Shown here one piece after another: positions 1 through 64,000 of a stretch of 64,000 bases of DNA; position 1 is the first letter of the stretch; the number at the start of each line of letters is the position of its first letter. This DNA is from an uncultured Nitrospiraceae bacterium (GTDB lineage Bacteria > Nitrospirota > Thermodesulfovibrionia > Thermodesulfovibrionales > UBA6898), in the NCBI GenBank assembly GCA_963811165.1, contig CAWEQH010000004.1, forward strand, positions 96,001 to 160,000, written 5' to 3'. The position numbers and the translations under genes were made by a program. Under the pieces are notes generated by a model, which saw only the letters and a program-made list of their open reading frames with translations, ran no database searches and was not told where the DNA came from.

Positions 1-64
1 AAGCGCAGGGTATGATTTTATCGGACTTCTCGAAGAGATACTTGGGGGAGTTGGTGCTCAATAG
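1..64 (+). CDS. ddl: D-alanine--D-alanine ligase, 3' end (partial)
   Basis: Frame 2 reads SAGYDFIGLLEEILGGVGAQ*, resembling the Ddl C-terminus; ddl normally precedes ftsQ. Confidence 0.6.
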   Translation, partial: SAGYDFIGLLEEILGGVGAQ

Positions 65-830
65 GAAGAAAGTCAAAAGAAACACCGTTGCCAAAAGACA
101 GCGGTTCTCAGGACCGGTGGAAAAGGTGAAAACCGTCCTTCTCGTCGCGCTGCCTGTTTTGTGCATCGCGGCTGCCGGATATTTTGCCGTCGTTTCCGTA
201 AGGCACTCCTTTATCATCAATAAGGTCGTTTTTACGGGAAACGTGCACCTGCCCGATGAAGATCTTAAGAACCTGGCCGGCCTCAAGGGCGGCGAGAACC
301 TCCTTACCCTGTCGGGTGGAACTATTTACCGGAAGATCTCGGCATCCCCGTGGATACGGTATGCGGCGGTCAGGAAGGAATATCCCGATACGCTTCATAT
401 ACGGGTGAGGGAAACGGAGCCCCTGGCGCTTCTTGATATGAAGGGACGCCTCTTTATCGTAGACGAAAAGGGCAAGATGCTGGAGGAGCTCAAGGAAAGT
501 TCGATGCCCTTTCTCCCGATAATATCCGGTGACCCTTATGGAGAGAAAGAAGTTTTTTCCGAGGCGATACAGCTTGTCAGGACGATAAAGGAGACAGGGC
601 TGCTGTCGCGGAAAAACCATATAGAAGTCATTGCGCACAAACTAGAGGAGATCGCCTTAAACGTCGACGGCACCGTCGTAAAAATCGGCGCCGGCGAGTA
701 CGGCGATAAACTTACGAGGCTTGTGGAACTCGAAGAGGAGATAAAGGGCCGCCACATACCGGTGGATTACATCGACCTGAGATTTGCCAACAGGGTAGTC
801 GTCAAGCCGGTAAACGAGGTAATACGATGA
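54..830 (+). CDS. ftsQ: cell division protein FtsQ/DivIB
   Basis: One TM helix, POTRA-like region (PWIRYAAVRKEYPDTL), C-terminal YIDLRF; start placed at GTG 54 after GGGGGAG (ORF track starts at 12). Confidence 0.9.
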   Translation: MLNRKKVKRNTVAKRQRFSGPVEKVKTVLLVALPVLCIAAAGYFAVVSVRHSFIINKVVFTGNVHLPDEDLKNLAGLKGGENLLTLSGGTIYRKISASPWIRYAAVRKEYPDTLHIRVRETEPLALLDMKGRLFIVDEKGKMLEELKESSMPFLPIISGDPYGEKEVFSEAIQLVRTIKETGLLSRKNHIEVIAHKLEEIALNVDGTVVKIGAGEYGDKLTRLVELEEEIKGRHIPVDYIDLRFANRVVVKPVNEVIR

Positions 831-2107
831 CCCGGCAGCATATCACAGTGGGACTCGATGTCGGAACGACGAAGGTCTGCGCCGTCGTTGCAGATGTGGG
901 CCGGAAGGAAGCGGAGATACTCGGTATAGGTGTTTCGCCTTCTCAGGGCCTAAAGAAGGGGATTGTAATAAACATCGATGCGACGGTAGATTCGATAAAG
1001 AAGGCCGTAAAAGGGGCGGAGGCGTCTTCCGGGACGAGGATCAAGTCCGTATCGGTCGGCATCTCGGGGACGCATATCAAGGGGTTCGGCAGTTCAGGCG
1101 CAGTAGGGTTGAGGGGCAAAGAAGTCTCTTTTGTCGATGTCTCACGCTCGATAGATTCGGCCAAGGCGGTCTACATCCCCCTTGACAGGGAGGTGCTGCA
1201 CGTGCTGCCGACGGGATTTGTTTTGGACGGCCAGGACGGCATTACCGATCCGATAGGTATGTCCGGCGTCCGGCTGGAGGCAAGGGTCCATATTATTACC
1301 GGGGCGGCTTCACCCATGCAAAACCTTCTTAAGTGCTGCGAAAAAGCAGGACTCGAAGTCTCCGATGTTGTGTTTGAGCCGCTTGCCTCTTCGCATGTCG
1401 TTCTTTCGAAGGAAGAAAAGGAAGCCGGTTCGGTCCTTGTCGACCTGGGCGGCGGCACGACCGACGTGGCCCTTTTTAAAGACAACACGATGAGATATGC
1501 CTCGGTCATCGGGGTGGGAGGAAATCATTTTACAAACGATATCGCGGTAGGTCTGAGGATTACGATGAGCGAGGCGGAGAAGGTCAAGAAGGCCTCGGGG
1601 GCAGCGTATGAGCACTTCGTCGGTGATGCAGAAGAGATACAGATAACCCAGGCAGGAGGACAGGTGAGGACCCTGCCCAGGAAATACGTCGCCGAGATAC
1701 TTCAGCCCAGGTGCGAGGAGGTACTTGAACTCATCAAAGAGGAGATCAGGAAGTGTTCGGGACATGGTGCCGCCCTCTGCGGCGTGGTAATAACCGGAGG
1801 GGCTTCGCAGCTGAGCGGTTTTGAAAAGATGGCCGAGTCGGTCCTTGGCCTTCCGGTAAGGGCAGGATTACCGGAGCATCTGAAGGGACCCAAGAGCGAA
1901 ATAAATAGCCCTGTGTATTCTACAGGCGTGGGTCTTGCCACGTTTGGCTACGCGCCCGAGGTAAAGGACGTTTCGCCTGCCGGTCTTTTAAGCGGAGTGT
2001 TTGCCACGGTGGGCGACTGGGTAAAAGGTAAATTCGGATATGCGGATTATTTTAATTTCAATAACAGAAAGGAAGGGGGAGTGCTATGTTTGAAATCGAG
2101 GAAGTAA
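827..2107 (+). CDS. ftsA: cell division protein FtsA
   Basis: GLDVGTTKV, DLGGGTTD, VITGGASQL actin-fold motifs; synteny. Confidence 0.97.
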   Translation: MTRQHITVGLDVGTTKVCAVVADVGRKEAEILGIGVSPSQGLKKGIVINIDATVDSIKKAVKGAEASSGTRIKSVSVGISGTHIKGFGSSGAVGLRGKEVSFVDVSRSIDSAKAVYIPLDREVLHVLPTGFVLDGQDGITDPIGMSGVRLEARVHIITGAASPMQNLLKCCEKAGLEVSDVVFEPLASSHVVLSKEEKEAGSVLVDLGGGTTDVALFKDNTMRYASVIGVGGNHFTNDIAVGLRITMSEAEKVKKASGAAYEHFVGDAEEIQITQAGGQVRTLPRKYVAEILQPRCEEVLELIKEEIRKCSGHGAALCGVVITGGASQLSGFEKMAESVLGLPVRAGLPEHLKGPKSEINSPVYSTGVGLATFGYAPEVKDVSPAGLLSGVFATVGDWVKGKFGYADYFNFNNRKEGGVLCLKSRK

Positions 2108-3240
2108 GAGGGCAGAAGGCCAAGATCAAGGTCATTGGCGCCGGAGGGGCCGGAGGCAACGCGATCAATAATATGATCGCTTCAAACCTCCAGGGCGTCG
2201 AGTTCGTAGGCATCAACACCGATTTGCAGGTGCTTGAGACGTCACTTGCGCCGGTAAAGGTGCAGATAGGAATGGAATTGACCAGGGGCCTGGGTGCGGG
2301 GTCGAATCCCGAGATAGGGAGACAGGCTGCGCTTGAAGACAGGGCGGCGATCATGGAGTGTATGGATGGCTGCGACATGGTCTTTATTACCGCCGGCATG
2401 GGTGGAGGGACCGGAACCGGAGCGGCACCCGTTATCGCAGAGGTTGCCAAGGAGATGGGCGTTCTTACGGTCGCGGTTGTCACCAAACCTTTTTTCTATG
2501 AAGGCAAAAAAAGGCTGATAAATGCGGAAGAAGGGATGAAGGAGCTGACCAAGCACGTAGATACCCTGATCGTTATCCCCAATGACAGGATAAGTCTCGT
2601 CGTCGAGAAGGGCACACCGATGCTGAAATCCTTTTCGATCGCAAACGACGTGTTGAGGCAGGCGGTGCAGGGCATATCGGATATAATTTTGGTCCCCGGA
2701 CTCATTAACGTCGATTTCGCCGACGTCAGGACCATAATGCAGAAAGTCGGCCGTGCAGTAATGGGCATGGGCATAGGAAGGGGCGAGGGAGGCGCTTTCG
2801 AAGCGGCCAAGAAAGCCATCTCAAACCCGCTCCTTGAAGACTCATCCATCGAAGGCTCCAGGGGCATTCTCATCAATATCACAGGCGGGCTTGAGCTCTC
2901 GCTAAGCGAGGTGCAGGACGCCACGTCTCTTATTTATGATTCGGCCCATGAGGACGTCAATGTGATCTTCGGCGCGGTTATAGACCCCGACATCAAAGAC
3001 GAAGTCAGGGTGACGGTAATCGCCACGGGTTTTGAAGAAAAGAGGGAAAAGATAGAACTCCCGCAGATCAAGAAGTGGACGCCGTTGAAAGAACCTGTTA
3101 CCTTTAAAGGTTCGGAGCGGGTGCTTGCCAAAAGTCTCACGACCTTTGATGCAGCCGCGGCAAAAGAGGATATCTTTAACTATGAAGACGCTATCGACCT
3201 GCCCGCTTTTTTGAGGAGGTCCCAGCATAAAGAGATCTGA
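2086..3240 (+). CDS. ftsZ: cell division protein FtsZ
   Basis: GGGTGTG tubulin signature, INVDFAD, C-terminal DLPAFLRR. Confidence 0.99.
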   Translation: MFEIEEVRGQKAKIKVIGAGGAGGNAINNMIASNLQGVEFVGINTDLQVLETSLAPVKVQIGMELTRGLGAGSNPEIGRQAALEDRAAIMECMDGCDMVFITAGMGGGTGTGAAPVIAEVAKEMGVLTVAVVTKPFFYEGKKRLINAEEGMKELTKHVDTLIVIPNDRISLVVEKGTPMLKSFSIANDVLRQAVQGISDIILVPGLINVDFADVRTIMQKVGRAVMGMGIGRGEGGAFEAAKKAISNPLLEDSSIEGSRGILINITGGLELSLSEVQDATSLIYDSAHEDVNVIFGAVIDPDIKDEVRVTVIATGFEEKREKIELPQIKKWTPLKEPVTFKGSERVLAKSLTTFDAAAAKEDIFNYEDAIDLPAFLRRSQHKEI

Positions 3241-3252
3241 TTTTCCCCCCCA

Positions 3253-3287
3253 GAGGGGCTTCCTATCCCCCCCGATGGAAGCCCCTC
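3253..3287 (+). terminator. hairpin after ftsZ, possible terminator
   Basis: GAGGGGCTTCC...GGAAGCCCCTC inverted repeat; T-run is about 30 nt further downstream. Confidence 0.4.
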
Positions 3288-3403
3288 CCCCCCTCATATA
3301 TGTCGTCTCGGGGTTGTCTTTTTTTGTCCTTGAACAACTCCGTCAGATCATCTATAATTTGATCAGATGCTGAAAATTCTCAAGGTCTGGCGGGGGATAT
3401 CTG

Positions 3404-3985
3404 ATGAGTGCTGCTGAAGAGAACGAGAGAGGACCGTCGTTTGGCGAACCAGCTCCTGATTTCGAGACTATAATAGCGGGGCAGACCATAAGACTGAGGG
3501 ACTTCAGGGGGAAGTGGGTCGTTATTTTTACCCATCCGGGGGACCTGTTGTCGGTTTTTAAGACGAGGACAATAAAGTACCTCCTCTGCAAAAGACGTAC
3601 GAAGGTGATCGCACTCGGTGACGGACAGACGGAGGGTATCGATACGGGAAGGAACCTCTTAAAAAAATATATACTCAAACATAATGTGATGATAGTCGAT
3701 GATTCCGGGGGAGGGATCGCCGGAAGCTACGGGTTGCCTGGTCCGGGCAATGAACCTCAGGGGGAAAAAGGGGTCTTCATTGTCGACCCGGGGGGCATTC
3801 TAAGGGTAAAACTTTATCTCCCGCTGGCCTCAGACAGGAGCTTTTACGAGGTCCTTAAATTGATCGATGTGCTCCAGGCTGCCGATAAGCAGAAGGCTCT
3901 TCGGACCGGCAAGAAAACCCTGCGGCGGCGACTCGACATGGTGATAAGGTCGGGGACCGCTTCCGGGGAAGGACAGACGGGATAA
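3404..3985 (+). CDS. peroxiredoxin (AhpC/TSA)-like protein lacking the peroxidatic Cys
   Basis: GEPAPDF, LRDFRGKWVVIFTHPGD, GVFIVDPGGILR; PxxxTxxC motif replaced by PGDLLSVF. Confidence 0.75.
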   Translation: MSAAEENERGPSFGEPAPDFETIIAGQTIRLRDFRGKWVVIFTHPGDLLSVFKTRTIKYLLCKRRTKVIALGDGQTEGIDTGRNLLKKYILKHNVMIVDDSGGGIAGSYGLPGPGNEPQGEKGVFIVDPGGILRVKLYLPLASDRSFYEVLKLIDVLQAADKQKALRTGKKTLRRRLDMVIRSGTASGEGQTG

Positions 3986-4077
3986 AAGGGGCGAAGCTAA
4001 GGTTGCCGGGGGACCTTCGGGAAGATGCCTGAAAATGCGGGCAGTCTGCCGGACATTGCCACAAATACGCGGTTTTT

Positions 4078-4347
4078 TTAGTAATGCTTAATTAAGGACA
4101 GTCCGCACCTGTAGTTATTGGGGGCTATCTCCTGACACCACTTCACAGTAACGTAACGCGCCCCCAGCCACGAACCTTTGCATTCCACCCTTAATATGCT
4201 TCCTGTCTTTATCGGATCATTAGTCATTATGCTCATGCCGGATTTGCTCTCCTCTATCAGGACCCCCAAGTTTTCGGTTATTTCAGAAGCATATGACCAG
4301 CAAACATCCCCGATAAGCTGCTGCCTGAATTCTTTTCTTTGGTCCAT
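4078..4347 (-). CDS. PilZ-like domain protein
   Basis: RKEFR (RxxxR) and ExSxxG motifs; VKWC...GL tail. Confidence 0.6.
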   Translation of the reverse strand: MDQRKEFRQQLIGDVCWSYASEITENLGVLIEESKSGMSIMTNDPIKTGSILRVECKGSWLGARYVTVKWCQEIAPNNYRCGLSLIKHY

Positions 4348-4517
4348 TGCGCAAATTATATCCGGTTCTCTTCATTAAATTCAATTGAAAAGTTACCTTC
4401 TGATGAACGCATTTCCGGTAGCGGTCAATCAAGTTTACCCGCCGCCAAGGTTCCTATCGCCGTAAAGCTGAAGAGCCATCGGTATATGGTATAATCACTT
4501 GAAAGCCGGGTGGCTTC

Positions 4518-5291
4518 ATGGCTGATAAACCGTTAATTCCAGAAATTCAGGACGCTGTCCGCAGGAAGTACGTTGAGGTCTCGACCTCGGCCGGGGGTAA
4601 ATTCAATTATCCCACGGGCAGGGAGGGCGCACTGCTGCAGGGATACGATGTTAACGTCGTCGAAAGCTTGAAAGATGAGATGGTGGAATCGTTTTGCGGT
4701 GTCGGAAACCCCTTCAAGCTCGGGCCTGTGAAGCCGGGGGATACGCTTTTAGATGTGGGGTGCGGGGCTGGTTTTGATCTGATCATTGCGAGCTTTCTCG
4801 TTGGACAGCGGGGGAAGGTATGCGGCATAGACATAACCCCGGAGATGGCGGAGAAAGCAAAGAAAAATCTGTTCGATATCGCACTTTCCGATTTCGACGT
4901 CAGGGTCTCAGGCGCGGAGTCAATCCCCTATGCCGACAATACATTCGATGTCGTCATCTCTAACGGCGTGTTAAACCTTTCTCCCTCAAAAGAAAAGGCA
5001 TTCAGGGAAATAGTGCGGGTACTTAAGCCCCACGGTCGTCTTCAGTTTGCAGATATAGTCCGGAGAGAAGCTTGCTCCCCTGCCGGAGGCGATACCCTTG
5101 AGTCATGGTCGAGTTGAATAGGGGGCGCGATCTCCGTGAGGGATCTGACCGACTTGCTGAAAAATGCAGGCTTTATTGAGGTCGAATATCTGGGAGAAAC
5201 AGGCGTCTCTACCTCAGCCTGCACCGTCGGCGCCTTGTTCAGGGCGTTATCCCCTCCCCCAGGAACTGATAGGGAAGGGGATAACGAATGA
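4518..5291 (+). CDS. arsenite methyltransferase (ArsM)-like SAM methyltransferase, probable selenoprotein (UGA at 5115-5117)
   Basis: FCGVGNP, LDVGCGAG, ISNGVLNL; frame continues past TGA as WSS-U-IGGA...LKNAGF to stop at 5289-5291. Confidence 0.85.
5129..5145 (+). promoter_or_regulatory. candidate bacterial SECIS hairpin
   Basis: GATCTC-CGTGA-GGGATC stem-loop, loop starts about 17 nt after the UGA, G in loop position 2. Confidence 0.65.
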
Positions 5292-5296
5292 CTGCC

Positions 5297-6010
5297 TTAC
5301 GAGGCACATTTACTAGCCAGTTTTCTTAGCGTTGCCAGGAAATCGTGAGACCCATCGTTCCTGACATCATTTTTCACTATGATGTCTGTCGGCCTTACGT
5401 CCTTTCCGTAATAAGCGCTGTTAAGACTGTCTCTTACATCAACAACCGAGCCCTCAAGGTTCAAGCCGGCATAAAGGCCCTTTGCTTTCGCAAAAGAGAC
5501 AAAGTCCGTCGTGATGTTGGCCTTTGCGCCCTCGCCTATTGGCCCCAGGGCAATGGAGGTATCACCGCCGAGTTTGAAAGACGACGCCAGCAGGGAATCT
5601 ACTGCCTTCTGGCTCATCACCATCATGATCACCTCGGCCGCCTCACCGCCTATCTGCAGGCCAAACGTCACCGAGCCCAGTGTATAGAATGCGGGCTCGC
5701 TCCATTTGCAGGTCTTTTCATCTCTTAATACAAGCACCCCCGTTCCTCCCGAACCGCCAAGGATGAATCCGCCCTTAATGACTTGCGGAAAAATCAGCAA
5801 ACCCTTTGCGTTTTTTAGGTTCTCATGGAGCCATGTGTAGTGAGAGTCGCTCATGAAGTCGTCAAATGTCACCCGGGCCTTATCAACGATGCCCTGGGCG
5901 GCTTCTTTAGAGTCTGCTGCAGTCGATGGCGCGGCTGTCATCAGAAGCATGCCCGCCGTCACCAGGAAGATCAACAAAATCGATATAAACAATCGTCTTT
6001 CGCCTTTCAT
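5297..6010 (-). CDS. exported lipid-binding SYLF/Ysc84 domain protein
   Basis: Signal peptide; KGGFILGGSGGTGV, GLQIGG, KGLYAGLNLEG. Confidence 0.9.
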   Translation of the reverse strand: MKGERRLFISILLIFLVTAGMLLMTAAPSTAADSKEAAQGIVDKARVTFDDFMSDSHYTWLHENLKNAKGLLIFPQVIKGGFILGGSGGTGVLVLRDEKTCKWSEPAFYTLGSVTFGLQIGGEAAEVIMMVMSQKAVDSLLASSFKLGGDTSIALGPIGEGAKANITTDFVSFAKAKGLYAGLNLEGSVVDVRDSLNSAYYGKDVRPTDIIVKNDVRNDGSHDFLATLRKLASKCAS

Positions 6011-6360
6011 CTTCGTTTCCTCCTTTCTTCAATCCGTGTTTCCAGGTCAATGAATTTCTCCGGAAGGCTGGGAGTAAAACTCATACCCCCGCTCCGGTTT
6101 CCTATGATTGACCTCGACATATCCATTTTTGAATTCACCTATTCTCCTGTCTGAATATATAATATGTCTCTTAAATTGGCACATCCGGGTTTCTCGTTTG
6201 GGGCCGATCTATGACCAAATACCCGGGGGAAAAGTGGAAATGGGCCTTTTTTAAAAAAATCCTTCCATTTTTATCGTTTGGCTTGATTTGCCCCGTTAAA
6301 TGAGATGCACTTTTGCCTTGCTCGCCATAAAACCCGGCCAACCGGAGATATAATGAGAAG

Positions 6361-6732
6361 ATGAAGGCGTTATTTGGCATCTTCGCAATTGTTTTCTTGT
6401 TTTCTTTGGTTGAAAGTTGTGCCGTTGCCCCCTCGGATGACGATATAAAGGGGGCGATCACCGATTACTTTGAGCGGCAGCATTATCGCGTCGTTGATCT
6501 AAGGATAGGGAAAATCGGGGATATTCCTCTTTCTCAAAAGACCTATATGGGCACTCCCGGATATGTCGTTGAAGTCCCGACCATTACCTTTGAAGCCCTT
6601 GAAGAAAAAGGTTTTGATATCAGCAAAGGCACCCGGCTGACTTTTTCGAACGCAAGGATAATGGTAAGACAGGATACAGGGGATAAAGACCTTTGGCGCG
6701 TATCGATCATTTCAGGTATTGTTGTGCCTTAA
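6361..6732 (+). CDS. putative lipoprotein
   Basis: Hydrophobic N-terminus followed by Cys (LVESC). Confidence 0.65.
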   Translation: MKALFGIFAIVFLFSLVESCAVAPSDDDIKGAITDYFERQHYRVVDLRIGKIGDIPLSQKTYMGTPGYVVEVPTITFEALEEKGFDISKGTRLTFSNARIMVRQDTGDKDLWRVSIISGIVVP

Positions 6733-6853
6733 TGAGGTTCTCATGAATTGTCTTTTGCAAAACGGGACGTGTCCTTTTCCCGGGTAACAAGCATATGATG
6801 GATGATAAGATTATAGGATATAAAGCGGCAGAGAAAATAAACGGAGGTCCGAT

Positions 6854-7423
6854 ATGGAAAAAAAGGTAGTGTATTTCGAAAAACCGGGGAAAGAGAATAC
6901 CGGCGCATGCCTTGATCTGGCAATAGAAGCGCTCAATGAAGGCGGATACCGACATGTTGTCGTGGCATCGACCACCGGCTCAAGCGGGCTCCTTTTCTCA
7001 GGGGCCCTTAAAAACAGAGGCGTCAATACGGTTGTCGTGACCCACTCGGCGGGATTCAAGGGGCCAAACACGTGTGAGATGCCGGGCGAGACCATCGAAA
7101 AGATCAGGGCAAACGGGGCAAAGATATATACGGGCACGATACTCACCCATTCCATAGAGACTTCGTTGAGCGCAAAATTCAGCGGCATATATCCGGCGAT
7201 GATAATCGCGCAGGCATTAAGAAGGTTCGGGGAAGGGGCGAAGGTCTGCTGTGAGATAGTAATGATGGCTGTCGACGCCGGTCTTGTCCCTGAAGTCGAA
7301 GAGGTGCTCGCGGTCGCAGGTACGGGTTACGGCTCAGATACGGTCATGGTGATAAAATCAGCCGCTTCAAAAAGGTTCCTCGATCTAAAGGTCCTGGAGA
7401 TACTCGCAAAACCGAGGGGGTAA
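6854..7423 (+). CDS. pyruvate kinase alpha/beta (C-terminal-like) domain protein
   Basis: YFEKPGKENT, VVVASTTG, KVCCEIVMMAVDAG, GTGYGSDT. Confidence 0.85.
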   Translation: MEKKVVYFEKPGKENTGACLDLAIEALNEGGYRHVVVASTTGSSGLLFSGALKNRGVNTVVVTHSAGFKGPNTCEMPGETIEKIRANGAKIYTGTILTHSIETSLSAKFSGIYPAMIIAQALRRFGEGAKVCCEIVMMAVDAGLVPEVEEVLAVAGTGYGSDTVMVIKSAASKRFLDLKVLEILAKPRG

Positions 7424-7448
7424 CATTTTCGGCAAACGGCGTATCACC

Positions 7449-7958
7449 CTATTGTTCCTCTTCTTCAATAATGACGAGAGGCAGCCCGCAATCCGGGCAT
7501 TCCCTGGCACCTGAGCCCACGGATGAACCACAGGCAGGACACTTTCCCTGCTTCAGTAATTCATTGGAAGCTCGGAGCTCCGGGTTGATTTCCATGAAGT
7601 ATTCCTCGATCCTCGCCCGTGCCCTCTCAAGATCGGCAGAGGAGACGACTAAGCGGCATTTATCCCCGCAGCATCCTTTTTTACAGTCGTCATCGGAATG
7701 GATGGTGCAGGGTATACCGGAATCTATGAGGACTTCGCGCAGTTCACCCAGCCAATTAAGGTCGCCCTCCCTGACCGAAACCGTGTCTTCGACAGACTTT
7801 TCCTTAAGCCGCTTCCTTTCCTCTTCCGCCATTTTGTATTGCTCCGGAAAAAGGAGGACCGCCCCGCAATCTACGCATTTCTCGATATGCGGGAGATACT
7901 CTGTTTTACACTGAGGGCATGTCTTATTCCGGTTCATAGTTTCCTGATGGTCAGACAA
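7449..7958 (-). CDS. zinc-ribbon / DUF2007-like protein
   Basis: Four CxxC pairs flanking an L..SGIPC segment. Confidence 0.7.
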   Translation of the reverse strand: MSDHQETMNRNKTCPQCKTEYLPHIEKCVDCGAVLLFPEQYKMAEEERKRLKEKSVEDTVSVREGDLNWLGELREVLIDSGIPCTIHSDDDCKKGCCGDKCRLVVSSADLERARARIEEYFMEINPELRASNELLKQGKCPACGSSVGSGARECPDCGLPLVIIEEEEQ

Positions 7959-8023
7959 TTATCGCATTTTCGGATCAGTTAATGCATCCTCTTTTTCTCT
8001 CATTCGTGGTTCCTCAGTATGAG

Positions 8024-8572
8024 TTAGGGGTCCTTTATCTTCGCTTCGTCGTTTTGAAGTTTCTTCCACCTTCTGAAAACAAAGACCCTTTCGATGAAGT
8101 TCTCCCGCAAGGCCGGATCCTGAAGACGTCCGTCGTCCTCCACGGGGATGAGAGGAAAGCGTTCCATGAATGCCCCGGCAAAGATTCCGACACCTCTAGG
8201 TACCGGGATACCCGAGGGGGTATATACGTTCACGCCTCTCATCCCTGAACTAGGCGACCTGCTCTTAAAGACAAAGCCGCATAGATCTTCTCTCTCCAGC
8301 TCAGCGAGTCTTTGCGCGGCCCATCTTTGCATGCCGTCGGTATGGTCGATTCCCGTATGGGTTGTGACAAGCCGCGCGGCCCCGGGGTTTCCGATTAAAC
8401 GCATAGCCTCTCTGGGAACAGGCAGACCGTATTCGACCTCAGGGCAGACAGGCAGCCAGTCCACGTACCGTCCGAGCGTCTCCTTGAGGTAGTGATCGAG
8501 CTTGTGTCCGCCGTCGTACCGGACTTTCTCACCGAGGAGGCATGAGCTTATCCCGAGTCTTATTTTTTCCAT
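8024..8572 (-). CDS. DUF523 (TudS/YbbK-like) protein; DUF1722 part deleted
   Basis: SSCLLGEKVRYDGGH, VCPEVE, KSRSPSSG; a DUF1722-like tail LILRNH lies in frame after the stop. Confidence 0.8.
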   Translation of the reverse strand: MEKIRLGISSCLLGEKVRYDGGHKLDHYLKETLGRYVDWLPVCPEVEYGLPVPREAMRLIGNPGAARLVTTHTGIDHTDGMQRWAAQRLAELEREDLCGFVFKSRSPSSGMRGVNVYTPSGIPVPRGVGIFAGAFMERFPLIPVEDDGRLQDPALRENFIERVFVFRRWKKLQNDEAKIKDP

Positions 8573-8652
8573 CCCTTTTTATTTTCCGAAGCCTTCTGTT
8601 ATGGGTTCATTTCGTGTTCTGCCGGGCAGGGCAAGCTCTGCCCCTATGGGAT

Positions 8653-8832
8653 TTATTCTATTGTGATCGCCCGGAACGGACAACAAAAGACAACATCCTT
8701 GTGCTCCTCGGATACGAACTTCTCGTAGTTTATCACCCACGCCCTGTCGTCTCTCATTACGAAGAACAACGGATAGAGTTCGGCACATGCCCCGCAGCCC
8801 TCGCATTGACTGTAATCGATATATGGTATCAA
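8653..8832 (-). CDS. small ferredoxin
   Basis: CEGCGAC...CP; start placed at TTG 8832 after AGAAGG. Confidence 0.8.
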   Translation of the reverse strand: MIPYIDYSQCEGCGACAELYPLFFVMRDDRAWVINYEKFVSEEHKDVVFCCPFRAITIE

Positions 8833-9000
8833 TCGTTGCCGCCTTCTTTTGGTAATCAAAGATTCTATAACTTTATTATACCGCGGCGGCAGAGGTGGAA
8901 TGGGAAGTACGCGCAATTGATTCCATATCTTTTGCACAATGTATCATGTCTCTATGTATGGCTGAACAGCGTCCCCTTCGAAAAGTCAGATCTTTTTGCA

Positions 9001-9149
9001 GGGCTTTGCCCCGCACCCCAGGTACCTTTCTGCTCTCCAAAGTGTTGCACTTCGAGATTGAATCCAGTGGCACTTTTCATTCGCATTAATGAAAAGCGCC
9101 CGGGGTATAAGGGGCAGAGCCCTTTCTCTGGTACAGGGCAACCCCCCGC
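9001..9149. repeat. internally deleted two-armed structured repeat (arm B 5' end on +, arm A 5' end on -)
   Basis: Matches both outer ends of the 26091-26600 element. Confidence 0.8.
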
Positions 9150-9166
9150 TGCCCTATGGATTATCG

Positions 9167-9577
9167 CTAGGGGTTTAGCTGCCTCAGGTAGGCTCCGAAG
9201 AGCTTGTCCGTATTCATGATATGGGTCACGATCCAGTCCACGACGATCTGGGTTGCGGTCACCGAGAGTTCGTAGGACATGCCGCTTTCTCTTGGCAGCG
9301 ATGCCAGCTTTTTTAGTTCCTCGATGTTCTTCAAGTAGAAGGCATGCTGGAGCTTCTGTTCCCGAAGGCCGTCGTATCCGGCCTCCTCCATCCGCTGTTC
9401 CTCCTCCTTGAAATGGAAACGGGCATAGTCATCGAGGAACTCGATGGTCTTGTCGATCTCGGCCCTGCAGCGCTGTTCCCTGATCGCAAGAAGCAGATCG
9501 TTGATCCGCTTGAAGAGTTCCCTGTGCTGCTCGTCAATCTTGATTATGCCCACGGCCAAGTCTTCAGTCCACTGCAT
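9167..9577 (-). CDS. bacteriohemerythrin
   Basis: W..L.VG..IDEQH, HFKEEE, WIVTHIMNTD. Confidence 0.92.
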   Translation of the reverse strand: MQWTEDLAVGIIKIDEQHRELFKRINDLLLAIREQRCRAEIDKTIEFLDDYARFHFKEEEQRMEEAGYDGLREQKLQHAFYLKNIEELKKLASLPRESGMSYELSVTATQIVVDWIVTHIMNTDKLFGAYLRQLNP

Positions 9578-9678
9578 GAATCGCCCGCTCCTTTATTATC
9601 AATTCCGCTCACTCTGTATTTTTATTATAAACAATCCCGTGCCGTTGTTTTCCGTGTTTGGAGAAATTACTTTTTTAG

Positions 9679-9996
9679 ACGGGGCGTTGCCCCGTACCCC
9701 AGCTACCTTTCTTAGCGGATAAGAAAGCTAACGTGAAGAAGTCGCCCGACGAAAATTCTTTACGAGTCTTAGTGGCTGTCATTCCGGCTTGTCCGATAAC
9801 CCCTCCCTGCCTCCCCTTATCAGGGGAGGATCCGCCCCTTCCCCCTTGATAAGGGGGGTAGAGGGGGGTTGGATTCCCGACGCGCTTCGCTTGCGGGGAT
9901 GACAGGTTTAATGTATTTAGTTGCCGTAGCATTAATGAAAAGCGCCCGGGGTATAAGGGGCAGAGCCCCTTTTTCGGGTGCGGGGTGAACTCCGCA
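9679..9996. repeat. two-armed repeat with REP-like palindromes as cargo
   Basis: Arm B 5' end, CCCCTTATCAGGGG/CCCCCTTGATAAGGGGG and GGATTCCCG...CGGGGATGAC palindromes, arm A 5' end. Confidence 0.85.
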
Positions 9997-10007
9997 TACT
10001 TTATGGA

Positions 10008-11879
10008 TCACCGCGAGACGGTCAGCAAATTTTCGAGCTCTTCCTCAAATTCTTTTGTCCTGCCTTCGATCTCCATTCGCAAAAGGTCGAGCTTTGCAAA
10101 AAGGGCATCGAGTGCGGCTTTTGAATGGTGGAGTTTTGTTGCGAGGTTTTTTATGGTTTCCTCTTTGCCCTTAAGGGAGGCCTCTCTAATTTCCCCATTT
10201 ATCTGTTCGATCTTTCCTTCCAGCCTTATAATTTCTTTTTCCGCTTCATCAATGCTTTTTTGGAGGGCGCTCATGGTTTTTGATTTTTTATTCAGCAGCT
10301 CCGCCCGCTCACGTCGGAGTTGTTTTTTATTGATGGAATTGTTCCGGGACCCGTTTTTTTTCACACGGGGCGCGCCGGATTCATTTTCACTTTTCCAGCC
10401 GACGCGGTCAAGGAAGTCCTGATACGTTCCTTCAAATAAAGTTACTTCCCCGTCATCAAAGACTATCAGACGGGTGGCCAGTGCGTGGAGCATCATTTCA
10501 CTATGGGTCACTAAAATTACCGCGCCGTTGAACTCATCAATGGCCTCAACCAGGGAATCATTGGATTCCATATCGAGATGGTTCGTAGGCTCATCGAGCA
10601 TGAGCATGTTTGAGGGGCTGACGAGCAGCTTGCCCAGGAGCACACGGCTTTTTTCCCCACCGGAGAGGACGCTGATCTTTTTTAGCGCATGGTCCCCGGG
10701 AAACATCATAATGCCGCATATCTTGCGGGCCGCACCCCGGCCGACGTCAGGATGCACGTCCATAATCTCTTCTTCAACGGTCTTGTGCAGGGTAAGGCGG
10801 TTCACATTCGTCTGGCCGAAATAGGCCGTCTGCAACTGATCGTGATGACCCACAGAGCCGGTTTTTGCTTCCAGTTCTTTTGCAAGCAGATTCAGCAGTG
10901 TCGTTTTCCCCTTGCCGTTTTTCCCGATGATGGCGATGCGGTCCTTTTTCCCGACTGAAAAGGTCAATCCATCAATCAGGGGAGCGCTGCCGTCGTCAAA
11001 AGAAAAAGACAGGTCGTTGACTTCCATGAGCACCTTCCCGGTAAATGTCGCCGATTTGAACGAGAAATCAAGGTCCTTTATCTCCGTCAGTTTTTCGAGG
11101 CGCCCTTTTTTCTGCAGGGCCTTTATTCGCGACTGGACAGCCCTGGCCTTCGTTGCCTTTGCCCTGAACCTGTTTATGAAGTCCTCTGTTTCTTTGCGCT
11201 TCTTATCGTCGTTGACCCTCGTCTTTTCGTGTATCTCTTCTTCCATCAGCAACTGTTGATATACCTTTTCGGTCGGGCCGGCTTCCTTCCGCAGTTTGCA
11301 GCGGTGTATGGCCATGGTGTGCGTAGTCACCCCATCCATGAAATCACGGTCATGGGTAATAATGATGAGCTCTTTCTTCCAGTTGCGCAAAAACTGTGTA
11401 AGCCAGCGAAGAGAGAGGATATCGAGATAATTGGTGGGCTCATCGAGGAGGAGAAGATTGGGGTCGGAGACAAGCACCTTTGCAAGATTAAGGCGGACCT
11501 GGTATCCCCCCGAGAGATCCAGTGGATTGAGCGTCAGATCTTCCAGGGTAAACCCCAGTCCCATGAGAATGGTTTCCGCCTTATAGGTCTCGTCGATCCC
11601 GTCCTCGTTGTCCGGGAGACTCAGACACGCCTCCTTAAGCACAGTGTCTTCCTGGAAGCTGATATGCTGCGAAAGATGACCTATCTTATATCCGTTTGGG
11701 ATACTGATACATCCTGAATCAGGGTGCTCCTGCCCCAGTATCATTTTAAAGAGTGTGGTTTTGCCGTGTCCGTTTCTGCCGACAAGACCGACCCGTTCGC
11801 CCGGATTGAGGGTAAAACCCCCCTTCTCAAAAATGATCTGACGACCGTAACATTTCTCTAGGTTATTTACCTGGATCAC
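10008..11879 (-). CDS. ABC-F family ribosome-associated ATPase
   Basis: Two ABC domains (GRNGHGKTT, GKNGKGKTT, LDEPTN twice), no TM segment, coiled-coil tail. Confidence 0.95.
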   Translation of the reverse strand: MIQVNNLEKCYGRQIIFEKGGFTLNPGERVGLVGRNGHGKTTLFKMILGQEHPDSGCISIPNGYKIGHLSQHISFQEDTVLKEACLSLPDNEDGIDETYKAETILMGLGFTLEDLTLNPLDLSGGYQVRLNLAKVLVSDPNLLLLDEPTNYLDILSLRWLTQFLRNWKKELIIITHDRDFMDGVTTHTMAIHRCKLRKEAGPTEKVYQQLLMEEEIHEKTRVNDDKKRKETEDFINRFRAKATKARAVQSRIKALQKKGRLEKLTEIKDLDFSFKSATFTGKVLMEVNDLSFSFDDGSAPLIDGLTFSVGKKDRIAIIGKNGKGKTTLLNLLAKELEAKTGSVGHHDQLQTAYFGQTNVNRLTLHKTVEEEIMDVHPDVGRGAARKICGIMMFPGDHALKKISVLSGGEKSRVLLGKLLVSPSNMLMLDEPTNHLDMESNDSLVEAIDEFNGAVILVTHSEMMLHALATRLIVFDDGEVTLFEGTYQDFLDRVGWKSENESGAPRVKKNGSRNNSINKKQLRRERAELLNKKSKTMSALQKSIDEAEKEIIRLEGKIEQINGEIREASLKGKEETIKNLATKLHHSKAALDALFAKLDLLRMEIEGRTKEFEEELENLLTVSR

Positions 11880-12141
11880 TTTAATACCTCTCCTTGGATC
11901 TCAAAAAATGAGCAATCCGTCTATCCGGCAAAGACAATTTTATTTCCGACATGCCGCTCTCATACCTCTTTCTTTTTGAAACAAGTGTTATCGATGTAAA
12001 CAGCCCAAGGCGGTTGACTCAGAGGGGAGGTCCTTTAACTTTCAGGCTCTTCCGAACATTCGCGCTTTAATTCAGGCAGGGTAATAATATACATTAAATC
12101 GCGTAAAAAAAGAAAATGGTGGTGTCTTTCTGCCGGGGGGT

Positions 12142-12334
12142 GATAACCCCTCCCTGCCTCCCCTTATCAGGGGAGGATCCGCCCCTTCCCCCTTGATAAG
12201 GGGGGTAGAGGGGGGTTGGATTCCCGACGCGCTTCGCTTGCGGGAATGACAGGTTTAATGTATTTAGTTGTCGAAGCAATAATGAAAAGCGCCCGGGGTA
12301 AGGGGCAGAGCCCCTTTTTCGGGTGCGGGGTGAA
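12142..12334. repeat. near-identical direct copy of 9795-9989
   Basis: About 195 nt aligned by eye with few mismatches. Confidence 0.9.
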
Positions 12335-12366
12335 GCCTCGAGTATGTTTAAGTCTAAAAAGTTACT

Positions 12367-13152
12367 TCAGCAGAAATTCTGCCAGTACAGGTGCTTCAGA
12401 TACTTTGGGAAGTTGATGCCGTGTTTTTGCTGGAGGGTTTTTGCTGCCGGCCTGCGTGCATTGAGGTCCGCGATCGGCGCCGGACCGGTAAAACCGAATA
12501 CGATCGCGTTCCAGCATAAATCGGAGACGGCGAGCTTCATCGCATTATTGCCGAAGGCTTCACGAATGGATGTGTAGAGGGCCGGGAAGTTGTCCTTCGG
12601 CCTTCTCCAAAGATTGATGACGAATACTCCGCCTTCGTCCAGCCGTTCCCTGCACGCAAGTAAAAAATCATTTTCGAGCAAGGCGGCGGCGGGCCCGCTC
12701 TCGTCAAAGGCGTCGACAAGGATCATGTCGTAGGTCCCGCAGCCCTCTTTATTTTGCCTGATGAAGTCCTGGCCGGGCACATGGAATATCCTCAAGTTCG
12801 CGTTTTCCGCCCGGATGAGAAAGTGGTCGCGTGCAAGGTCGATCACCTTTTGTCTTATCTCAACGATGTCCAGGGCGCACGCGGGAAAGGCAGTCAGGAG
12901 GAAGTTTGCGAGCGAACAGCCGCCGAGGCCGACAAGAAGAACGTTTCGGGGATCGTCTTTGAATATGAGCGAGCTTATCATCGCCTGGTTATACTCGTGG
13001 ATAAGGTGAGCGGGTCGGTCGAGCCTTATGCAGCTCTGAAGAACGTCTTCGAAGTAGAGCGACCTGATCACGCCGTCGTCGGCGACGATGATTTCGCCGA
13101 ACTCGTCCCGGCAGTGCTCGACAATGGTCCCATCGATCTTTCTTCCGCTCAC
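12367..13152 (-). CDS. spermidine-synthase-like SAM-dependent methyltransferase
   Basis: LLVGLGGCSL, DIVEI, YDMILVDAFD. Confidence 0.85.
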   Translation of the reverse strand: MSGRKIDGTIVEHCRDEFGEIIVADDGVIRSLYFEDVLQSCIRLDRPAHLIHEYNQAMISSLIFKDDPRNVLLVGLGGCSLANFLLTAFPACALDIVEIRQKVIDLARDHFLIRAENANLRIFHVPGQDFIRQNKEGCGTYDMILVDAFDESGPAAALLENDFLLACRERLDEGGVFVINLWRRPKDNFPALYTSIREAFGNNAMKLAVSDLCWNAIVFGFTGPAPIADLNARRPAAKTLQQKHGINFPKYLKHLYWQNFC

Positions 13153-13263
13153 CCGGAATTATATCAGATTTCTCACATGGAGGTCGTTATCGGGTGATTT
13201 ATCCGGCGCTTGGCTTTACGCACCGGGATTGAACAATGGATCGGGCCGTGGTAAGGTGAAGGC

Positions 13264-13425
13264 ATGAAGATTGGAGCATGTGTGTTGACCGGGATCCTTG
13301 GCATTGCAGCGGTTGCCGGAGTATTCGAAGCCCTGGCTTCTCCTCGTAAGAAGAAGGAGACGGAGGAGAAGAAAGAAGAGGGGGAAGCGAAGGCGCCTGA
13401 GGGCGGCAATTGCGATGGGCTTTAG
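13264..13425 (+). CDS. 53-aa small membrane-anchored protein (not in ORF track)
   Basis: MKIGACVLTGILGIAAVAGVFEALASPRKKKETEEKKEE...; purine-rich RBS upstream. Confidence 0.5.
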   Translation: MKIGACVLTGILGIAAVAGVFEALASPRKKKETEEKKEEGEAKAPEGGNCDGL

Positions 13426-13491
13426 GGGGGCACGGGGGGGGGAACTCCGCGGTTAGAGAATGTATTTTTCCGTCTCTAAAAATCTTTAGAG

Positions 13492-13674
13492 ACGGGGCTT
13501 TGCCCCAGACCCCAGTTACCTTTCTTAACGTAAAGAAGTCCGCCCCGACGAACCTTACCGGGCGGTTCGCACTGCCGTCCTCGGTAGATTTTAGGAACTC
13601 GCCCTTCGGTCTCAGACAGCCTAAAATCTTTCACCCTGCGGGCGGCAGCACTCACCTGGAAGTTTCGAAGGGGA
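13492..13674 (+). repeat. structured repeat arm B
   Basis: Shares GTCCTCGGTAGATTTTAGGAACTCGCC...CTCAGACAGCCTAAAATCTTT with 26400-26600 and 50436-50634. Confidence 0.88.
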
Positions 13675-13792
13675 TAGAGAACTCATAATACCAATAAAAG
13701 CCATGGTGTCATTCCGGCTCGTTGGGAATCTTTCTTAGTCCCTCATCGAGAGGGGTGAAAGGGAGCGCCCGGAAGGACTCCGGCGGCCGACT

Positions 13793-14395
13793 TTACCGGG
13801 AAATTTTATTTTTAATTTGCTGCACAGCCTGGTTGTTTAACAATTTCATAAATTTCGGATTAGCTGTCAGGGCGGCGATGTCGCCTGCCTGCACGGCCTT
13901 AATGACTTCAGGGTCATGAAGAATCTCCTGAAAATCCGGATCGCTCTGCAGGGATTTGAGCATGCTCATGATATCGGCGTCGCCCATCATCTTTTGCTGA
14001 ACGGACTTAATCTGGTCTCCGGTGTCTTCGCCGCCCGGACTTTTCGTCCGGATGGCGCGAATTTTGGATTCCCTGATCTGTATGGTCCCCAGAGTCTCCG
14101 ATTTGACCGTATACACGCCTTTCGACAAAGAAACAATCTCTCCGGAGATGACGCTTCCGTCTGTGAGTTCGAGTTCCCGCAACTCAGAAGCCAGCACCGA
14201 ACTAGTGCTTACAATCAGTCCGCATAATATCAGGATGAGGTATTTCAGAAAACTTCTCACGAAATATATTACCCCTTTCCCATGAACTTTCGCAAAGTGC
14301 CGCCGGGTGTTTCGGATCATGTTGATTTGTTTGGCTGATCGATATTTGAAATATGCCACCACCTGCATGAGCTCTTTCGTAGGGGCGTAATTCAT
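13793..14395 (-). CDS. exported hypothetical protein with STI1-like DP/NP tail (true start probably near 14260)
   Basis: Signal-peptide-like YLILILCGLIVSTSSVLA; DPDFQ..DPEV..NPKF. Confidence 0.6.
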   Translation of the reverse strand: MNYAPTKELMQVVAYFKYRSAKQINMIRNTRRHFAKVHGKGVIYFVRSFLKYLILILCGLIVSTSSVLASELRELELTDGSVISGEIVSLSKGVYTVKSETLGTIQIRESKIRAIRTKSPGGEDTGDQIKSVQQKMMGDADIMSMLKSLQSDPDFQEILHDPEVIKAVQAGDIAALTANPKFMKLLNNQAVQQIKNKISR

Positions 14396-14451
14396 TACGC
14401 CATGTTTGCCTCAGGTTTAATCAATTCTCGTTTTCAAGGCTGATCCCGGGG

Positions 14452-14844
14452 TCAGGCATCGATATACATCTCCTTTCCCTCGCTCAGTCTGAGCCAGCCT
14501 TTGACTATCCTGTAGATTATCCAGACAAGATCGAATGCGAGGAGGGCGAAACCGATGCCGATCAGAACGGTGAGGGCACCGACTGCGCCCCAGAGGAGGC
14601 CGAACCAGAAGGTCCTGATCTGCCAGCGAAAGTGGGAGGCAAGCCAGGTGCCCTGCACCTCCTCTTGCTTAAGGTAGTTGATGATGATCGCCGCGATGCT
14701 CGTGACGCCGAGCAAAAAGGAGCCTGCCTGCAGGGCGTAGACGATCATTGTAACCGTCTTTGACTGCTTGAGCGGGTCGACCGGGGATGATCTTCCCTGC
14801 CCCTCTTCTTCATGACCGTTCATCATACCCTTCTCAGAGAACAT
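14452..14844 (-). CDS. DUF4870-like membrane protein
   Basis: SHFRWQIRTFW, WIIYRIVKGW. Confidence 0.8.
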   Translation of the reverse strand: MFSEKGMMNGHEEEGQGRSSPVDPLKQSKTVTMIVYALQAGSFLLGVTSIAAIIINYLKQEEVQGTWLASHFRWQIRTFWFGLLWGAVGALTVLIGIGFALLAFDLVWIIYRIVKGWLRLSEGKEMYIDA

Positions 14845-15491
14845 TATAGCGCTTTTTCTTTTTCTGAAATACGCCTACATGAGGGGTTTTCCTCGTCTTC
14901 ATCCCATTTTAATGGATTGTATCTGATATATTCCCGGATTGGGTGCAGTTCCGATTCATTACGGATGATGTGTTCGTAATAATTACGCTGCCAGAGGGGA
15001 TATCCCCGACGGTCAAAATGACGATTTACCGCAATGGTTGAAACGGATTTGAATGTGCGCATAATGTCGCCTAGCGTAGGGGCGTGATTTATTGCATCAG
15101 GATTCGTGAGGTTGTTTTTTGTAGGGGCGCTGCTTGCTGCGCCCTTTCGTTTTGGTTTGATTTCGCATGTTCTGCTGGGCGGGGAATCGGGCCTCGTACC
15201 GGGCAGGGCAAGCCCTGCCCCTACATTTAATACGATAATCCCATGGATGTGGTTCGGCATTATCACAAATTCATCTAATTCTATCGAGGCGAACCTGTCT
15301 GGCAGGTTGCGCCAGATATGTGAAATAATCTCTCCGACATCGCTATAGCTGATTTTTCCTTCGGAGATTTTCCCGAACATGTTCTCTTTTCTCCACGCAC
15401 ACACCGTCACAAAATACGCCCCGGCATCGGAATAATCGTAATCCTTCAGGCGGATCGATCGGCGGTGATGGATGTCAGGATGGTATGTCAT
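14844..15491 (-). mobile_element. REP-associated tyrosine transposase (RAYT, Y1 HUH family)
   Basis: RRSIRLKDYDYS, MPNHIH (HUH), WQRNYYEHIIR, YIRYNP; GTAG-type REPs within and beside the gene. Confidence 0.92.
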
Positions 15492-15574
15492 TTTGTGTCT
15501 TGTACGGGCAATGCCCCTACGTGCCGCGCCCTCTGTGTCATGTGATCCCTCTTTCCCCTTGCGAGAAGCCAGTC

Positions 15575-16158
15575 GCGCTTATTGTACTTTATTGCGTTAT
15601 TCTTCGCCAGGTCTGCGGGGTATTTCTTTTCGTTCAGTTCGACCTTGTCGAGGACCGCTTTTTCGATGTCGATGTATAGCCAGATATACGATCAGGCTTT
15701 CAGAAATGTCCGGGGTGAGAGGATGTTTAAGTCAAAAAGGCAAGTCCTCAATCTCAAGCAGGTCTTTGCTTTCTCCTCACCGATTTAACGGCATTGTCAA
15801 TGTCCTTCATCGACAGCTTGCTCTTTTTGAAAGCTTCCCGTGCTACGTCGAAGGCTGCATTCAGCCGGTCCTCAGGAGAAAGGGCGGAGAGGATAAAATC
15901 CTCAGGGCTCACTTTTTTTACCGCAATTCCCATCTTCTTCCCTCGCTATAGATTTATTTGATGAATTATACCATATGCCGTAACAATCGGCTCAGGGCCG
16001 TCATCGGGCAGAACGTCCGTGAGCTACTGGAAGATTTCGACGAGTTCGGCGGCTTCGGCCGCCAGTGCTATCGAGAGGTTTTTAGGAGAATGGAACTGGT
16101 CCCAGTTTCGCGCCTGGGCGAATTGGGCAAGTTTATTTCTGATCTCGTCTAAATTCAT
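15575..16158 (-). pseudogene. MazG-like nucleotide pyrophosphohydrolase, split
   Basis: N-part RNWDQFHSPKNLSIALAAEAAELVEIFQ* and C-part IDIEKAVLDKVELNEKKYP separated by foreign DNA. Confidence 0.8.
15692..15933 (-). pseudogene. decayed antitoxin plus PIN-toxin C-terminal remnant
   Basis: ...AFKKSKLSMKDIDNAVKSVRRK joined to KDLLEIEDLP...ILSPRTFL*. Confidence 0.5.
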
Positions 16159-16183
16159 ATTAGTCTGAAAAGTAAGCTGTCCC

Positions 16184-17089
16184 CTAAAACTCTTTTTGAC
16201 AATCGAAACAATATGCTCTTCCGCCAAATTTCTTTTTATTGTCCCAGCAGAATTTAGCTACTTTCTCGGTGAGGGGCTTTTTGCATTTAAAACAGTAGAA
16301 TTGCTTCATAGGCTCTGGTTGTTCTAAGTTGGGTGCCTGGCTCCGTCGGGGCGGAACATCCTCGATACCAAACCTCTTACGATAATCGATCTTTATAGGC
16401 TTATGCCTGGCGGCGAGACGCTTCGCAATCTCTACTACGGTCTCAAAAGACATGGTCTTACTCACAGCGGAAAGTACGGCCCCGGTACTCATTTTCTCCG
16501 CTCTCTTCTCGATTGTGGAAGCCAGGCCGTCTGCTTTTATTATCATTGTAGTGTCGAATTTCTTTTCAGAGGGCCTGACCACCCGAGATGTTGCCGAGAC
16601 CAAAACATAATTATAGAAAGTCGGTTTCATAGTTAGCCCAAGCCTTTTCGGCAAAATATCATACTGCTCCATAATCCCTTCCAGTACGCGTTGGTGGCGG
16701 TTATTTTGTTCGATAGGTGATTCGATGGCAAGATATTTTCCGTTATAACTGACCAAAAACTCCCCACTTTCCGCTATCTTTACGCCGTAAGAAAAATTCT
16801 TGGTCTCTAAAATGTATACATCAAGAAATTTATTGATGAGCAAGTGATCAATTTGAGCAACCCTGTCGCGATGTTCTAGTCTCAGATCATGGATAACAGC
16901 CCAACGTTTCGAAGGGCCGTAATCAAAGTCGATGAAGTATGCAGAATCCTTTTCCCCCTTATCGCCGGATTTGATAAATCTCAATTCCCGCTCGATAAGG
17001 AATCTCTTGTTGTCAGGAAGAGGCAAGGACAACAGTGAAGTGAGTTCTTTGATGTCTGCTTCTTTTGAATCGCGTTTCTTTATGATCAT
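16184..17089 (-). CDS. NERD-domain nuclease with C-terminal Zn finger
   Basis: GEKDSAY, QIDHLLI, ETKN, SPIEQN; CxxC...CxxC tail. Confidence 0.88.
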   Translation of the reverse strand: MIIKKRDSKEADIKELTSLLSLPLPDNKRFLIERELRFIKSGDKGEKDSAYFIDFDYGPSKRWAVIHDLRLEHRDRVAQIDHLLINKFLDVYILETKNFSYGVKIAESGEFLVSYNGKYLAIESPIEQNNRHQRVLEGIMEQYDILPKRLGLTMKPTFYNYVLVSATSRVVRPSEKKFDTTMIIKADGLASTIEKRAEKMSTGAVLSAVSKTMSFETVVEIAKRLAARHKPIKIDYRKRFGIEDVPPRRSQAPNLEQPEPMKQFYCFKCKKPLTEKVAKFCWDNKKKFGGRAYCFDCQKEF

Positions 17090-17135
17090 ATCAATTAAAC
17101 GTAGCCTCTTTCTTTACTCTTATCCATACTAGGGC

Positions 17136-18632
17136 TTACTCGTCGCCCCCCAAATCCTCCGCAATCAGTTTAAATTGTTCCAGTGCCGCCTCAAGGTCAT
17201 CTACGATCTCGCGGGCAATGATGCCGGGGTCGGGGAGATTGTCGGAGTCCGCGAGGCTTTCGTCTCTGAGCCAGAAGATGTCGAGGCTTGCCTTGTCGCG
17301 GTTGATCAGCTCATCGTAATCGTATGATCGCCAGCGGCCTTCGGGCTTCTTCTCCGACCAGGTCGCCTTACGCTGATGGCGATTCTCCGGTTTATAGCAT
17401 TTTACGAACTCGTCCAGGTCTTCGCGCTTAAGCGGGTTTGTCTTTAGCGTGAAGTCGATGTTTGTCCTGAAGTCGTATATCCAGAGCTTCTTTGTCCACG
17501 GCGTTTCAGAGGCAGGCTTTTTGTCGAAGAAAAGGACGTTTGCCTTTACTCCCTGTGCATAGAAAAGGCCGGTCGGCAGACGTAGGAGCGTATGCACGTC
17601 GCATTCATGAAGTAGCTTGCGGCGGACTGTCTCGCCCGCACCTCCTTCGAAGAGGACATTATCAGGCACGACGATGGCAGCACGGCCGTGTTGTTTCAGG
17701 AGAGTCTTTACATGCTGGACGAAATTAAGCTGCTTGTTCGAGGTCGTTGCCCAGAAATCTTCCCGCTCGATCGTCTCTTTCTCCTTATATGGCTTCCCGT
17801 CTGCGCCGATTATGGTCGTGCTGCTCTTCTTGCCGAAGGGCGGATTAGTCAGCACCATATCGAACCGGTCGCCTGGGTCTGACGCGAGGGAGTCCGAGAC
17901 TATCAGCGGCAGTTTGCCGCCGTTCGTGCCTATGCCGTGGAGCATCATGTTCATGGCGCAGAGGCGGGCGGTGTTATGGACCAGCTCCCAGCCTCGGAGG
18001 GCGTCTTCCTTGAGAAACTTCTTTTCGTCCTTCGTCATGGTCGGGAAGTTGTGGATAATATAGTCGTGGGAAGCAAGAAGAAAGCCGCCCGTACCGCAGG
18101 CAGGATCGCAGATCGTTTCCTTCGGCTTTGGGGCCATGCAATCGACGATGGCCTTGATCAGCGGTCGGGGAGTGAAATACTGTCCTGCACCTGATTTGGT
18201 GTCCTGGGCGTTCTTTTCAAGGAGTCCTTCATAGGCGTCGCCTTTTACATCCGCGCTCATGACCGACCAGTTTTCCTTATCGATGAGATCAACTATCAAA
18301 CGGCGAAGCTTTGCAGGGTCCTGGAATTTGTTCTGAGCCTTGCCGAAGATGAGACCTAATAGGTTCCCTTTCTTGCCTAGTTCTTCCAGCATGTGGCGGT
18401 AATGATCGAAAAGTGTATCTCCGTCTCTTTTCAGAAGAGCAGGCCAGTCGTAGCCTGAAGGGACGGAGCTTTTCTGGTTGTAAGGTTGCTTTGTCCGCTC
18501 ATCCGCCATCTTGAGAAAAAGGAGATAGGTGAGCTGTTCGACATAGTCGCCATAACTCATCCCGTCGTCCCGAAGGACGTTACAGTAGTTCCAGAGTTTT
18601 TGAACGATTGCGGCAGAGCCGTTTGTGCTCAT
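17136..18632 (-). CDS. hsdM: type I RM methyltransferase subunit (N6-adenine)
   Basis: GQYFTPR, DPACGTGG, NPPF. Confidence 0.96.
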   Translation of the reverse strand: MSTNGSAAIVQKLWNYCNVLRDDGMSYGDYVEQLTYLLFLKMADERTKQPYNQKSSVPSGYDWPALLKRDGDTLFDHYRHMLEELGKKGNLLGLIFGKAQNKFQDPAKLRRLIVDLIDKENWSVMSADVKGDAYEGLLEKNAQDTKSGAGQYFTPRPLIKAIVDCMAPKPKETICDPACGTGGFLLASHDYIIHNFPTMTKDEKKFLKEDALRGWELVHNTARLCAMNMMLHGIGTNGGKLPLIVSDSLASDPGDRFDMVLTNPPFGKKSSTTIIGADGKPYKEKETIEREDFWATTSNKQLNFVQHVKTLLKQHGRAAIVVPDNVLFEGGAGETVRRKLLHECDVHTLLRLPTGLFYAQGVKANVLFFDKKPASETPWTKKLWIYDFRTNIDFTLKTNPLKREDLDEFVKCYKPENRHQRKATWSEKKPEGRWRSYDYDELINRDKASLDIFWLRDESLADSDNLPDPGIIAREIVDDLEAALEQFKLIAEDLGGDE

Positions 18633-19232
18633 TTTGTCTTCCTGGCCTGAGTTCGGACTTTATAGAGTCTTTCCGTAAAGCCGCCCTCTTCGACAAACTG
18701 TTGTTCAAGCTTCCGAAGCTGCCGCCCAAGGAGATAGCTCGCCTGGTTGATCAGACAGATAAGCGTGTTTGCCGAAACTTCAGGGGAAGCTGTCTTCAAA
18801 GAATAGGGGTCCGACGTGTCAGACGCCTGCGCCCGGTCCGACTGCTTGTCCGACTCGTCAGATGAATACTTTTTCCTGACTGCAAGGGCCTCGGGCGAAT
18901 CCTTCGCCCAGAGGCGAAGGCCCTTCCGTCGAAGAAAGGCCTGATAATCGAGCAGCAGTTCTTCCAGACTTGCACGGGCAACCCCGGTCAGCTTGAGTTC
19001 TGTTTTTTTCGAGGTTGCCGAGCGCCATGCTGCCTTCGGCGATGTTCTGCACACCGCTTCGAGCCGCTTGCACCATCTGGTCGTGCGTGCGCGACCGCTT
19101 GTCGATGAACCGGTCGCAAAATGCGACCGTAGCGTCATAGACGAGTTCAGCCGTCTGGTAGGAGCGCAATTTGCGGTATCCTCCATGCCGGGGGATGAGA
19201 GTCGGTATTGGATTTTCGTTCTTATCGTTCAT
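18629..19232 (-). CDS. four-helix-bundle protein with suffix domain (one +1 frameshift near 19022)
   Basis: HGGYRKLRSY, DQMVQAARSGVQNIAEGS joined to VARASLEELLLDY...GGFTERLY. Confidence 0.85.
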
Positions 19233-19262
19233 GGCCTGTCCGTAGTATATATAATTTGCGAA

Positions 19263-19336
19263 AGCTGTTCGACATAGTCGCCGTAGCTCATGCTGTCGTC
19301 GCGGAGGACGTTACAGTAGTTCCAGAGTTTTTGGAC
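19263..19336 (-). pseudogene. duplicated 5' fragment of hsdM
   Basis: Encodes VQKLWNYCNVLRDDSMSYGDYVEQL, a diverged copy of 18532-18605. Confidence 0.9.
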
Positions 19337-19365
19337 ATGGTGCAGGTGTCTTTTATATCCTTTTT

Positions 19366-20031
19366 TCAACGCCGTCGGTATAGCTGGTTTATTATCTCCG
19401 AAACTAACTCAATAGTTCCTAGAACTTGATCATGTAACAGTATAGCCCCATGAGCATAATGATTCCTTATTTCTGGTAGAGTTTCCAACAATATTTTCGC
19501 ATAATGAATGTTTCTATCCACATCAGTTATTTGCACCTTCGAATAATCCAGTTCTATACTTTTTAATCCTTTTTCCATCATCTCTTGAATTTTTTCTCCA
19601 GAATAGCGCGCCATCGCTCTTCTTTCGACAACCTCATGCCATCTCTGAAAGCCATCATTTTTGATATCACCTTTATCTATGGCGTATTTCAATAAAAACT
19701 TCAACCCTGGTTTCTTAGACAGTTCCTTTTCATACCGCGTGCGAAGTGCTAATTCCAGACATGTAAACGCGTGGTGTTCAGCTACGGGATAAAATCTGTA
19801 AATAAACCATGCGTAAAGACATAAGTTCTTTGCTGTTTCAAATTGCACAGCTATATCTTCTGGCACGCTGGCATGAAGTTCTATTTGCGAGATTGCTTTG
19901 TAATGATCAGTAATGTCATAGGGGCGATCGTTTTGATCGAAAACAACATAAACTGCATTCCGTGGGTCAGGCTCAAAAATATATTCTAAAGATCGTAGAG
20001 ATTCCGGATTAAATTTTTTGGCATGATTCAT
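19366..20031 (-). CDS. HEPN-motif (RxxxxH) protein
   Basis: LELALR near the middle and IRNHYAHG near the C-terminus; visibly AT-rich. Confidence 0.65.
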   Translation of the reverse strand: MNHAKKFNPESLRSLEYIFEPDPRNAVYVVFDQNDRPYDITDHYKAISQIELHASVPEDIAVQFETAKNLCLYAWFIYRFYPVAEHHAFTCLELALRTRYEKELSKKPGLKFLLKYAIDKGDIKNDGFQRWHEVVERRAMARYSGEKIQEMMEKGLKSIELDYSKVQITDVDRNIHYAKILLETLPEIRNHYAHGAILLHDQVLGTIELVSEIINQLYRRR

Positions 20032-21407
20032 TTATGACCTCAATTTCCCTGAAAATGCTTGTTTCAAAATCGACTGCCGCAGGCGTTCAGCGCGGTTGAG
20101 ATTGGTTTCAACTGTTGCTTCAATTTCTGCGGCGACAGAACGGCATCTGTCTACTTCTTCAGTGATCTTATCTTGTTCGGCATAAGGCGGCAACGGCACG
20201 ATGAGGGCTTGAAGCTTTGTACCATTAACATTTGCTTGCCCCACCTGTTGCGAGACAACAGTCTTAATCCAGTTTCTGCCATGAATTGAATTCATGAAAA
20301 AGCTTACGAATTGTGGAATGGTACCATTAGTGAATTGCACTCTTATCAGATAAGAGGCAAAGGAGCATGTAGCAGGTTTGCCTGTATAGACTGTCGTTTT
20401 TCCAACGAGTTCTGGACTGTTAGTCCGATTAAACAAAAGGTCGCCCTTTCTTAGCAAGAGTTCGGGAAACTCAGAATGTTCTCGCGGTAAATATTTGAGA
20501 TCATCTAATTTCAGCTGGCCCTCAGAGATATTGCCCATTCTTATGACGGGTACACCATCTCGGTTCTCGTTTGTCTTGGCCGATGAACCATATTGAACCT
20601 TTTCAGAAAGCTGCGCAATTGTCGCCCACACCCACCCCTCCGGCAATTCTGGCAAGTTTGACGTGTCAGGCGCAACAGGCTCTTTGTATTTCTTGCCCTG
20701 GATTCTTTTCTTCCCATTTCTTCTTCCGTTCGGCGAGGATGCGCTTTAATAATTCACTCCCTGTTTCGACATTCGGATGGGCCTTCCGCCATTCTTCGGT
20801 CAACTTCCCTTCGACCGCGGCTTTGAGAACAGCGGCTTTGTAGCGTTTGAGATTAGCCTTGATGCGCTTGAGCCCGGCAACCGCCTCGTCCAGCCGGGAG
20901 AATTGTTTTTCGATTTCGGAGACGATCGTACGCTGCTCATCCAGTGGCAGGCTTGGGAAGGTCCGAATTCTCGAACTTGCCCTTCGTAATATGAGCGAGG
21001 CCCGCCCCACCGTGTGCTTGTGATATGTATTCATCCAGGTTTTGATTAATGGCAAGCTGAAGAAATCTCTTATCGAAATCACTGTCGTCAAAAATAACTT
21101 TGAAAATGTGCTGGTTAAGCCAAGCCTTTTTCCCTCGCCAAATGTGAGCACCGAAGGAGGTGCCAGGAGTGCCTGACCACGCAAAAAGAAGATCCCCTGT
21201 ATTGAGCAGGAATTTCTCCGGCAAGTCACCATCGTAATAATTGAACGGTGCGTTTGAATTATTCAGATTCTGAATCCTGACGATTGGGATACCGGATTCT
21301 TTCCATTCAGACGGTTTAAACGCCCTGCCATTTATCAAAGTGAGCGCATCACCAAGCCGCACCTTTTTCCATTCGGCAGAAGGCTGTATCGGAGCAGTCA
21401 CCTTCAT
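20032..21407 (-). CDS. hsdS: type I RM specificity subunit (two +1 frameshifts near 20950 and 20697)
   Basis: Two TRDs, PLDEQRTIV, LKAAVEGKL, LPEGWVW, PLPPYAEQ, ILKQAFSGKL. Confidence 0.92.
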
Positions 21408-24262
21408 GCCGCCAGCACCCCATTCAACTCTTCAATAATCTTATTCAACTCATCCCCAAAAACCTGATGCACTTTCCCCAATCCTCCCTGCTGTGCAAAC
21501 GGCGCATAATCGAAATCATTTGCCTCTATGCTCAGGTTGGCTGCGATATGGTCGCGGATCATTTCGAGCCAGCGGCGTTGCTCGGGCGTAAAAGGCTCTG
21601 GATTCCCGCCTTCGCGGGAATGACGGATTGTTTCGGCCATCCACTTTTCGAAATTAGAATTAACCCGCTCGGGAAACGGCACCAGTTCATTGTCCTGATG
21701 AATGGCAAAGCGGACAAGCGATACCAAATCCGTGAGAATATGCGGGGCGCTTGCGCCTTTGACTTTCGACTTCTCCAAAGCGGCATAAGCCTCCCAGAGC
21801 CGGTCTATCTTCCATAAATAGGGCGGCTTTTCGATGAGCTGGGCAAGGGCCTTAATCTCTTCAAAACGAAGCCTTGCCTTGTAGGGCCTGCTATAAAGTA
21901 TCTGCAGGGCGGTGATCTCGTCCTTATGGTCCTTTATGAACTGTTCAAAGGAAGTGACCGTCTTCTTCGCGTTCTCCAAAGCCTCGGCGCTGAAAGCCTG
22001 AGACAAGGACTTCATCCTTGCTGACAACATCAATCGTCTGCTCGGTGGTTTTATAAAGCTCGACCAATCTCTTTCGAAGCTCCGGCGTGTGAAGGGGCTT
22101 TACGGATGTTTGTATGATCTTTGTAGCAGCCTTTTTGATCTGCTCAACGGAAGGCTCGGTAACGCCAGGATTATCCTTCTTCGCCTGCTCAATATGCCTG
22201 TCGGGATCGATCGCCTGAACAAGATCGCCTGTGAGTTCCTTGAGGCTCTTGCCTCCTGCCAGCTTCTGCACCTCTGTCTTTTCCTCAGGCCCGATCTTCT
22301 TCTCCAGCCGCGCCAAGTCGCGCAGCAATCGAAGAGATGACCTCCGGCTCCGTATTCCCTAGCGCAACGGCCTGGAGGAGCTGCTCCAAAGAAACCGAGC
22401 GCTTCTTTTCCATCGGCCGCGAGTCTGTCTTGTCCTGTTCGCAAACGCCCACGGCATCGACAATAACAAAATGATCTTTCTCCTTCGCATCCGGCGTGAC
22501 TGACTGAAGATCATTCGGATTGATCACCCGCACACCGCGGCCTTTCATCTGCTCGAAGAAGGAGCGGGACTTTATCGTCCGCATAAAAAAGACGATTTCA
22601 AGCGGCTTGATGTCCGTGCCTGTGGCGATCATATCAACGGTGACGGCGATCCTCGGGATAATAGCTGTTTCGGAATTCGGCTATCAGGTACTCCGGCGAT
22701 ATGCCGGTTGTCTTATAGGTGATCTTCTGGCAGAAGTCATTGCCCTTAGCGAACTCTTCCCTTACGATCTTGACGATGTCCTCTGCATGGGAATCATCTT
22801 TTGCGAAGATGAGCGTCTTGGGGACATCCTTTCGGCCCGGAAATATTTCGGTAAAGAGCTTGTCTCGGAATGTCTTAACTACGGTTCGGATCTGGTCCAG
22901 TGCAACTACATCGGCATCGAGCTGGTTAGGCGCATAGGCAAGCTCTTCGTCCAGCTGCTCCCAGCGCACAGCGCGAGTCTCGCGGTCGCGCTTATCCACA
23001 TAATAGCCGGCATCGACCTTCGAGCCTTCCTGGGTGATTTTGGTCCGTATCTGGTAGACGTCATAGTTCACATTCACGCCGTCGGCAACGGCCTGTTCAT
23101 GAGGGTATTCCATCACGAGATTTTGGTTAAAAAAGCCGAAGGTCTGCTTGTTCGGCGTTGCGGTAAGGCCGATAAGAAAGGCATCGAAATAGTCGAGCAC
23201 CTGCCGCCAGAGGCCGTAGATCGAGCGGTGGCATTCGTCGGTGATGATCACGTCAAAGGTCTCTATGGGAATAGCCGGATTATATTCAATGGGCATCGGT
23301 TCCTTGAAGAGGTCTGAATGATCGAAGAGGGACTCTTCTTCAAGCTCCTCGCTGATCTCTTCTCCCCTTAAGATCGAATAGAGCCGCTGTATCGTCGAGA
23401 TGCAGACGCGGGCGGTCTGGTCTATCTTGTTCGATTTCAGCTGCTGGACTATGTATTCTTCTGTAAACTTGTATGGACTGTAGGGCGAAACATACTGCTG
23501 GAATTCCTTGAGAGTCTGTCTGCCGAGGTTTGCCCGGTCCACAAGGAAGAGCGCCTTTCCCACACCTCCATACTTGATCATGCGGTAAATCGCGGTTACT
23601 GCGGTGAAGGTCTTGCCGCTTCCCGTTGCCATCTGGATAAGGGCGCGAGGCCGGTTTTCTGACAAGGACTTTTCGAGGTTCCTTATCGCCTCGATCTGCG
23701 CAGGCCAGAGGCCTTCTTCCTTTAATGTGGGCATATGCCGCAACCTGGAACGTAAGGTCATGGCTTCGTTAAAGACTGTCTGAGATTCGGCTGCCTGATC
23801 TAGTAAGGGCAATTCATGAATTGCCCCTACATCTGCGTCGTCGTTCAGCCACTCTTCGAGTGTCTCGGGCTTATGAAAAGAAAAGACATTGCGGGAGCAA
23901 GGCTCGGGATCGAGACCGTTCGTGAAACGGGTTTCGACGCCGGTCGATTGATAACAAAAGGGGAGGGGCCGATACCAGGCCGGAAATATGTCCGGGAAGC
24001 CATGCTTGTATTTGTCCGATTGAATCTCGACGCCGGTCAATGTTGTGCCGACCTTCTTTGCTTCGATTACCCCCGCGGCTTTTCCGTCGATATAGAAGAG
24101 GTAATCGGCGAACCCATGGCCTTTATTCAACGGATAATTCCGGATGATAACCCCGCGGGCCGCATGTATATTGGCATCTTTGAAATCGCAGACATGCCAA
24201 CCAGCCTGCGTTAACATATTGTCTATCTGCTCGCGCGCTTTGTCTTCAGGCGTCGGACTCAT
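21404..24262 (-). CDS. hsdR: type I RM restriction subunit (three +1 frameshifts near 22656, 22315 and 21994)
   Basis: IEAK nuclease motif, MATGSGKT, DECH, LTATP, QMKGRG, EcoEI-like C-terminus. Confidence 0.92.
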
Positions 24263-24358
24263 ATCCTTTTAAAAGGCTTACGGACAACTGGACTATCCCC
24301 ATAAAATAATATTTAAAAATAAGCATCTTATCGAACTGCCGCTATTGTATCATAACAG

Positions 24359-24470
24359 CCGTGAATCGTGAATAGTTAGCGGCATAGAGAACATGAAAAC
24401 CGCCGTGAAGCGTGAATGGGTCAACTACGGTGAATAGTGAAAAATAAATAGAGAATAGTAAAAAGGGGCA
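24359..24470. repeat. degenerate heptamer repeats (NNGTGAA)
   Basis: ccgtgaa tcgtgaa tagttag ... ccgtgaa gcgtgaa ... cggtgaa tagtgaa. Confidence 0.65.
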
Positions 24471-24473
24471 ATG

Positions 24474-24674
24474 TTAAAAATGAAGAGGTGAAATGTCCTC
24501 ATCACTGCGGACAAAAGAAAGACATGCCTCGCAGTGATACACTCGTGCGGTAACTATTTCCTCACTCCCATCCGGACCATTAATAAACCTCACGGTGATG
24601 GATACGTTCAGGTTGGTGACGGCCCTGCAGTGAGGGCAATACGCTGTTTGCTTCTCGGTTATACACTGCTTCAT
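24474..24674 (-). CDS. small zinc-ribbon protein
   Basis: CPHC...CEAC; AGAAGGAG RBS. Confidence 0.6.
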   Translation of the reverse strand: MKQCITEKQTAYCPHCRAVTNLNVSITVRFINGPDGSEEIVTARVYHCEACLSFVRSDEDISPLHF

Positions 24675-24698
24675 CTCCTTCTCCCCCCCCGGCTCCGC

Positions 24699-25091
24699 TT
24701 ACTTCCACATCTTCTCGTCTATCTTCTCAAAGTCCTTAACATTCTTCTGGAACTCAGCGAGGTCTTTTTTGTTCCATGTGCCTGCCAGATGGTCGAGGCG
24801 ATGGACGCGCTTCTCTATCTCGGGCCCGACCGTGCGCCGGGCAACACGAAGCTCGTAATCCGCCTGCAGGCCCATCCAGACCTCCGGCGACGTGCCGAAG
24901 TACCTGCCGAGCCGCATAGCCGTGTCGGCGGTTATAGCCCGCTTGCCGTTGACGATGGCGCTGATGCGGCCTGGGGGTACGGCGATGTCGCGCGAGAGCC
25001 TGTTGATACTGATCCCCATCGGCTTCATAAATTCCTCAAGGAGGATCTCCCCTGGGTGAATAAGTTCAAGAAGCTTTTGTTTTGAAGTCAT
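24699..25091 (-). CDS. higA: HigA-family antitoxin with foreign C-terminal tail
   Basis: IHPGEILLEEF, ITADTAMRLGRYFGTSPEVWMGLQ. Confidence 0.9.
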   Translation of the reverse strand: MTSKQKLLELIHPGEILLEEFMKPMGISINRLSRDIAVPPGRISAIVNGKRAITADTAMRLGRYFGTSPEVWMGLQADYELRVARRTVGPEIEKRVHRLDHLAGTWNKKDLAEFQKNVKDFEKIDEKMWK

Positions 25092-25100
25092 AGCACACCT

Positions 25101-25220
25101 CTAATGATAGTCGGTTATTTCAACGTCATAGGCGTCTCCGTCTTTCCAGCCAAAGCAGATTCGCCACTGATCGTTAATCCTTATACTATATTGATCCTTG
25201 CGATCGCCCTTCAGGGCCTC
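25101..25220 (-). pseudogene. higB: HigB toxin, 5'-truncated
   Basis: EALKGDRKDQYSIRINDQWRICFGWKDGDAYDVEITDYH* with no N-terminal half. Confidence 0.88.
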
Positions 25221-25224
25221 GTTT

Positions 25225-25647
25225 TTACTCTTTGGCTTTTGCGATAAACCAGGTGAATGTGCCTTCGAAGGTGATGTTGTCCTCTTCGTCCACGATCTTC
25301 ACCACGACGTCCACAAGGGTCCGTCCCTTCTCAGAGAGTTCTTTCTTTGCCTTCACGGCCTTCTCTTCGTCAATAAAGCCTGCTGAAAAGAGTCTTCCCT
25401 TTGCCGGGTTTTTATATTTGACTTCAACCCTCCTTACCACGGGGAAATACGCTCCGTTCCAGTCGCCGAAGTTTCTTTCAAGGATCTCCCCGCTTGAGGC
25501 CTCGGCCAGCGCATATTGAGCAGACGCATGGATGGTGCCTAAATGATTCTGATAACTTACACGGTCTTCAAGCATAAGAATCGTGCCGGGCAGATCCGAC
25601 TTCTCTATCAATAGGATCTTATTAAAAGGCAGGTCCAAAACATTCAT
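25225..25647 (-). CDS. hotdog-fold thioesterase-like protein
   Basis: NHLGTIHASAQYALAE, VKYKNPAKG. Confidence 0.8.
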   Translation of the reverse strand: MNVLDLPFNKILLIEKSDLPGTILMLEDRVSYQNHLGTIHASAQYALAEASSGEILERNFGDWNGAYFPVVRRVEVKYKNPAKGRLFSAGFIDEEKAVKAKKELSEKGRTLVDVVVKIVDEEDNITFEGTFTWFIAKAKE

Positions 25648-25766
25648 CCGGTAATAATAGCAAGTCAGGAGTAGCCTTTACAAGGACTGTAAACGCAATT
25701 AGTGGTCAGGACCTCTCAGACTCCAAAGAGCGGCGTAATGTATCCTATCCCTAAACCGGCTTTACT

Positions 25767-25994
25767 CTAAATGCATGAACTGACAATGGGCAGATCGGCT
25801 GCAGCAATAACTTCCGCCTTGCAATCCAGTCGCCACAGGCAATTCATCTGGTTGCAATCATTCACATGCATCGTTGCAAAACAATCGGAATTACCTTCCG
25901 CCCTTTGAATAGCCCTGATCAACTCCGTCCTGCTCATGGTGCCGGGTGTGACACCCTTTTCTTTCGCTATCTCTTTAATCTTCTTCATTTGCAT
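25767..25994 (-). CDS. small SAP/Rho-N-like Cys-containing protein
   Basis: ELIRAIQRAEGNSDCFAT...CNQMNCLWRLDC; GGAGG RBS. Confidence 0.8.
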   Translation of the reverse strand: MQMKKIKEIAKEKGVTPGTMSRTELIRAIQRAEGNSDCFATMHVNDCNQMNCLWRLDCKAEVIAAADLPIVSSCI

Positions 25995-26090
25995 GCGGAA
26001 ACCTCCTGCAAAGATTTCGGGAAAGGGACCGGCAAAGGCCGGCCCTTTCAACAGACAAATTCTATCACGGAAAAAGGCAAGGAGCTACTC

Positions 26091-26600
26091 GTGCGGAGTT
26101 TCACCCCACACTCGGAAAAAGGGGCTCTGCCCCTTGTACCCCGGGCGCTTTTCATTAATGCGAATGAAAAGTGCCCAAAAGTACGCACCCCAGCTAAAAT
26201 TCTTAACGGTTTCCTCGTGTCGTCCTCACTAAATTTTAGAAACTCGCTCCGGAAACCGGAGCTCAAACAGTCTAAAATTCTTTACGCTCGGACTCGGTCG
26301 GAAACCTAAATTTTAGAAGGGGCCCCGAATACGTGAAAAGTTAAACGTGAATCGTGAATAACTCGGCGACAAAGCACTCAGCTATCAGCGCTCTGCTGTG
26401 TAATCCCCCCTTCGAAAATTTAGGCGAGCACGGACGCCCGCAGGGTGAAAGATTTTAGGCTGTCTGAGCCGAAGGCGAGTTCCTAAAATCTACCGAGGAC
26501 GGCCAGCACAGCCGTATAAAATTTTCGCCGGGGTGCGATTCTTTCCGTTAGCTTTCTTGGGCATGAAGAAAGGTAACTGGGGTTCGGGGCTACGCCCCGT
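26091..26600. repeat. full-length two-armed structured element: arm A (+, 26091-26333) facing arm B (-, 26400-26600)
   Basis: The two arms have the same hairpin order and core AACTCGC...GCTCARACAG but different stem sequences. Confidence 0.85.
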
Positions 26601-26629
26601 TTTTACATTTTCTAAACGAGAATCTATTG

Positions 26630-26688
26630 GTGCGGAGTTTCGCTCCGGGTGGCCTGCTAAGCTGAATTTTCAAAGGGCCCCGAATACG
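26630..26688 (+). repeat. miniature arm A (both termini only)
   Basis: GTGCGGAGTTTC...AATTTTCAAAGGGCCCCGAATACG. Confidence 0.7.
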
Positions 26689-26752
26689 GGAATGGGTTAT
26701 CTGCCGTCAATCGTGAACGGTTTTGGTATAATTCGGTAATAAGGGAGGGCGT

Positions 26753-27127
26753 ATGGTTTTCGACCATGTTGGAATAATGAACGAAGACGAGGCCGGGGCG
26801 GTTAAATTCTACCGGGGCCTTCTCGGCCTCGAAAAGATAAAGGAATCCTCGGTCTCACCCGAACTCGCACGCCAGCTCTTCGGCTTCGACCGGGAGATAA
26901 GGATGCTCGTCTTTGCTGATGAAGGACTTAAGATCGAGATATTCATCGTCCCCGGCTTTACCCTGCCTTTGCCTCCGGTGCCTCATTTTTGTATCCAAAT
27001 GCCGGAGCTTCCCGGGTTTTTAGAAAAGGCCAAAGAAGCGGGGGTGAGGGTGATAACCGCAGAGCGCGGCGGCAGGACCGTCTATTTTGTAGAGGATTTT
27101 TCAGGCAACCGCATCGAAGTCAAGTAG
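26753..27127 (+). CDS. VOC/glyoxalase family protein
   Basis: DHVGI, FYRGLLGL, HFCI, EDFSGNRIE. Confidence 0.88.
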   Translation: MVFDHVGIMNEDEAGAVKFYRGLLGLEKIKESSVSPELARQLFGFDREIRMLVFADEGLKIEIFIVPGFTLPLPPVPHFCIQMPELPGFLEKAKEAGVRVITAERGGRTVYFVEDFSGNRIEVK

Positions 27128-27249
27128 CAGTGGCCTCACGGGAAAGAGAAAGAAGGGTTGGCGGCCGCCAGAGAGGAGAGGGCGCCTTTTTAGAATGCAG
27201 GGAAGCCTTGTTCCATTACTATTATGGGCAGGTCTTGCCGTATAAAACT

Positions 27250-28143
27250 TTACGGGCAGGTCTTTCCGATTAAGAGAGAACATTTCGAATACATCAGGAT
27301 GTTTCTCGATACACTTCCAAGCATCCCTTTCATCCCTTTTAACCCTCTACATCCCACTACGATGATATCTGTTTTCAATTCTTCCGCCATCGAGAGGATC
27401 TCCGCCGAAGGATCTCCCAGCCGCGTAATTCCCTGTACATGGAGGAATCTTCTGTTCAAAGTAAGCAGGGCCGGTTTCAGGACCTTCTCCGATGCTTCAA
27501 ATTCAGAAGTTCTTGTCCTGGCCATCTCTTCCCTGAGCTTTTCATCTATTTCAAGGGAGAGCCTTTGGGGTATATCAGATGCCGCCGACCATATGACATT
27601 GACGACCGTCATTTCCGAACCCTCCTGAAACGGCAGGGCGGCCAACAATTTTCCGGCGGCGCCGGCATGTTCGGACCCATCGGTTGCAAAAAGGAGTTTC
27701 AACTTCGCCGAGGCCTTAAACTGGGTCGGTTTTATCACGAGTACCGGCTTTGAAGAATCGATGGCAACTGACCGTGTCACGCTTCCGATGATGAGTTGTC
27801 TGATCCCTTTTAAGCCCCGTGCACCCATGACGATCAGGTCGCAGCCGGAAGTGTTTGACGCTTCGATGATGGATCTGTCAGGGTATCCCTCCATCAATGC
27901 CGTGCTGATTTTGGCCGGCAGGGGTTTAAGGATATTTACCGCCGACTCAAGGACCTTCGGGGCGATATCCTGTTTTATGCGGAATAGTCGGGGATAGGAA
28001 GGTTCTATATCCCCGGCGAAAGGGACCAGGCTTACGACATGTAAGACGGAGACTTCATCGGCTGGGGTGAATGCAAGATTTGTCAGAAACCGCGCTGCGC
28101 CTTCGGAGTAGTCCGAACCATCGGTAGGAAGTAACATTTTCAT
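27250..28143 (-). CDS. tandem universal stress protein
   Basis: Two USP domains (PTDGS, ATDGS, IVMGARG...GSV). Confidence 0.92.
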   Translation of the reverse strand: MKMLLPTDGSDYSEGAARFLTNLAFTPADEVSVLHVVSLVPFAGDIEPSYPRLFRIKQDIAPKVLESAVNILKPLPAKISTALMEGYPDRSIIEASNTSGCDLIVMGARGLKGIRQLIIGSVTRSVAIDSSKPVLVIKPTQFKASAKLKLLFATDGSEHAGAAGKLLAALPFQEGSEMTVVNVIWSAASDIPQRLSLEIDEKLREEMARTRTSEFEASEKVLKPALLTLNRRFLHVQGITRLGDPSAEILSMAEELKTDIIVVGCRGLKGMKGMLGSVSRNILMYSKCSLLIGKTCP

Positions 28144-28253
28144 TGCTGTATTCTCCTTCCATCTCTTGATCATATTGTATCGCCCAATAGGGTCTGGGGG
28201 AAGGAGAGGGGTCCTCCGCTCTATTTAGAGACAGGATAAAGGGAGGCGGGTAT

Positions 28254-28283
28254 CACCCGGCGCCCGAATGCGGGCGCCGGGTG
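28254..28283. terminator. perfect 13-bp GC hairpin downstream of the lipoprotein gene
   Basis: CACCCGGCGCCCG-AATG-CGGGCGCCGGGTG; no clear T-tail. Confidence 0.45.
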
Positions 28284-28309
28284 GGAATGAACGCTAATAA
28301 CGGTTGGGC

Positions 28310-28870
28310 TCAGTATCTGGGCTCAACAAAGTCTTCCGGCGGACCGGATGGGTCCGGAGGAACATCGGGAGGTGTTTTGCTTAGGTCCGGCGGAGGCGGC
28401 GCGACCCTCCGAACACTCCGAACACGACGGGTCATCCCCGGGACATTGTTTCCTTTGGCATACATACACTGCATATATGCGATATCATACCGGCGCTGGG
28501 CTTGCAATCCATAGACTCGCCCGTTTTCGGCCCCTGCGGACGCACCTATAAGAAGTCCGCTTGCCGCGCCGATGGCTGCGCCGGCGCCCGCACTACCTGA
28601 GACCGACCCTATAGCCGCGCCAAGGCCTGCCCCAACGGCTGTCCCGATGACAGCCCCTTGGGCAGTATTTTGATTGGCTGCCTCTTGAGGGCCTAACCCG
28701 ATCTGCTGTGAGGCCCATTGCCTGCACACGGCGTCTTCGGTCTGGAATTGCTCAAAGGACTTGCCGGGGGGCGGCAACACCATTACGCTGGGGCCTGAGG
28801 GCATCGTTGCGCATCCGCTTATCACAAGAAGCAGCAATAGCGAAAAAATGCTTAGTTTGTTTTTCATCAT
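28310..28870 (-). CDS. glycine-zipper lipoprotein
   Basis: Lipobox ISGC, GxxxG repeats, YDIAYMQCMYAKG. Confidence 0.85.
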   Translation of the reverse strand: MMKNKLSIFSLLLLLVISGCATMPSGPSVMVLPPPGKSFEQFQTEDAVCRQWASQQIGLGPQEAANQNTAQGAVIGTAVGAGLGAAIGSVSGSAGAGAAIGAASGLLIGASAGAENGRVYGLQAQRRYDIAYMQCMYAKGNNVPGMTRRVRSVRRVAPPPPDLSKTPPDVPPDPSGPPEDFVEPRY

Positions 28871-28872
28871 GG

Positions 28873-29346
28873 TTACTCCTTGTAGTCCTGCGGGGCCGGA
28901 GGAGGAACGACCTTTAGCCAGCCCGTGGGACATTTTTTTACATAAGGATAGTAATTCTTGGCCGCTGGGCAAAAATACCAGTAGTACTGATCTTCGGCTT
29001 GCTGCCTTTGCTGAGCAGGCTCCTCATATGCCTGGGGCTGCTGCTCCATGACAGGCGGTTCCCCATAATAGTCCGAATAACCATAATAGTTCGGATAATA
29101 TGGATAATACGAATAGTACGGGTAATACGAAGGGCCCCACCACCAGGGATCCCAACCCCAGCCAGGGCCGAACCAGAAGCTTCCCCTAAAACCGTGGCCG
29201 CCGCCATGGCCGCCACCGTGACCGCCATGGCCACCGCCATGGCCACCACCACCGTGGCCGACTGCCAGAACCGGCAATGCACCGCTAAATATCAACGCAA
29301 TGACAATGACAATAACAAGATAAACAGTTTTTTTCATCTCATTCAC
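28873..29346 (-). CDS. exported Gly/His/Tyr/Pro-rich protein
   Basis: Signal peptide, GGGH repeats, YWYFC...YYPYVKKCPTGW. Confidence 0.8.
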   Translation of the reverse strand: MNEMKKTVYLVIVIVIALIFSGALPVLAVGHGGGGHGGGHGGHGGGHGGGHGFRGSFWFGPGWGWDPWWWGPSYYPYYSYYPYYPNYYGYSDYYGEPPVMEQQPQAYEEPAQQRQQAEDQYYWYFCPAAKNYYPYVKKCPTGWLKVVPPPAPQDYKE

Positions 29347-29644
29347 CCTTTAATTTAGTTTCGCATAAAACCGCCGTTTCCGCAACTTTGCTTCCAACGG
29401 CAGATTCTCCTTAGTTTCCTCCATTTGATATAAAAAAAGTGAAGAAACTATGAAGAAGACCGCATGATTTGCCGCCGCAATCAATCTTGGTGCGGCCCTA
29501 AGCATCCTGTGATTGGATCATCGTCCATCGAAACCTCTCTTTATCCTTAAAAGACGATCTTAGAAGGCATTTGGTTACGGAAGCCGGCCGAAAGCGCTCT
29601 CCACGATGGAAGTGCAGGATAAGGGGATGAGAGAAACTTCTTTT

Positions 29645-30448
29645 TTAACTTATCGTTTCGGCGCTATAGCGCGCGATGAGGCCGGTACGAACCGCATGGC
29701 GGTACACACGGGCAAAGAACCAACAGGCCAAAAGGATATAGAGCAAAGAAAGACACCCGCCCTTGAAAAGGCCGGCTCCCGAAACCGTCCCGCCCGATAT
29801 AATCGTCCGCATTCCTTCAAACACATATGAGGGCGGCAACGCCCGCGACAGATATTGCATCCAAAGCGGTAGTGTCGAAAGGGGGTAAAAGACCCCTACG
29901 AAGGGCGAAATAAGGGCCGGAATAGGCCAGATGAACCACTCCGATGCAGGCCCAAGCCGCAGCACCACTGCACTGGCAAAGATTCCAAGCGCTATGCCGA
30001 ACAGAAACAGAACGACAAGAAACGGAACAAACGCGATGCCGTAACCGGCGAATGACAGGCCAAACAAGGTAGTTGCCAGAACAAGCATCACACTCAGGCC
30101 GATAAGGCTCGTCGCAATGCTCGAAAGCACAAGGCCGCCAATGTACTCCCAGATAGAAAGAGGCGTTGCAAAGATATTGAGGAAGTTGCGGGACCAGACG
30201 TCTTCGAAAAAAGCCGTCGTCACCCCGTGCATAACACGCGTAAAAAAATCCCAGAGTAAAACGGCCCCAAGAAAGATCGAAACGAAATTAAGGCCTGATG
30301 CGGTGACCACATTAAGATACCTGCTGATGAACCCCCATAGCACCATATCGACGGCAACCCATGCAAACATGGGGAATAGGCGCGAGAAACTCCCGCGTAT
30401 GAGATAGAAATGGCGGAGCACGATGGCAAAGACACGATTGAAACGCAC
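29645..30448 (-). CDS. ABC-2 type transporter permease
   Basis: About 6 TM helices, FYPLSTLP..Q.LS..LP. Confidence 0.9.
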   Translation of the reverse strand: MRFNRVFAIVLRHFYLIRGSFSRLFPMFAWVAVDMVLWGFISRYLNVVTASGLNFVSIFLGAVLLWDFFTRVMHGVTTAFFEDVWSRNFLNIFATPLSIWEYIGGLVLSSIATSLIGLSVMLVLATTLFGLSFAGYGIAFVPFLVVLFLFGIALGIFASAVVLRLGPASEWFIWPIPALISPFVGVFYPLSTLPLWMQYLSRALPPSYVFEGMRTIISGGTVSGAGLFKGGCLSLLYILLACWFFARVYRHAVRTGLIARYSAETIS

Positions 30449-30452
30449 GTTC

Positions 30453-31193
30453 TCAGCCCTCCCGGAGGCCTTCGCGCGCCACGCTTATGAAAAGCTCTTC
30501 GAGCGATTCTTTTCCGTGTTCACCCGGCAAGGTCTTCGGATCCCCTTGAAGCAAAATCCTTCCCTGGGAAAGGAAGAGCACGCGATCGCAGACGTCCTCA
30601 ACCTCGTACATATTGTGCGAAGTCCAGAGCACACCGCCCAATCCCCCGGCGGCGAATTCGCGGATTGTTGCCCTGACGTCTTTTGCCGTCGCAGGGTCCA
30701 GGGATGCGGTCGGCTCGTCAAGGAGGAGGAGGCGCGGATCATTGAGCAGCGCCTTGGCTAGTCCCGCGCGGGTCTGCTCTCCCGAGGAAAGTACCCCGCA
30801 TTTTACGTCCCGGAACTTCCGGATATCGAACTGTCCAAGCAGTGCCTCGATCCGGTCGGAGAGGTCCTTTACTCCGTAAAGGAGACCGAAGATGCGAAGG
30901 TTTTGATAGACGGTAAGGTTTCCGGGCATAGGGGCATACACGGCAGCGAAGTTCGTGCAATCGAGCGCTTGAGACCGGCGTTTCGAAATATCGATCCCTT
31001 CGATGATTATGGTCCCTCTGCTTGGCTCAAGAACGCCCAAGATCATGTTAATCGTCGTGGTCTTTCCCGCGCCGTTTGGCCCCACGAGCCCGACGATCTC
31101 GTTTCGGTCCACCTCAAACGAAATCCCGTCGACGGCAATGAGGTCGCCATAGGCCTTGTGCAGGCCCGTTACTGAAAGCACTTTCCCCGGCAT
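30453..31193 (-). CDS. ABC transporter ATP-binding protein
   Basis: GPNGAGKTT, LSSGE, LLDEPT. Confidence 0.95.
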   Translation of the reverse strand: MPGKVLSVTGLHKAYGDLIAVDGISFEVDRNEIVGLVGPNGAGKTTTINMILGVLEPSRGTIIIEGIDISKRRSQALDCTNFAAVYAPMPGNLTVYQNLRIFGLLYGVKDLSDRIEALLGQFDIRKFRDVKCGVLSSGEQTRAGLAKALLNDPRLLLLDEPTASLDPATAKDVRATIREFAAGGLGGVLWTSHNMYEVEDVCDRVLFLSQGRILLQGDPKTLPGEHGKESLEELFISVAREGLREG

Positions 31194-31299
31194 GACTGTC
31201 CTTGTCCTGCTTACAGTCTATCAGCTTTTGATCGATACCTTAAGAATTGACATCCAATCCTCATTTGATATCCTGTGAGTAGAACCTGGACGAAGGGAA

Positions 31300-31806
31300 G
31301 TGGAGGAGATGAAACATCTGAAGACAGCATTATTGCTTATGACGGTTCCGGCCTTTGCCGGTCTTATGGTCTCTCTGTCTTTTGCGGGCGGCATCGGGGG
31401 TGGTCGGACCGGTTCAAAGGCATTTGGCGCACACGGGGAAAATTTTTGCAGCACCTGTCATCACGATGAAAAAGGATTGGAAAATGCCGGGCGGGAAAGC
31501 GAAAGGGGCGGTCCGACCATCAGCTTTACTTCCACGGGGTGGGATCCGACAAAGTCGTTTTATCAGGTCGCCGGCACCGCTACTTTCAGCGGCGGCGGGA
31601 TAGATGCCGTGGAGTACTTTGTTGACGACGGCGATACCCCCGGGACCGGCGTGCCGATTACCGGAGGTTCCGGTTTGAGCCCGATGACGTTTACGTTTTC
31701 CGTTCGGGAGAATGCACTGAAATCAGGAGATAACACTATCTGCGTCCACGCGTTAAGCTCAACGTCTGTATGGGGCTCGCCGACATGTTTCACAGCTACG
31801 AAGTAA
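31300..31806 (+). CDS. exported protein with CxxCH motif and beta-rich domain
   Basis: Signal peptide, FCSTCHH. Confidence 0.6.
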   Translation: MEEMKHLKTALLLMTVPAFAGLMVSLSFAGGIGGGRTGSKAFGAHGENFCSTCHHDEKGLENAGRESERGGPTISFTSTGWDPTKSFYQVAGTATFSGGGIDAVEYFVDDGDTPGTGVPITGGSGLSPMTFTFSVRENALKSGDNTICVHALSSTSVWGSPTCFTATK

Positions 31807-31868
31807 ATTGGAAAAGAAAGTAAGCGTTACGCCCGTAGAACGTCTTGTCGTCACACGCAGGGAAATTA

Positions 31869-31894
31869 CAAACCCTTGAATTTGTGGGCGTCCC
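31869..31894. repeat. att-like copy of tRNA-Glu 3' end plus flank
   Basis: CAAACCCTTGAATTTGTGGGCGTCCC, one mismatch to 48049-48074. Confidence 0.8.
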
Positions 31895-32320
31895 TTTATT
31901 GATATATCTGGATAGCCGGGATACGCATCGTGATCCTTGCTTGTCCTTAAGACTTTTTTAACATCCAGCGGTCGGGTATAATAAAGGGCCTGTGATGAAG
32001 ATGAGGCAGTAAGTGGAGTCGTGAAGCACTCCGGAGAAGGGAAGGTCGTTCACGAGAAAAATGGATAAGCTGGTATGTTATTGTTTCGGTCATTCCGAAG
32101 CCGATATTGAACAGGATGTCATCATCAACAAAGGCCGTTCCCTTATCCTTGAGAAGATAAAGGCTTCGAAGAAGGAAGGAACCTGCCGGTGTCATGAGAC
32201 TAATCCAACCGGGAAGTGATGCCTTGGAGATGTCCACCGTGTTGTGGACAGAGCAAAGGCAAGACTGAAACAGGAACTCTCATAAGGGGTGCGATATCCC
32301 CTATTACAAAATAATCCGAT

Positions 32321-33001
32321 ATGTTTCCGATCCGAGACACCGTATCCAACAGAACATTCCCTTCAACCACATGGATGATCATAATTCTGTGCGGAATAGT
32401 CTTCCTGTTTGAAACCACCCTGCCGCGGGAACTCCTTGAGCAATTCACCTATTATTTTGGAATTGTGCCGATTGAATATACGGGTCGTCATCGTCATGGG
32501 CTTCCCCTGGTGGATTATCTGTCCTTCCTGACCACCATGTTCCTGCACGCAGGATGGCTGCACATCCTTGGCAACATGTGGTTTCTCAAGATATTCGGCA
32601 GTAAGGTGGAAGACCGTATGGGCCACAGCCGTTTCCTTGTGTTTTATCTGGTCGTGGGGGTGCTTGCCAGTATGTTCTATATCTACTTCAGTCCCCGGTC
32701 CTCCATGCCCGTCATAGGGGCATCGGGGGCGATTGCCGGGGTCATGGGCGCTTACTATGTGCTATTTCCGAGGGCAAGAATCCTCACCTTCATTCCGATA
32801 TTCATTATCCCGTGGTTTATAGAGCTTCCCGCGGTCTTTTTCCTCGGGTGGTGGTTTTTATTGCAGTTATTTTCCGGTACGGTCGCTCAAGTGCTTCCCT
32901 CCTCCGGTGGGGGAGTGGCGTGGTGGGGGCATATCGGAGGATTTATTGCCGGGGTTTTGTTGGTGTCATTTTTTAAAAAACCTTCCGGACAATACTATTA
33001 G
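32321..33001 (+). CDS. rhomboid intramembrane serine protease
   Basis: FLHAGWLHILGNM, GASG, WGHIGG. Confidence 0.95.
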   Translation: MFPIRDTVSNRTFPSTTWMIIILCGIVFLFETTLPRELLEQFTYYFGIVPIEYTGRHRHGLPLVDYLSFLTTMFLHAGWLHILGNMWFLKIFGSKVEDRMGHSRFLVFYLVVGVLASMFYIYFSPRSSMPVIGASGAIAGVMGAYYVLFPRARILTFIPIFIIPWFIELPAVFFLGWWFLLQLFSGTVAQVLPSSGGGVAWWGHIGGFIAGVLLVSFFKKPSGQYY

Positions 33002-33031
33002 GAGAAAAATTTGACTGACAGGAGAAACGAC

Positions 33032-33760
33032 ATGAGCGACTTCAACAAATCGGCATGGGCAGACAATACCTTTGCGCAGAACTATCTGGACAAGGCCGAT
33101 ATCTATATCGTGGAACGCAGGAAAATGTTTTGGTATGTTTCCTCGCTGGTTTCCCATTTTCGTCGTGGCAAACAGGATATTGCATTGCTCGAGCTGGGAT
33201 GCGGAGATGGGGCGCTGACAGAGGAATTGCTTAAAACCAATACCGGCGTGTCGGCAACGCTCCTTGATGGCGGTGAAGGCATGCTTGAGAAAGCCAAAGA
33301 ACGCCTCAAGGGATACCCGAATACGACGTTCATCCAGGCAACGTTTCAAGACCTGTTGGGCGGCAAGACCAGGCTCGAAACGTATGACTTCATTGTTTCC
33401 TCTATGGCGATTCACCATCTTGAAATGGACGAAAAGGCTTCCCTGTTCCGTCTCATGGCTTCACGGCTAAGGCCCGGCGGTCTTTTTGCAGATGTCGATG
33501 TGGTACTGCCCCCGTCAGAAGAACTGGAGGAATGGTATTTTGCCATGTGGAAGGATTGGCTTGCTGCTATGATGAGCCGGTATAATATCCATGACGAGCT
33601 TCCCGAAGACCTTATCAGACGGTATAAGGACCCTTCCAGCATGAACAAGCCCGACACGCTTGGAAATCAACTGGGCGCATTGGAATCGGCGGGATTTGTG
33701 GATGTGGACTGTTACTTCAAGAATGGTGTTTTTGTGGTATTTGGAGGCAAGAAGAAATAA
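33032..33760 (+). CDS. class I SAM-dependent methyltransferase
   Basis: LELGCGDG, SSMAIHHL, LRPGG. Confidence 0.9.
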   Translation: MSDFNKSAWADNTFAQNYLDKADIYIVERRKMFWYVSSLVSHFRRGKQDIALLELGCGDGALTEELLKTNTGVSATLLDGGEGMLEKAKERLKGYPNTTFIQATFQDLLGGKTRLETYDFIVSSMAIHHLEMDEKASLFRLMASRLRPGGLFADVDVVLPPSEELEEWYFAMWKDWLAAMMSRYNIHDELPEDLIRRYKDPSSMNKPDTLGNQLGALESAGFVDVDCYFKNGVFVVFGGKKK

Positions 33761-33819
33761 CTATGGCCCCAAAATATTAGATGACTTACGGATAAAGATT
33801 TGACCTTATTTCAAGGAGG

Positions 33820-34062
33820 ATGACAATGCCCGGAAAATGTGATTGCGGCGCCGTGACTGACTGGATAGAAGACGGAAGCACCTGGATTTGCAAGGATTGC
33901 AGCATACGGGAAATTAAAAAGAATATGGATGAGCTTAAAGAGGCAATGGAGAAAATGGAATCGGCAGCGCGTTCACTCGTTTCAATGAAAGTCGATACAT
34001 TGGCTGTCCCCAAATTGCTTGATAGCCTTAAAAAAGAAATCGCCAGGATTATACTCGAATAA
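33820..34062 (+). CDS. small hypothetical Zn-binding coiled-coil protein
   Basis: AAGGAGG RBS; CDC...CKDC. Confidence 0.55.
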   Translation: MTMPGKCDCGAVTDWIEDGSTWICKDCSIREIKKNMDELKEAMEKMESAARSLVSMKVDTLAVPKLLDSLKKEIARIILE

Positions 34063-34135
34063 GAATTACGGGGACGGCATCGATTCTCTCACAGATGAAT
34101 CACAGTGAGGAGAAGATTAAAGGGGTCGCTTTCGT

Positions 34136-34160
34136 AACCCCCTGAATTTGTCGGCGTCCC
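34136..34160. repeat. second att-like copy of tRNA-Glu 3' end plus flank
   Basis: AACCCCCTGAATTTGTCGGCGTCCC, preceded by a hairpin like the one at 48034-48057. Confidence 0.7.
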
Positions 34161-34196
34161 GGGCGTGACTCTGAGTCTCTGCGAGGGACAGTTTTT

Positions 34197-37100
34197 CTAT
34201 GATATTTTCGATTTTTGTGGATTATCTCTCTTCGTTTTGTCCGGTGCGGATATTCTCATCTCAACCGAATGTTCCCGATGGTCGTCAACAAGGGAGATTG
34301 CCACGTCGGATTGTGCAACACCATCTACGGTCATACTCGCCATGCTCCCGTCACGCGCTTGAAGCACTATGATATGGTAGACAGTTTCCCTGTAGCGGTA
34401 ATGCATCTTGAACGACTCCCACTCGGCGGGCAGACATGGAGCAAAGCTCAGCCTGTCTGCTTCAAGCCTCAGCCCCAGGAGTGATTCAAGGATAAGGCGG
34501 TACATCCAGCCGGCTGACCCGGTGTACCACGTCCATCCGCCGCGGCCGATGTGCGGCGAAACCGCATATACGTCAGCCGCGACAACATACGGCTCCACCT
34601 TGTAGGTTGAGATCTTCTCAGGAGATCCACCATGGTTTACCGGGTTGATCATCGACATCAGTTCCCACGCGCGGCTGCTGTCGCCCAATTGGGCGAATGC
34701 CATCGCGGCCCAGATGGCAGCATGGGTGTATTGCCCTCCATTCTCCCTTACGCCGGGGACGTATCCTTTTATGTAGCCGGGGTTCATATCCGATTTATCG
34801 AACGGCGGAGCCAGGAGCTGGACCAGGCCATGGTCACGCCGAACCAGAAATTTGTCAACGGCTTCCATTGACATGCGTGAGCGTTCGGCATCCCCGGCAC
34901 CGGACAGGACAGACCAGCTTTGCGAGATAGAATCGATCCGGCATTCGGAATTGCCAGCCGAACCAAGTGGAGAAGCGTCGTCAAAGTAAGCGCGCAGATA
35001 CCACCGGCCATCCCAGCCTTTCTCCTCGATATTCCTGCGCAGTGAAGCAGCTTCCTTTTGGCAGCGTTCTACGAAGGACGGATCGCCATGCAGACGCGCG
35101 ATCTCACAGAAATCTACGAGGACTTTATTGAGAAAGAATCCAAGCCAGATGCTTTCGCCTCTGCCCTGTTCGCCTACCATGTTCATCCCGTCGTTCCAGT
35201 CACCCGAGCCGATCAGCGGCAGACCATGCCCGCCGCGGCTGATGCCCTTGAGAACGGCCCGCACGCAATGGTCGTACAAACTCGCGGCTTCTTCGGAGAC
35301 GTGGGGAAGGTCGTAATACGAGTCCTCGTCTTTGTCTACCGGGCGGCCCTCGATGAACCGGACATTCTCATCCAATACCCCTGTGTCTCCGGTAATCAGA
35401 ACGTAGCGGCAGACGGCCAGGGGCAACCAGAGAAGGTCGTCAGAACAGTGCGTACGCACGCCCCGTCCGGTCGGGGGATGCCACCAGTGCTGGACATCTC
35501 CCTCCTGAAACTGATGGGCCGCGCAGAGGAGGAGGTGCTCGCGCGCAAGCCGCGGCTCAGTGAGGATGAGCGCCATCACGTCCTGCAACTGGTCGCGGAA
35601 ACCGAATGCGCCGCCGGGTTGGTAGTATCCGGACCGCGCCCAAAGACGACATGCCAGAGTTTGGTACAAGAGCCAACCGTTGGCCAGCACATTAACGGAC
35701 TGGTCCGGTGTCTCTACCTGCACAGCGCCCAGGGTATGATTCCAGTACTGCCAGACCTTTTCGAGGGCTTCGCGGGTAGCCATAGATCCGCGGAAGCGGC
35801 GCACCAGTTGACGGGCATCATTTGAATCACGCCCCACGCCAAGCCTGAAGATAATCTCCTGCTCCTGCCCATCGGCCAGATCGAAGGCAACCTGGATAGC
35901 GGCGCAGGGGTCGAGACCGGCCCCTACCCTGCCGGAAAGCCGGGCGCGGGTCATCGCGTCAGGGCTCCTAAGCGTGCCGTTACGGCCGAGGAATTCGGTC
36001 CGGTCTCCGCTCACGGTCCGGGTTCCCTCGTCCACGTCGAAGAACGCGGTCCGGTCGGCGAACTCCGTATTGTACGGGTTCCGGCCGAAAAGCGCGCCGG
36101 TTTTCGGGTCGATCTCTGTATTCACATGCATTGCCGTCTTCGCCCGCAAATCTCCCAGCACCCATTCCACGTACCCAGTGGCTGAGAGCCGGCGGGACCG
36201 GCCCGATTCGTTTTTCACCTTCAATACGGTGAACTTGACCGATGCATCTATTGCAACATAAACCCACATCTCCGAACTGATGCCGTCCTCAGTGTGTTCG
36301 AAGACACTGTACCCGAATCCATGACGGCTGATGTAATGCATCGCCCCCCGGACAGGCAGCGGTGAAGGGGACCAGAAAAGGCCGCTCTCTTCATCGCGAA
36401 GGTAAAAGGACTCACCGCCCGCGTCGCTTACCGGGTCGTTGTACCAGGGGGTGAGGCGGAACTCATGCGCATTCTCGCTCCAGGTGTAAGAAGATCCGCT
36501 CTCTGAAATAACAGTCCCGAAGTGCGGATTGGCAAGCACATTTACCCATGGCGCCGGGGTCACCTGTTCGCGGCTTGTCGTGATGATGTACTCATGGCCA
36601 TCAGGGGTGAATCCTCCGAGTCCGTTAAAAAACATGAGATCGCTGCGGGCAATTGCCGCGGCAGTCCGGGATTCGGGCCGGCGGCTCCTGGTAGGCTCAA
36701 GACGCGGCACTATGAGCGGCAAAATACTGCGACGGGTGATCTGGTCCTCGATTGGGCCAAGGCCGTCGGTGATGACGGCCCGGGCGACTGTCTGGAGCAG
36801 GATGCGGTCCTCGGCAGATATCTGGTCAGCAGGTCTTACGAAGATGCCGCCGGGCCGCTCCGTCACGTTCGCCTCGACGCCTGCGGCGATGAGTCCCATG
36901 ATCTGTTCCTGCAGAAGCTGCCGGTACCCCGCGTGATCTTCATTCCAGATCACGAGGTCAACCGCGAGTCCCTTAAGACGCCAGTATGCGTGTGCCTGTA
37001 CGAGCTGACGCACCAGGTCGATATTGGCCGGGTCTGCAATCTGCAGCAGCACTATCGGGAGATCGCCGGAGATGGCGTAGCCCCACAGGCCTGATTGCCC

Positions 37101-40100
37101 GCGATGGTTCCTGGCGATGATGCCCGGGTCTGCACGCAGCGAAGGGTTTGCATAGATCACTGAGCCTGCAAGGTTGGCATAGAGCTGTGCATCGGCCTCT
37201 GTGGCGTTGATCTGCCTAAGGAGTACCTGACTGTGCGTCCATGCAAGATCGAATACACGGTCTGCCAGATACTGGTCCTGGTATTTTTCGACAAGACCCA
37301 TACATAGGTCACGGGTTTCACCGATGCCGGTGACAATATTTATTGTTGCAGATCTTTCCGGATCAAGGGTCATGCGATAACGGATGGAGACTATCGGATC
37401 GAGCACCGGGCCCTCGCTGCCGGAAAGTGCAGCGGAACTGCTCAGGGCCTCAGGGTTTGCAACGGTATTTCCGCGACCGATGAACCTCAGGCGGTCGGTC
37501 TCATAGGAAACTTCGCCGGTTTCCGTCCCGTGGACGGCCATCAGATGAAACATCCAAGGCGATTGCTCGTCGAGGGAGCGGGGGCGACGGGTGCAGAGGA
37601 TCGCCCGCCTTTGGTCGATGATCTCCGTCTGTACAAAAAGATTACTGAACGCCGGATGAAGCGCATCTGCCGCGGGCGGAGCAAGCACGACCTCCGCGTA
37701 GCTCGTGACCTCGATCTCTCTGCGTGTTTTGCCGCGGTTGGTGATCGTTACCCTGCGCAGCTCGATATCATCCTCGGGAGAGACAGCGATTTCGGTGTGT
37801 GTGTCAAAGTCGTGGTCCAGGCAGCGAAACTCCGCCCTCCCCTCCGAGAAGATCGCCGCATAATTCTTCGCGCGCTTGAGCGCCGGCTGATATGCGGCCG
37901 ACCAGAAATCCCCGCTCGTCTTTTCACGGATATAACAAAAAGTGCCCCAGGAGTCGCGCGTTGTGTCTTCTTGCCAGCGGGTGACTGCGATGTCCTTCCA
38001 GCGGCTGTACCCGCCTCCGGCGTTCGTAACCATCACGTGGTATCTGCCGTTGGACAGCAACTGCACCTGGGGAAACGACGTGTCAGGGCTGCTGAAGGAG
38101 CGTACGGATGTCTCTGCGCCGGTCGAAGCCGTATGCGCCTCGGCGAGATCGGCGATCTGCGAAAAGAATGTCGTTGACCTTGGCACCCGCTCCTGCAGAA
38201 GAAGCGTGGTGGCCTGGAAAAGAGGGTCCGCCTCGAATCGCTTCTGCATCGGACGGTCCAGAAGCAGATAGGCAAGAGAGAGAAAGCTCATGCCGACATG
38301 ATGCGCCATAAATGACCGGACTACGGCGCTCGATTGTCTGCGCGGCAGACGCGATGGGGTGTAATCGACCGCTTCATAAAAGCCGAATTTTCCCTCACAT
38401 CCTTCCTTGGCGAGCCGCTGCAGATTCAGGCATGCCTCCTCGGGGGCCACCATCAGAGCAAGAGCCGAGGCATAGGGCGCAATTACCAGATCGTCGGCGA
38501 GCCCGCGTTTGAGTCCCAGGCCGGGGACGCCGAAGGCGCGGTATTGGTAATTGAGATGAGCGTCGATCGTGTTGTAGCCGGATTCAGAAATGCCCCAGGG
38601 CACTCCGCGTTTCCTCCCATACTCGATCTGCCTGGCCACCGCAGCCTTGCAGGTTTCATCAAGCAGCGTACGCTCGTAAGTGGGCATTACCAGAAGCGGC
38701 ATGAGGTATTCGAACATTGAACCGCTCCACGAAACGAGGATCGGCTCTCCGCCGACGTTAATGAGCAGGCGCCCCAGTGCAAACCAGCTCTCCTGCGGCA
38801 ATTGTCCCTGAGCGATCGCCACGAAACTGCAGAGTCTCGCCTCCGAGGCCAGCAGGTCGTAGTAACTCGCGTCCCGCCTCCGGCTGTCGACATTGTACCC
38901 GATGGCCAGTAAATGACTCGTCCTGTCGAACAGGAAGTCATACTCCATGCGGCTGAATTCGTCTGATTGCAATACGAGCTTTTCGATAGCCGTGATCCTC
39001 TCAACGGCAAGATCATTTCTAATGTTCGCCAGTCCACGCAGCGTCGGTATCTCATCAATGTCGCGAACCGTGGAAAAGTCGAAGATCGTCAGCTCATCGA
39101 GTGCTGCCCGGCATTGCCCGCCAAAAGCTCTTGCCCACCATACCAGCTGATTCTCCTGGCTGAGACCTAAAATATCGATCCTGGAAAGGGCCTCCTCCGC
39201 TTTGTTTGTAAATTGCTCAAGGAGAAGCCGCACAGCAGAGAGCGCCAGTCGGTTTGAAATCGCACGCGGATTCCAGCTCCTTCTCCATTTGAGCGAGCAA
39301 GTCAAAAATGTCTCCTTCAATGCGCGCATCGGCCGCAACATCAAGAAGAACCCTTATTGTGTCGCGGAGGCCGTCGAAGACCTGCGGGCCAAGGATCGTC
39401 TGTTCCGGGAGCGCAAGCAGACCCTGCCTCAAAGTAAGCAGGTGGCCGGCAAGGTTGCCGCTGTCCACGGTCGAAACGTATTTGGGTGACAGCGGCTTGA
39501 GAGTCTGTGTTTCGTACCAGTTGTAGAAGTGGCCCCGATAGCGCTCCAGTGTTTCCATTGTGGAGAGGGTATTCGTTGTGCGTTCGATGAGTTGCCGCGT
39601 GGAGATGTAGCCAAAGTCGTGGGCGGATAAATTCGCCAGCAGCGCAAGCCCCATGTTAGTCGGAGACGTGCGATGTGCAACGGCAGGGGCAGGGTGGTCC
39701 TGATAGTTATCAGGCGGCAGCCAGTTTTCTCCGGGGCCTACGAATGTCTCGAAAAAGGCCCAGGTTTTTCGGGAAAGCTTTTGGAGAAAGACGGTCTGGT
39801 CAGGCCTCAGCCTGGCTTCGTCGCGGGCAAGCGGCAGGCTGATCCGCCACGCGATAACGGGTGAGGCAAACCAGAGTATTAGTATCGGAGCGGCAGTTAA
39901 CAGGGCGGCCGGATTAAAAAGCGCCAAATAGATTATCGCTGCAAAGGCAAGAAAGGGGGCGAACCACATCGTCCGCCATACACCGGCCAGGCCGTTCATC
40001 TTGGAATTATGGCGTGAGCCGCCGGTATTTTTATCAGGGGTGCCCGAAGGACTCCATTCGAGGAGTCGCTTGTGGGTGATCAGCATTCTCCAGATTGTAC

Positions 40101-42867
40101 GCAGAATCGCATCCAAGCTGAAAAAAGCCTCGTATGGGAGACACGCAAGCGTAAAGACAACCTGAACAAGACGCCCGGAGGTTGAGCGTCCCACGGCAGA
40201 GAGATGCTCCACAAAATGCAGATCGTCCGGCTTCCTGAGCAGGTCCAGGAAAGAGGATATCAAAGAGGGAATAAAGATGATCCCGATCACCGAAAGGGTC
40301 CAGACCCATGGCGATGAGGAGACCGTCCAACCCAGCAGCAGGAGAAGGATCAATGCCGAAGGCGTGAGGCTCCGCCGAAGGTTGTCGAAGAGCTTCCATC
40401 GGGACAGCAGCGAAAGAGGGTTCTTGTGGCGTTGCCCGTCGGGGCCGGGAATACCCGGCAGTATCCAGCGCAGAAGCTGCCAGTCCCCGCGGATCCAACG
40501 GTGCCGGCGGCCCACGTCCGCGCTGTAGCGGTACGGATACTCCTCGTAAACCATTACATCACTCAGCAAACCCGCGCGGGCGTAACACCCTTCGATAAGA
40601 TCGTGACTGAGGATCCGGTTTTCGGGAAAACGTCCGCCCACCGCCCGCTCGAATGCATCGACGTCATAGATCCCCTTGCCTATAAAAGAACCTTCATGGA
40701 AGACATCCTGGTAGACGTCCGAGACAGCGCGCGTGTACGGGTCGATGCCGGGATCACTCCCGTAGAGGCGCGCATACCGCGAGCGGTTTGTGCCGGGCAG
40801 ACTCACGGCGACCCGCGGCTGAAGGATGCCGTACCCTTCAACGATCCGCTGCCTGCCTTCGTCGTAATGCGCACAGTTCAGCGGGTGCGCCATTGCCCCC
40901 ACAAACTGCCGCGCCGCATCGCGGGGCAACTGAGTATCCGTGTCGAGGGTGATCACATACTTTACATTTGACAGGATTTCCGTATTCCCGACGATGAGCG
41001 AGAAGCTATTTCCCCTGCCGCGCAATAAGGCGTTCAACTCCTCCAGCTTCCCTCTCTTGCGTTCGTAACCCATCCAGACCAGGTCCCGGGCGTTCCATCG
41101 GCGCGGGCGGTGAAAGAGAAAGAACGTATCGCCTTTTGCGTTCCGGTATTTTTTATTCAGTCCTTCGACTCTCTGTCCGGCAAGCAATAACAGCAGTTCG
41201 TCCTCCGGAAGTGTTTCCTCTGCCGCATCCTGAAAATCAGTAAGCAGGCCGAAGTGCAGGTTTTCGTCGCGATTTGCAAGGAACCTGACTTCCAGCGCCT
41301 CGACCAGGTCTTCGATCCCCTGGGCGTTCGTGAGCATAGTCGGTACAATGGTTAGGGTCCGCGATTCGGGCGGAATACCTTTGGAAAAGTCCATTCGGGG
41401 CAGCGACTGCGGAGTTACCAGCAATGTCGCAAGCCAGTTAACTACAGCAAGCGCGAGTTGGCTTGCGCACAGCGCTGAAATGATGCCGGTCGTGACGAGA
41501 AGCCAAAGAGGTGAGCCGTCACCATGCGCCCTCAACAGTAATCCTCCCGTGAAAATCGCCGTCATGAGCGCGACTGCGCCCAGATAGAGTAGCAAAGGAG
41601 ACCGGGAACCCCATTTCCGAAGGGCCCCGGAGAAAGAGAATCGCATATGCGCCAGCCCTTCGAGCTTAGACAATCCCTTGTCGATCAGGTAATAGCCCAC
41701 ATGGGCTGTGCGGTCATCTCCACCCCGACTGCCGTCTTTATCGGCCGCGCTCTCGTGCGCGAGCCGTATCGCTTTTGCTGCCACCTCGCCCTCCGACAGC
41801 CGCCCGCCCTTTGCCAGTTTCTCCACCACGTGGCGGTAACGGTCACGGGTAGAGAAGTCCATTTTGCCGTATATACCGCCGGTGTCTTTACGCAGGGTCT
41901 GTTCGACAATGCTCATCGTCTCGACGAACTCGCGCCAGTCCATAGTGCCGAGGAAACGTAAGCTGCCGATGCTGTTGCTCATCGAGACCTGATCAGCCGC
42001 CTGTTGCTGGTTCTCCGACTGCACCAAATGGTCGATCGTCAGACTGCACTCCGAGAGTCGCTGTTCAATCCATGTGAGCGGCATTGCCAGGGCAGGGCCC
42101 TGACCCTGAAGCCGTCGGGCAAATTCCGCAACGAACGCGCTCCTCAGAGGGGGGTCCGACCGCGCCATGTCCGCGATGACTAATACGAGACTCTTCGGGT
42201 CCTTCACTGCCATTTCGGTAATCCGGTCTGCCCAATAATCGGCCTTGTTTCGGTCGAGCCTGTCTGCAGCGATCCTTGCCCCAACACGCCGGAGATTTTC
42301 GATCAGCGCGAGCCGCAGCATGATCGGTATTGCCCACAGCTCTCCCAAGTTGAGGACGGTGACTGTCTGGTAGGCTGCAACAAATCTACTTAAACTCTGG
42401 GGATCTATCCGTCCATCGCTGTGCGAGATCGTCTCCAAGGCGATGTCATAAACGCGCGGAAGTCCGGCCGAAAGGCCGTCTATCAGACGGGGAAGCTCGC
42501 GGCTGTACCCCTTCGGCAGGTGTCTTCTGGCCATGCGGATCTGTTCTTCGATCAGGTAGAAGTTATCGAGCAGCCATTCGCCTGCCGGCGTAATTCTACG
42601 ATCAGTCGTGACCGCCTCCATCAGTAGGCGACGCGTCCCTGTCAGGATGCCTTCATTGTCGTCCAGTCGCGCCAGGAGCTTATCAGGGGCATATCCCGGG
42701 CTCAATTTGTGTAAACCCGCCAGGGTCTTGCCGTGCTGCTCCATCTGGTCGCTGCTGAACAATTCCGATCTCAGCGGAGGCTCGCAGACTGCGCACTGCT
42801 TTGCCAGGTTTATTGCGCGAAAGCTCGCAGACAGTTGAGGCAGGTTTCCGATGTTGCTAATTTTCAC
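34197..42867 (-). CDS. cgs: cyclic beta-1,2-glucan synthase (GT84 plus GH94); one +1 frameshift near 39245
   Basis: [61 protein letters not shown]; Cgs/NdvB/ChvB family. Confidence 0.95.
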
Positions 42868-43343
42868 GCCTGAGGTCTCCTTCCTTCCGAAGGCAAGCGG
42901 CCTCTGAAACTCAGAGTCCCCTCACTCCTGATGCGGCATTCCTATGCCACGGAATGCGCAATAATAATGTCCCTTTGAAAACTCTTAATCTTGCCGGCAT
43001 GTTTGAAGAAACAATATTTCCCCGGCTGCTAAAAAATTGTTACGTGAGGCCCCCATGCTAAGAGGGTTTTTAGGCATATGCAATGGGAGCCCCGTGAGGA
43101 AAAGAGAGTATATCCACTAATGAAAGAATAATGGAACCATTGATCAAAAGAATGAAAAAGGGCCTCTCTTCCCTTAGTTAACTATAGCACATAACTGCAC
43201 CCCCCCCGTTTGCAATGATCCGGAACATGCAGTGATTTCTGTTGAGATTATTGTTCTTGCTGAAATGATAGTGGAGAGTCGGAGCATAGGGGGTGAGAGG
43301 GTTTTGAAACAGGGGAAAGCGGGATGGGGTTATGGAGGTGAAT

Positions 43344-43553
43344 TTAAGAAGCGTAGCGGTATTGCCAACCGCTTCTTAAACATTTCGCCAAGAACAGAGA
43401 ACAGTTGTCATAGTTCTCGCTGTTACAGCGATTTAACCTTAACAATGCCCCTAATTTTAGGGATGCCACGGATGCCTTGCATACGTCAGCAGTATCATCA
43501 CAGTATGGACATATATCCTTATCTTCAGTACATTTTTTTTCTATTTGATTCAT
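43344..43553 (-). CDS. small Cys-rich hypothetical protein
   Basis: AAAGGAGG RBS; several Cys. Confidence 0.6.
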   Translation of the reverse strand: MNQIEKKCTEDKDICPYCDDTADVCKASVASLKLGALLRLNRCNSENYDNCSLFLAKCLRSGWQYRYAS

Positions 43554-43795
43554 ATCTACCTCCTTTCTTTTAGATTTAAAGATATTGATATTTTAAAGGA
43601 CAGATGTTACCAGAGTATTACAGAAAGAATAAATCTCGGAGTAAATATCTCGACCATCCTCACCATTGTTATCAATGCGGAGAGATAATGCTAACATAAT
43701 TGTATGACCTACTGCAAAGTTTAGGTGTAAAACATGAACATATTTACTGACATCGAAATGAAAGCTAGGGCAAACATCTTTGAGAGGAGAGAATC

Positions 43796-44383
43796 GTGAA
43801 TAAAATCAAAATAGATAAAAGTCTGTTCTGTCTTCCTGGGACTCAGACACTTCTGGGTACTCATCTGAATGGGAAAATAAATTTCATGGCTCTGGATTGG
43901 CTGACAAGAGTCAACTATGACCCTGTAATGTTCGGCATCTGTGTCAATAAGAGAAATGCATCGAATTCAGCCATCAGGGAGACAGGTGAATTCAGTATTA
44001 ATGTCCCGTCTGTTGATATGGTTGCTGTTACAGATTATTGTGGCATCGTATCGGGAAGCAAGACGGACAAGTCTGACCTGTTTGAGGTCTTCTACGGTGA
44101 GTTGAAGCAAGCTCCGCTAATCGAGCTTTGTCCAATCAATATTGAATGCAAATTATCTGAAATTGTTGAACTGCCAACAAACACTTTTTTCATAGGAGAA
44201 GTGCTCAATGTCTATAGCAAGGAAGATTTTCTCACTGACGGTAAGCCAGATGTAAAGAAGGTCAATCCTTTTCTTCTCACCATGCCTGATAACAGATTCT
44301 GGTCAGTTGGAGATAACGTTGGTAGAGCCTGGAACGCTGGATCTAAGTATAGAGAGCAGCTAAATCAGAAGAACTCCGAATAG
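43796..44383 (+). CDS. flavin reductase family protein
   Basis: IRETGEFSINVP, DYCGIVSG, APLIELCPINIEC. Confidence 0.9.
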   Translation: MNKIKIDKSLFCLPGTQTLLGTHLNGKINFMALDWLTRVNYDPVMFGICVNKRNASNSAIRETGEFSINVPSVDMVAVTDYCGIVSGSKTDKSDLFEVFYGELKQAPLIELCPINIECKLSEIVELPTNTFFIGEVLNVYSKEDFLTDGKPDVKKVNPFLLTMPDNRFWSVGDNVGRAWNAGSKYREQLNQKNSE

Positions 44384-44528
44384 ATTGAGGCACAATCTAT
44401 TCGCGTTTGATCTTTGAAATATTTCTCATTTTTGGGCAAATCTCGCCCCTATTAGAAAGGCTTTCTCATGGAGTGTCGGATAGACGGTAAGCATCCTATC
44501 TTTGGACACGCCATATTCTTTTCGCTTC

Positions 44529-44906
44529 TTAGACATTAATCCCAAAATACTTCATCATATCCCCCAGAATCAAGGCATCTTCACCCTCTGTTTCTATGGA
44601 ATGTTCGATAGCCCCATGCTTAACAAGAAACTCATGATCCTCTTCCGCAGAGATATGTCCATGTACGCCTAATCGGGGATGGGAGTCAAAGTATTTGCGG
44701 ATGTCATGAGGGGGAAAGGCTAATCTAATCAGGAAAACAAATTTGATAAGCAGACCCTCACGCTCGATTATACGGGCTTTTTCTCGCTCATGGATTTCAA
44801 CCAAATTCATATCATAAAGGCGACTGCGGACTTGTTTTTCAATCACAGGGGTATAATTAAGTTGTTTTCGTTGCTGCTCAATCATTCGGCAGCCTTTGGA
44901 ACCCAT
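44529..44906 (-). CDS. hypothetical protein
   Basis: ORF only. Confidence 0.4.
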   Translation of the reverse strand: MGSKGCRMIEQQRKQLNYTPVIEKQVRSRLYDMNLVEIHEREKARIIEREGLLIKFVFLIRLAFPPHDIRKYFDSHPRLGVHGHISAEEDHEFLVKHGAIEHSIETEGEDALILGDMMKYFGINV

Positions 44907-44966
44907 TGAATTACTCTTTGAAAAGCGATACAGTGGACATATAGCGACAATGAAAGGAGTGCAAAG

Positions 44967-45380
44967 ATGAGTTTAGAGGTGGTCAAAAGTTTTATTAAAG
45001 AAGTCGGATGGGGATTCCTTGCAACAAGTGACAGCAATAAGGTAGGGGTTCGACCTATGGGAAGCTGCGTTTGGATGGGGAATGAACTATGGTGTGCTAC
45101 TAGAGATAGTTCAGAGAAAATTAAACAACTCAGGAAAGTCCCTTATGCAGAATACTGTTTCAGCGATAGAGAAGGAAAACACGTCAGAATTGCTGGTTCC
45201 TGCACCATCAGTACAAACAATGATGACAAGTTGAAACTATATGAAGCCGTTCCAAGTCTTAAAAAATATTTTAAAGACTCTTCTGACCCTACGTATGTTG
45301 TTATTCGAATGAAACCGGAACGTATCCGATTTATGGCTCAAGCTGGTACGAGATATGAAGATATTGTAATTCCAAAATAA
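44967..45380 (+). CDS. pyridoxamine 5'-phosphate oxidase-like (split barrel) protein
   Basis: FLAT...VRPM, KIKQLRKVP, VRIAG. Confidence 0.85.
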   Translation: MSLEVVKSFIKEVGWGFLATSDSNKVGVRPMGSCVWMGNELWCATRDSSEKIKQLRKVPYAEYCFSDREGKHVRIAGSCTISTNNDDKLKLYEAVPSLKKYFKDSSDPTYVVIRMKPERIRFMAQAGTRYEDIVIPK

Positions 45381-45498
45381 TCATGAGAATAATTCTGGGC
45401 GGAAATAGAACTCAGGGTAGGGCTGATTCAAAACCCGTGACTGTATCGTCTTGCACTTCTAAGACATTTCGGTAGGCTCCTCCTATGTATCCGGTTCA

Positions 45499-45720
45499 TT
45501 AATTATCCAAGTGAGCTAACTGAAGAATATCTCCAGCCATTTTTTCAGGTGTATATCTTCCGTTTAACAGTTCACTTAGAACCATAGAAATAATGGCTAT
45601 TTGGTGAGACTCATTACCAGCATTCCCCACCCAATCTTCGACAATTTCCCTGGTAATATCCTTGTTTGCTATTTGTGCTTTTCTCGTCAACTCTTTATAT
45701 AGGTTATCCAATATGGACAT
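45499..45720 (-). CDS. hypothetical protein
   Basis: AAGGAGG RBS before ATG 45720. Confidence 0.5.
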   Translation of the reverse strand: MSILDNLYKELTRKAQIANKDITREIVEDWVGNAGNESHQIAIISMVLSELLNGRYTPEKMAGDILQLAHLDN

Positions 45721-45918
45721 TTTCTTATCCTCCTTAGCCCTACGACTTAAGTAGGGCACCCTTGTGTCTTTAGTATACCATGCTGAGCTAGTAAAGAATT
45801 TTCAGGAGTGAATTAAATGTTCTGTTACAGCACATCAATAAAATCAATAATGAGCTTCTGTGTTAAGGTACGTACGTGCTCGCAATGTGGATAGTTATTA
45901 AGAAAGAGGGGAAGGATT

Positions 45919-46209
45919 ATGGAATGGAACAAGAATATGCAATGCTGGAAGTACAATAACTGTGGTCATGGAAAGGATTCATTATGTCCTGCTGCTGATC
46001 AGAATGAGGGAAGATCGTGCTGGCTTGTAGCAAAGACATTATGTGGGGGTAAGGTGCATGGTAAGCATACCGAAAGGATCAAGTCATGTGAGGGGTGTGG
46101 CTTTTACATATATATTCATTCATTACTCGCCATACCACCCTCGGATACATCAAACCTCCATGATATAAGGCGGATGAAAGTACTCCGTAGCAATCTATCC
46201 CGTTATTAA
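45919..46209 (+). CDS. two-CW Cys-rich domain protein
   Basis: CWKYNNC, CPA, GRSCWLVAKTLCGG, CEGCGFY. Confidence 0.75.
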   Translation: MEWNKNMQCWKYNNCGHGKDSLCPAADQNEGRSCWLVAKTLCGGKVHGKHTERIKSCEGCGFYIYIHSLLAIPPSDTSNLHDIRRMKVLRSNLSRY

Positions 46210-46332
46210 AGTGCTATAAGGCTCTCCATAATACGATTTAAGACATGATCGGGAGAATTGAGGTGGTATTGGGACGCAGCATTTTGAGGGATGCAGTATA
46301 ATGAGAGTAAGTCTTATATAAAGGAGGACAGC

Positions 46333-46455
46333 ATGAGCAAAGAGAATAAGCAAAAACCCAATGCGAAGAAAAAACCACAGCACACCCTGAAAGAAAAAAG
46401 ACAGGCGAAGAAAGACAAGGTTCAAGGTAAGCCCCTCCAAATGATGCCCAGTTGA
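46333..46455 (+). CDS. 40-aa lysine-rich small protein (not in ORF track)
   Basis: AAGGAGG RBS; MSKENKQKPNAKKKPQHTLKEKRQAKKDK... Confidence 0.65.
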   Translation: MSKENKQKPNAKKKPQHTLKEKRQAKKDKVQGKPLQMMPS

Positions 46456-46490
46456 ACTTACAATGGGCAGGTCATTTCCCGATCCCCCAT

Positions 46491-46740
46491 ACGGGCCTCA
46501 GAGCAGGGAATATCGTTAATCTGACTGTATCTCGGTGAGACTTTCATAATGATCGGATTAACATTAACGACCTCGAGATGAAAAACAGCGAGCCCTTCTC
46601 TATTGGGATGACCTCCGAGGTTAAGGCAACCCTCCAGAATGTCTTGAAGGAGCGCAAGGTAATAAGCCCCTATGTCTTTACTGATGAAATGGGTAGACCG
46701 TATTCGAGGAATGCAGTCTCTATGTCATTTAGGAGAGGGG
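46491..46740 (+). pseudogene. tyrosine integrase remnant
   Basis: TGLRAGNIVNL (box I), MKNSEP..I.M, PYVFT..GRPY; disrupted and lacking HxxR/Y. Confidence 0.7.
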
Positions 46741-46804
46741 CAGTGCTATATCCAGCGTGCAATAGTTCACGGGAAAAGTGAATATGTGCGTACTGGATAT
46801 ACGC

Positions 46805-47098
46805 TCAGGCCTTCCTTGACTCCAGTTTTATGACAACCTTTGCATCCAGCGCATCAGCGATCTTCTTCAGTGTCGAAAGTTTGGGCAGTCCGTGGGTGAG
46901 ACCCTCTATTCTAGATATTGTCGACTGGGGCATGCCGGCCTTTTTAGCAACCTGCTCCTGAGTCATCTTTTTCCTCTGCCGCTGTTCGAGGATGCTCTTT
47001 GCCAACTCGTATTCAGGCAGGAGCTTTTCATACTCCTTTCTGACGTTCTTGTTCTTTAAAAGTTCTTTTACGTGTTCTTCGTATGCGTTCTTTTTCAT
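46805..47098 (-). CDS. XRE-family HTH antitoxin
   Basis: MTQEQVAKKAGMPQSTISRIE, LSTLKKIA; paired with a RelE-like gene. Confidence 0.88.
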   Translation of the reverse strand: MKKNAYEEHVKELLKNKNVRKEYEKLLPEYELAKSILEQRQRKKMTQEQVAKKAGMPQSTISRIEGLTHGLPKLSTLKKIADALDAKVVIKLESRKA

Positions 47099-47099
47099 A

Positions 47100-47453
47100 T
47101 TACACCTCCCTCGAAAGGTAATCCTTCATCCTTTCTTCAGCTGTTTCAATCTCCCTCTGCGGGGTCTTGTCCGTCTTCTTTGTAAAGCCATGCAGAAGTA
47201 TGAACTTCTTTCCTGTATGGGTGAAGTAAAGTATCCTGCTGATTCCTGTCTTGTCCTTGATCCGTATCTCAAAAAGCTTCTTTCGGCCGGTAAGCTGTTT
47301 CACATACGGTTCTTTTACCATCACTCCGTATTCCGTGAGCAGCCTGGTAATGAAGATATACTTTGCCCGGCCTTCAGGCGAAAGACTATCGACAAATTCC
47401 CTGACAGGGCATCTGCCGTCGGTCGTTTCATAGTATTCGATGGCCCAGTGCAC
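47100..47453 (-). CDS. RelE/ParE (Gp49-like) toxin
   Basis: LFEIR, RILYF, LLHGFTKKTDKTPQREI. Confidence 0.9.
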   Translation of the reverse strand: MHWAIEYYETTDGRCPVREFVDSLSPEGRAKYIFITRLLTEYGVMVKEPYVKQLTGRKKLFEIRIKDKTGISRILYFTHTGKKFILLHGFTKKTDKTPQREIETAEERMKDYLSREV

Positions 47454-47583
47454 GTATTATTATATAGCACTGATGCTATAAAGGCAATAACGGTCAAGCT
47501 CTCAACTCTGGAGAGGGTGGCCCATGCGTTTGGGAAAAGACTTGAAGTAAAGGTAGCCTGAAAGACAAGGCCTAAGGTATAAA

Positions 47584-47930
47584 ATGAAGGAGGCAAAAGA
47601 GCACAAGGCTGAAGTGGTACAGAAGTACCGGGTGCGCGAGATAGGCATCTTCGGCTCTTTTGTCCGCGGCGAACAGAAACGACGGAGTGATATCGATATC
47701 CTTTGTGGAATTTTATATGACGCGGGAATGGAAATTCTTCATTCAGGACATCTACGACGCAATACAGTACGTAAAAGAGTTTATCGGCTCGATGAAGCGC
47801 AAAGAATTTCTTGCCGATGAGAAAACAAGAAGCGCCGTCGCATTCAAGATCGAGAATATCGGGGAAGCGTCCAAAAACATACCCAAAGAGATAAAGGCAC
47901 AGTACAAGGAACTTCCCTGGACTGACAAAC
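47584..47930 (+). pseudogene. MNT nucleotidyltransferase plus HepT/DUF86 toxin-antitoxin remnant
   Basis: IFGSFVRGEQKRRSDIDIL truncated; DUF86 part from ATG 47717 (IGEASKNIP...LPW) loses similarity before the RxxxxH motif. Confidence 0.8.
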
Positions 47931-48065
47931 TTCCCTTCACAAGCGAAAAGGGACTCCCAATAGATAAGCAGTGTCTTCAGTTGGCAATCGAAGAACTTCG
48001 GTCACGTCTGCTTTTCATGTTTTGGAAAAATAAAAGGGCTTGCTCTCGCAAACCCTTGAATTTGT

Positions 48066-48143
48066 TGGCGTCCCCAGCGGGATTCGAACCCGCGTTACCG
48101 CCTTGAAAGGGCGATGTCCTAGGCCGGGCTAGACGATGGGGAC
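48066..48143 (-). tRNA. tRNA-Glu(UUC)
   Basis: Cloverleaf GTCCCCA...CTTTCAA...GGTTCGAATCC...TGGGGACGCCA. Confidence 0.97.
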
Positions 48144-48146
48144 ATT

Positions 48147-48222
48147 TGGTGAGCCGCGTTGGATTCGAACCAACGACCCACGCCTTAAAAGGGCGTTGCT
48201 CTACCAACTGAGCTAGCGGCCC
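48147..48222 (-). tRNA. tRNA-Lys(UUU)
   Basis: Cloverleaf GGGCCGC...CTTTTAA...GGTTCGAATCC...GCGGCTCACCA. Confidence 0.97.
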
Positions 48223-48238
48223 CGAAACACAGACTATA

Positions 48239-48268
48239 AAGATACACTGTATCGCGTTTTCTTGTCAA
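48239..48268 (-). promoter_or_regulatory. sigma70-type promoter of the tRNA pair
   Basis: TTGACA-N18-TATCTT. Confidence 0.6.
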
Positions 48269-48350
48269 TTGATCAGGACCTGTCGGCCGTGTCCTAATTG
48301 AGAAATCAATACAGGACACGATGCCCTATTTTAGGCTTTCACCGGCCGGG

Positions 48351-50297
48351 TTACGACGATGAAAGCCCCTTTGTGTAAGGCAGAAGGCCGCCTTTTTTCA
48401 AGACCTCCCTCTCCCGGTCGTTAAGGGTAGACCTGACGCTAAGGGATTTCCCGGAGGTGATATCTTCGACGGTATAGGTCTGTCCGCCGGAAAGCGCGCC
48501 CAAGAGGTCCTTTATGACGATGCGATCGCCTTTTTCTATCTTGTCGTAATCAACAGGGTTTTCAAAAACCAGGGGAAGTATACCGAAATTGATCAGGTTC
48601 GAGCGGTGTATGCGGGCAAACGACTTTGCGATGACGGCATGAACACCGAGGAACATCGGAGCGATGGCAGCGTGTTCCCTCGAAGACCCCTGGCCGTAGT
48701 TTTCCCCGCCTATGAGTATTCCCCCGCCCTTTGTCTTTGCCTCCTTCGCCCTGCCTGAGAATGTCTTGTCGATATTTTCGAAGACGAAATCGGAGATCGC
48801 CGGGATGTTGGACCTGAAGGGCAGTACCTTCGAACCCGCGGGCATGATGTCGTCCGTAGTAATATTGTCCCCGAGCTTAAGAAGCACCTCGGCCTCTATT
48901 CTGTCTTTGAGAGGCTCCTTTACCGAGACCTCCTTTATGTTGGGCCCCTTGACGACCCGTACCGCTCCGGTATCGTCTTTTGGCGGGATGATGAAATTCC
49001 TGTTGATCAGGTATTTCGAGGGCTCCTTGAAGCTCCTTATTTCGATACCTGAGTCGCGCGGGTCCGTCATTCTGCCCGCAAGCGCAAATACTGCGCATGA
49101 GACCGGACTTGCGAGATAGATGAGGGCGTCTTTTGTCCCGCTTCTTCCCTTGAAGTTCCTGTTGTAAGAGCGGACCGACACCTGGCCCGAAGCGGGCGCT
49201 CCGCCCATGCCTATACAGGGCCCGCAGGAAGATTCGAGCATGCGTGCGCCTGCGGCGATCATGTCGGAGGTAAGCCCCTCCTTCGATATCATCTCATAGA
49301 CCTGTTTCGATCCGGGGTTTATGAGGAGGTTTATATCCTCGGCAACCGTCCTGCCCTTAAGCACCGAAGCCACCGTCTTCATCGCCTGATAGGATGAGTT
49401 GGTGCAACTGCCGATACAGACCTGATCGACCTTTGTGCCGGCAAGACTCTTTACGGTCACCACATTATCGGGGCTATGGGGCTGTGCGATCATCGGCTCT
49501 ATCTGGCCGAGGTCGAGCTCTATCTTCTCTGCATATTTCGCCCCCTTGTCCGCGGTGAGTTCGGTCCAGTCTCCCCCCCTGCCGACCGCGGCAAGGTAGA
49601 ATTTAGTCCTCTTGTCACTGGGAAAAACAGAGGTCGTTGCGCCCAGCTCAGCCCCCATATTCGTGATGGTTGCGCGCTCGGTGACATTGAGGTCCCTGAC
49701 GCCGGGGCCGCCGTATTCCATGATCTTTCCCACGCCGCCTTTGACCGAAAGCCTCCTCAGTATCTCAAGGATCACATCCATTGCGGCCACCCACGGCCTG
49801 TTGAGTTTGCCCGTAAGGTGTATCTTTACCACCTGCGGCATGGTCAGCTCGAAAGGGGAACCGCCCATGACGGTCGCTGCGTCGAGGCCTCCGACGCCGA
49901 TTGCGATCATCCCCATCCCTCCGCCCGTAGGCGTATGACTGTCCGTTCCGAGGGCGATCTTGCCGGGGGCGGCGAATTGTTCGAGGTGCACCTGGTGGCA
50001 GATGCCGTTACCCGGCTTCGAAAAAAATGCGCCGTATCTTGCGGCTGCAGTCTGCAAAAACATGTGGTCGTCGGGGTTCATATAATTTTGCTGGAGCATG
50101 TTGTGGTCGACATACGAAACCGCAAGAGGGACTTTCACCCTGTTAAGTCCCATCGCCTCAAACTGCAGCCATGTCATCGTCCCGGTTGCGTCCTGGGTAT
50201 AGACCTGATCGACTCTAAGTCCCACGGAGGTCCCGGCCTTTATCTCGCCGTACACGCGATGTGCCTCGAATATCTTCTCTACAATGTTTTTGCCCAC
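48351..50297 (-). CDS. aconitate hydratase (short, Aquifex-type)
   Basis: QDATG, DSHT, IGSCTNS, CGPCIG, NRNF, GQGSSREHA. Confidence 0.93.
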   Translation of the reverse strand: MGKNIVEKIFEAHRVYGEIKAGTSVGLRVDQVYTQDATGTMTWLQFEAMGLNRVKVPLAVSYVDHNMLQQNYMNPDDHMFLQTAAARYGAFFSKPGNGICHQVHLEQFAAPGKIALGTDSHTPTGGGMGMIAIGVGGLDAATVMGGSPFELTMPQVVKIHLTGKLNRPWVAAMDVILEILRRLSVKGGVGKIMEYGGPGVRDLNVTERATITNMGAELGATTSVFPSDKRTKFYLAAVGRGGDWTELTADKGAKYAEKIELDLGQIEPMIAQPHSPDNVVTVKSLAGTKVDQVCIGSCTNSSYQAMKTVASVLKGRTVAEDINLLINPGSKQVYEMISKEGLTSDMIAAGARMLESSCGPCIGMGGAPASGQVSVRSYNRNFKGRSGTKDALIYLASPVSCAVFALAGRMTDPRDSGIEIRSFKEPSKYLINRNFIIPPKDDTGAVRVVKGPNIKEVSVKEPLKDRIEAEVLLKLGDNITTDDIMPAGSKVLPFRSNIPAISDFVFENIDKTFSGRAKEAKTKGGGILIGGENYGQGSSREHAAIAPMFLGVHAVIAKSFARIHRSNLINFGILPLVFENPVDYDKIEKGDRIVIKDLLGALSGGQTYTVEDITSGKSLSVRSTLNDREREVLKKGGLLPYTKGLSSS

Positions 50298-50368
50298 GAT
50301 AACCTCTCTATAAATTTAATTTTTTATTTTACCTTTCGCCAGCCGGTCGAATCAACATTCTCACAAAC

Positions 50369-50697
50369 GCGGAGCTTCGCCCCGCACAAAATATTTAGTA
50401 CTTTGTAATTTTCATTATTGATAGACTTTCTCCTCGGGACGTTGCCCCGAACCCCAGTTACCTTTCTTGCTCGCTCCAAGCAAGGTAACCCAAAGAAGGG
50501 CGCCCCGACGAAAATTTCATACGGCTGTGCAGACGTCCTCGGTAGATTTTAGGAACTCGCCTACGGCTCAGACAGCCTAAAATCTTTAACCCTGCGGGCG
50601 TCTGTGCTCGCCTAAATTTTCGAAGGGGAATTACCTGGCGAAGGAGGCCTTGCTGAACCTGCCTTTTTGGAGTTTTACGAGGCCCCTTCTAAAATTA
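50369..50697. repeat. structured repeat arm B (+, 50436-50634) with arm A fragments on both sides
   Basis: Arm B core conserved; GCGGAGCTTCGCCCCGCAC at 50369 and GGCCCCTTCTAAAATT at 50681 (arm A 3' end, facing arm B). Confidence 0.85.
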
Positions 50698-50808
50698 AGA
50701 GAATCGAAATGAGGCCGCAACCGCCCGTGGTTTTTGACTTTATGGGCGATGCTGTGTTAAAAATATTAGGCAAATCGGGCAATAAATATAACTTCACGGA
50801 GATCCACG

Positions 50809-52065
50809 ATGCATTTTTTCTGTTACAAGGGCGATGAACTGTACGCCGAAGACGTTTCGGTGGGTACGCTGACAAAGAAGTACGGTTCGCCCCTTTATAT
50901 CTATAGCTATCACACGCTGGTGAGGCACATCAGGGCATACGACGAGGCCTACCGTGCGTATCCGCATATCATCTGTTATGCGCTTAAGGCCAATACCAAC
51001 GGGGCAATTGTGAGGACCCTTGCAAAAAACGGCGGTGGGGCCGACATCGTCTCGGGGGGCGAACTCTTCAGGGCGCTTCGGGCCGGGGTGCCTTCGGACA
51101 AGATAGTGTATGCGGGCGTGGGCAAGACAGAAGAAGAGATACGCTTTGCGCTTAGATCGAAGATCCTTATGTTCAACGTCGAATCCGAAGACGAATTGAA
51201 GGAGATCGACAGGGTCGCGGGCATTATGAGGGTCAAAGCGCCGATAGCGCTCAGGATCAACCCCGACATCAATCCCCGGACGCACCCTTACATATCCACG
51301 GGCATGAAGGAGCATAAGTTCGGGATTTCGATCGACAGGGCGATAGAAAACTACAGGCTTGCCTCCAGACTCAGGAACGTCGAAGTGGTGGGGGTGCAAA
51401 AGCATATCGGCTCCCAGATAACGGAGTTGTCTCCCTTCGTGGATGCGATGAAGAGGATACTTACGCTCGTAGACGAGTTAAACAGGCGCGGCTTCGATAT
51501 CAGGTACTTAGACATAGGCGGAGGACTCGGCATCCCCTACCTGGATGAGACGCCTCCTTTGCCGAGCGACCTGGCGGCAAATCTGCTTCCCCTCGTAAAC
51601 GGAAGGAAGATCACGCTTATCATGGAGCCCGGAAGGTCGATCGTCGGCAACGCAGGCATTCTCGTCACAAAGGCCCTCTATCTGAAGAAGGGCGCCGGTA
51701 AGGATTTCGTGATCGTCGATGCGGGCATGAACGACCTTATGCGGCCGTCGCTCTACGATGCGTATCATCATATCCTGCCGGTAGTCAGACAAAGAAGGTC
51801 GACGATAACGGCCGACATAGTGGGGCCTATCTGCGAGTCGGGAGATTTTCTGGCCAGGAAGAGGCAGATCGAAAAGGTGAAGCAGGGTGAATATCTTGCG
51901 GTCATGAGTGCGGGGGCCTACGGGATGTCGATGAGTTCGAACTATAACAGCAGGCCGACGATTGCGGAGGTCATGGTAAAGGGCAGGACCCACAGCCTCA
52001 TAAGGAGGCGCGGCACGTATGAAGAACTCGTGGAAGACGAGATCACGCCGGGGTACCTCAAATGA
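50809..52065 (+). CDS. lysA: diaminopimelate decarboxylase
   Basis: YALKAN, HIGSQ, EPGR, GPICESGD, SNYN. Confidence 0.97.
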   Translation: MHFFCYKGDELYAEDVSVGTLTKKYGSPLYIYSYHTLVRHIRAYDEAYRAYPHIICYALKANTNGAIVRTLAKNGGGADIVSGGELFRALRAGVPSDKIVYAGVGKTEEEIRFALRSKILMFNVESEDELKEIDRVAGIMRVKAPIALRINPDINPRTHPYISTGMKEHKFGISIDRAIENYRLASRLRNVEVVGVQKHIGSQITELSPFVDAMKRILTLVDELNRRGFDIRYLDIGGGLGIPYLDETPPLPSDLAANLLPLVNGRKITLIMEPGRSIVGNAGILVTKALYLKKGAGKDFVIVDAGMNDLMRPSLYDAYHHILPVVRQRRSTITADIVGPICESGDFLARKRQIEKVKQGEYLAVMSAGAYGMSMSSNYNSRPTIAEVMVKGRTHSLIRRRGTYEELVEDEITPGYLK

Positions 52066-52892
52066 GGCTTGAGTTTACCAAGATGCACGGCCTCGGCAAC
52101 GATTTTATCCTGATCGACTGCCGGGACGAGGCGATCAGCGACCGGCTTTCGATGCCCGGGGACCTCAGCAAGAGGTTTTGTCACCGGCGTTTCGGCATCG
52201 GCGCGGACCAGATGCTATTACTCTACCCGTCGAAGATCGCGGATTTTATGATGAGGATCTTCAACGCAGACGGCAGCGAGGTCGAGATGTGCGGAAACGG
52301 CATCCGCTGCCTCGCACACTACATCTGGGACCGCGGCCTCTCGAAAAAGGATGCGCTTTCGGTGGAGACCGCTGCCGGGATCATAAGGCCCGAAAAGGCG
52401 GGTGAAATGGTAAAGGTCGATATGGGCGAGCCGATACTGCAGGCGCGCCAGATACCGGTGGATCTTGACGGTGTGATAAAAAATTACCCTCTGATGACGG
52501 ATGGGAAAGAGTTTCACATTACTTGCGTCTCGATGGGTAATCCGCATGCCGTGATCTTTGTCGGGGATGTCGACGGATTCGATGTCAGAAGATATGGGCC
52601 GGCGATTGAGACCCACGGACTTTTCCCTAAGAGGACGAACGTCGAATTTATTCAGATTACGGGCCCCGAAAGATTGAAGATGCGTGTATGGGAAAGGGGC
52701 GCGGGCGAGACTATGGCCTGCGGCACAGGCGCCTCCGCTGCCGCGGTAGCGTCAAACCTCAACGGCTTTACCGGAAAGAAAGTGACGGTGGCCCTTCTTG
52801 GGGGTGAGCTTGACGTCGAGTGGTCCGGAGATAACCATGTATATATGACGGGTCCAGCCCAGGAAGTATTTGAAGGCCGGATAGAGGTATAA
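52062..52892 (+). CDS. dapF: diaminopimelate epimerase
   Basis: KMHGLGNDF, EMCGNG, GNPH, ERGAGETMACGTG. Confidence 0.98.
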   Translation: MRLEFTKMHGLGNDFILIDCRDEAISDRLSMPGDLSKRFCHRRFGIGADQMLLLYPSKIADFMMRIFNADGSEVEMCGNGIRCLAHYIWDRGLSKKDALSVETAAGIIRPEKAGEMVKVDMGEPILQARQIPVDLDGVIKNYPLMTDGKEFHITCVSMGNPHAVIFVGDVDGFDVRRYGPAIETHGLFPKRTNVEFIQITGPERLKMRVWERGAGETMACGTGASAAAVASNLNGFTGKKVTVALLGGELDVEWSGDNHVYMTGPAQEVFEGRIEV

Positions 52893-52920
52893 ATAATAAT
52901 CAGCTTTCAGAGGAGGATCT

Positions 52921-53796
52921 ATGTTCAAAGGCTCAATTGTCGCGATAGTCACACCATTTAAGAATGGGAAGGTTGATGAGAAGGCCTTAGGGGACCTTAT
53001 TGAATGGCATATAAAGCAGGGGACCAACGCGATCGTTCCGTGCGGAACGACGGGCGAATCCGCCACGCTTGACTACAAGGAACACGACAGGGTCATCGAA
53101 TTCACGGTGAAGGCCGTTAATAAACGGGTGCCGGTCATCGCGGGCACTGGAGCCAACGCGACCGACGAGACGATCATGATCACAAAACATGCGAAGAAGG
53201 CCGGCGCCGATGGAGCGCTCCTCGTCTCCCCCTATTACAACAAGCCGACACAGGAGGGGCTTTACAGACACTACAAGGCCGTTGCCGACGCGGTGAAGAT
53301 CCCTATCGTTCTTTATAATGTCCCGGGAAGGACAGCGGTGAACATACTGCCTTCCACTGTGGCGAGACTTGCCGAGGTAAAGAATATCGTGGCATTAAAA
53401 GAGGCCACAGGCGACATGAAGCAGGCCAGCGAGGTGATACGTCTCTGTGGTGACCGCATCGCGGTCCTTTCAGGCGATGATTTTACGACCCTCCCGCTCC
53501 TTGCCCTGGGCGGCAAGGGCACCATCTCGGTGACGGCAAACATAATGCCGAAGCTCGTCTCCGATATGTGCGCACTATGGGAACGGGGAAAGTTCGAGGA
53601 AGCAAGAGAGATCCATTTTACGCTTGAGCCCCTCAACGCCTCCATGTTTATAGAGACGAACCCGATACCGGTAAAAACGGCCCTTGCGATGATGGGCAAG
53701 ATAAAGGAAGAGTTCAGACTGCCGCTTTGCGAGATGGCGAAGGCAAACAGGGAGAAGCTTAAAAACGTATTGAAATCTTATAAGCTCGTCAGATAA
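52921..53796 (+). CDS. dapA: 4-hydroxy-tetrahydrodipicolinate synthase
   Basis: GTTGES, PYYNKP, YNVPGRT, KEATG. Confidence 0.97.
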   Translation: MFKGSIVAIVTPFKNGKVDEKALGDLIEWHIKQGTNAIVPCGTTGESATLDYKEHDRVIEFTVKAVNKRVPVIAGTGANATDETIMITKHAKKAGADGALLVSPYYNKPTQEGLYRHYKAVADAVKIPIVLYNVPGRTAVNILPSTVARLAEVKNIVALKEATGDMKQASEVIRLCGDRIAVLSGDDFTTLPLLALGGKGTISVTANIMPKLVSDMCALWERGKFEEAREIHFTLEPLNASMFIETNPIPVKTALAMMGKIKEEFRLPLCEMAKANREKLKNVLKSYKLVR

Positions 53797-53831
53797 GACA
53801 AATATCTGCCTCTGACAAACTATTTCCAGGG

Positions 53832-53865
53832 AAGTCCCCCCTTAAAACAGGGGGGACTTTTTTTT
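53832..53865 (+). terminator. intrinsic terminator of lysA-dapF-dapA
   Basis: AAGTCCCCCCT...AGGGGGGACTT followed by a T-run. Confidence 0.85.
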
Positions 53866-53943
53866 GGGAGTGCCTGCAGTAAAGCGGTCTGCGGTAAAAC
53901 GCTCTAGGATGAGCGGAGTCCTCCATGATATAATGTTTCCGGG

Positions 53944-54951
53944 ATGGCAAAGGTACTGGTAAAACTGCGAAGCGGCGAACAGATCAAAGGTGACCTTCTG
54001 TCTTTAAACGCGGCCAGGCCTTCGTTTTATCTGGTCGCCGAGGAAGAGGGCGGGAAGGTCCATAATATTAACGTAAGCATGGACTCGGTGAAGGCCATCT
54101 TTTTTCTTAAGAAACAGGAGAAGGACGCCTCGGTCGTCCACACCGAGACCATAGAGCAGTCTGTTGTTGCAGGTCTGCACGGGTTTCGGCTCGACGTGGA
54201 GTTCAAAGACGGTGAGATGGTTCACGGCTCGGCGCATAAATACAACCCCTCGGACAAGGGCTTTTATATGGTGCCTCTTAATCCCGCCGAAAGATATGAT
54301 CGCATGTACATCAATGCCGCGTGGGTGAAAAACGTGGACAGCAGAAGACTCATGGGGGATATCCTGCTCGACCAGAAAAAGATAACTGAGCAGCAGCTGA
54401 CCCACGCCTTAGAGTATCAGCGGGCGCAAAAAGAAAAAAAGATAGGCACGATCCTCAAAGAACACGATTATGTTACCCATGAGCAATTGGAAGAGGCCCT
54501 CAAAAAGCAAGGCGGACAGACAAAATTCCTTGGCGAGATTCTGCTCGAAGCCGGGTATATCACGGAAGAACAGCTGGCATTCGCCCTGGACATACAGCGG
54601 AAAAACAGGAAGAAGAAACTGGGCCGCATCCTGGTGGAACTCAGGTATCTTGCTCCAAACGATATATGCATCGCCCTGTCTGCCCAGTTGCAGCTGCCAT
54701 GGGCGGATTTGTCCTCAGCCGATATCCAATCGGACGTTGCCACAGCTCTGCCGGAGGAGGTCGCCCGCCGCCTCCAGGTCATCCCTATTGAACGGCAAGC
54801 AAATACCCTTGTAATTGCCAGCGCCGAGCCCCGGGAGCCTGGGTTAAAGGGTGAAATCGGCCGGTACACGGACCTCCGGATCGAGCTGGCGGTTGCTTAC
54901 GAGGACTATATAGAAGCGGTCATCAACCGGTTCTATCCGGGCAGGAATTGA
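53944..54951 (+). CDS. MshEN-repeat protein without ATPase domain
   Basis: Four (L/I/M)GxIL...IT..QL..AL..Q-type repeats, GspE N-terminal-like tail, duplicated beta-rich N-domain. Confidence 0.8.
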   Translation: MAKVLVKLRSGEQIKGDLLSLNAARPSFYLVAEEEGGKVHNINVSMDSVKAIFFLKKQEKDASVVHTETIEQSVVAGLHGFRLDVEFKDGEMVHGSAHKYNPSDKGFYMVPLNPAERYDRMYINAAWVKNVDSRRLMGDILLDQKKITEQQLTHALEYQRAQKEKKIGTILKEHDYVTHEQLEEALKKQGGQTKFLGEILLEAGYITEEQLAFALDIQRKNRKKKLGRILVELRYLAPNDICIALSAQLQLPWADLSSADIQSDVATALPEEVARRLQVIPIERQANTLVIASAEPREPGLKGEIGRYTDLRIELAVAYEDYIEAVINRFYPGRN

Positions 54952-54978
54952 CTTGATCTCACAGACGGCGGGAGCGCA

Positions 54979-55683
54979 TCAAAGATATTTTTTCAGTGCC
55001 TCGAGGTCCAGGTTTTTGACGGCGGCTTTTGCGATGGCGTCTTCGTCGAGAATTCTCAGGTAGGGAAAGATGCCTAGTATGGGGACAGGACATATCTGGG
55101 CGAGGAGCTTGGGGTTGGTCTTTTCCGCAAGACTGTCTTCAGGGGGTTTGCTATAGTTGATGATGACCCCTGCCACTTCGAGTCCTTCCTTCAGGGCACA
55201 GGTTATAGAAAGCATGGTATGGTTTACGGTCCCAAGGCCGGGCCTTGCCACTATCAAAAGGGGAAGGCCGAATTTTTTGGCCATATCCACTACGAAATAG
55301 TCCTTTTTTACAGGTACCATGAGCCCGCCGAGGCCCTCCACAATCATTGAGCTATATTTTGCAGACAGTCCTTTGAAGACCCTTCCGAGTTCATCCGTGT
55401 CGACCTCTGTTGCCTCTATCTCAGAGGCCGAAAGCGGGGCGAGGGGGCTTTCGAAACAGCAGGGGGTGACGAGCGTGACCGGTTCATCCATATGGGCGGT
55501 CTGTTTTAAAAACATGCCGTCAAAGGGGATAAGCACGTCGCCTTCGCGGCCGCAGCCGCTTTCGACCGGCTTCATGGCTCCCACACGATGACCGAGGAAG
55601 GAAAGCGCTTTTATCATAGCCCCCGCCATTATCGTCTTTCCGACTCCGGTATCGGTCCCCGCAATAAAAAAACCCTTAGACAT
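54979..55683 (-). CDS. bioD: dethiobiotin synthase
   Basis: GTDTGVGKT, KPVESG, VEGLGG, LGTVNHT. Confidence 0.95.
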   Translation of the reverse strand: MSKGFFIAGTDTGVGKTIMAGAMIKALSFLGHRVGAMKPVESGCGREGDVLIPFDGMFLKQTAHMDEPVTLVTPCCFESPLAPLSASEIEATEVDTDELGRVFKGLSAKYSSMIVEGLGGLMVPVKKDYFVVDMAKKFGLPLLIVARPGLGTVNHTMLSITCALKEGLEVAGVIINYSKPPEDSLAEKTNPKLLAQICPVPILGIFPYLRILDEDAIAKAAVKNLDLEALKKYL

Positions 55684-55720
55684 AAAACCTCCTTCGTACC
55701 CTGCTTTCAATTTCGAAAAG

Positions 55721-56422
55721 TCAGAGGATACGGCTGTCGAGGCTGAAGACCTGCCCCGTAATGTTTTGCGTGCGCACGATCGACACTACTAGTGCCGCAA
55801 CCTCTGCCGGGTCGGACAAACTGTGCAGCATACTCTTTTCCCTTGCCTGGTCCATTGCCCTGCCGGCCCCTATTCCCATATCGGTCATCATAAATCCGGG
55901 CAGCACGGCGTTGACACGTATGTGATGCACTGCGAGTTCAGCTGCGCAGGTATAGGTGAGCCCGAGGAGGGCCGCTTTTGAAGCGCTATAGGCGGCCTGT
56001 CCGGCTTTTCCCGAAATCCCCGAACGGGAGGAGATATTGACCACGTGTCCACCACCGGATTTTACCATAAGCGGGGCCATAGTCTTAATGATATTGAAGC
56101 AGCCCTTAAGGTTTGTCCCGATGATCGAGTCCCATTCTTTTTCAGACTGCCTGATGAGCAAAGAGTCCTTCGTGATTCCCGCGTTATTTATTACCACATC
56201 GAGTCTGCCCGAAACTTTTTCGACAAAATCGGCCATTGCCCTGACCTGTGCTGCATCTGCGACATCAGCCCTTATAGTACGGCCGACTGATCGGACAAGT
56301 TCGGATACCTCCTTATCGGCCGAAAGATAGTTGGCAAAGACGGTATAGCCGTTTTTTGCAAGCGCAAAGGCGATCTCTTTCCCCAGCCCCCGCGACGCTC
56401 CGGTGACGAGGGCTACCGGCAT
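55721..56422 (-). CDS. SDR oxidoreductase (FabG-like)
   Basis: TGASRGLG, NNAG, YSASK. Confidence 0.9.
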   Translation of the reverse strand: MPVALVTGASRGLGKEIAFALAKNGYTVFANYLSADKEVSELVRSVGRTIRADVADAAQVRAMADFVEKVSGRLDVVINNAGITKDSLLIRQSEKEWDSIIGTNLKGCFNIIKTMAPLMVKSGGGHVVNISSRSGISGKAGQAAYSASKAALLGLTYTCAAELAVHHIRVNAVLPGFMMTDMGIGAGRAMDQAREKSMLHSLSDPAEVAALVVSIVRTQNITGQVFSLDSRIL

Positions 56423-56666
56423 ATGCGGTGTTCCCGGGTGATTACGTCGAACCTATGATTGGTGGTCCTCATTTTGTTCGTTTATGGGTAATCCGGCACA
56501 ATTTGAAAATGGAATGACAGCTTCTAGAACTATCTTTACCGCTACATAGTGTCGGCAAATGTTTTCAGCTTAAAGGCAAATAGATTTTTTCAAGAATAAC
56601 ACATAACGTACTGACAGAAGAAGGGCCGGTCAAAAAAGGCGGGTGTAGCGCAATAGATTTCGGCAC

Positions 56667-56737
56667 AAAAAAAACAGGCAGCCAGGGGGGACTGGCTGCC
56701 TGAAGGAGGGATTCGAAAAAGGGTTTTATTACCCTTG
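56667..56737 (-). ncRNA. candidate small RNA or leader ending in an intrinsic terminator
   Basis: 5' hairpin, single-stranded CCCUCCUU, 11-bp hairpin plus U8; TATGCT just upstream. Confidence 0.4.
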
Positions 56738-56797
56738 TTAGTAGCATAGTGGCAAATATTGAAGAAATTATGAAGGGGTAAAATACCCATCGCGTTC

Positions 56798-56826
56798 TTG
56801 ACAAGCGCCGAGGGTTGCGCGAGAAT
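56798..56826 (+). promoter_or_regulatory. sigma70-type promoter of the ALDH operon
   Basis: TTGACA-N17-GAGAAT. Confidence 0.55.
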
Positions 56827-56878
56827 TTGGGCATGAATCCCCGGTCTTTTTCCGATTTTCTCAAGGGTTGGGAGGTGC

Positions 56879-58372
56879 TTGGTGAAAACGATCGTGAAGA
56901 ATTTCATTGACGGACAATGGGTGGACTCGATTGCCGGGGAGGCCTTCGAACGCATCAACCCGGCGGATACGTCGGAGGTCGTTGCGGTCGTCAGCAGGGC
57001 AGACAGGCCCGACGTCGACACGGCTGTCGGCGCAGCGAAGGCGGCGTTTGGCGGCTGGAGACATACCCCGCCGCCAAAAAGGGGAGAGATACTTTTCAGG
57101 GCGGGCGAGATACTTACGAGGAGGAAAGAAGAACTCGGCGCGCTTATGACCAAGGAGATGGGCAAGGTCCTGCCCGAAGCGCTCGGGGACGTGCAGGAGG
57201 CCATAGACATGGCCTTTTATATGGCGGGGGAAGGCAGAAGGCTTTCAGGTGAAACGATCCCCTCGGAACTTCCCGATAAGGACTGTAAGTCCATACGCGT
57301 GCCCGTTGGGGTATGCGGCCTGATTACGCCCTGGAACTTCCCCATGGCCATACCGGCCTGGAAGATCATGCCTGCCCTTATCTCGGGCAACACTGTGGTT
57401 TTTAAGCCAAGCAGTTACACGCCCGCCTGCGCTTCGAAACTCGTAGAGACATTTCAGGAGGCCGGCCTGCCGAAGGGGGTTTTGAATCTCGTAAACGGCA
57501 GCGGTGAAGGGACCGGGAACTATCTCGCTTCGCATGCCGGCATAGACGCTCTGTCTTTTACGGGTTCGACCGCGGTCGGGCTGGGGATCGCAAAGACCTG
57601 CTCAGAGAACGGCAAGAAGGTATCTTGCGAGATGGGCGGGAAAAACGCCATCATCGTCATGGACGACGCTGACCTGGACCTTGCGGTCGAAGGTGCGATA
57701 TGGGGCGGGTTCGGGACGAGCGGTCAAAGGTGTACGTCGTCAAGCCGCATAGTCGTACACCGGAAGGTCTACGATATGTTCCTTCAGATGTTCTCTGCGG
57801 CCGCATCAAAGCTGAGACTCGGAAACGGACTCGATAAAAATACCGACGTAGGTCCTGTCGTAAACGAGACTCAGATGAAGCGGATACTCGACTTCATAGA
57901 GATCGGAAAGAAAGAAGGGGCCAAAGTGGTAACGGGGGGCAATGCCTGCAGGGAAGGCGAATGCGGGAGAGGATACTTCATCCGGCCTACAATCTTTTCC
58001 GGGGTCGCCCCCGGCATGAGGATCGCGCAGGAGGAGATCTTCGGCCCTGTGGTGGCGGTGATCATGGCAGAGGACCTGCAGGACGCGATACGGATAGTCA
58101 ACGGCACCTCTTACGGACTTGTATCTTCGATATACACGAGGGACGTCAATAAGTCCGCCGTCGCAGAGCGCGAGCTCGATACCGGCATTGTCTATATCAA
58201 TGCCTCAACGATAGGCGCAGAGATCCAGCTTCCCTTCGGCGGGACGAAAAAAAGCGGCTTTGGACATGAAGAGGCCGGAGGAAGGGGGGGCGCCCTCGAT
58301 ATGTTTACTAAGTGGAAGGTGATCTACAGGGACTTCAGCGGCAGGCTCCAGAAGGCCCAGATCGACAGATAA
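56879..58372 (+). CDS. aldehyde dehydrogenase (amino-acid semialdehyde type)
   Basis: PWNFP, FTGS, EMGGKN, GQRCT, EEIFGP. Confidence 0.95.
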   Translation: MVKTIVKNFIDGQWVDSIAGEAFERINPADTSEVVAVVSRADRPDVDTAVGAAKAAFGGWRHTPPPKRGEILFRAGEILTRRKEELGALMTKEMGKVLPEALGDVQEAIDMAFYMAGEGRRLSGETIPSELPDKDCKSIRVPVGVCGLITPWNFPMAIPAWKIMPALISGNTVVFKPSSYTPACASKLVETFQEAGLPKGVLNLVNGSGEGTGNYLASHAGIDALSFTGSTAVGLGIAKTCSENGKKVSCEMGGKNAIIVMDDADLDLAVEGAIWGGFGTSGQRCTSSSRIVVHRKVYDMFLQMFSAAASKLRLGNGLDKNTDVGPVVNETQMKRILDFIEIGKKEGAKVVTGGNACREGECGRGYFIRPTIFSGVAPGMRIAQEEIFGPVVAVIMAEDLQDAIRIVNGTSYGLVSSIYTRDVNKSAVAERELDTGIVYINASTIGAEIQLPFGGTKKSGFGHEEAGGRGGALDMFTKWKVIYRDFSGRLQKAQIDR

Positions 58373-58399
58373 CCGGATGGACAGGAGGTCAACAGCCGC

Positions 58400-59683
58400 A
58401 TGGACGATTATCTGAACAGGGCGAAAGCCGTTTTGACAAACGCGCTCGTCATTCACACCGGGATCGTCGCAAAGAAGGCCCACGGTATTTATGTCGAAGA
58501 TCTTGATGGCAGGAGGTACATGGACTTTACCTCCGGGCTTGCCACCGTAAATATCGGACACAACCACCCCGGCGTCGTCGAGGCGATAAAGAGACAGGCG
58601 GAAGATTTCGTTCATTCCGGGTGCATCTTTTATTACGAACCGCTTATAACGCTTGCCGAGAAGCTAAGGCAAGTGACGCCTCCGGGGATTGATATGTTCT
58701 TCTTCAGCAATTCCGGGGCCGAGGCTGTCGAAGGCGCGATAAAGCTTGCGCGCTATAGCACAGGCCGGCAGGGCATCGTCGCGTTTACCGGAGGGTTCCA
58801 CGGCAGGACCTTCGGTGCAATGAGTCTGACCACATCGAGCATGAGGTACCGAAGGATGTATCACCCCGTGGTCCCCTCGATCTACCACACTCCTTACCCC
58901 TATTGTTTCCGGTGTTTCTTTGGTCAACGGCCGGGCGCCTGCAACATGGATTGTTATACATACCTTGAGAGGCTCTTTAAACATCTCATCCCTCCTGAGG
59001 AAGTGGCCTGCATGATAATCGAACCGGTGCTCGGCGAAGGGGGTTACGTGCCGCCTCCGCCCGAGTTCCTTGCCAGACTCAGGGCCATCTGCGACAAATG
59101 GGGTATACTCCTTGTGCTCGATGAGGTTCAGGCAGGCATGGGAAGGACGGGAAAGTGGTTTGCGTCGGAGCATTTCGGGGTTGTCCCTGACATTATGACC
59201 GTCGCCAAAGGCATCGCCTCGGGCATGCCTCTTAGTGCGGTGGCCGCAAGAAAAGAGATCATGGAGAAATGGCCCAAAGGCGCGCACGGCACGACCTTCG
59301 GAGGCAACCCTGTTTCATGCGCCGCCGCCCTTGCGACAATCGGGATTATAGAGAAAGAGGGTCTTTTAGCAAAGGCCACTCAAACCGGCGGGCATGCCAT
59401 GACAAGATTGAGATCGATAAAGGAGAGGTATCCTGCAATCGGCGACGTAAGGGGACTCGGGCTCATGATAGGCATAGAGTTTGTCACGGCAGCGGGGGAG
59501 GCCGACACAGTGGGTCTTGGCAAAGTGATCCGGAACAGTCTTGAAAAAGGGCTGGTGCTTCTGGACTGCGGGGTTGATAAAAATATCATAAGGCTGGCCC
59601 CGCCGCTCATAGTGAAGAGGGAAGAAATAGATGCGGGACTCGATATATTCGAAGGTGCGCTCAACGCAACGTATGGGGGTTGA
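58400..59683 (+). CDS. class III PLP aminotransferase (GabT/ornithine omega-aminotransferase-like)
   Basis: SGAEAVE, FHGRT, EPVLGEGG, DEVQAGMGRTG, AKG, TFGGNP. Confidence 0.93.
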   Translation: MDDYLNRAKAVLTNALVIHTGIVAKKAHGIYVEDLDGRRYMDFTSGLATVNIGHNHPGVVEAIKRQAEDFVHSGCIFYYEPLITLAEKLRQVTPPGIDMFFFSNSGAEAVEGAIKLARYSTGRQGIVAFTGGFHGRTFGAMSLTTSSMRYRRMYHPVVPSIYHTPYPYCFRCFFGQRPGACNMDCYTYLERLFKHLIPPEEVACMIIEPVLGEGGYVPPPPEFLARLRAICDKWGILLVLDEVQAGMGRTGKWFASEHFGVVPDIMTVAKGIASGMPLSAVAARKEIMEKWPKGAHGTTFGGNPVSCAAALATIGIIEKEGLLAKATQTGGHAMTRLRSIKERYPAIGDVRGLGLMIGIEFVTAAGEADTVGLGKVIRNSLEKGLVLLDCGVDKNIIRLAPPLIVKREEIDAGLDIFEGALNATYGG

Positions 59684-61024
59684 ATGATGAAGAGACAGAA
59701 GGTCCTTATCATGGGTGCCGCCGGCAGGGACTTCCATAACTTCAATATGGTTTACAGGGAGGACCCCTCCTATGAAGTTGCTGCATTTACCGCGGCCCAG
59801 ATACCCTTTATAGGAAGAAGAATGTATCCGGCCACCCTGGCAGGACCTCTTTATCCGGATGGGATCCCGATCTTTCCCGAAGAGGACCTTGCGACGCTTA
59901 TCCATCTGTACGGGATCGGGCAGGTGGTCTTTGCCTACAGTGATGTCACGCACGAACATGTTATGCACAAGGCCTCTCTCTGCCTTTCGCTGGGGACCGA
60001 TTTTGTTCTGCTCGGCCCTGACAAGACAATGCTCGAATCGACACTGCCCGTCATCTCCGTATGTTCGGTAAGGACGGGATGCGGAAAGAGTGGAATGACG
60101 AGATATGTCCTTGGAGTGCTTAAGAAAAGAGGAGTGGTCCCTGTTGCGATACGACATCCGATGCCCTATTGCGACCTGGTAAAAAGCCGCGTGCAGCGGT
60201 TCGGGAAGATGGAAGACCTAGACGACGGGAGCTGCACCATAGAGGAACGCGAAGAATTCGAGCCGCTTATCAGGGCAGGCGTCCCCGTGTACGCCGGGGT
60301 CGATTATCGGGAGGTTTTGAAAGACGCCGAAAAAGAGGCCGGGGTCATTGTATGGGACGGGGGGAACAATGATATGCCCTTTTTAAGGTCCGGGCTTGAA
60401 ATAGTGGTCCTCGACCCTCACCGGCCCGGCCATGAGTTGTCTTTCCATCCGGGTGAAGCCAATTTAAGGAGGGCGGATATAGCGGTTATCAACAAGGTCG
60501 ATACCGCGGACGAGGGAAAGGTGAGAGAGGTCGAAAAAAACATCCGGAAGGTGAACCCGGTAGCGGTCATTGTATATACGACTTCACCCATAAGTGTCGA
60601 CTATCCCGGCAAGATCGCGGGAAAGAAGGTCCTCGTGGTAGAGGACGGACCGACGCTTACCCACGGCGGCATGAAATACGGGGCCGGGTTTCTGGCCGCA
60701 GAGAAATACTCGGCGGCCGAGATTGTCGACCCGCGTCCCTATGCGGTTGGTTCGATCAGAGAGACCCTCGAAAAATATCCCGATCTCAGGAGGGTGTTGC
60801 CTGCGATGGGGTACGCCCCGGAGCAGATAAGAGAACTGAAAGAGACGATAGAGCGCGCGCAGGCAGACCTTGTGCTGGTCGCAACGCCCACCGACCTGCG
60901 CCGGCTGCTGGAGCTTAATAAAGATTCCGTGCGCGTCAGTTACGAAATAGAGGAGCTTGACGGTATGGAGCTGAAAGGGTGCATAGAGGGCTTCATCGAC
61001 AGCCATCTCCATGCTGCGAAATAG
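59684..61024 (+). CDS. COG2403 P-loop protein (cDPG-synthetase-like), candidate arginine synthetase ArcE
   Basis: MGAAGRDFHNFN, AFTAAQIP, VRTGCGKS, RHPMPY, TIEEREE, WDGGNND, EDGPTLTHGGM. Confidence 0.85.
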   Translation: MMKRQKVLIMGAAGRDFHNFNMVYREDPSYEVAAFTAAQIPFIGRRMYPATLAGPLYPDGIPIFPEEDLATLIHLYGIGQVVFAYSDVTHEHVMHKASLCLSLGTDFVLLGPDKTMLESTLPVISVCSVRTGCGKSGMTRYVLGVLKKRGVVPVAIRHPMPYCDLVKSRVQRFGKMEDLDDGSCTIEEREEFEPLIRAGVPVYAGVDYREVLKDAEKEAGVIVWDGGNNDMPFLRSGLEIVVLDPHRPGHELSFHPGEANLRRADIAVINKVDTADEGKVREVEKNIRKVNPVAVIVYTTSPISVDYPGKIAGKKVLVVEDGPTLTHGGMKYGAGFLAAEKYSAAEIVDPRPYAVGSIRETLEKYPDLRRVLPAMGYAPEQIRELKETIERAQADLVLVATPTDLRRLLELNKDSVRVSYEIEELDGMELKGCIEGFIDSHLHAAK

Positions 61025-61091
61025 TGCGATGACATGGCATGGAACATCATTTTTTATTGCCGCCTTAAAGAAATGATTACATCGTTTATGA

Positions 61092-61162
61092 AATCCCTTC
61101 TGCCCTCCCTTTGTCAAAGTGAGGAATAATTCTCCTCTTTGGCAGAAGAGGGGGGAGATTTT
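61092..61162. repeat. degenerate palindromic repeat (CCCTTTG..AAAG.G type)
   Basis: Resembles the CCCCTTGATAAGGGG palindromes at 9800-9870. Confidence 0.5.
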
Positions 61163-61188
61163 CTCATTCATGTGATACCCTTGATAGT

Positions 61189-62148
61189 ATGAACGGCACT
61201 GGGCGATACAGATTGTGCGTCGTTTCCCTTGGCGGCAACGCCCTGATAAGGAGGGGCGAGGAGGGCACAATCGAAGAACAGTTCGCACATACTCGCGCAT
61301 GCACGTCGCAGCTGTCACGTATGGTCAGGGACGGGTTCAGGATAGTAATTACCCATGGAAACGGCCCGATCGTCGGAAACATCGTAATCCGAAACGAAGC
61401 GGCGAAGAACACGGTCCCCCCCATGCCCCTTTATATCTGCGACGCCGACTCGGAGGGCGGCATCGGCTACATGATCCAGCAGACACTCTATAACAGCCTC
61501 AGAGGCATTCGGGAGGTGCGTGGCGTGGTCACGGTCATCACCCAGGTCGTTGTCGACAAGAAAGACCGTGCCTTTGAAATACCGTCAAAACCGATAGGAC
61601 CCTTCTACACTGAGGACGAGGCGGCCGAACTGGAAAAGTCGAGGGGGTGGATCTTGAGGGAAGACAGCGGCAGAGGCTATAGAAGGGTTGTCCCGTCGCC
61701 CCGGCCGAAGAAGATAATCGAGACGGAGGTCATCAGGCAGCTCACTCAATCTGGCGTCATTACGATCGCGGCCGGAGGGGGCGGCGTACCGGTCGTCGAA
61801 CTGGCATCGGGCGATCTTCAGGGAGTGGATGCGGTTGTGGACAAGGACCTTGCGAGCAGTCTCCTTGCGATGGATCTGGGTGCCGAATGTTTCATCAACC
61901 TTACCCAGGTCGACAACGTCTACCTCGATTACGGAAGGGCCGGCCAGAGGGCGCTTCGTGATGTCGGTCTGGAAGAGATCAGCGCGTACTACGAGCAGGG
62001 CCATTTTCCGCCGGGAAGCATGGGACCGAAGATAGAGGCGGCCATCGAGTTTCTTCGTGCCGGAGGTAAAGAAGTGATCATCACGACCCCGGAACTTGTC
62101 GGAGAAGCGATGCAGGGAAGGGCAGGGACGAGGCTAAGGGCGACTTGA
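61189..62148 (+). CDS. arcC: carbamate kinase
   Basis: LGGNAL, THGNGP, KPIGPFY, RRVVPSP, GGGGVP, VDKD, GSMGPK. Confidence 0.96.
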   Translation: MNGTGRYRLCVVSLGGNALIRRGEEGTIEEQFAHTRACTSQLSRMVRDGFRIVITHGNGPIVGNIVIRNEAAKNTVPPMPLYICDADSEGGIGYMIQQTLYNSLRGIREVRGVVTVITQVVVDKKDRAFEIPSKPIGPFYTEDEAAELEKSRGWILREDSGRGYRRVVPSPRPKKIIETEVIRQLTQSGVITIAAGGGGVPVVELASGDLQGVDAVVDKDLASSLLAMDLGAECFINLTQVDNVYLDYGRAGQRALRDVGLEEISAYYEQGHFPPGSMGPKIEAAIEFLRAGGKEVIITTPELVGEAMQGRAGTRLRAT

Positions 62149-62219
62149 TTACGTTTTCAAATGCCGGATAATTAGTGTAGGGTGTACTATTTATGACCAT
62201 ATGAAGGGAGAATTGAAGG

Positions 62220-63081
62220 ATGCCTAAGAAGACAGAAACTCATGCACGGCTGACAAAGGACGAAAGGGCCTTTTCGTTCATTGCGCTCAATGACCGGGAA
62301 GGTAAACCGAGGAAACAGGGTATTACGGAGATGAGAGGCCCATACTATACGCCCATGGGAAAGCGCTATCTTGAAGACATCCTTGAGACCATGGGGGCTT
62401 ATGTCGATATCCTTAAGTTTGCGGGAGGGTCCTTCAGTCTCATGCCCCGCAAAGCGGTAAAGGAACTCATCGATCTATGCCACAGGTACGATGTGCAGGT
62501 CGACACGGGAGGCTTTATCGAGCATGTGCTTACGCTCGGTGCAGGCATGGTCGATCGCTATATCGAGGAATGCAGGAGCCTTGAATTCGATATAGTCGAG
62601 ATATCGGGCGGCTTTCTGAGTATCCCCGCAGATGACCTTGTCCGTATAACCGAAAAAGTGCGGAAAAGGGGGATGAAGCCCAAAGCCGAGGTGGGCATCC
62701 AGTTCGGTGCAGGGGGAGCGAGCACGGTCGGGGAACTCGAGGCCGAAGGGACAGGGGATGTCGACTGGGCGGTCATGAGGGCGAAGAAGCATCTCGATGC
62801 CGGCGCATATATGATCATGATCGAATCAGAGGGCATAACAGAAAGCGTCAACACCTGGAGGACGGATGTGATCTCCAAATTCATCCGGGAGCTGGGGATC
62901 GAAAAGACGATGTTCGAGGCCGCTGACCCGGAGGTGTTCAACTGGTATATCAAAAACTACGGGCCGGAAATGAATCTTTTTGTCGACCATAGCCAGATCG
63001 TGCTTCTTGAATCCCTGAGGTCGGGCATCTGGGGGACGAAAAAACCTCTGGGGAAGGGTGTTGACCTATAAAGGCCGCTAA
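62220..63081 (+). CDS. phosphosulfolactate synthase (ComA family); +1 A near 63040 shifts the last codons
   Basis: KPRKQGITEMRGPYY, LKFAGGS, MIESEGITE, NLFVDHSQ; corrected tail WGTKNLWGRVLTYK. Confidence 0.88.
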
Positions 63082-63191
63082 GAAAGTCCGACCAAGGAGG
63101 GGACTATCTTCTCGCTCATTCAAAACGAAACATAGAAAGGCGGGAGAATACCATATCCCGCCTTATTGACCGAGTTTGTGAATAATCCTGG

Positions 63192-64000
63192 TTAGACAAA
63201 AAGGCTTACTACTGCCCCTGTCATGCAGGTGGCCAATGTCCCGGCCACAAGCGCCTTGATGCCGAGGGAGACCACTTCGGTCCTTCGATCAGGGACCATG
63301 CTGCCGAGTCCTCCGATCAGTATCCCGAGGCTCCCGAAGTTGGCAAAGCTGCACAGGGCATACGTCATGATAAGTCGGGACCGCGGGCTGAGCAGGGTTG
63401 CGGGGGTCTTTGCGAGTTCAATAAACGCAAGCAATTCGTTAAGGATGGTCTTTGTGCCCATCAGATACCCTGCTGTCTGCGCTTCCGCCCACGGGATGCC
63501 GAAAAGCCAGACGATGGGGGCCATGATATACCCCAGGAGCATCTGCAGTGTGACCGCCCTGCCGCCTGCCGGGGGGAGAAGGCCGAGCCCCTGATTTACG
63601 AGGTTGACCAAAGCGACGGCGACGATGAGCATAGCCACTATATTAATTAGGAGAGTGAGTCCGTCAAGGGTCCCTTTTGCGATTGCATCCATAGGGCTCT
63701 TTGCTGTCTGCTCCGGCGCAAGCATCCCGGCAGTCTGTGCGCTGGTCTCAGGTATCATGATCCGTGAGACGGTTATCGCTGCGGGGATATGGATGAGTGA
63801 AGCCGTCAGGATATGCCCCAGAGGGTCGGGGATGATGCCTTTGAGGATCGTGGAATAGAGCACCATAACAGTGCCCGCTATCGAAGCCATGCCGCAGGCC
63901 ATCAGGGAAAAGAGTTCGCTCCTTGTCATCTCGCGAAGGTATGGTTTGATCAGAAGCGGGGCTTCCACCATGCCAAGAAAGATCGTGGTCGATGCGCCCA
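63192..64000 (-). CDS. concentrative nucleoside transporter (NupC/CNT), 5' end outside the window
   Basis: GMVEAPL, GMASIAG, LNELLAF, YALCSFANFGS. Confidence 0.92.
   Translation of the reverse strand, partial: GASTTIFLGMVEAPLLIKPYLREMTRSELFSLMACGMASIAGTVMVLYSTILKGIIPDPLGHILTASLIHIPAAITVSRIMIPETSAQTAGMLAPEQTAKSPMDAIAKGTLDGLTLLINIVAMLIVAVALVNLVNQGLGLLPPAGGRAVTLQMLLGYIMAPIVWLFGIPWAEAQTAGYLMGTKTILNELLAFIELAKTPATLLSPRSRLIMTYALCSFANFGSLGILIGGLGSMVPDRRTEVVSLGIKALVAGTLATCMTGAVVSLFV

Follow-up and report, generated by a model that had tools for sequence, protein, structure and literature searches.

The window, by which we mean the whole stretch of DNA analysed (64,000 nt), comes from an uncultured Nitrospiraceae bacterium (GTDB lineage Bacteria; Nitrospirota; Thermodesulfovibrionia; Thermodesulfovibrionales; UBA6898) and corresponds to positions 96,001–160,000 of the forward strand of contig CAWEQH010000004.1 in assembly GCA_963811165.1. 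The original prediction placed four co-oriented genes here, and all four open reading frames were confirmed at the given coordinates on the + strand, in an arrangement that is kept in relatives; as had also been noted, the aminotransferase gene abuts the third gene (gene 3), its TGA stop lying immediately before the ATG. The features of the locus are as follows.

56798..56826, + strand: sigma70-type promoter-like site, TTGACA-17-GAGAAT (motif, and conservation in same-family loci)
56815-56822: TTGCG[CG]GA block overlapping the −10, candidate operator
56879..58372, + strand: aldehyde dehydrogenase (ALDH; PF00171), predicted glutamate-5-semialdehyde and/or aminoadipate-semialdehyde dehydrogenase
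58400..59683, + strand: class III omega-aminotransferase, subfamily PRK08117 (PF00202), predicted ornithine and/or lysine omega-transaminase
59684..61024, + strand: gene 3, ArcE (arginine synthetase / ATP-forming arginine deiminase family), a 446-aa P-loop protein
61130..61157, + strand: GC-rich hairpin and weak T-tail, inside the arcE–arcC gap
61189..62148, + strand: carbamate kinase ArcC (TIGR00746), an accessory cluster member
62220..63071, + strand: ComA-like gene (phosphosulfolactate synthase family; PF02679)

The ComA-like gene is a fifth co-oriented gene, 71 nt beyond arcC, but it scores 88.8 with TIGR03849 (cut-off 280), follows the cluster in 7 of the 44 Nitrospirota arcE loci and is probably outside the arginine pathway despite its orientation. 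For the ALDH, GTG 56882 is a more likely start than 56879, since it lies 6 nt past GGGAGG and the closest relative has ATG there. Transcription of the set from one TTGACA promoter had been proposed; the site is present, but taken alone it is weak promoter evidence, with 10 such sites found as against 5.9 ± 2.5 in shuffled sequence. What speaks for it is conservation, as TTGACA and the TTGCG[CG]GA block occur at a similar distance in all eight same-family loci examined and in none of 11 cluster loci of other families, and a strict pattern derived from the same-family sites has two matches genome-wide. The arcE–arcC gap is 164 nt long and contains the hairpin, possibly an attenuating or stabilising element (16 terminator-like sites were found, compared with 9.1 ± 2.7 in shuffles).

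Gene 3 belongs to the ArcE family

Gene 3 is presumably a member of COG2403, a label given by the earlier reader and for which the usual names are GTPase or cyclic 2,3-diphosphoglycerate synthetase (cDPGS); the original prediction was that it encodes ArcE. It is 60–61% identical to four Thermococcus orthologues of TK2200 (544–560 bits, E = 0), as against 22–27% local identity to true cDPGS, verified in Thermococcus. The Thermococcus ArcE references, which stand as a proxy for TK2200, were located via the TK2200R primer core, and one (L034) also begins with the peptide encoded by TK2200F. With 446 aa and E = 0, gene 3 falls inside the ArcE homologue set as Michimori 2024 delimits it (PMC11032458, legend of Fig. 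S10), by a BLASTP E below 1e-100 and more than 380 aa. It retains 117 of the 121 columns that are invariant among 24 reference proteins (Thermococcus plus ArcE encoded next to ornithine carbamoyltransferase, OTC), the four non-matching columns being variable inside the cluster clade, and it carries the motifs GAAGRDFHNFN (11–21), RTGCGKS (the P-loop, 130–136), TIEEREE (185–191), WDGGNND (224–230) and EDGPTLTHG (320–328). A tree of 59684–61024 with ArcE and cDPG synthetases had been proposed as a check, and both of those built (FastTree, 129 rows; quick IQ-TREE, 39 rows) put gene 3 with ArcE and apart from cDPGS, with support of 100 for the separating branch; one of the three outgroup proteins was verified as cDPGS, adjoining 2-phosphoglycerate kinase (2PGK).

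The database names do have a structural counterpart, as the model of gene 3 (pLDDT 93.3) has cDPGS and LpxK as fold neighbours and cDPGS is its closest fold by Foldseek (rank 1, 14% identity). That gene 3 is itself a cDPGS or GTPase is nevertheless scarcely credible and is refuted at the level of sequence: its match to solved cDPGS has an E value of 1.5e-4, where a true cDPGS member reaches 1e-114 to 1e-187, and neither cDPGS nor its partner 2PGK, the second of which the original prediction had also proposed to look for, gave a tblastn match at E 1e-4 in the host genome. The likeness to cDPGS (8ORU, 8ORK, 9SXB) is one of fold and database label, cDPGS being a distant paralogue on a separate long branch, and the ArcE assignment corrects a widespread mislabel. 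No Pfam or NCBIfam model scored above cut-off for gene 3 and no solved ArcE structure was among its PDB matches. By analogy with TK2200 the likely reaction is Arg + ADP + Pi -> citrulline + NH3 + ATP.

Conservation of the cluster and arginine genes of the host

Among 44 Nitrospirota arcE loci the ALDH and aminotransferase genes accompany arcE in 22 and all four genes occur in 15, which bears out the proposed conservation and makes the ALDH–aminotransferase–arcE trio the core, with carbamate kinase dispensable. Across 41 relatives, the aminotransferase was found in 13 genomes, 12 of which have arcE, and in the remaining one the contig ends inside the gene. The host ArcC scores 383.9 bits with TIGR00746 (cut-off 358.25) and a single arcC was found in the genome. 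All 10 arcC-bearing genomes among the 41 relatives also carry arcE, but arcC is missing from 7 of the 22 trio loci (one of them cut by a contig end) and a genome-wide search did not find it in 4 of 14 arcE-bearing relatives; the proposal that arginine yields ATP twice needs this kinase and is to that extent not fully supported. In three other loci related enzymes are exchanged in a way analogous to the pairing in the host: L123 combines an ALDH of the same subfamily with arcE, arcC and an ornithine aminotransferase (TIGR01885), in L078 arcE directly follows a gene for glutamate-semialdehyde dehydrogenase (TIGR01236), and L116 has RocD after arcE–OTC–arcC.

The host genome is 95.4% complete. 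It has no PF02274 match, so that arginine deiminase (arcA), noted earlier as absent from the window, was not found in the genome either; such a match was seen in one of 32 arcE genomes, where it is partial. Arginase, agmatine deiminase, a RocD-type gene and any transcarbamylase beyond OTC were likewise not found in the host genome, and an arginine/ornithine transporter and ArgR were neither linked to the cluster nor found. The carbamoyltransferase absent from the window had been expected elsewhere, and one unlinked OTC was found (TIGR00658, 410.4 over 280.85), directly after argD on contig C10 (argD–argF), a biosynthetic setting. With OTC and carbamate kinase present and arginine deiminase not found, the genome shows the combination by which the arginine synthetase pathway is recognized. 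No second, catabolic OTC was seen, with G318 as a possible exception. None of the three computable outcomes that the original prediction had named as speaking against it (grouping with cDPGS, a genome without a carbamoyltransferase, an unconserved cluster) was observed.

The arginine genes argG, carB, argD and argF are present in the host, argG in 24 of 25 genomes tested and carB in five of five, which argues against the possibility that ArcE and ArcC work in reverse, building arginine from free ammonia by an alternative route for which the aminotransferase forms the ornithine. The ArcE reaction can be reversed (Keq about 10), and in vivo the enzyme has yielded arginine from citrulline and ammonia, but CK was unable to stand in for CPS in T. 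kodakarensis, and oxidation to the acid by a non-phosphorylating ALDH is practically irreversible, so that we consider this very improbable.

No Nitrospirota arcE locus has a linked OTC (0/44), as compared with 21 of 80 other arcE loci, and the cluster ArcEs branch outside the group of Thermococcus and OTC-adjacent proteins (support 95). Together with an aminotransferase site that is atypical for ornithine, and a TK2200 substrate panel that did not include homoarginine or guanidinobutyrate, this could mean that the Nitrospirota ArcE branch acts on another guanidino compound (homoarginine, 4-guanidinobutyrate), giving lysine or GABA as the feed of the aminotransferase and ALDH; the operon would then be a catabolic route that forms ATP and has not been described, and the ArcE family would have a second activity. 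We regard this as quite improbable: every motif is retained, as are 117 of the 121 invariant residues, no extra transcarbamylase that could release carbamoyl phosphate from another ureido compound was found although 15 of the 22 loci keep arcC, and those Nitrospirota arcE loci in which the ALDH and aminotransferase genes are missing are also without OTC, so that non-linkage appears to be a habit of the lineage. Agmatine, offered earlier as an alternative substrate, is disfavoured because TK2200 rejects it and neither agmatine deiminase nor an extra transcarbamylase was found.

Substrates of the aldehyde dehydrogenase and the aminotransferase

No NCBIfam model among the best 25 was above cut-off for the ALDH; the top model was alpha-ketoglutaric semialdehyde dehydrogenase, and curated models for glutamate semialdehyde (GSA) and aminoadipate semialdehyde (AASA) enzymes were under their cut-offs (PRK03137, 444 vs 648; TIGR01237, 420.3 vs 659.65; NF050084, 370.8 vs 730). 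Its best PDB match is a Thermus ALDH (6fjx/6fku), TtALDH530 being the nearest solved relative. The site residues (E107, N153, F154, W161, R284, C285, T286, G446, A447, I449 and F453) include ALDH7/ALDH4 features, namely an alpha-amino-binding Glu, a basic residue before the catalytic Cys, a Gly-Ala/Ser loop and an aromatic box; the Glu and the carboxylate anchors have been described for ALDH7A1 and ALDH4A1. Each of the 11 numbered residues of the ALDH7A1 substrate site has an identical counterpart (steady offsets of 14, 17 and 15); this mapping followed motifs and residue numbering, not a direct alignment with the human protein. Across the 21 distinct arcE-linked sequences of the subfamily that were aligned, E, R, C, T and G are invariant, and they likewise occur in a Bacillus plasmid ALDH unlinked to arcE; an SSADH-like paralogue in the host is without the Glu and the carboxylate anchors. 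The site is thus predicted to fit glutamate semialdehyde, as originally proposed, by comparison with ALDH7A1 (aminoadipate-semialdehyde) and ALDH4A1 (P5C dehydrogenase), although by whole-sequence score the ALDH is an orthologue of neither.

The aminotransferase scores 626.4 with PRK08117 (cut-off 574) and keeps K270, D241, T299, R136, E213 and R398, in agreement with the expected class III set of a lysine and an aspartate for PLP, an Arg for the substrate carboxylate and a Glu-Arg switch (roles taken from human equivalents). Its best PDB match is 7vno, by a narrow margin (349.7 for ornithine aminotransferase, 346.6 for racemase and 330.6 for GABA aminotransferase). RocD-type identity was rejected, as the 25 best models do not include TIGR01885 and Ala15 and Leu47 stand at the columns of Tyr55 and Tyr85 of human-type ornithine aminotransferase; the choice of Tyr or Ile at position 85 reportedly distinguishes enzymes using ornithine from those using GABA. 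PH1423/TK2101-type identity was rejected too: the PRK05769 score is 529.3, under 552 (a Thermococcus PH1423-like protein scores 693.7), Cys75-Ile76 stand at the columns of the PH1423 Thr-Asp pair, which Kawakami reportedly identified in 2022 as the alpha-amino anchor, and in the tree the protein falls in its own clade with neither PH1423 nor RocD. Since the known ornithine anchors are missing and it is neither a RocD nor a PH1423-type orthologue, the proposed ornithine transamination is drawn from the gene neighbourhood, and lysine or GABA-type substrates have to be considered.

In a joint basic-amino-acid operon, ArcE and ArcC would act on arginine while the other two enzymes acted mainly on lysine (lysine -> aminoadipate semialdehyde -> 2-aminoadipate), ornithine being at most a side substrate with P5C handled by PutA, which is present in the host. 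The match to ALDH7A1 would suit this, since it extends to the Ala in the anchor loop that is said to be favourable to aminoadipate, as would the acceptance of both L-Orn and L-Lys by PH1423 and TK2101. We think it doubtful, as the bacterial P5C dehydrogenases aligned with it share this Ala and two cluster ALDHs have Ser, the same ALDH subfamily is paired with a RocD-type enzyme in L123, NF050084 is far under its cut-off and ALDH7A1 is not among the top PDB matches. The aliphatic, GABA-aminotransferase-like residue at the Tyr85 position, without a known alpha-amino anchor, would also suit a route in which ornithine is decarboxylated to putrescine and the two enzymes act as a putrescine/GABA pair leading to succinate; a second decarboxylase of fold type III, probably an ornithine decarboxylase, is encoded in the host, and a 47%-identical ALDH on a Bacillus plasmid adjoins a gene annotated gabT. 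The decarboxylase, however, has a biosynthetic context, being paired with a spermidine synthase, the Glu that binds the alpha-amino group is kept in the ALDH, aminobutanal is a poor ligand of plant ALDH7, the SSADH-like ALDH is separate, and cluster aminotransferases of family f25 keep a Ser-Asp pair at, or one column off, the PH1423 Thr-Asp position, all of which makes this unlikely.

A proposed arginine-to-glutamate route and its known counterparts

The reading we prefer (probability about 0.6) is that arginine is converted via citrulline, with formation of ATP, and by the housekeeping OTC to ornithine and on to glutamate. ArcE would carry out the first reaction as in TK2200, and the single unlinked OTC would then phosphorolyse citrulline to ornithine and carbamoyl phosphate, from which ArcC would form a second ATP; in loci without arcC, carbamoyl phosphate could feed pyrimidine or hydrogenase synthesis. 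The aminotransferase, the weakest step of the route, would transfer ornithine's delta-amino group to 2-oxoglutarate and the ALDH would oxidize glutamate semialdehyde to glutamate, pulling the route toward breakdown. The predicted net reaction is Arg + 2-oxoglutarate -> 2 Glu + 2 NH3 + CO2 + 2 ATP + NAD(P)H with no ornithine export. The similarity and trees of ArcE, the presence of OTC and the failure to find arginine deiminase, arginase, cDPGS and 2PGK in the host count for it; OTC unlinked in all 44 loci, an inconstant arcC, a PutA already able to oxidize GSA, an ALDH under the curated GSA/AASA cut-offs, an aminotransferase without ornithine anchors, and a transporter and ArgR not found count against it. 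ArgG/ArgH presence has been taken to imply a catabolic ArcE (Michimori 2024, PMC11032458).

If this is right, Nitrospirota would recover all four arginine nitrogens and up to 2 ATP without exporting ornithine, substrates would be assigned to two uncharacterized subfamilies (PRK08117 aminotransferases and the TtALDH-like ALDH group), and the cluster would be a compact bacterial test set for ArcE, for which the experiments in the literature searched are from T. kodakarensis only. The same OTC would serve biosynthesis and breakdown, which raises a question of futile-cycle control.

The T. kodakarensis pathway comprises ArcE TK2200, OTC TK0871, carbamate kinase TK2158 and ornithine omega-aminotransferase TK2101 (Michimori 2024, PMC11032458; Michimori 2026, PMC13260591). 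The host resembles it in that an ArcE-family enzyme stands in for arginine deiminase, alongside a carbamate kinase, an unlinked OTC (TK2200, TK0871 and TK2158 are likewise far apart, judged by locus tag) and an omega-aminotransferase after ornithine. It differs in that its set is bacterial and clustered, argG and carB are kept, arcC is often lost in Nitrospirota, the aminotransferase is of PRK08117 rather than the PRK05769 family of the PH1423 orthologue, and the ALDH points to glutamate whereas T. kodakarensis uses ornithine for proline. The arginase (roc) pathway of Bacillus (RocF, RocD, RocA) similarly uses an aminotransferase and an aldehyde dehydrogenase to convert ornithine through GSA into glutamate, but the host is without arginase, its downstream enzymes are not RocD or RocA orthologues, and ornithine would arise via ArcE and OTC with a gain of ATP. 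With arcABC(D) operons it shares carbamate kinase and, as predicted intermediates, citrulline and carbamoyl phosphate, but it is without arcA, a linked arcB or an antiporter, and ornithine is predicted to be consumed rather than exported. The core chemistry is published and both halves are familiar, and the four-gene set extends an established pathway and is not a system of a new kind.

Gene layout and flanking elements

The four co-oriented genes of the original prediction are all present on the + strand at the coordinates it gave (56879–62148), and a comA-like gene lies beyond them:

56879–58372, + strand, aldehyde dehydrogenase (ALDH; ORF and domain matches)
58400–59683, + strand, class III aminotransferase (ORF and family matches)
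59684–61024, + strand, gene 3, a 446-aa P-loop protein (abuts the aminotransferase gene)
61189–62148, + strand, carbamate kinase, arcC (ORF and family match)
62220–63071, + strand, comA-like gene (starts 71 nt past the carbamate kinase gene)

The aminotransferase gene and gene 3 do abut, as claimed (59683/59684). The ALDH start is likely to be the GTG at 56882, although ALDH residue numbering here counts from 56879. The single TTGACA promoter proposed for the operon (TTGACA-17-GAGAAT) gains nothing from site count, which alone is not significant (10 sites found against 5.9 ± 2.5 expected), but is favoured by conservation, as the TTGACA site and a TTGCG[CG]GA block are kept in all eight loci of the same family; neither was seen in 11 cluster loci of other families. 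In each of the eight the block (window 56815–56822) overlaps the −10 element, and it is possibly an operator for a regulator other than ArgR. ArgR was found in none of five genomes, the promoter motif, used to look for a regulon, picked out no other convincing site, and Rfam gave no match over 56000–63300 at E 0.1.

A putative non-coding small RNA about 70 nt long, likely from its sequence features, lies at 56734–56667 on the minus strand, heading away from the operon. It has a promoter-like −10 at about 56743–56738, a 5′ hairpin, an unpaired C-rich, anti-Shine–Dalgarno-like stretch (56710–56703) and a terminator with 11 pairs and a U-run. It is single-copy in the genome, with no Rfam match, and a region of about 110 nt is 87–88% conserved in three relatives (loci L020, L021 and L023; L, G, P and f numbers are working handles for loci, genomes, proteins and families), all three with the same two-sided change in the stem from C-G to U-A, possibly one event.

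Gene 3 and the conserved arcE cluster

Gene 3 matched no Pfam or NCBIfam model above cut-off and reached only E 1.5e-4 against a solved cyclic 2,3-diphosphoglycerate synthetase (cDPGS). In the part of PMC11032458 used here, ArcE (arginine synthetase) is defined as TK2200 of Thermococcus kodakarensis, active on L-arginine and inactive on D-arginine, agmatine, guanidine and two dipeptides; homologues (E < 1e-100, > 380 aa) already include bacterial ones, Nitrospira among them, and ArcE is also set against LpxK. ArcE references were located via the core of the TK2200 reverse primer, which gave five Thermococcus/Thermococci loci, TK2200 itself not among them; the forward-primer core gave no match. 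All five matches fall at the 3′ end of a gene 3 relative, four of them full-length, and the N-terminus of one (L034) is the peptide encoded by the TK2200 forward primer. Gene 3 is 60–61% identical to the four full-length Thermococcus orthologues (544–560 bits), which serve as proxies for TK2200, and 22–27% identical to Thermococcus cDPGS, one comparator, adjoining a 2-phosphoglycerate kinase gene, being verified as cDPGS. It retains 117 of the 121 residues invariant across these four and 20 proteins adjacent to ornithine carbamoyltransferase (OTC), and in both trees, the check proposed for it, it separates from true cDPGS with full support. The closest folds to its AlphaFold model (pLDDT 93.3) are cDPGS and LpxK. 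Judged by sequence, gene 3 is an ArcE-family member, as originally proposed. The basal position of the cluster ArcEs, obtained with a long outgroup and sampling biased to top matches, was not used for the order of events. One protein, P0126 (766 aa), whose N-terminus resembles carbamate kinase and whose residues 328–756 match ArcE, is an apparent ArcC–ArcE fusion.

Across Nitrospirota, the cluster that joins an ArcE-family gene and carbamate kinase to genes for an omega-aminotransferase and semialdehyde dehydrogenase is conserved. Of 41 relatives 14 have arcE, as do 33 of 301 genomes of the phylum (the samples overlap). At 44 distinct Nitrospirota arcE loci, several ending at contig boundaries, ALDH and aminotransferase both lie beside arcE in 22, from six families, with arcC also present in 15 of these; comA is present in seven of the 44 and OTC in none. 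Among the 41 relatives arcE is found in 12 of 13 genomes with this aminotransferase (the exception is 66% complete, its contig stopping within the aminotransferase gene) and in all 10 arcC genomes, and arcC was not found in four of the 14 arcE genomes; as relatives are not independent, these co-occurrence counts are descriptive and not a statistical test. On gene content ALDH–aminotransferase–arcE is the stable unit and the second ATP would be optional, so that the proposed double yield of ATP from arginine could hold where carbamate kinase is in the cluster, as here, but is not predicted for the seven of 22 loci (one cut by a contig end) from which arcC is missing. At L022:8962-8140 (genome G003) arcC aligns as two pieces in different frames, which suggests a frameshift or decay and agrees with arcC being dispensable.

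The comA-like gene (78–95% identity) is more conserved than the operon enzymes and has no apparent link to arginine; in G001 and G040 it directly follows arcE, arcC being missing. After comA in L021, L023 and L028 come genes that, from their N-terminal sequences, we take to resemble methylisocitrate lyase and methylcitrate dehydratase. Family f28 (L156–L160, L164, L167) has arcE with no arcC, OTC, ALDH or aminotransferase nearby, and downstream in most of its loci are genes presumably resembling, again from N-terminal sequences, a PolX-like protein and malic enzyme.

Among the best 80 of at least 591 confirmed metagenomic arcE loci, carbamate kinase is present in 25, an OTC match in 21, an aminotransferase in five and ALDH in five, most having neither of the last two. 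Four related loci in this set carry a 54–59%-identical ALDH directly 5′ of arcE, one of them (L123) with a curated ornithine aminotransferase too; in L078 a curated glutamate-semialdehyde dehydrogenase directly precedes arcE, and L116 has a RocD-type aminotransferase. L116 and L119 both read arcE–OTC–arcC, then a PyrB-like gene and the RocD-type aminotransferase gene, a cluster that would join arginine breakdown to pyrimidine synthesis and ornithine catabolism.

Predicted substrates of the ALDH and aminotransferase

The ALDH scores above no curated cut-off among the models shown; its best model is alpha-ketoglutaric semialdehyde dehydrogenase and its nearest structure Thermus TtALDH530 (described in PMC8160307, used in part), and ALDH7A1 is not among its top PDB matches. 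All eleven ALDH7A1 substrate-site residues numbered in the portions of PMC11362210 and PMC13162559 used are nevertheless identical in it (E107, N153, F154, W161, R284, C285, T286, G446, A447, I449 and F453; mapped by motif and numbering, offsets 14, 17 and 15). E107, counterpart of the alpha-amino-binding Glu and also present in P5C dehydrogenases, is missing from an SSADH-like paralogue in the same genome, and this favours an alpha-amino-acid semialdehyde, derived from ornithine or lysine, as the predicted substrate. Against this, a Bacillus plasmid ALDH adjoining gabT carries the same site residues, and the genome already has PutA.

The aminotransferase belongs to subfamily PRK08117 and has its omega-transaminase residues intact. 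Its best structure match is 7VNO, probably PH1423 to judge by the entry name, with a racemase and GABA aminotransferase scoring only slightly lower. It lacks the Thr–Asp pair of PH1423 (Thr92/Asp93 by checked numbering, reportedly an alpha-amino anchor); three cluster aminotransferases of another family have a Ser–Asp pair at, or one column off, that position. PH1423 is active on ornithine and lysine according to a table in PMC9986279, and a Deinococcus protein of its family, 46.5% identical to the window's enzyme, adjoins a glutamate-semialdehyde dehydrogenase. Where human-type ornithine aminotransferase has Tyr55/Tyr85 (PMC13327489), our enzyme has Ala15/Leu47. In a quick tree, whose deep branches lack resolution, it falls outside both the PH1423 and RocD clades, and none of the genome's four class III aminotransferases, itself included, is RocD-like. 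The ALDH site fits the proposed conversion of ornithine to glutamate, of which the predicted aminotransferase step is the weakest.

The proposed carbamoyltransferase step and pathway direction

No arginine deiminase (ADI), arginase or agmatine deiminase was found in the window's genome (95.4% complete), which agrees with the lack of arcA noted for the window; 2-phosphoglycerate kinase and cDPGS were likewise not found there, nor was agmatine deiminase in any of five genomes. The genome has two carbamoyltransferases, PyrB and a single unlinked OTC, encoded directly 3′ of argD on another contig than the cluster, which is in line with the proposal that this step would come from elsewhere; argG and carB are also present. 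Across 32 arcE genomes PF00185 matches, typed by score (family HMMs were run on the window's genome only), number two in 29 and three in 3 (G318, a possible second OTC; G099 and G044, pieces), with OTC as a fragment only in G011. PF02274 has one match in the 32, partial, and argG is present in 24 of 25 genomes. As only OTC and PyrB are available, and given the T. kodakarensis precedent, the missing step would most likely fall to the housekeeping OTC; the three pathway genes of T. kodakarensis are far apart by locus tag (PMC11032458, in the part used).

A bypass through citrulline ureidase has three nitrilase-family matches in the genome as candidates; the best model of the single stand-alone protein is nitrilase, with a score under cut-off. 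PF01276 decarboxylases were found in two of 11 genomes, the window's not among them, and cyanophycin as an internal arginine store found no support above the TIGR02068 cut-off in 25 genomes. Candidate transporters in the genome are a polar-amino-acid ABC system, not linked to the cluster, and two matches to the APC family. Taken jointly, a catabolic direction, use of the unlinked OTC and conversion of ornithine to glutamate have, in our estimate, a probability of about 0.6.

The literature, covered mostly at listing level and with subscription papers largely outside, yielded neither an account of the operon nor a bacterial ArcE whose activity had been assayed. T. kodakarensis is without carbamoyl phosphate synthetase (CPS) and argG, whereas the Nitrospirota host has both argG and carB, so that a futile cycle would be a risk in this bacterium and not in the archaeon. 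Such a cycle is raised in the part of Michimori (2026; PMC13260591) used here, where carbamoyl phosphate from ArcE/ArcB supplies pyrimidines and hydrogenase. The cluster extends this known pathway and, while not surprising, merits assay.
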